NCBI GenBank assembly: GCA_046482545.1
Contig: JAWOEX010000005.1
Span: 1-17,926, forward strand
DNA from: Candidatus Thorarchaeota archaeon
GTDB lineage: Archaea; Asgardarchaeota; Thorarchaeia; Thorarchaeales; Thorarchaeaceae
DNA length: 17,926 nt
Direction: 5' to 3'
Position numbers and translations under genes: made by a program
Shown: one piece after another, positions 1-17,926 of the stretch
How the letters are laid out: every line of letters starts with the position of its first letter
Position numbering within the stretch: the stretch's first letter is position 1
The notes under the pieces: generated by a model
What the model saw: only the letters and a program-made list of their open reading frames with translations
Database searches by the model: none
Told to the model about the DNA's origin: nothing

Positions 1-48
1 ACCGCATGGTGCCGGCGGACCGGTTTCGCACCTAGAATTTCCAGCGCG

Positions 49-756
49 ATGGTGCCTAAGTACACCCCTGATGGACTAGTCAATCTTGAACACGTCAGAA
101 ATACCATTCGCGATTCTGATGCAGACTTGGTAGGACTCCAGGAATGTGACACAGGAAGACTGAGTTCAATGAACATAGACACTATTCTCTGGCTCTCTAC
201 TCAGCTTGGGATGTATAGCTACTTTGGTCCACCAACGAGTGAACATATCTACGGTGTGGCACTTCTCTCAAAGTACCCCATAATCAATGCGAGCTATCAT
301 GTGCTGAGTCATGAGGAACTCCCCCGTGTCTTGATTGAGACCGTCGTTCGAATTGGTTCGGTGGAACTCACTGTGTTCGTCGTACACCTTGGGCTCTCTT
401 ATGAGGACCGCACGACTCAAGCAGATGAAGTAATGGCTGTGGTGAACGCAGCTCCTACGCCCAAAATCTTGATGGGTGACTTCAATACCCGCCCTACGGG
501 CGAACCTGAACCGGGCGTTGATAGTCCCGATGACACCATCTATGAGGATATTTCGATACACCTCAATGATACTTGGACAGGAGCAGGGAATGCTCTTGAC
601 TCACCTGACGGCTACACTTGGCCTACCACAAATCCCTCCATAAGAATCGATTACATCTGGGTGAGTCCGGATATCACAGTCCTTTCGTCTGCCGTGGTAT
701 CTGGTGCTACAGGAAGCGACCACTTGCCTCTTGTCGCAGACATTCGACTCACGTAG
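49..756 (+). CDS. Endonuclease/exonuclease/phosphatase (EEP) family protein, apparently 5'-truncated
   Basis: EEP motifs DLVGLQE, VVHL, ILMGDFN, RIDYIW and GSDHLP are present. The first-strand (T/S)YN motif expected just before YTPDG is absent in all three + frames of nt 1-60. Confidence 0.85.
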   Translation: MVPKYTPDGLVNLEHVRNTIRDSDADLVGLQECDTGRLSSMNIDTILWLSTQLGMYSYFGPPTSEHIYGVALLSKYPIINASYHVLSHEELPRVLIETVVRIGSVELTVFVVHLGLSYEDRTTQADEVMAVVNAAPTPKILMGDFNTRPTGEPEPGVDSPDDTIYEDISIHLNDTWTGAGNALDSPDGYTWPTTNPSIRIDYIWVSPDITVLSSAVVSGATGSDHLPLVADIRLT

Positions 757-982
757 GCCAATCGTCTCCGGATAGAAACCCTACTGCAAGCATTGAGTAT
801 CCGAATGAGTCTTTAGGACAAGATTAAGGCTATGGATTTCTGATTGAACCAAGCTCGAGAATTACCCCAGTCCATACTGAATCATGGTGTTCGCCAAATT
901 CTGCTATCAGAGGGGTCCACGACCTCTTGAGTGTATCCTCATATGATGATTTGATATCCATACTTTGTCGAGGCAGTTAGTT

Positions 983-1471
983 TCAAGGCGGATCCTCAGG
1001 TTCAATCAGAAGTAGCAGGCCATCCTTCCCGCGAACTCTTACCGACTCGCCTGCCTCAACCCTTCCTCCTACTGCCTTAGCTTGCCAGTATTCTCCCCGA
1101 TATTGTATGTATCCCTTCTGTCCTGGCTCCAGCGAGTCGACTGCTCGGCCAGTAGTACCTAGAAAACCCATTGTTTGAGGGGGTTGCTTCTTCAGCTGAA
1201 TAATTTTGTACATCATGAACAAGGAAAAACAAGAAGCCAATGCCGTGACCATCAAGAGTACTAGGGAAAGTCCTGGTACCCACAATGGCGTGGTTGGCCA
1301 CACCTGGGGCACGACCATAAACCATAGTGCCATCCCTATTATGAGGAAGAACACGGCCGCTGGCCCAAAGCACTCAGGTTCATCAGAAATCAATTCTGCC
1401 AACAAGAATGCTAAGCCTAAGGCTATCAATGTGATGGCTGTGAATGCCCATTCGATTCCTAGAACTTGCAT
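983..1471 (-). CDS. NfeD-like membrane protein (short form with C-terminal OB fold)
   Basis: Three hydrophobic segments followed by GTTGRAV...GYIQYRGEYWQAK...GESVRV..KDGLLLLIEP, typical of the NfeD C-terminus. Start re-assigned to ATG 1471 (GGGGGA upstream), 13 nt after the SPFH stop. SPFH-NfeD pairing is a known conserved arrangement. Confidence 0.85.
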   Translation of the reverse strand: MQVLGIEWAFTAITLIALGLAFLLAELISDEPECFGPAAVFFLIIGMALWFMVVPQVWPTTPLWVPGLSLVLLMVTALASCFSLFMMYKIIQLKKQPPQTMGFLGTTGRAVDSLEPGQKGYIQYRGEYWQAKAVGGRVEAGESVRVRGKDGLLLLIEPEDPP

Positions 1472-1484
1472 CTCAGAATCCCCC

Positions 1485-2291
1485 CTATCCTTCACGCTCT
1501 TGTTGCTTATTCGCCCCTTTGGCGACAGCAAACATGCGGGCAATTTCATCTGAGTTCGATGTGGTCGTAACCACCACCAGGTTTTTCTCACGCGCAATCT
1601 CGGCAAGCGTCTGTAGTTCACGGATTTTCAGGGCCATTGGTGTTGTCGCGTACATCTCCGCTGCTTGCACCATTTTCTCCGCAGCCATGTATTCTCCCTG
1701 AGCGACGATGATTCGCGCTCGACGCTCCCGCTCGGCCTCAGCCTGTTTTGCAATTGCCCGTTGCATGTCCTTAGGAAGAAGGATGTCGCTAATGGCTACA
1801 TCAGTCACCTTAATTCCCCAAGGGTCTGTCTTTTCATCGATTTCCCGGTGAATTCGTAGTGTCAACTCTTCGGTGCTTGATAAGAGGTCGTCAAGCTCGG
1901 CGGTTCCTAAGATATCTCTGAGGACAGTCTTGGCAAGGTTTTGGATAGCGGGAACGTAATTCTCGACCTCTAACACTGCGCGTTCAGGATCCACTACTCG
2001 GTAGAAAATAAACGAGTCCACGTCACATCGGATGTTGTCCTTGGTGATTACCTTGATTGTACGAGCATCATATGTTACCGTACGAAGGTCTACCACTTGG
2101 AGCCTATCAAGGCCGGGAATAATCCAGAACACACCTGGCCCTCTGGCTCCGATACATCTGCCTAGACGAAATACAATCGCCCGCTCGTATTCTTTCACAA
2201 TCCGTACTGAGGCTGCAACTACTATGATGACTAGAAATGCGCCAACTAGCAGTGCCATTAGGCCCATGATAAAAAACGGAGCTTCTTGCAT
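1485..2291 (-). CDS. SPFH/band 7 (stomatin/slipin) family protein
   Basis: N-terminal TM segment, then RIVKEYERAIVFRLGR, VDLRT, ITKDN, DPWGIKV, AKQAEAERERRARII and LRELQTL-like motifs. Confidence 0.95.
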   Translation of the reverse strand: MQEAPFFIMGLMALLVGAFLVIIVVAASVRIVKEYERAIVFRLGRCIGARGPGVFWIIPGLDRLQVVDLRTVTYDARTIKVITKDNIRCDVDSFIFYRVVDPERAVLEVENYVPAIQNLAKTVLRDILGTAELDDLLSSTEELTLRIHREIDEKTDPWGIKVTDVAISDILLPKDMQRAIAKQAEAERERRARIIVAQGEYMAAEKMVQAAEMYATTPMALKIRELQTLAEIAREKNLVVVTTTSNSDEIARMFAVAKGANKQQEREG

Positions 2292-2602
2292 TTATGAGAT
2301 ACCGTTTTTTATAAGATGTCTGTTCTAAAAAGATTTGTCATAGAAATCTGACTGACGATAGACTATGCCTCTTTGGAGTTCGTCTTGAGCTGCACTTGCA
2401 GGCTTGATTTGCCATGTAACCAAAGTATGTCATCCAATGAATCTCCTACCGAAACGTAATATATCAGAAGACCCCCCTGAGAGTATTATGTTCGAATCCG
2501 GCATTTGGACTGCGGTGTTGTTCGATATCATCGGCTGGCCCATTGTCGTGGATTGCCCCGAGCTTCTTGTATGTTCAAGCATGTGACTGATAGGCGATAT
2601 AA

Positions 2603-3667
2603 ATGATAGATATGATAGAGAAGGTGATTCCCTACATAAGCGGACTGTGGACACTGCCATGGATTGTTGTCGGTTTTCTGATGACTATTGCTCTATCCAA
2701 GTGGCTCGGAAAGGATCGGGTCAGCGCGGGGATGAAGAAAATTGGGCTCGTGCTACTGTTCGTGTTCATACCACTTTTGCTCTTCAGGATATTTCTGAAT
2801 ATAGACTTCGGGAGTGAGGAGCTGGGGTTCACCTCCATAACCTTCATCGTATTGACTTTCATGTATCTTGTTTCGTATCTTTTGGGCCACCTTCAGGCCA
2901 AGCAAATTGGACTTGTTGGAGCCGAACAGCGGACGTTCATAAAGACTGTTGTCACGAATCAAGGCCGCAGCGCCGCCTTTGTGGGAGGTGTAATGCTAAG
3001 CATCGAGGAGTGGAGGGTGCCAGCAGCTATCTACATCAGCATCGTTGGAATCGGGCTGTTCGCTATAGTACCGTATATACTTTCGATTATGCACACTCAG
3101 GAAAACGAGGGCAAGGAAGAGATCAGCACGCTGCCTTGGTTCCTAAGGGTGTATCCATGGTATTTGCTCTCCTTCGTTGTGGCGGCGATTATTATTCACA
3201 GTAGCACCGGTGTGACGGTAGCGGCCCTTGGCGACGTTGGAACAGTGCTGCATTTCATAACTGCTCTGACAATACCCGCTGGCCTCTACTACGTCGGAGC
3301 TGGAATAGACCCCAAGGACCTAAAACTAACCGAGATGAGGAAATTGTTCTCACTGAGCCGCGAACCATCATCCAAGAGGGAATTCCACTGGATTGTAGCC
3401 AGTAACGCTTTCTTCACCACCCTTGTTGTAACCCCGCTCGCCATCACCGTGGTCTTCGGGTTCCTGATGTATGCGGCCCTCATACCCAAGGAATGGTTTG
3501 CGGTAATAACCCTGAATGCTATTATGCCCATAACCAGCACCAACATGTTTCTGATACCCTACGGCATAGACCGCAAGGGTACCGCCTTGGCCATAACTTG
3601 GACTACTATCATAGCCATTCCAGTCCTCATGTTGCTCATACCCGTCTTCATGCAGTTATTCACATAG
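2603..3667 (+). CDS. AEC (auxin efflux carrier / malate permease-like) family membrane transporter
   Basis: About 10 hydrophobic segments in two halves, with VFIPLLLF, NQGRSAAFVGG, TIPAGLYYVG and AIMPITSTN resembling AEC crossover motifs. The start may be ATG 2612. Confidence 0.7.
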   Translation: MIDMIEKVIPYISGLWTLPWIVVGFLMTIALSKWLGKDRVSAGMKKIGLVLLFVFIPLLLFRIFLNIDFGSEELGFTSITFIVLTFMYLVSYLLGHLQAKQIGLVGAEQRTFIKTVVTNQGRSAAFVGGVMLSIEEWRVPAAIYISIVGIGLFAIVPYILSIMHTQENEGKEEISTLPWFLRVYPWYLLSFVVAAIIIHSSTGVTVAALGDVGTVLHFITALTIPAGLYYVGAGIDPKDLKLTEMRKLFSLSREPSSKREFHWIVASNAFFTTLVVTPLAITVVFGFLMYAALIPKEWFAVITLNAIMPITSTNMFLIPYGIDRKGTALAITWTTIIAIPVLMLLIPVFMQLFT

Positions 3668-3760
3668 ACCGCCCGGACTTGGTCGCTTCGGCCGGCAGCA
3701 AAGAACACCCAAAATGGCGCCCATAATCAAAGACACAGAAATTCGTTTCTTATCGATCAT
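3656..3760 (-). pseudogene. Possible N-terminal remnant of a small membrane protein
   Basis: 35 codons, MIDKKRISVSLIMGAILGVLCC...: a basic N-terminus plus one TM helix, then atypical sequence overlapping the AEC stop. A TATA-like TTTTATA lies upstream on the - strand (~3811-3805). Confidence 0.3.
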
Positions 3761-4375
3761 CTCTTCAATACGATCCTCGACCATGAAGATGTCTGGCTTG
3801 TTCCTATAAAAGGAAGGTGGATGAAGGAGAAATCCGAAAGAAGTTGGGAAAATGTGACGAGATATTTATTGCCAGCAATTAGTTTGGCGTAGTTGTAAAA
3901 TCTCATTACCAATACACATTCATGATGAATTTAGGTGCTCAGAGATGAAATCCACGCCTCTATGGGAATAAAATCCCCCTCACTCATTCTTAACGAGCGG
4001 TTCCTATTTTTATGGAATCTCTGCATATCGTCGTTCGAACATTACATGTCCGAATGCTAGGGCAAACTATGGTGGAAAAAACCTTGACACAAAATACCGT
4101 TGAAATTAAAAAATCTCAAAGGCATTTGTCAGCCAAAAATGCCAAGATTCCTGTGAAACAACTTTTCTTGGATAACTCAGATAATTGTCGAGGAATTTGC
4201 ATATCGATATAATCTTTGCTTGTGGAATCGTGGGCGGAGGGTTGTCTTATCAGTCGCCAGACTCCTGTCAGGCGCTGCCAATCCATATTCCGAAGGCGAT
4301 AGAGTTATTATGAATCTTAAGGCGCTTCACAGAAAGAGGAAGTGAGTTCCGCTGCTAACTGTATCGACTGAACTC

Positions 4376-6133
4376 GTGATGGTCTTCGCGGTTCTAGCTG
4401 TGACACTTGTCTTGTTTGTTGTTAACCGTTGGCGTTATGATGTTGTAGCCTTGTTCGCTCTGTTGACAATCGCGCTTGTGGGTCTCATACCCTTCGACCA
4501 AATGTTCTTGGGCTTCGGCCATCCTGCAGTGATCACAGTTGCAGCCGTGTTGGTTATCAACCGAGGACTGATCAACTCGGGTTTCGTCGATATCATCATC
4601 AACTGGACCCTTCGAGTCGGAAACAACATGGTTGTTCAGATTCTTACGCTCACCGGGTTGGTGACGGTGCTTTCGGCCTTCATGAATAACGTGGGGGCAT
4701 TGGCGCTTCTCATGCCTGTGGCAATTCGAATGGCGAGGAAGAGCGGCAAGTCCCCTTCCCTTTTCCTCATGCCGTTAGCATTCTGCTCAATGCTTGGTGG
4801 TATGATAACGCTGATCGGCACTCCTCCAAACATAATTATCGCAACACTTAGGGGTCAATACGGTGTCGAACCCTTCCTTATGTTTGACTTCACCCCTGTT
4901 GGTCTGAGTGTCGCTCTTGCTGGATTCTTGTTTATGTCACTGGTCGGATGGCGTCTCGTACCTCAGCGGGAGGGAGAGATGGTTGAACCCTTCGCTCTTG
5001 TTGAAGACTACATAACCGAGGTCTATGTGCCTGAGGATTCCAAGATGGTTGGGAAGCGTATCCGTGACCTTGAATCGGCAGCAGAAGCTGATGTGGCAGT
5101 GATATCCCTCGTACGCGAAGACGAGCGTTTTCGTTCACCCTCTATAATGAGAGGTCTGAAAGCAGGTGACAGTCTTGTTGTCAGAGGAGAAGCCACAGAT
5201 TTGAAGATGCTAATCGATGCTGGCGAACTCAGGCTCATAAAGAGGGAAGGATCTGACAGAGGGGTCCTATCACAGGATGATTTACATGTCGTTGAGGCTG
5301 TGATAACGACAGGCTCGCCTTTAAGCGGCAAGACTGCACGACAATTGAAGATGCGTAGTCGTTTTGGTGTGGATCTTCTCGCTGTATCGCGCCAAGGAAG
5401 GCGGTTGAGAGCTCGGATTGGTGATATCCGGTTGCGGTCGGGAGACACCTTGTTGTTACATGGGCAGCCGCAAGAGATGTCTGATATCTTGGCTGAGCTT
5501 GGATGCCTCCCACTGGCTGAGAGACACATAAGACTGGGCAAGCCGCGACGTGCGCTGTCTGCTATCATCATCTTTGGAGCGGCACTAGCAGCTACGGCAA
5601 TAGGTCTGCTACCCATTCAGGTTTCCTTTGTACTTGCTGCTGTTGGCATGGTTGTATTGGGATTTGTGTCTCCCGACGAAGCTTACAAGAGCATCAACTG
5701 GTCTGTCATAGTTCTACTCGCTGCCATGATCCCAGTCGGACACGCACTGGAAACCACAGGAGGTGCACAGTTAATTGGTGACATGTTTCTAGAGGTGGGA
5801 GGAATTCTGCCTCCAGCTGCATTCATCGTCATCCTGATGGTGGCGACTATGCTTCTGTCTTGTGCCGTGAATAAAACCGCTGCAGTAGTTCTGATGGCTC
5901 CCATAAGTGTAAGCATTGCATTGGCATTAGGTGTATCGATAGACTCTTTTCTAATGGCGGTGTCCATTGGAGGTTCAAGCGCTTTCCTAACACCCATTGC
6001 GGATCAGTCCCATGCTTTAGTTATGGGGCCAGGGGGTTACAGATTCACTGACTACATACGGCTAGGTCTTCCTCTGCAGGTCATCATTACCCTGTTAGCA
6101 ACTCCACTAATCCTGTGGTTTTGGCCTCTTTAG
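4376..6133 (+). CDS. SLC13/CitMHS-type permease with two TrkA-C (RCK_C) domains
   Basis: SAFMNNVGA, TLIGTPPNII, two central TrkA-C repeats (VPEDSKMVGKRI; ITTGSPLSGKT), FLTPI and VMGPGGYRFTDY. The true start may lie a few codons upstream. Confidence 0.9.
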   Translation: MMVFAVLAVTLVLFVVNRWRYDVVALFALLTIALVGLIPFDQMFLGFGHPAVITVAAVLVINRGLINSGFVDIIINWTLRVGNNMVVQILTLTGLVTVLSAFMNNVGALALLMPVAIRMARKSGKSPSLFLMPLAFCSMLGGMITLIGTPPNIIIATLRGQYGVEPFLMFDFTPVGLSVALAGFLFMSLVGWRLVPQREGEMVEPFALVEDYITEVYVPEDSKMVGKRIRDLESAAEADVAVISLVREDERFRSPSIMRGLKAGDSLVVRGEATDLKMLIDAGELRLIKREGSDRGVLSQDDLHVVEAVITTGSPLSGKTARQLKMRSRFGVDLLAVSRQGRRLRARIGDIRLRSGDTLLLHGQPQEMSDILAELGCLPLAERHIRLGKPRRALSAIIIFGAALAATAIGLLPIQVSFVLAAVGMVVLGFVSPDEAYKSINWSVIVLLAAMIPVGHALETTGGAQLIGDMFLEVGGILPPAAFIVILMVATMLLSCAVNKTAAVVLMAPISVSIALALGVSIDSFLMAVSIGGSSAFLTPIADQSHALVMGPGGYRFTDYIRLGLPLQVIITLLATPLILWFWPL

Positions 6134-6377
6134 ACGAGTTTCTTGCAGTCCAGTTCAACTGGCAGGTCTTGATTAGGAATGTGAAAGGTAGACGGGCGCT
6201 CACTCTTTGGATCGAGTGAGGGGGAATATGAAACGGTACTAAAGACCCAACACTAGTTGAACTACCGAGGAAGACATAGAGCGACTATGAGAGCGAGTGC
6301 GTCCTTGACATTTCAGCAAGATTCACCTACAGAATCCTTCTAACCAGTAATAGTTCTGAATCAGGAGCTTGTTGAAC

Positions 6378-6515
6378 TTGGATAAGAGAAAGCGGGTAGC
6401 ATCAGCAGCTATCATATCCCTTGTGCTGGTTACGGCAGTGATTCTGATAGCCGTAGACCAAGACATATTCGGTTCAGATGAGATTCAGGATGGCAAAGTT
6501 GAGTGGGCTCCATGA
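6378..6515 (+). pseudogene. Short ORF with signal anchor; probable truncated membrane/secreted protein
   Basis: TTG start with CAGGAG upstream. Translates MDKRKRVASAAIISLVLVTAVILIAVDQDIFGSDEIQDGKVEWAP*. Confidence 0.4.
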
Positions 6516-6707
6516 TGGGCCATCAGTATAGGTGATTCGTTCAAACCTGAAATCATCAACATTCTAGAAGCTGGCGGCTCTGCAGCTCCGAGAGATATCT
6601 TGGCCAAAGCGGGTTTTGATATCACCACAAAAGCCTTCTGGAAAACTGGAATGAATTACGCTGAGAACCTGGTCAACGAGCTTGAGGCATTGGTCAACGA
6701 GGAGTAA
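6516..6707 (+). pseudogene. C-terminal remnant of an oligoendopeptidase F (peptidase M3B)
   Basis: Start-less frame GDSFKPEIINILEAGGSAAPRDILAKAGFDITTKAFWKTGMNYAENLVNELEALVNEE* matches the M3B C-terminal pattern L.AGGS..P..LL...G.D.....FW..G. No HExxH region is present. Confidence 0.75.
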
Positions 6708-6965
6708 GCAAAGCTAGCATTTTCCTAGTCCTGAATTCGATTCTCAATCTCTTTCAGGTGCTGAATACATTCTCTCAGCAGGTAATATCCACTCTCTACA
6801 ACCAACTTGTATTCCTCAAGGTCTTGAGAAGCGTGTGGTACTCAAAGCGACATCTCAGGTTCTCTTGGTCAGGCCACTGGAAATGAATGAGGAAAATGAT
6901 GAGTGGCTCGGCTTTCTCTCTAACTTAGATGTAGATGAACAGAAAGCGCTCAAAGACCGCTTCAT

Positions 6966-7338
6966 CTATTCGAGATATCCCATCCTTCGAGCAAACAGCA
7001 CATACATGCCTACAAGGGCAATCGCTACTCCTATACCAATGGTCGGGTGGGTGATATTAGGATTGTCCAGCAGACCGTTTTCTACCTTGACCATGCCTAG
7101 GGAGTTCGGATTTCCCCTCTCGCCACGGATATCATAGGCGACAACAGAAACGTTGTACCAGCCATTCGGGTACTCGTACGTGTGCCAGACGAGGTCTACA
7201 TCAACATCACCTACATCAGCTTCCCGTAGGACCTTTTCCCGCGACCACCGTTCCATTGATTAACAGTTCAACTTTCCTGATAGCAAAGCACTCGTCCCCT
7301 GCACTCACATCTATCACCATGTCACCACCTACCGTTCC
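6966..7338 (-). pseudogene. Frameshifted C-terminal remnant of a surface protein: Ig-like domain plus TM anchor
   Basis: Frame A (7338-7241) reads GTVGGDMVIDVSAGDECFAIRKVELLINGTVVA. Frame B continues EKVL...LVWHTYEYPNGWYNVSVVAYD...TM...RR. Together they form one Ig-like domain broken by an extra G at ~7238-7240. Confidence 0.65.
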
Positions 7339-7439
7339 ATATCGCTATCGGAATACGCATCAAGTATAGCAAGCAACTCCGACTTGTCTACCTCAGGATC
7401 CAACCATCGCTCTGTATCTGCTCTAAGAACCCCGAATCT
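7329..7439 (-). pseudogene. Fragment resembling the C-terminal part of SRAP (SOS response-associated peptidase, YedK/HMCES family)
   Basis: RFGVLRADTERWLDPEVDKSELLAILDAYSDSDMER* resembles the SRAP segment (MPVIL)...ERWLDP....EL..LL.PY....M. There is no start codon. Confidence 0.5.
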
Positions 7440-7440
7440 G

Positions 7441-8484
7441 TTAGTGGTTTTCCTTTTCACATATGTCTACGGGAGTGCGAATTTGGACTGAGGTTTTCTT
7501 TTGTTCGAAATATGAGACAGGAAATTCTCTGATAGATTCAATACTCCTCCCAAGTTTGTGTCTTCGCCTATTCATTTTGTCGATGAATTCAAAGGCGTAT
7601 TTGAGCCAAGCAATGCAGGGAATCGCCAACGCAATAATGACCAATATAGTACTGTATTGTAGATTGGCTATATTTGTAGTGATGACTATCAATCCAAGGC
7701 CAATAGCCAAAAGGGTTATTGGATATATTGGATTGAAAATCATAGAAAAAGGTGACCTCAATATTTCAACAATCTTCCTTGTTGTGAAAGGTGTTACTCT
7801 TAATGGCAATTTCATTCTCTTTGCGAGAAACAATAGACACAGCATAAGAAGCAATATTATACTAGAGATAATTAGAATAACCAAGGCATCAAAGGTATGC
7901 TGTTGTGTTTCAAAAGAGAGTGCATAAAAAGAATATGGTGCTAAAGCTCCAATAAAGGACAGAAATGGATATGCTGCTTGAGTTATCACCATTATGAAAC
8001 TATCCTTAAGGACCCTACGGATTGATAGAGTTTTGGAGCATTTGATTAATTCGCAATCAATTACGGCATCGGAGAACCACTTACTCGAAAGAGGATATAT
8101 CAGATATCCACTAAGAATAGCGAGACCAAGGGGTAAATAAAGCAACCAACCCTGCAGCGGCCAAATTGGGATGAATACGATTGCCACGTAGGTAAGACCC
8201 CATACTACAGAAATGGAGTTCAGCATCACGAAAAGCCGTTTTCTCTTGAGAAGATTCACCTTGTTTGATTCATCTGTTTCCAAATCCTTGTAGAAATATG
8301 AATAACAAAAAGTTAGGAATGGTGGGAGGAATATCGGTCCCGCAAGCAAGTATTCTAGATTGGCTGAATAAAAGCTCAGAAAGCTAATTCCACTTGAAGC
8401 CGCGGCTACCCACTCGATTCGCCTCTCAACGTAGTTATCAAGCTTTGGAATTGCGTCCCAATTATATTGAATATCCGGTGTCAA
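7441..8484 (-). CDS. Hypothetical polytopic membrane protein (about 8 TM), AT-rich
   Basis: 347-codon ORF with paired hydrophobic segments, TTG start and GGGGA upstream. Sampled lines are about 35-37% GC versus about 50% in neighbours. Confidence 0.75.
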   Translation of the reverse strand: MTPDIQYNWDAIPKLDNYVERRIEWVAAASSGISFLSFYSANLEYLLAGPIFLPPFLTFCYSYFYKDLETDESNKVNLLKRKRLFVMLNSISVVWGLTYVAIVFIPIWPLQGWLLYLPLGLAILSGYLIYPLSSKWFSDAVIDCELIKCSKTLSIRRVLKDSFIMVITQAAYPFLSFIGALAPYSFYALSFETQQHTFDALVILIISSIILLLMLCLLFLAKRMKLPLRVTPFTTRKIVEILRSPFSMIFNPIYPITLLAIGLGLIVITTNIANLQYSTILVIIALAIPCIAWLKYAFEFIDKMNRRRHKLGRSIESIREFPVSYFEQKKTSVQIRTPVDICEKENH

Positions 8485-8522
8485 AAGATATCCCCATACT
8501 TAGTTCTCCCTTACGTCGATAC

Positions 8523-8531
8523 TATATTAAA
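8523..8531 (-). promoter_or_regulatory. Putative TATA box (TTTAATATA) for the AT-rich membrane protein gene
   Basis: About 40 nt upstream of the 8484 start, inside the 104-bp gap after the RadA-like gene. Confidence 0.4.
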
Positions 8532-8588
8532 TCCACGCGTCAATAGTTTCGGCACGAATTTAGTAGTCAACTCCTCAGAATCTCTTCC

Positions 8589-9629
8589 TCATTTGTACAA
8601 TAGTTCTCCGTCGTCTTCATCGATTATTCCTGGATACCACTTTCCCAGTTCCTCGTTGACGTACTCGATAACAACCTTTGGTGGTCTCGGGTAGTATAGA
8701 TCATAAAGGCCACCCCATGACAGCGAGAGGCGGAACTCGAAGGGTGGGATATCCGGGGCGTCAACAAGGTATAACCGTTTCTCAGGTGGAGAACGGGCTC
8801 TAGTCTTGAACCTATAGTCCGACATCTGTCCCATGAGATTGCCGTTCAGTGGTGAAAGGTAGCTTCCCCCCTGGGGCAAATAGTGTCTGTATAACTGGTT
8901 GGTGTAGAGGAATGTGGTATCTGTTGCAAGCGCCAGGTTGTTGAATGCCTGTAGGATGGTCCGCAACCTGTTTATCGTGACAGAATAGTGGATTCTCTCT
9001 TCAGTCTCTGCTGGGAAGAGGAATCCGAGACAGTCGCAGACAACAAGGGCTGTATCCTCAGAGCACAGTTTTCGAAGCGTATCCAAATAGTCCACCATAT
9101 GGTCCTGGGTCAGGATTGTTGCATGTCGGATGTTGGATATCACTTCATCAGGATCAAGCTCGAACCGTATGGCGGCAGCCCGGATGATGAGCGGGTTGAA
9201 TCCCCGTTCATAGTCAAGCCAGATAACTCCACCACCAAGGCCGCCATGCTCTCGTGGCAGCTGTGATGTGACTGCAAACTGGTGACACCACTGGCTCTTG
9301 CCTGATGCTGAAAGGCCATAGAACTCGACAAGCGAACCTGCATACAATCCACCCTGTAAACGGTTGTCAAGTGTGGGACTTCCAGTAGTTAGCTGTGGTG
9401 TATGATTGAGCTCTTCTTCTATCTCGGTTGCTGGCCGTAGCTTGGTAAAAGGTAACAGGTCACGGGCCAGACGGATGAACTCCGCAAGTTTGTCTTCCTT
9501 CAGACCTCTAATTCGGAGGTCACCCGGAACCTGATAGGCAAGCATCTCCGCACTTGAGATACCGGCGTCTTGCAGCTTCTGACCAGTCGTCGGACCGATA
9601 CCCTTGATTTCCTCAAGGTCAGTTGGCAT
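8589..9629 (-). CDS. Divergent RadA/Rad51-family ATPase paralogue with N-terminal HhH domain
   Basis: HhH LEEIKGIGPTTGQKLQDAGI; TTGS..LD..LQGG; Walker A GLSASGKS; WLDYE; Walker B LVVCD; TNQ; LVDAPDIP. GGAGG upstream of ATG 9629. Confidence 0.9.
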   Translation of the reverse strand: MPTDLEEIKGIGPTTGQKLQDAGISSAEMLAYQVPGDLRIRGLKEDKLAEFIRLARDLLPFTKLRPATEIEEELNHTPQLTTGSPTLDNRLQGGLYAGSLVEFYGLSASGKSQWCHQFAVTSQLPREHGGLGGGVIWLDYERGFNPLIIRAAAIRFELDPDEVISNIRHATILTQDHMVDYLDTLRKLCSEDTALVVCDCLGFLFPAETEERIHYSVTINRLRTILQAFNNLALATDTTFLYTNQLYRHYLPQGGSYLSPLNGNLMGQMSDYRFKTRARSPPEKRLYLVDAPDIPPFEFRLSLSWGGLYDLYYPRPPKVVIEYVNEELGKWYPGIIDEDDGELLYK

Positions 9630-9906
9630 GGTCTCCCTCCTGTGCTGTGAATGCGACTTCGAGGTGTAGGAATAGCGAGCTCAGCCGCTTGAAGTCATGA
9701 GTAATACTCACTGGACTTGTGTTTATTCCTTGTAGGATGTGAAGGATTTCTTGCGTACTGAGTTTCTCGTTCCCCCTCGAGTCGAATGCCAGCAGGAACC
9801 GCTCACCATCATCCGTATCAGGAAGCTTGTATACTGACCGGCACCTGATACCCTGTGCTTCAAGGGTCATCCGGACCTTTTCTTCCAACGTAGCATCAGC
9901 CGACAA
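9619..9906 (-). CDS. Hypothetical small alpha/beta protein (~95 aa)
   Basis: Start re-assigned to TTG 9906 (GGAGG upstream). Overlaps both neighbouring genes by 11 nt. Confidence 0.7.
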   Translation of the reverse strand: MSADATLEEKVRMTLEAQGIRCRSVYKLPDTDDGERFLLAFDSRGNEKLSTQEILHILQGINTSPVSITHDFKRLSSLFLHLEVAFTAQEGDHAN

Positions 9907-10732
9907 CCGAGTACCCTCCCAGCATGAGTTTTCGTCTCTCGTTCTCACGACAGCCGTTAAGCGCTTCCACAAGCTCTGGGTGTTTCCTTAGCATCTGGTT
10001 GTCATGGAGCACCTCGGCCAAGTGGTTCCAGATATGTATCGAGTCGTCGAGAATCCTATCCCGGATGGCTCGTACCACATCCTTATCGTTCCGCAGCCAG
10101 TCAAGGTGTCGCAGAAGGAGAATCTCATCGGTAAGGTGTTTCTCATTTCGTATCCTGTTCACGATGTCCGGTTTCGCAGCCAGGATGGCCTGCTTGATGG
10201 CATCTTGCTCAGCAAGGTATGGGATGCTGACGATAAGAGAAGCATCATGCCAGTTCTCTTCTGCACGTGCGATGAGATGGTCCAGTCGTCCAAGCGTTGC
10301 TCGTTTGATACTCGGATGTTTGTGCAACCCGTAGCCTGCCGCTACATGCAACTGGAAAATGATACTTGAACACGTTGCGATATTGTCCGCGATAGCCTCC
10401 TGAATTTCGGGGATACCAAGGAATCCCCGGATGGCACAGAGTGCATCAATAAGCAGACTGTCTCCCTGCCGCAGCGCTTCAGCAACGGTCTGTCGAATCT
10501 CTGGTTCCTCCCAGAGCTCATCCACCCTGCTCATGACAAAACAGAAACAGTGAGCGACCTTGGGATTGAGAATGACTCTGTGGGTCAGCGATGCGATGGT
10601 TCCATCGGTTCTGTACAGTTCCAGGAAGCGTTCTTTGTTGATGTTCAGGGTGTCTACTGCTGACCTATCCCGTTCTGATGTTGTAAGATAGCTCAGTATA
10701 CCGCGGATATCTGTTTGTTCAGAGACACTCAC
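9896..10732 (-). CDS. Hypothetical alpha-helical repeat (solenoid-like) protein
   Basis: Start re-assigned to GTG 10732 (GGAGG upstream; 2 nt after the TBP stop). Contains six degenerate L-x3-P-x-I-x2-AI repeats. Confidence 0.75.
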   Translation of the reverse strand: MSVSEQTDIRGILSYLTTSERDRSAVDTLNINKERFLELYRTDGTIASLTHRVILNPKVAHCFCFVMSRVDELWEEPEIRQTVAEALRQGDSLLIDALCAIRGFLGIPEIQEAIADNIATCSSIIFQLHVAAGYGLHKHPSIKRATLGRLDHLIARAEENWHDASLIVSIPYLAEQDAIKQAILAAKPDIVNRIRNEKHLTDEILLLRHLDWLRNDKDVVRAIRDRILDDSIHIWNHLAEVLHDNQMLRKHPELVEALNGCRENERRKLMLGGYSVVG

Positions 10733-10734
10733 TT

Positions 10735-11313
10735 CTACTCCTCCATACAACCAAGCTCAGCAAGGCGGCTCACGGTCTCCTGCGCATACGCTTCGACTTC
10801 CGATTCCGTTCGTGCACCTGTTACCGTTATCTTGCCCTGACTGAAGAGAGAGATAGAAATCCCGGGTGTTGGCTTGTAGATCAATCCCGGGAATTGCTCA
10901 GGTTCATACACGCTGTATTCCAACTTCATGGATGCCAGTTCGATGTTGATGCTTGAACCGGTCGTTACCGTTGCAACGATATTGTGTACCTGTATGACAG
11001 GGTCCGAATCGACAGTAATGCGCTTCTCGCGTATGAGCTCCACGGTCTTCCGTATCGCCTCGATTGATACTTCTTTGGATTTGCATCCTACCGCCACTAT
11101 CGTTCCCTTTGAATACATGACCAGGACTGCTTCAGGCTCATCCATGCGGTAGATGATGCCTCTGTATTTGGGTTCGAACTCGACATTTCGCAGGGATGCA
11201 GCGATTTCGTCTAGGTCAAGACGATGTGGAAACTGGGCAGATACCATCACATTCCGAATATCGATGCTGTCGATTGAGCTATCGCATACTGCTTCAACCA
11301 TCGTCGTTGCCAT
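10735..11313 (-). CDS. tbp: TATA-box-binding protein, divergent paralogue
   Basis: Two TBP repeats: IRNVMVS..LDLDEIA..EFEPKYRGIIYR..MYSKGTIVAVGCKS and VHNIVAT..YEPEQFPGLIY..LFSQGKITVTGART. GGAGG upstream. Confidence 0.93.
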   Translation of the reverse strand: MATTMVEAVCDSSIDSIDIRNVMVSAQFPHRLDLDEIAASLRNVEFEPKYRGIIYRMDEPEAVLVMYSKGTIVAVGCKSKEVSIEAIRKTVELIREKRITVDSDPVIQVHNIVATVTTGSSINIELASMKLEYSVYEPEQFPGLIYKPTPGISISLFSQGKITVTGARTESEVEAYAQETVSRLAELGCMEE

Positions 11314-11315
11314 CG

Positions 11316-11627
11316 CTATCCCTCCTGTGCTACCATACCACTGCTATTGCCCGAGTTGTGCAGAGGGTTCCCTCGTACAGGAAGCTGCCTGTATGGAGCT
11401 ATTCTATCCAGACAGTTCAGTAAGACCTTCACATCGTTGTACGCACCGTTTGCCTGCAACAGTCCACATACCCGTTCAGTATTCAGACTGTTGTGCTCGC
11501 AGAACGCTTCAACGTGCTTGTAGGGGCGATATTCCCCTGTGGGCTTGCGGTCGAAGACCTCCACCAAATAGAGTACAAGATCTCCAAACAGTCTCGAATT
11601 CGGAACCGGGACCGGTTGGTCTTCCAT
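11316..11627 (-). CDS. DUF2695-like small protein
   Basis: HVEAFCEHNSLNTERVCGLLQANGAYNDVKVLLN parallels the DUF2695 pattern (F....GL..E.V..WL..NGGYCDCEVLLN). A strong archaeal RBS GAGGTGAT precedes the ATG. Confidence 0.65.
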   Translation of the reverse strand: MEDQPVPVPNSRLFGDLVLYLVEVFDRKPTGEYRPYKHVEAFCEHNSLNTERVCGLLQANGAYNDVKVLLNCLDRIAPYRQLPVRGNPLHNSGNSSGMVAQEG

Positions 11628-13172
11628 TCATATCACCTCACAGAGAGAGAGCACATTGGTGTCGGTGGTCAGGGGCACCGGTTTGGCCTGTAAGTGGTGG
11701 TTCCTCACCCGACGTTCAAAGACAGAGCTGTGCATGTTGTACAGGACTGTTGGACCGAGCGCCCCTGTTTCTCTGACAACGCGGAACTCCTCGTTGCTTG
11801 CTTTCATCGCATCCTCGTAGGCTGATACGAACTCCACTGCATCAACCTGATCCTGCTGGAACATCGCTGCGATAGCATAATGCCCCAGCCCATCCTCGAT
11901 AAGGCCGACCACGCTGTAATCGAGTACTTCGTACCCGGTTTTCTCGGATGCTCGTCGTATGGCGTTTGCCACGTGTGCTTCACTGATCTTCTCACCTGAC
12001 AGGTTCACGACGTTACCGCGGCGGCTTACGGACCGGATAGTGTAGGGGTCTGTGCTTTCAAACGTCACCATGTCCCCGATTCTATAGCGATAATAGCCCT
12101 GCACGTTCGTTATGACTATCTCATAGCGGCTTCCAGCTTTCACATCGGTTAGTGGTAAAACATCTGGTTTCTCGTTCACCTGATCTTCAGGAATGAACTC
12201 GAAGTAGTTGGTCGTGGTGAACAGTTGCATGCCCTCAGTGTCAGCACAAAGCTGCCCTGCAAAGACTCCTTCGGATGCACCATAGATATCCCACATGACC
12301 AGATTCGGAATGTTTCTCGTCAGCCATTTCCTGTATGGGTCAGGATCTATCCCCGATGCTAGAAACAATCTAAGGTTGGGCCACAATTCGCCGATATCAA
12401 GGGTGCCGTCATCCTGAAGGGCGTTCCTTATTCTCGATTCGTGTTTGGTTCCGGCCAGCTTGTCAAGCAACCACGGACCGTAGTGGTTCTGCATCCTTCG
12501 AATCAACGCAAGAGATAGTGTGGTTATACCCTGCAGGCCGGTAACGTCACACGTTGCCATGAGTTCGGCGTACGCATGCATCTTCTTGTCCATGTCGTCT
12601 ATGTTGAACACATCTTCGCCCGGCTCGATAAGCCGCTGGAACAGCGCGTTCTGATTTCTAGCGTATACGCCGGTGGCATACCCAACCGGGACGCCGTTGA
12701 TGTAATCCATCTCTGGAGCTGCACCAAAGGTCACAAGGGTTCCATCCACTATCTTGGGATTCTCCGGGTCGGCGTTCATGAACGCCATCCAGGTGAGAGC
12801 TGTTACGCCACTGACATCCTTGAGTCCCTGCTTGGTGATAGGCAACCGTTTTGGTTTGCCAGTCGTACCCGATGTTTGCAAGTACCAGTAAACAGGGTCT
12901 TTCGTCAGGATGCCTCCGCTTGGATCAGCATACGTCAGCTTGTAGTACGGCTTCATACTCTGATAATCCGAAAGCGGGACCCGTTCCCTGAACTGGTCAG
13001 GGGTTGTTATCTGCTCAAAGCTAAACTGCTTGCCCAGGAGTGTCTCCCGGTGCCGATGCAGAATGGACATGAGCTTCTCTTCGCTGAGCTCGATAGGGTT
13101 GTTCAGTATCTCATCGATGCTTTTCTGTTTGTGTTTCGCGTAGAACGAAACAAGTCGTCTCATAATCGACAT
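11628..13172 (-). CDS. GH3 family acyl-adenylate-forming (acyl acid-amido synthetase-like) protein
   Basis: FRERVPLSDY, P-loop TSGTTGKPK, YGASEG, YFEFIP, YEIVITN, YRYRIGD and GEK motifs. Start re-assigned to ATG 13172 (GGAGG upstream). Confidence 0.92.
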   Translation of the reverse strand: MSIMRRLVSFYAKHKQKSIDEILNNPIELSEEKLMSILHRHRETLLGKQFSFEQITTPDQFRERVPLSDYQSMKPYYKLTYADPSGGILTKDPVYWYLQTSGTTGKPKRLPITKQGLKDVSGVTALTWMAFMNADPENPKIVDGTLVTFGAAPEMDYINGVPVGYATGVYARNQNALFQRLIEPGEDVFNIDDMDKKMHAYAELMATCDVTGLQGITTLSLALIRRMQNHYGPWLLDKLAGTKHESRIRNALQDDGTLDIGELWPNLRLFLASGIDPDPYRKWLTRNIPNLVMWDIYGASEGVFAGQLCADTEGMQLFTTTNYFEFIPEDQVNEKPDVLPLTDVKAGSRYEIVITNVQGYYRYRIGDMVTFESTDPYTIRSVSRRGNVVNLSGEKISEAHVANAIRRASEKTGYEVLDYSVVGLIEDGLGHYAIAAMFQQDQVDAVEFVSAYEDAMKASNEEFRVVRETGALGPTVLYNMHSSVFERRVRNHHLQAKPVPLTTDTNVLSLCEVI

Positions 13173-13238
13173 CTGTCTTTTATCCTCCGATAGCCCGGGA
13201 CACAAGGTCCTAGACTATGAGGATAGTACACGGAATAG

Positions 13239-13249
13239 TATAGTTAAAG
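13239..13249 (-). promoter_or_regulatory. Putative TATA box (CTTTAACTATA) of the GH3-TBP-RadA operon
   Basis: Best TATA-like stretch between the repeat element and ATG 13172. Confidence 0.35.
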
Positions 13250-13272
13250 CATAGGTTGAGACCACTTACGCG

Positions 13273-13439
13273 GAATGAGCGCCCAGACAGCGATATTGAG
13301 GTTCAATAGACGCTCCACCATATTCATTCTATCTTAAAATCCGTAGAATCGTCTAAGCGGTTCTATGATTGCTCAGTTCGGAAGTGCTTTGCCGATTTTT
13401 CCCGGTAAATGGCCTATCTTGGCGCCATATTGTGTAACA
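13273..13439. repeat. Conserved intergenic element, copy 1
   Basis: Shares GAATGAGCG, GGTTCA, CGCTCCACCATATT, TCTTAA, AAGCG, CTCAG, GAAGT, GCTTTGCCGATTTTTCCCGGT and GCGCCATAT, in order, with 15479-15657. Confidence 0.9.
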
Positions 13440-13707
13440 CAGTACCCGATTGCACATTTCATTCATATGAAGAAGACATGCCGGCTGGTTCAGAAGTCGA
13501 CATCATTTCAATCTCCAGAACTCCAATCTCTAGAAAGAATGACTGTGAACAGGGATTGGAGATTGTCTTGGTTTGCTGGCTTGTCTGATGATTTCATGTT
13601 GAATAGCCATACCATAGATAGAGTATACGAAAGCGCGCTAAGTATGCTTGAATGGGGACATAGTCTCTTCATCGCTATCATCTCTGACAAAATTCGGGAA
13701 GGTCAGT

Positions 13708-14391
13708 CTAGTGATGTCTATTCGCCCACTCTTCCCATTCCTTCATTATGACCAATACACAAACAATACCAAGGGCGCCTAGGGGAAAAAGAGCATCCCG
13801 GTAAGGTTTCAGCCAAGAGATATTGTAGTGGGTAACATTCAGGTCGAGCTCAACACTGATACCGAAAGTTCCCGCATCCTCCGCTTTGATCTCTGTCTGA
13901 AGAGTCCAGTTCCCCATAACAACAAGTGGTTCCCGTCCGGTCGAGTTCAGACTAAAATACCAAACAGGGGAGAACGAAAAGTCACCACCGGGGCCGACTC
14001 CACCAACATGGAGGCCAAAGGAACGACTCTTGTTACCGTACCGTATCAAATACGAGGGGGTTAAACTAAAACTGGAAAGACCAAGATAACCGACGGAATT
14101 CACCTTGCCATACCAAGACACATTGTGAAACCTGTATCCTCTCCCCCCTCTCATTATAGGAGAAAATCGCACGGTGGTATTCCTTCGGTCATCCGATTGA
14201 TTGAAATTCATCGTGATATTGAAGCCAGAGGATTCCATTTCCGAGATACCCTTTTCGGTCACAAGAACATGATAGGAAGCATGCTGTATTGAACGTGAGA
14301 TGTCCTCCGAAAGGGCAACGAAAGTAAGAGAAACAGTAATTGCAGTGATCACAAGTGCAGCTACTCCCCGAGACTTCCATTCTCGCTGCAT
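13708..14391 (-). CDS. Hypothetical membrane-anchored extracellular protein
   Basis: N-terminal signal/TM, beta-rich middle with several N-x-S/T sequons, and a C-terminal TM. GGAG upstream. Confidence 0.75.
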   Translation of the reverse strand: MQREWKSRGVAALVITAITVSLTFVALSEDISRSIQHASYHVLVTEKGISEMESSGFNITMNFNQSDDRRNTTVRFSPIMRGGRGYRFHNVSWYGKVNSVGYLGLSSFSLTPSYLIRYGNKSRSFGLHVGGVGPGGDFSFSPVWYFSLNSTGREPLVVMGNWTLQTEIKAEDAGTFGISVELDLNVTHYNISWLKPYRDALFPLGALGIVCVLVIMKEWEEWANRHH

Positions 14392-14474
14392 CTCTCAGTT
14401 CTCCGTGACCAGCGGAGATGGTAAGGGAATGGTATCCTTAATGCTTTCGCTCTCTCAAACTGTGTCTGCCATCT

Positions 14475-15087
14475 TCACTCACTGAACCAAATTCCTACAC
14501 CATCAAGTGCATCCGGTTCCGATTGGCTCCAATCATGGTCAGAATTAATCCAGAAGTCGAGAGTATTTTGGTCTTTGTAATAATATGCCGCTTCCCATGT
14601 CTCACAGCTTTCCTCTATCGCCAAGGCTTCTATTTTGAAAGAAAGGCAGCCGTTAGAGACTGTAAATCCAGCACCCATTTTATGGTTTGTTTCATACGTA
14701 TACCAGAATGCCTCCGCTTCACCAACCAGTCCCAGTATCGGACAGACCGTGCCAAGGTTGCCCGATGCTTCGATGTAATGTGGATCATGTTTAGTAGCCT
14801 GTTGGTATGCTTGCTTCACTTCTTCGTTCATACCCGCCCGCTGGTATTTCATACCGGCTCTCACGAGCTCAAGGGCTCATTTGTTCATCGTCATGTTATC
14901 AACGACCATCAGGCAGCTGTAACAAAGCCAGAATCTGAGAAGCCTCGTTAAACCTCCCAGCAATGCGGTACGCATGATACAGCTGGGTTAGAAGATGTGT
15001 ATCTCCTGGTGTCTTGTCAACTTGGTGTTCAAGCACGCTCACAGGCAGAGTGCAAAAATCGTTCTTCTCAGAGATTGTTGGATTCAT
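14475..15087 (-). pseudogene. Disrupted TPR-repeat protein gene
   Basis: TPR-like segments PGDTHLLTQLYHAYRIAGRFNEA (15087-14899) and ALELVRAGMKYQRAGMNEEVKQAYQQATKHDPHYIEASGNLG lie in different frames, with an intervening TGA at ~14877-14879. Confidence 0.65.
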
Positions 15088-15096
15088 TCCTGCACC

Positions 15097-15405
15097 TCAG
15101 CATGTAGAGGACTCGACCCTATCATGTTGGTTATCGGATATCCCTCCATCTGAATGATGTTCATAGGGTCCGCCCTCCTGTCTTATGCACCCGAATGCAT
15201 AGCTGACAGCTACGAAATCAGGGAATGGACTACCGAGTTCTATCTTGGCAACATCCACAAGATCAAGGGCGTTCCGCCGGACCGTGGTTGTAGGTAAGGA
15301 GTTTTGGGATGTGTCAGAATCATCTCTGTTCTGAAGGCCAGACGGGACTTCGTTCGTCGTCGGTGTTGCTTCGTTGATGTCGGGTTCCATCCTCTTTACC
15401 CCCAT
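15097..15405 (-). CDS. Hypothetical protein, possibly decayed
   Basis: 102-codon ORF with a low-complexity N-terminus. A BRE/TATA-like CGAAAGGTTGATA lies upstream (~15461-15449). The likely start is ATG 15390. Confidence 0.4.
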   Translation of the reverse strand: MGVKRMEPDINEATPTTNEVPSGLQNRDDSDTSQNSLPTTTVRRNALDLVDVAKIELGSPFPDFVAVSYAFGCIRQEGGPYEHHSDGGISDNQHDRVESSTC

Positions 15406-15478
15406 CCAAGTACAGGATGATGGCTGGCTATATAGGCGAAATCGCTAGTATCAACCTTTCGGTCAACCCCCCTAGGAA

Positions 15479-15657
15479 GAATGAGCGTTCTCTCGGTCGT
15501 TCTAACGGTTCATATGCGCTCCACCATATTTAGACTCTTCTTAATTTCCTAAAATAACGAAAAGCGTGTTATGCGTTCTCAGATTGAAGTCGCTTTGCCG
15601 ATTTTTCCCGGTCATACAATAATCATCGAAAGTATTAGAGCGCCATATATGGAAACA
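15479..15657. repeat. Conserved intergenic element, copy 2
   Basis: Same ordered blocks as 13273-13439, in the same orientation, offset 2206 bp. Confidence 0.9.
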
Positions 15658-15898
15658 TCACATAGTGGCCATCATCAGTCGCCATCAGATGGTTCAAGAA
15701 ATAGGAAATAGTGGACACCATTCATGACCTCTGATGGATTCCAGACGTGAGAAAGTTCAATGGTGGGAGAGGCGCATATTGTCTTACTGATATATCTGAA
15801 TGATATTGTGCTGAGCAAGGTGGGGCATTGGGTGCTGGTCTGATTTCCAAGGTGGATGACTGTAAAGTCCGTCACCGCTCAATCCTTGATCGGGTATC

Positions 15899-16606
15899 TT
15901 AGCTTACTCCCGTCCTTGTATCCTGAGCTGGTCTCGGTTGTGTAATGGGTCTGTAGAACACTGGCATGAGACCGACGTAACTTATCAGGCTGATTGTCGA
16001 TGCCAGGGGAATCCAGTCCACACCGCCGAGTCCCGGAAGCAAAGCTGTGCTACCGGCAACAGCTATGGCCAGGGAAGCAAGACCACCAATGAGAGTTATG
16101 ATGTAACCTGCAAGGGTAATTCTGTCGGATTCTCTGCCAACAACGCCCGCCAGTCCTGCAAGAAACAGGAATAAGATAGTGAGAAAACACCTCAGGTTCC
16201 AGAGTAACTCCATAGTCCCAAATTCCTCAAGGGAAAGTTGAAGTGATTGAGAGCGGGCAGTCTCTTGAAAGGCACCGCCATAGGAAATAACCCAAACGAT
16301 GGTCAGGACAGTTACGGCGAGACACAAAAGAGCCGTTAGTAGGAGAAATAATTTGCGTATTATCTTCCTATACAAAGGAATAGAAGCTAGCAAACCAGTT
16401 ACCAATGGGAGTAATGCCAGCAAAGCGTAATAACCATTCAAACTAATACCCCCAAGGGCCCAGTAATCCATCCCAAGACCCACGTATTCGAAGGTTTTCC
16501 CATATACTAGTGCCAGAACAATTGGATATCCTGCGAAAATGCCTAATAGAGAACCCAAGATTCCTATCTTCCGAGCGTTATCCAACATTTCATAATCCAC
16601 TGCCAA
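15899..16606 (-). CDS. Hypothetical membrane protein (about 6 TM)
   Basis: 235-codon ORF with six hydrophobic segments; TTG start preceded by GGGAGGT. Confidence 0.8.
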   Translation of the reverse strand: MAVDYEMLDNARKIGILGSLLGIFAGYPIVLALVYGKTFEYVGLGMDYWALGGISLNGYYALLALLPLVTGLLASIPLYRKIIRKLFLLLTALLCLAVTVLTIVWVISYGGAFQETARSQSLQLSLEEFGTMELLWNLRCFLTILFLFLAGLAGVVGRESDRITLAGYIITLIGGLASLAIAVAGSTALLPGLGGVDWIPLASTISLISYVGLMPVFYRPITQPRPAQDTRTGVS

Positions 16607-16955
16607 CTACCTCCCAGAACCACACCGATAGCATCATTATTTATTCTGTACATCAATTTCGCCTCAGTCGATTTGATTCTGTACTGCCCTCTGAGCGCAT
16701 CTTCCCAGTGTAAAAGAGGAGACCTAACTATTTGACTCCCATTCCTACTATCCCGCCATAAGAAAGAGCGGAACTATTTGAGACTTACTCTCAGAATCGA
16801 TCCACGAATAGGAATAACTGGGGAAGCAGAACAAGGCCGTCTGCAAAAATCAGCAAAACGGAACATCAGCTCTTCTCACAAAAACAACTCTACTGAAATA
16901 AAATAGATGCTGAGGATGGAGGTACTGCTTCTTGAGGTCTCACACCAAATATTGT

Positions 16956-17515
16956 CTATTCATCTCTTGTTGCTTGACTGGTTGCTACAAGCGCAATAGA
17001 TGATAAAATTCCAGCAACCAGACATATGAGTGGACCAAGACCAATTGTGATGGTGGCATGCCTTTCATAGAGTATTGCAGTGTTTATTATGAGATTGTCT
17101 ATCTGACCGATGATAGTGAATAATTGAGGGTCATAAAAGACTGTAGCCAAGATATATCCAATAACAGCAAGAGCACAGCTAATGCTGGCCGTCAAGATAG
17201 GTATCAGGGAATTCTCTACTTTTTTAATGCGCCATGCCATTAGTAGGTTCATTAACCCCCAACCAGTGGAAGCAATCCAAACCAGAAATCGCTTGATTCA
17301 GTAGAAAATCCAGTCTCGCTGGACCAGACTGTAACTTGAGCTCCCGTCGAATCAAGGGTACCATGCCCAAAGCCGGACACAAACCCTGATACTTGGTGTG
17401 TTCCAATTAACACATCATGGATGTTACCATCGAATACCAACCACGGAGCAGAAACCCCCGCAAACATCAGGAGTGAGCTTAGAATGCATGCTAGCTGAAA
17501 TGACCGTACCTTCAA
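16956..17515 (-). pseudogene. Four-TM membrane protein split by a frameshift in a G5 run
   Basis: The 87-aa and 98-aa ORFs join mid-helix (FWFGLLPLVGG / LMNLLMAWR) if one G is added to the run at 17256-17260. Confidence 0.7.
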
Positions 17516-17711
17516 TATCCTTCACCCTTTGCCTTGAGAAACTATTGACTGCCATTTCTATTAAGCATATACACAAAGCTTCAATAGTTTTGGCGCTATA
17601 AAGATATGGAGTTTAGTAATGTTGAGAGAAAGCAGTAAATATGCTGCATTTCTATTCCTGTCATTAATATTGATTTCATTTAATACAGGATATGCGGCAG
17701 CCGACTTTACA

Positions 17712-17926
17712 TCAACGAAAGTTGGTCAATCGAGAAAGATCCACCACGAGTGTGTCCTCACTGCTTGATATTGTCCTGTTGATCCAGAAGTCCTGTGATA
17801 GCTCCTTAGAGGTCTTCACCTTGATTGATGCATAGACCTTGTTGTACCCTGCAAGAGCATTCTCCCAGTCAAGGTCGATGGTAACGGTCTTGCCCCGGAT
17901 AACTTGGTGTCGCCTGACAGAGCCTG
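17712..17926 (-). CDS. 3' end of a hypothetical protein running off the window edge
   Basis: Open frame from 17924 to TGA at 17714-17712: GSVRRHQVIRGKTVTIDLDWENALAGYNKVYASIKVKTSKELSQDFWINRTISSSEDTLVVDLSRLTNFR*. Confidence 0.6.
   Translation of the reverse strand, partial: GSVRRHQVIRGKTVTIDLDWENALAGYNKVYASIKVKTSKELSQDFWINRTISSSEDTLVVDLSRLTNFR

What the first reader, a model, noticed from the sequence alone, without database searches (positions are those of the whole stretch)
8589..13172. Six-gene coupled operon joining a GH3 ligase, an alternative TBP and a RadA paralogue
Seen: six minus-strand genes with junctions of 0 nt (TGAATG), 2 nt, 2 nt, and two 11-nt overlaps. Each downstream gene has a clear RBS (GAGGTGAT or GGAGG) inside the previous gene. 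The order is GH3, DUF2695-like, TBP, helical repeat, small unknown, RadA-like. Known: GH3 enzymes adenylate carboxylic acids and usually amidate them, TBP selects archaeal promoters, and RecA-fold proteins sense ssDNA/ATP. Housekeeping tbp and radA are not normally co-transcribed with each other or with GH3, and I know no described system with this composition. Inference: a dedicated stress or signalling module in which a RecA-fold sensor and scaffold proteins control an alternative TBP (an SOS-like or sigma-factor-like switch), with GH3 making a small-molecule signal or acylating a partner. A defence or mobile-element cargo role is also possible.
Basis: partly seen in the sequence, partly recalled or inferred. 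Interest (0 to 1): 0.88.

Follow-up and report, generated by a model that had tools for sequence, protein, structure and literature searches.

The report
Asgard operon with spliced coding segment
This six-gene operon of a Thorarchaeote (Asgard archaeon) is a real, variable cassette of fast-evolving gene copies, and its fifth gene has turned 90 bases of its own protein-coding sequence into a tRNA-type intron that is seen cut out in RNA data, so one archaeal gene appears to give two protein forms.

Summary
The six genes, junctions and ribosome-binding sites are as described. The host is a Thorarchaeote; housekeeping tbp and radA lie elsewhere. The gene order recurs, whole or in part, on seven other contigs, but only in close (genus-level) relatives, and parts are often lost or swapped. 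The TBP, RadA-like and gene-5 proteins are fast-evolving copies of core genes under purifying selection. The operon shares a two-box upstream element with the core RadA-paralogue/XPD operon. No SOS-like switch or GH3 signal was shown. The new result: two salt-lake RNA-library contigs, of two alleles, lack the same 90 in-frame bases of gene 5 (9674-9763), joined exactly at the cut sites of a canonical bulge-helix-bulge. The motif is fixed, synonymous sites included, in all six cassette alleles and absent from 24 core paralogues whose same 30 codons are ordinary coding sequence. This is intronised coding sequence (exitron-like), not an inserted intron. The scan has noted inserted BHB mRNA introns on other DNA; I found no note or paper on this in-frame type. 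The RNA evidence is two low-depth contigs from one study.

The parts
13313..13404 (-). Two-box upstream element (box A 13389-13404, box B 13313-13325, starts 79 nt apart, TATA-like T-run between); probable promoter module shared with the core RadA-paralogue/XPD operon
   Evidence: 6 copies in this genome, 0 in shuffles, 4-7 box-A hits in each same-genus genome
11628..13172 (-). GH3-family acyl-adenylate/amide ligase, the only intact copy in the genome; three nucleotide-binding motifs intact
   Evidence: motifs compared with PMC12493201
11316..11627 (-). g2: DUF2695-like C-terminal domain; short form of a patchy Thorarchaeal family whose long form has Cys-rich N-terminal domains
10735..11313 (-). 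Alternative TBP: repeat 2 canonical (acidic TFB-contact loop kept), repeat 1 DNA-contact residues altered; member of a long-branched clade of 8 sequences
9896..10732 (-). g4: all-helical alpha-solenoid, no specific structural match; found in 6 of 87 genomes of the order
9619..9906 (-). g5: cassette copy of a Thorarchaeal single-copy core gene (36/36 genomes); small alpha/beta protein; 95 aa unspliced, 65 aa spliced
9674..9763 (-). 90-nt in-frame segment (codons 49-78 of g5) removed in RNA-library contigs; ends match the canonical BHB cut sites (1-nt ambiguity: 9673-9762 is equivalent)
9655..9783 (-). Bulge-helix-bulge with flanking stems: central helix 9766-9769/9676-9679, 3-nt bulges 9763-9765 and 9673-9675, intron stem 9757-9762/9680-9685, exon stems out to 9783/9655
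8589..9629 (-). RadA-like paralogue, closest to the Thorarchaeal core RadA paralogue on C9 (41%); Walker A/B and catalytic Glu kept, L1/L2 DNA-binding loops remodelled and hypervariable

Best explanation
This is a genus-restricted accessory operon built behind the native GH3 gene from duplicated core genes (tbp, g5, the Thorarchaeal RadA paralogue) plus two patchy genes (g2, g4). SHOWN: order, recurrence, purifying selection, mosaic recombination between alleles, a shared upstream element, and a conserved BHB in g5 whose cut sites match an RNA junction. INFERRED mechanism: the operon is transcribed from the same type of promoter as the core RadA-paralogue/XPD repair operon. The tRNA splicing endonuclease and RtcB remove codons 49-78 from part of the mRNA. 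Unspliced mRNA gives the ancestral-length folded g5; spliced mRNA gives a 65-aa form lacking the second helix and one strand, most likely non-functional or altered. Splicing therefore works as a post-transcriptional switch on g5 (about 50%). Ribosomes reading g5 would melt the BHB, so the cut probably happens when translation is slow (speculative). The alt-TBP keeps its TFB-binding half and has a changed DNA-binding half, so it would redirect or soak up TFB. The RadA-like protein is an ATPase modulator rather than a strand-exchange recombinase. GH3 is a passenger.
For: Synteny: L139 has all six genes, L140 five, L137 and L224 four, L138 and L223 three, L268 has g5-radA; G001 has g4-g5-radA. 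Selection: dN/dS mostly 0.1-0.35, against 0.01-0.1 over most of the core RadA paralogue and 0.06 for core g5. Splicing: runs X5 and X3 skip 9673-9762 while DNA run X2 and RNA run X4 hold the full form. The MFE fold is a canonical BHB, z -4.4, 0/200 shuffles. It is the only one of 87 genome-wide pattern hits whose three helices all fold (P 0.87-1.0). Codons 46-51, 74-77 and 79 are invariant in six alleles while 19/26 comparable codons elsewhere vary synonymously (arm vs rest Fisher p 0.007); the 3' bulge codon takes four amino acids but always ends in A; 17/200,000 synonymous recodings keep the motif. One compensatory pair, 97.5% of cells paired. Microhomology at the join is 1 nt. EndA (two genes) and RtcB are encoded. 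The segment aligns without gaps to coding sequence of 24 core paralogues lacking the BHB; inside it dN/dS is 0.47 with no stops or indels.
Against: The RNA evidence is two Logan contigs (depth 2 and 5.7) from one study; strand, spliced fraction and presence of the joined form in DNA runs were not available. The six alleles are close kin, so covariation is not significant (88/500 shuffles) and the Fisher test overstates. The shared upstream element is also in G002, where no alt-TBP was found, and DNA-damage induction is untested. No function is known for g2, g4 or g5. The cassette decays in some relatives.
Confidence: 0.55

Rival explanations
1. One reading: a dedicated SOS-like switch in which the RadA-like protein senses ssDNA, g4/g5/g2 hold or release the alt-TBP, and GH3 makes a signal.
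For: Order conserved on several contigs; upstream element shared with the RadA-paralogue/XPD operon; TFB-contact loop kept in the alt-TBP (PMC7221094).
Against: GH3 is present in 32/36 family genomes, nearly all without the cassette. Parts occur separately. L1/L2 residues used for DNA binding are lost and hypervariable. No repressor or protease part was found.
Confidence: 0.15
2. Defence or conflict cassette: alt-TBP, RadA-like and g5 are decoys or sensors for viral proteins, kept diverse by allele swapping, and EndA cleavage controls or aborts expression.
For: Variable island with repeats and contig-end duplications; mosaic alleles (dS 0.03 next to 0.45 within one TBP pair); a g4 homologue lies next to a Septu PtuAB pair.
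Against: No PADLOC hit for any of the six proteins; no domain with a known killing activity; pairwise dN/dS stays below 1 for the TBP, RadA-like, g2 and g4 genes.
Confidence: 0.15
3. The BHB is real but the switch is not: the operon is a loose pile-up of duplicates in an insertion hotspot behind GH3, and the motif serves only mRNA turnover or makes a by-product circle.
For: GH3's downstream neighbours differ in almost every genus; the cassette is truncated in G001, L137 and L267; the interior of the segment has no shared fold.
Against: Synonymous sites of the BHB are fixed, ligated products are seen, and all genes are under purifying selection.
Confidence: 0.1
4. The RNA junction is an artefact or a DNA deletion allele (reverse-transcriptase jump over a hairpin, or a strain lacking 90 bp).
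For: Contigs only, low depth, one study; RNA libraries can hold DNA.
Against: The join is staggered exactly as EndA cuts (after the second base of each bulge; PMC2738675), not at a stem base. Microhomology is 1 nt. Two different alleles show it. A random join would hit one of the 87 pattern sites with odds near 1 in 10 million (my arithmetic). No g5 with the joined sequence was found in GTDB genome contigs.
Confidence: 0.05

Closest known systems
BHB intron of crenarchaeal cbf5 pre-mRNA (Watanabe 2002; Yokobori 2009, PMC2738675)
   Same: Bulge-helix-bulge inside a protein-coding region, cut between the second and third bulge bases, variable interior.
   Different: The cbf5 intron is extra sequence that intron-less relatives lack. 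Here the 90 nt are the ancestral coding sequence, the unspliced mRNA gives the full-length protein, and splicing deletes 30 conserved residues in frame.
BHB intron in the 5' UTR of Haloferax HVO_1309 (PMC7714728)
   Same: EndA processes an mRNA, with a proposed regulatory role.
   Different: It is untranslated and does not change the protein.
Eukaryotic exitrons; IRE1/RtcB splicing of XBP1/HAC1 (exitrons from my own knowledge; IRE1 in PMC13149111)
   Same: An internal coding segment is kept or removed, giving two products; XBP1 uses an endonuclease plus RtcB-type ligase.
   Different: Exitrons are spliceosomal; XBP1 splicing uses IRE1 and shifts the frame. Here the motif is a tRNA-type BHB and the frame is kept.
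Multiple TBP/TFB paralogues of haloarchaea, Sulfolobus TFB3 (PMC6101594), metazoan TBPL1 (PMC7221094)
   Same: An extra general transcription factor that may change promoter use; TFB3 is tied to DNA damage.
   Different: This TBP is asymmetric, evolves far faster than the core copy and sits in an operon with a RadA paralogue; no such operon was found in the papers searched.
Archaeal RadA paralogues (RadB, aRadC, second Asgard RadA clades, PMC12722695)
   Same: RecA-fold ATPase without the canonical strand-exchange loops.
   Different: Keeps the N-terminal HhH domain; it is a copy of a Thorarchaeal paralogue; alleles are only 45-61% identical within close relatives.
GH3 ligases, bacterial OlsH (PMC12493201)
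   Same: Three nucleotide-binding motifs intact.
   Different: Far below the OlsH cut-off (144 vs 620 bits); substrate unknown.

Membership tests
Archaeal BHB mRNA intron (cbf5 type) | 4-bp helix flanked by two 3-nt bulges and outer stems | tested here: met
Archaeal BHB mRNA intron (cbf5 type) | Spliced junction at the cut after the second base of each bulge | tested here: met
   (two RNA-library contigs, one study); rule from PMC2738675
Archaeal BHB mRNA intron (cbf5 type) | Splicing endonuclease and RtcB encoded | tested here: met
Archaeal BHB mRNA intron (cbf5 type) | Extra sequence relative to intron-less homologues; removal restores the normal protein | tested here: not met
   the 30 codons align without gaps to 24 core paralogues; removal deletes conserved residues
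Archaeal BHB mRNA intron (cbf5 type) | In vitro EndA cleavage; circular intron | not testable with these tools
   needs raw reads or a bench assay
Exitron (works-like comparison) | Internal, in-frame, stop-free coding segment present in kept and removed forms | tested here: met
   the kept form in RNA run X4 could be DNA
Exitron (works-like comparison) | Spliceosomal GU-AG ends | tested here: not met
   ends are BHB bulges
Exitron (works-like comparison) | Both protein forms are made | not testable with these tools
   only indirect: dN/dS 0.47 inside the segment
Housekeeping archaeal TBP | NCBIfam equivalog cut-off and two symmetric DNA-binding repeats | tested here: not met
   148 vs 270 bits; repeat 1 altered; the C9 copy passes at 274.6
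Housekeeping archaeal TBP | Acidic C-lobe loop for TFB contact | tested here: met
   E137 and E139 kept in the window protein; second Glu replaced in three other alleles (PMC7221094)
RadA recombinase | Walker A, Walker B and catalytic Glu | tested here: met
RadA recombinase | Equivalog cut-off; conserved L1/L2 DNA-binding residues | tested here: not met
   175 vs 259 bits; L1 RQ motif and GGH motif lost
GH3 ligase | Pfam GH3 domains and three nucleotide-binding motifs | tested here: met
SOS-like RecA/LexA switch | Self-cleaving repressor controlled by the RecA filament | tested here: inconclusive
   no such family hit among the six genes; g2, g4 and g5 remain unassigned
Known anti-phage system | PADLOC model match | tested here: inconclusive
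   no hits; the library dates from 2023

The most novel reading that the evidence does not exclude
An Asgard archaeon uses its tRNA splicing endonuclease and RtcB for regulated alternative splicing of a protein-coding mRNA. A coding segment became an intron by point mutation, both protein forms are made, and the splice state controls a stress operon that holds an alternative TBP and a RadA paralogue. This would be a prokaryotic analogue of exitron or XBP1-type control.
Probability: 0.35. Interest if true: 0.93.

Novelty: new variant of a known kind. Interest (0 to 1): 0.8.

Why it matters
Published archaeal mRNA splicing rests on cbf5 and one 5' UTR (PMC7714728). Both of those, and the candidates this scan noted elsewhere, are described as inserts or untranslated. 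An in-frame coding segment that became spliceable would be invisible to gene callers, because the ORF looks intact. It would show that archaea can make two proteins from one gene and that introns can arise from coding sequence, in the lineage closest to eukaryotes. It is cheap to test: a 130-nt transcript, EndA, RtcB and RT-PCR. The operon also offers a natural asymmetric TBP for testing whether extra TBPs change promoter choice.

Tried and rejected
Complex prediction alt-TBP + g4 gave no answer (score 0.00); it is not used as evidence either way. Fold searches for g4 (best Z 9.8, generic solenoids; Foldseek no E below 0.001) and g5 (best Z 7.4) and ESM Atlas gave no function. Viral contigs: no g4, g5 or BHB-arm match; no integrase or terminal repeat was seen in the window, so a provirus or transposon reading is unsupported, not excluded. 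Rfam: nothing. The bacterial promoter/terminator scan was at chance level. The search for related loci for GH3 in genome contigs found nothing; the metagenome scan for TBP returned only distant TBPs. No second conserved BHB was found in the cassette, and the other strict genome-wide pattern hits do not fold. The joined junction pattern gave 33 hits in GTDB contigs, near chance; the one Thorarchaeal hit is an unrelated gene. Contamination was rejected: the contig shares end repeats and identical box-A letters with other contigs of the genome. RNA-run coverage over the operon is patchy and cannot show one transcript or rank genes. One genome-wide script timed out and one Pfam call failed on a wrong frame. 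Paper searches for exitron plus intronization plus archaea returned none; the library lacks most subscription journals.
Full report
OBSERVATION. The window is the whole contig C31 of a 3.05-Mb, 99%-complete genome. Nearest named homologues are Candidatus Thorarchaeota. The housekeeping tbp (C9:119.6 kb) and radA (C14:36-37 kb) pass NCBIfam cut-offs; the operon copies do not. A third, family-wide RadA paralogue lies on C9 in an operon with a Zn-ribbon/wHTH gene and an XPD/Rad3 helicase; the operon's RadA-like protein is closer to it (41%) than to true RadA (29%).

DISTRIBUTION. GH3 is found in 32 of 36 family genomes, nearly always once, usually head-to-head with that repair operon, and with different downstream neighbours in almost every genus. 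In this genome a deleted GH3 remnant remains beside the C9 repair operon, followed by DNA matching the start of long-form g2. The cassette order recurs on metagenome contigs: L139 has all six genes, L140 g2 to radA, L137 and L224 GH3 to g4, L138 and L223 g2-TBP-g4, L268 g5-radA. Same-genus G001 has a fused g4 remnant followed by g5-radA, and GH3-g2 elsewhere; G002 has only GH3-g2. GH3 of L137/L139 is 89-94% identical to G001/G002, so these are genus-level relatives. g4 was found in 6 and g2 in 20 of 87 genomes of the order, outside this genus without the other genes within the 1.5-kb flanks checked. Two more alt-TBPs sit in other arrangements (L141, L225). The cassette is thus real but young, modular and confined to close relatives.

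EVOLUTION OF THE PARTS. Eight alt-TBPs form one long-branched clade (98/95); its attachment point is unsure because long branches meet there. Repeat 2 keeps the YEPEQFPGL loop whose glutamates contact TFB (PMC7221094); repeat 1 has lost the symmetric motif and differs between alleles. The RadA-like protein keeps Walker A/B and the catalytic Glu but has lost the L1 and GGH motifs; its C-terminal half is 27-58% identical between alleles. dN/dS is mostly 0.1-0.35, above core copies (mostly 0.01-0.1) but below 1, and dS jumps within genes (TBP window vs L138: 0.45 then 0.03), which indicates allele recombination. DNA run X2 shows a second radA allele diverging at 9232. g4 folds as a confident alpha-solenoid (pLDDT 92) and g5 as a small alpha/beta domain (pLDDT 76), neither with a specific match. 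GH3 has all three nucleotide-binding motifs.

UPSTREAM ELEMENT. Two boxes 79 nt apart lie before GH3. The pair occurs six times in the genome (box A 0 times in shuffles), including before the core RadA-paralogue/XPD operon and the GH3 remnant, and recurs in both same-genus genomes but was not seen at GH3 loci of other genera. A shared promoter is the simplest reading (inference); co-induction is untested, and G002 has the element without a detected alt-TBP.

THE SPLICED SEGMENT. Laying three salt-lake metatranscriptomes and one DNA run on the operon showed contigs from two samples (X5, depth 5.7; X3, depth 2) that skip 9673-9762 inside g5. X3 carries a different exon-2 allele (25 of 40 bases match the window). 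DNA run X2 and RNA run X4 hold the full sequence. On the coding strand the two ends form a canonical bulge-helix-bulge: CGAG/CUCG central helix, bulges AAA and CUA, a 6-bp inner stem and a long outer stem (z -4.4, 0/200 shuffles). Cutting after the second base of each bulge (PMC2738675) gives exactly the observed join; microhomology is 1 nt. The pattern alone occurs 87 times genome-wide, as in shuffles (77-89), but only this site folds in all three helices. The motif is present in all six cassette alleles. Its core codons are fixed even at synonymous sites, while 19 of 26 comparable codons elsewhere vary; the one free codon is the 3' bulge, which encodes L, K, S or R and always ends in A; 17 of 200,000 synonymous recodings keep the motif. 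There is one compensatory pair, not significant on six kin. The genome encodes two EndA-family genes and RtcB.

WHY IT IS NOT AN ORDINARY INTRON. g5 is a copy of a gene found in 36/36 family genomes, usually just upstream of an SDR gene. The 30 skipped codons align without gaps to 24 core paralogues, none of which has the full BHB; the six cassette copies form one clade (100/100). Inside the segment there are no stops or indels, hydrophobic positions vary only synonymously, and dN/dS is 0.47. So the motif arose by substitution within coding sequence. The unspliced mRNA encodes the ancestral-length protein and the spliced mRNA a 65-aa form lacking helix 51-59 and strand 66-68 of the model. The frame and the radA ribosome-binding site are kept either way.

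MECHANISM AND ODDS. My estimates: splicing is real, about 0.9; the motif is selected, about 0.9; both proteins are made, about 0.6; the splice is a regulated switch, about 0.35-0.5; the operon is DNA-damage-linked, about 0.5. Best reading: an accessory stress operon in which EndA/RtcB splicing toggles g5 between a folded and a truncated form, the alt-TBP redirects or sequesters TFB (four TFB genes are present), the RadA-like protein acts as an ATPase modulator, and GH3 is an inherited first gene. The roles of the proteins are inference only. The one complex prediction gave no answer.

COMPARISON. Published cases are the cbf5 intron and the HVO_1309 5' UTR intron (PMC2738675, PMC7714728). Earlier scan notes list further BHB elements in archaeal coding genes, including Asgard ones, described as 17-37 nt inserts (not re-tested here). 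No note or paper on an in-frame intronised coding segment in archaea, or on this operon, was found. It works like a BHB intron and like an exitron, but fails a defining feature of each.

VERDICT. Observation confirmed; the SOS-like and GH3-signal reading is only partly supported; the strongest result is the exitron-like BHB segment in g5. Main weakness: two low-depth contigs from one study, with no strand and no matched-DNA check. Interest 0.8.

Noticed in passing
window 15519-15610 (-): Second copy of the two-box upstream element, before a 102-aa ORF and a broken TPR gene; the same arrangement in L267 leads into an intact TPR gene followed by a BHB-bearing g5.
   Followed up: partly
G000:C9:233647-234300 (L001 11577-12303): GH3 remnant with most of its middle deleted, about 5 kb upstream of the core RadA paralogue, followed by DNA matching the start of long-form g2: probably the cassette's former site.
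   Followed up: partly
window 16588-16954: A 60-350 bp sequence repeated on at least seven other contigs (C2, C13, C17, C18, C19, C32, C45), often near contig ends; possible cassette-array or MITE-like repeat.
   Followed up: no
window 17736-17926 and 61-470: The contig ends match the ends of C3 (100%) and C7 (96%); C3 also holds a g4 fragment. The island lies among repeats that break the assembly.
   Followed up: partly
L139:237-869: Long-form g2 has an N-terminal Cys cluster, a CxxC..CxxC ribbon and a DUF2695-like domain; 27 clusters at 50% identity, named members Thorarchaeal.
   Followed up: partly
L226:777-3891: A g4 homologue lies directly after a Septu PtuA-PtuB pair; another (L123) lies near a HerA-like ATPase.
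   Followed up: partly
L061, L062: Genomes G008 and G032 have two tandem RadA paralogues in the core repair operon where others have a 150-aa gene plus one paralogue.
   Followed up: no
L125, L133, L134: Other Thorarchaeota carry tandem or very divergent extra TBPs outside this clade.
   Followed up: partly
L120:9300-10084 joined to L117: In G001 a signal-peptide/prenyltransferase-like ORF is fused in frame to g4 from about residue 86, replacing the GH3-g2-TBP part.
   Followed up: partly
G000:C9:249046-249080 (+) and C29:18020-18068 (+): Two other BHB-pattern sites fold their central and inner helices but not the outer stem.
   Followed up: no

Follow-up and report, generated by a model that had tools for sequence, protein, structure and literature searches.

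A candidate lineage-specific promoter module shared by recombination and surface-protein operons in a Thorarchaeote archaeon

The window, meaning the whole 17,926-nt stretch of Thorarchaeote DNA that was analysed, carries two look-alike intergenic stretches, which are not a local duplication; they are members of a seven-copy family in this genome. On balance, the family is probably a lineage-specific composite promoter/operator module, which would define a small regulon and be read by a putative co-evolving factor. The element would represent a sequence-defined regulon in an Asgard archaeon, in which surface proteins, both giant and glycosylated ones, are grouped with RadA paralogues, GH3 ligase cassettes and an XPD helicase. 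To our knowledge, very little has been established about how Asgard archaea regulate their genes.

Parts and geometry of the element

In the window, GAATGAGCG was read at 13273 and 15479, CGCTCCACCATATT at 13311 and 15517, and an identical 21-mer at 13386 and 15592, each pair with an offset of +2206, while GCGCCATAT was read at 13422 and 15640 with an offset of +2218. All the block coordinates given by the first-pass annotation check out, and the two copies with fixed block spacing that it described are real. When copy 1 (13273-13406) was compared with copy 2 ungapped at +2206, 86 of 134 positions were identical, against a chance level of 33.5 ± 5.1 for 134-nt pairs drawn at random from the window. 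Compensating 1-nt indels, which had been proposed for the spacers, are not needed, as MAFFT placed 0 gaps within 13273-13406. Identity between the two copies was 31/61 in the gap-free spacer separating the main boxes, box A and box B, and at background (21/60) just to the right of box B.

The unit of 106 nt comprises box A (13 nt), a 61-nt spacer, and box B (21 nt); the spacer length is invariant across the copies, and all 106 nt align without gaps. The box starts lie 74 bp apart, about 7 helical turns. In copy 1, box B occupies 13386..13406 on the minus strand (21 nt; it lies on the far side from the GH3 operon and ends sharply at 13406), and box A, which is operon-proximal and 100% identical in the six main copies, occupies 13311..13324 on the same strand. 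Between them lie a semi-conserved middle block at 13362..13375, with YTATR plus GCTCAG-like letters in the same column in 14/14 aligned copies, and a TATA-like, A/T-rich octamer at 13332..13340, found in the same columns in nearly all copies. Box C (13271..13282, minus strand), which contains GAATGAGCG, is placed exactly 30 nt gene-ward of box A. The corresponding parts of copy 2 are box B at 15592..15612 (minus strand, read directly in the window), an A/T-rich TATA-like stretch of the spacer at 15538..15557, and box A at 15517..15530 and box C at 15477..15488, both on the minus strand. At the box C offset, a CATATA-like or CTCATTC-like block was found at a constant place in 13 copies.

Three TATA-like blocks stand at fixed positions in the module. 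The spacer octamer resembles the TATA-like boxes before tRNA genes of the same genome, and the purine-rich letters gene-distal to it may fit a BRE for minus-sense transcription. The genome-wide TATA positional profile before 702 Shine-Dalgarno-led ORFs was flat and carried no signal, so leader length could not be calibrated from it. Two smaller features noted in the window copies turned out not to be general: the GAGCG/CGCTC inverted pair is missing from all the other copies, and the GCCG/CGGT hairpin is disrupted in 4/6 main-type copies of the sister species described below. Besides the two window copies, GCGCCATAT was found in the copy set only in the copy on contig C20, in a weaker form.

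Genomic copies and the operons they precede

The genome (G000) holds seven copies, six with exact boxes and one diverged, spread over four contigs; two are in the window, three on contig C9, and further copies on C18 and C20. Among these paralogues, identity was 100% in box A, 48% in the spacer, and 98% in box B, whose letters are identical in 5/6 main copies, with one mismatch in the sixth. Homology between paralogues stops right after the outer edge of box B. The first-pass annotation would have yielded to a pair with no further copies and uniform decay; we found seven copies with block-wise conservation, and the finding therefore stands.

It is extremely unlikely that the element is a functionless remnant, be it a duplication in decay, the end of a MITE or IS, or a dead gene. 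The window copies are separated by just 2.2 kb, and duplication of cassettes is seen in this region; however, the boxes are 98-100% identical against 48% in the spacer, further copies occur on four contigs and in two other species, and exact scans for box B in public genome and metagenome collections returned nothing beyond chance matches, in bacteria and in a eukaryote-like repeat. The mobile element or decayed gene offered earlier as an option is likewise unsupported, given matched copies at conserved loci and no open frame. Neither terminal inverted repeats nor target-site duplications flank the copies, and no open frame runs across them, each of the six frames being stopped in 11-14 of 14 copies. 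A micropeptide reading of the box B frame was rejected, since its start is not conserved, three copies have a stop straight away, and all frames are stopped across the copies. The homology unit runs into the gene, unlike a MITE or IS end.

Orientation and position were constant, with 6/6 copies that have a known neighbour lying upstream of a minus-sense gene start, box A 113-147 nt from that start; on the gene side, these copies are divergent from nothing. The operons downstream are the GH3-TBP-RadA operon, a RadA-XPD operon, and those of a giant surface protein and of small surface proteins. Both window copies lie upstream of a minus-strand unit, copy 1 ahead of the GH3-TBP-RadA operon. The GH3-family ligase gene (11628..13172, minus strand; Pfam hit) is the first gene of the copy 1 operon, and its start, an ATG at 13172 with a Shine-Dalgarno sequence, was read in the window. 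It is followed by p103, a TBP paralogue, a repeat protein, a RadA paralogue and p347, the operon extending to 7441, with Pfam hits to GH3, TBP and Rad51. The copy 2 operon (13708..15405, minus strand) encodes a 102-aa protein, a TPR-like protein in two ORFs (62 + 129 aa), and a 227-aa protein, which from its translation is membrane-anchored with many N-glycosylation sequons; Pfam gave a single weak TPR hit and nothing else in this operon. At one C9 copy, C9c, the boxes are perfect though its GH3 gene is a 79-codon remnant, a point against the promoter/operator reading.

Matched copies in related genomes

Two sister species, G078 and G079, have five or six copies of the element each. Three loci (a, b and c) were matched in both species, and the C20-type locus was matched in G079, so that four copies in one species and three in the other were placed at matching loci. 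Synteny was kept at the matched loci, including the 16.1-kb spacing from a to b in G078. Comparison of G000 with the matching G078/G079 loci gave identities of 90% in box A, 63% in the spacer, and 79% in box B. Three fixed letter differences separate G000 from the sister species and are common to the copies at all three matched main-type loci; in box A, one fixed C-to-A change is present in all main-type sister-species copies. Box B is looser among the sister-species copies (87%). In another genus (g2), G003 has a different box pair, rigidly spaced by 60 nt and present in exactly three copies, which precede orthologues of GH3, of p268 (RadA/XPD operon) and of p200 (giant surface protein operon). 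G026 has a third letter set. Orthologous upstream regions could not be aligned across genera. The idea that the G003 element is the G000 element inverted was unsupported, the box spacings differing by 8 nt.

A selected, multi-site protein-binding regulatory element was one of several options raised by the first-pass annotation, and it is the one that best fits the copy number, the matched loci, the geometry, and the concerted box changes. The copies stand in fixed orientation and at fixed distance before several units, and the boxes are conserved above their flanks at orthologous loci. That the conserved letters change in all copies together from one species to the next points to a putative private regulator. 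Read in minus sense, the proposed module would run from box B through the semi-conserved block, the A/T-rich TATA-like box, and box A, then after exactly 30 nt to box C, with a further 60-100 nt to the Shine-Dalgarno sequence and start codon. It would mark a regulon of 6-7 transcription units for the RadA paralogues, XPD helicase, GH3 ligase cassettes, and surface proteins. One or two dedicated, sequence-specific factors may dock at boxes A and B and would be held in register on the same helix face by the ~7 turns between box starts; the specificity of the factor would drift between species, and all sites would follow. That proteins bind here, which TATA-like block would serve as core promoter, and whether activation or repression would result are points that we infer.

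There are counterpoints to this picture. A core promoter at box C or downstream would put box B ~150 nt upstream of the start site, and such a distance is far for known archaeal regulators. The 21 letters that stay invariant in six copies exceed the conservation usual for factor sites. The T5 run of box B, with a second T5 outside it (11/14 copies), would also fit the terminator of a divergent transcript.

Several observations at the outer edge of box B also bear on a different and very unlikely explanation, in which box B serves for site-specific recombination or as a cassette junction; gene blocks would be inserted or exchanged there, and the need of recombination for identical cores would keep the boxes the same. 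The paralogue homology ends exactly at this edge, and at the b locus the 1.3-kb segment just outside box B is wholly different, with a Yip1-domain gene in G000 and, on the opposite strand, a 348-aa gene in G078/G079; homology resumes beyond it. Compared with the positional copy C9c, the GH3 cassette on the window contig has its junction at this edge as well, contigs start or stop at the element in G000 (C18) and G078 (C11, C12, C135), and copies on the same contig are in direct orientation. Selection that preserves a promoter would, however, also leave breakpoints just outside the outermost box, and a neighbouring gene can be as close as ~35 nt. Across three species, the matched copies are conserved together with the operons downstream of them and with their spacing, no integrase or recombinase gene stands beside the copies among the neighbours scanned, and box B has no inverted-repeat core. 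Nor would recombination explain box A, box C, and the fixed distance to the start codon. An integron-like attC would call for an imperfect inverted repeat that forms a hairpin and for a tyrosine recombinase close by, and neither a stable hairpin nor a recombinase among the scanned neighbours was found; given the variable segments next to box B, an attC-like cassette site keeps a slight probability.

The sister species also bear on the alternative TBP, which the first-pass annotation had suggested as the reader. That the boxes form a promoter class of their own for the alternative TBP of the GH3 operon has next to no probability in our view. The operon of the TBP paralogue is preceded by one copy, and on that ground autoregulation could be imagined in this species; but G078 (99% complete) and G079 (96%) bear the element at 5-6 loci and have canonical TBP only, so the alternative TBP is not the reader. 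Canonical TBP is 45% identical to the paralogue, G026 likewise has the canonical protein only, and the genes downstream of GH3 are non-homologous in other genera.

Possible outward transcription, known systems and candidate readers

Transcription away from the operon deserves weighing, though it is unlikely. The module could be, or contain, a compact gene for an unstructured RNA of ~40-50 nt, with box A and the TATA-like box as promoter, YTATR as start, the middle block and box B as body, and the two T5 runs, one within and one past box B, as terminator; the concerted box B change would then track an RNA partner or RNA-binding protein. On the plus strand, the TATA-like octamer (13332-13340), with its match to the boxes upstream of tRNA genes, lies ~27 nt before a conserved pyrimidine-purine step, YTATR (13362-13367). 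Box B holds T5, and a second T4-T5 run follows right past the sharp edge in 11/14 copies. Read away from the gene, the distal box of G003 and G026 ends in a T5-T7 run, and the proximal box of G003 forms a canonical TATA octamer, similar to the one of a G000 tRNA gene. On the other hand, the purine-rich BRE-like letters stand on the side expected for operon-ward transcription, an invariant CCCG lies beyond the first T-run, and the second T-run is missing from three G000 copies. A complementary target for box B was absent, with 0 reverse matches at <=3 mismatches and 11-mers near chance. The small RNA gene proposed earlier gained no support from Rfam, folding, or covariation: Rfam gave 0 hits at E<=1 over the whole window, RNAalifold returned an empty consensus for either strand, with 6 copies as with 14, the small GCCG/CGGT hairpin is disrupted in 4/6 sister-species copies, and no box C/D sRNA boxes (RUGAUGA, CUGA) are conserved across the aligned copies.

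It is quite unlikely that the module is a bidirectional control unit, whose outward ~40-50-nt RNA would carry an invariant, species-specific 3' module (box B) and act in cis or trans on a private DNA-exchange and cell-contact regulon. If this were true, the concerted letter changes would reflect RNA-partner co-evolution that keeps the system species-specific.

Read as a promoter/operator module, the element can be set beside known archaeal systems. Archaeal Lrp/AsnC factors are autoregulated winged-helix proteins, and they reportedly use upstream activating sites, as with Ptr2 of Methanocaldococcus jannaschii and the regularly spaced boxes of Ss-LrpB. Like such sites, the module has sequence-specific boxes near a putative BRE/TATA, strict helical phasing, and a small set of target promoters; unlike them, its boxes are 13 and 21 nt long, non-palindromic, and 61 nt apart, and flank a TATA-like box. 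The module shares with the archaeal core promoter (BRE, TATA, initiator) its fixed TATA-like octamers, one-sided purine-rich letters, and Shine-Dalgarno-led operons, whereas core promoters do not have 13-21 invariant letters common to few genes or concerted interspecies change.

In Sulfolobales, the DNA-damage regulon has a promoter motif bound by Orc1-2, 5'-A(N)TTTC-3', which stands before ups, ced and tfb3; this hexamer lies at -39 to -44 and precedes about 200 genes (PMC5817253, PMC6061795, PMC6101591). There too, a short non-palindromic upstream motif joins cell-surface-contact genes with DNA exchange and recombination genes, in close relatives only. The present module differs in having two long boxes at fixed spacing before 6-7 units, with no sequence relation, in a different phylum. 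The shared element before recombination and surface-protein operons suggests co-activation, and by analogy the regulon genes may be switched on together, as are the Ups and Ced systems in Sulfolobales. With its rigid geometry and concerted species-specific changes, the module is a clean system for finding the cognate factor, and it could show the co-evolution of an archaeal regulator with all its sites.

Candidate readers are a MarR/Lrp-type winged-helix regulator recognising TTTGCC-type sites, or a zinc-ribbon plus winged-helix protein encoded inside the regulon. MarR/Lrp-like pairs were located on C20, where the MarR-like and double-HTH AsnC-type proteins are encoded at 218.4-221.6 kb, and p145 (C9 227083-227520) is a further candidate. 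Between the sister species, the changes in box B are not paralleled in the operator of the candidate Lrp/MarR pair, and the p145 recognition helix does not sort with the box variants; the p145 profile gave only insignificant hits against solved structures. A box-A-like string between the second Lrp/MarR pair was dropped because it is not conserved in the sister species. A search for box B (20 nt, <=2 mismatches) in 86 other genomes of the class returned one match, with 1 mismatch, which comes right after the TATA box that precedes a MarR-like gene; this gene is divergent from a double-HTH AsnC-type regulator. TTTGCC-type sites were found at the position of this match in five genera.

Paired copies in the window and the element family

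The first-pass annotation had claimed three blocks shared by two intergenic copies at a constant offset of +2206, and all were confirmed: a 9-mer at 13273/15479, a 14-mer at 13311/15517 and a 21-mer at 13386/15592. The motif GCGCCATAT, claimed at +2218, is likewise present at 13422/15640. MAFFT aligned 13273-13406 with 15479-15612 without gaps, and the ungapped identity was 86/134, compared with 33.5 ± 5.1 for random 134-nt pairs from the window. The paired element is real. The compensating 1-nt indels proposed for the spacers proved superfluous, because the 61 nt between the 14-mer and the 21-mer match at 31 positions without gaps. To the right of the 21-mer, identity between the copies falls at once to background.

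In the 3.05-Mb Thorarchaeote assembly (G000) of which the window forms contig C31, a genome search found the 21-mer six times: two in the window, three on contig C9 (213800, 229902 and 234282) and one, with 1 mismatch, at the start of contig C18. A seventh, diverged copy at C20 235772-235877 was the only credible addition from an nhmmer profile search of G000. Five more copies thus exist in G000 outside the window, and the concern that there might be none was dropped. A 106-nt gap-free alignment covers all seven copies, with box A (GCTCCACCATATT) and box B (GCTTTGCCGATTTTTCCCGGT) separated by a 61-nt spacer. Exactly 30 nt gene-ward of box A lies box C, which contains GAATGAGCG; most copies have a CATATA-like sequence there. 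Exact scans of public metagenome and genome collections returned chance matches only. Terminal inverted repeats and target duplications were not found at the copies, nor was a reading frame open across them in any frame, which argues against the earlier option of a mobile element or decayed gene.

Concerted box change in related species

Copies in two other species of the same genus (G078 and G079) were sought with a sequence-only covariance model, which found 5-6 in each. Seven of them were placed at loci matching G000 copies; the C9 loci a, b and c have counterparts in both species and the C20 locus in G079. The matched loci keep their flanking genes, and the 16.1-kb a-to-b spacing is also seen in G078. 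The main-type boxes of the sister species read GCTCCAACATATT (two begin ACT) and TTGGCCGTnTTTTCCCG (one begins CTGG). Among G000 paralogues, which are old, identity was 100% in box A, 48% in the spacer and 98% in box B, so that conservation is highest in the boxes. Between G000 and the matching G078/G079 loci the values were 90%, 63% and 79%, box B being only slightly better kept than the spacer in this orthologue comparison. Three fixed box differences between G000 and its sisters are present at 3/3 matched main-type loci. Since the letters change in concert at all of these loci, the comparison suggests a trans-acting partner common to them; gene conversion limited to two short boxes was judged an unlikely cause.

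G003, from another genus, has a different box pair before each of its orthologues of GH3 and of the proteins p268 and p200: AAAAAAGCTAC and a 19-nt box with TTATTAAG, held at a rigid 60-nt spacer and occurring in exactly three copies genome-wide. A further relative, G026, has a third letter set ahead of the same genes, and the element could not be defined in G053, G005 and G010. The genes following GH3 differ between genera. In G003, G026, G005 and G053, GH3 and p268 lie side by side in divergent orientation, and in G003 the region between them (C1:915.8-916.3 kb) contains that genus's own two-box element twice, back to back.

A weak alternative takes box B to be a recombination site. Its outer edge is sharp; paralogue homology stops there, and the sequence past it is unrelated among copies. 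At the b locus, the 1.3 kb adjoining box B on its outer side is unrelated between G000 and G078/G079, containing a Yip1-domain gene in G000 (7923-9280 of L014, which is C9:222001-242000) and an unrelated opposite-strand 348-aa gene in both sisters, and homology resumes beyond it at a RadA-like gene. Moreover, several contigs begin or end at or beside the element (G000 C18, at C18:1-117; G078 C11, C12 and C135). However, selection to keep the promoter intact, given how little intergenic sequence lies upstream (~35 nt at the a locus), would produce the same junction pattern. The sequences of three G078 copies do not differ at all, a hint of GH3-type cassettes, duplicated or variable in the population, at which assemblies break.

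Geometry of the putative promoter module and candidate readers

All copies with known neighbours lie in one orientation, 113-147 nt 5' of a minus-sense gene start; the gene map bore out the earlier placement before minus-strand units, with copy 1 ahead of the GH3-TBP-RadA operon. TATA-like sequence recurs at three constant places in the module, namely box C, the central AATAT of box A and a spacer block at 13332-13340. The spacer block looks like the TATA-like boxes that precede tRNA genes in this genome, and it has purine-rich, BRE-like letters on the flank where a BRE for transcription into the operon would lie. Used as TATA, it would set the start just gene-ward of box A, with a 110-140-nt leader and box B at about -75 to -95; box C in that role would put box A near -65 and box B near -145. 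A regulatory element is the best supported reading of the module, and we consider it modestly probable.

As for the small RNA gene proposed earlier, Rfam gave zero matches at E<=1, no consensus secondary structure was obtained on either strand with 6 or with 14 copies, and the GCCG/CGGT hairpin, reported for both window copies, is broken in 4/6 main-type sister-species copies. A short divergent small RNA transcribed outward from the operon nevertheless stays a live, if rather improbable, rival, because in that direction the spacer TATA-like block stands ~27 nt before a conserved YTATR step and T-runs follow: box B has T5, a second T-run comes after it in 11/14 copies, and the distal boxes of G003 and G026 likewise end in T-runs. 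Readings other than a regulatory element and a divergent small RNA are unlikely.

The suggestion that the window's alternative TBP reads the element was rejected for the family as a whole, as the element-bearing G078 (99% complete) and G079 (96%), and also G026, have canonical TBP only. This paralogue (10735-11313, minus strand) is private to the species among five Thorarchaeote genomes checked; G003 has a different second TBP copy with an in-frame TAG. TFB paralogues number four per genome, and none adjoins an element copy. The protein p145 (L014 5083-5520, minus strand; orthologues in L093, L095 and L099) is encoded in the RadA/XPD operon in 5/5 genomes tested and adjoins the RadA paralogue in all genera tested. 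From N- to C-terminus it has a CPxC...CSxCG zinc ribbon, a basic linker and a winged helix; identity is 68-74% among species of the genus and 31-35% across genera. Sequence comparison turned up no solved relative, and variation in its recognition helix does not follow that of the boxes.

A search for box B near-matches (20 nt, <=2 mismatches) in 86 other genomes of the class gave a sole hit, in G003 with 1 mismatch. It immediately follows the TATA box of a MarR-like gene, whose divergent neighbour encodes a regulator containing two HTH domains of AsnC type. G000 has two tandem divergent pairs of this kind at C20 218.4-221.6 kb (5477-9599 of L104, which is C20:212001-226000), each pairing a small MarR-like winged-helix gene with a double-HTH AsnC-type regulator, 363 aa long in one pair and 385 aa in the other. 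Between the genes of the first pair, an inverted repeat, TGGCAAA...TTTGCCA, is conserved, and a site resembling box B is also present. TTTGCC-type sites recur in this intergenic region in five genera. Within the genus, however, the operator of the pair and box B do not vary together, which makes the pair a lead to a factor family, not an identification of the reader.

The upstream sites of archaeal Lrp-type activators are alike in kind with no sequence relation, and the Sulfolobales A(N)TTTC / Orc1-2 DNA-damage regulon (PMC5817253, PMC6061795) is like in biology and unrelated in sequence. The present element is also unusual for the length of its boxes, its rigid multi-block geometry and the concerted way in which its letters change between species.

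Genes downstream of the copies

Downstream units were annotated from Pfam searches and translations. Copy 1 precedes GH3, p103, the TBP paralogue, a repeat protein and a RadA paralogue, and copy 2 precedes a 102-aa protein, a split TPR-like protein and a 227-aa membrane-anchored protein with many N-glycosylation sequons. On C9, the a copy stands before p200 and a >2,000-aa surface protein that contains Ig-like and macroglobulin domains, the b copy before p268, p149, a RadA paralogue, the zinc-ribbon/winged-helix p145, p204 and an XPD helicase, and the c copy before a GH3 remnant; the C20 unit consists of p76 and p206.

Within the copy 2 unit, two TPR-like ORFs of 62 and 129 aa (14475-15087, minus strand) are separated by only ~35 nt (14865-14898) and may be one gene split by a frameshift or small intron. 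The 227-aa protein (13708-14391, minus strand) matched no Pfam family. Its N- and C-terminal segments are both hydrophobic and it carries about nine N-x-S/T sequons; it is probably exposed on the surface and glycosylated. The GH3 remnant at C9c (L014 11822-12061) has 79 codons, with neither start codon nor Shine-Dalgarno sequence, and adjoins an opposite-strand CitMHS-family transporter gene (L014 10188-11579). Perfect boxes persist ahead of this truncated gene.
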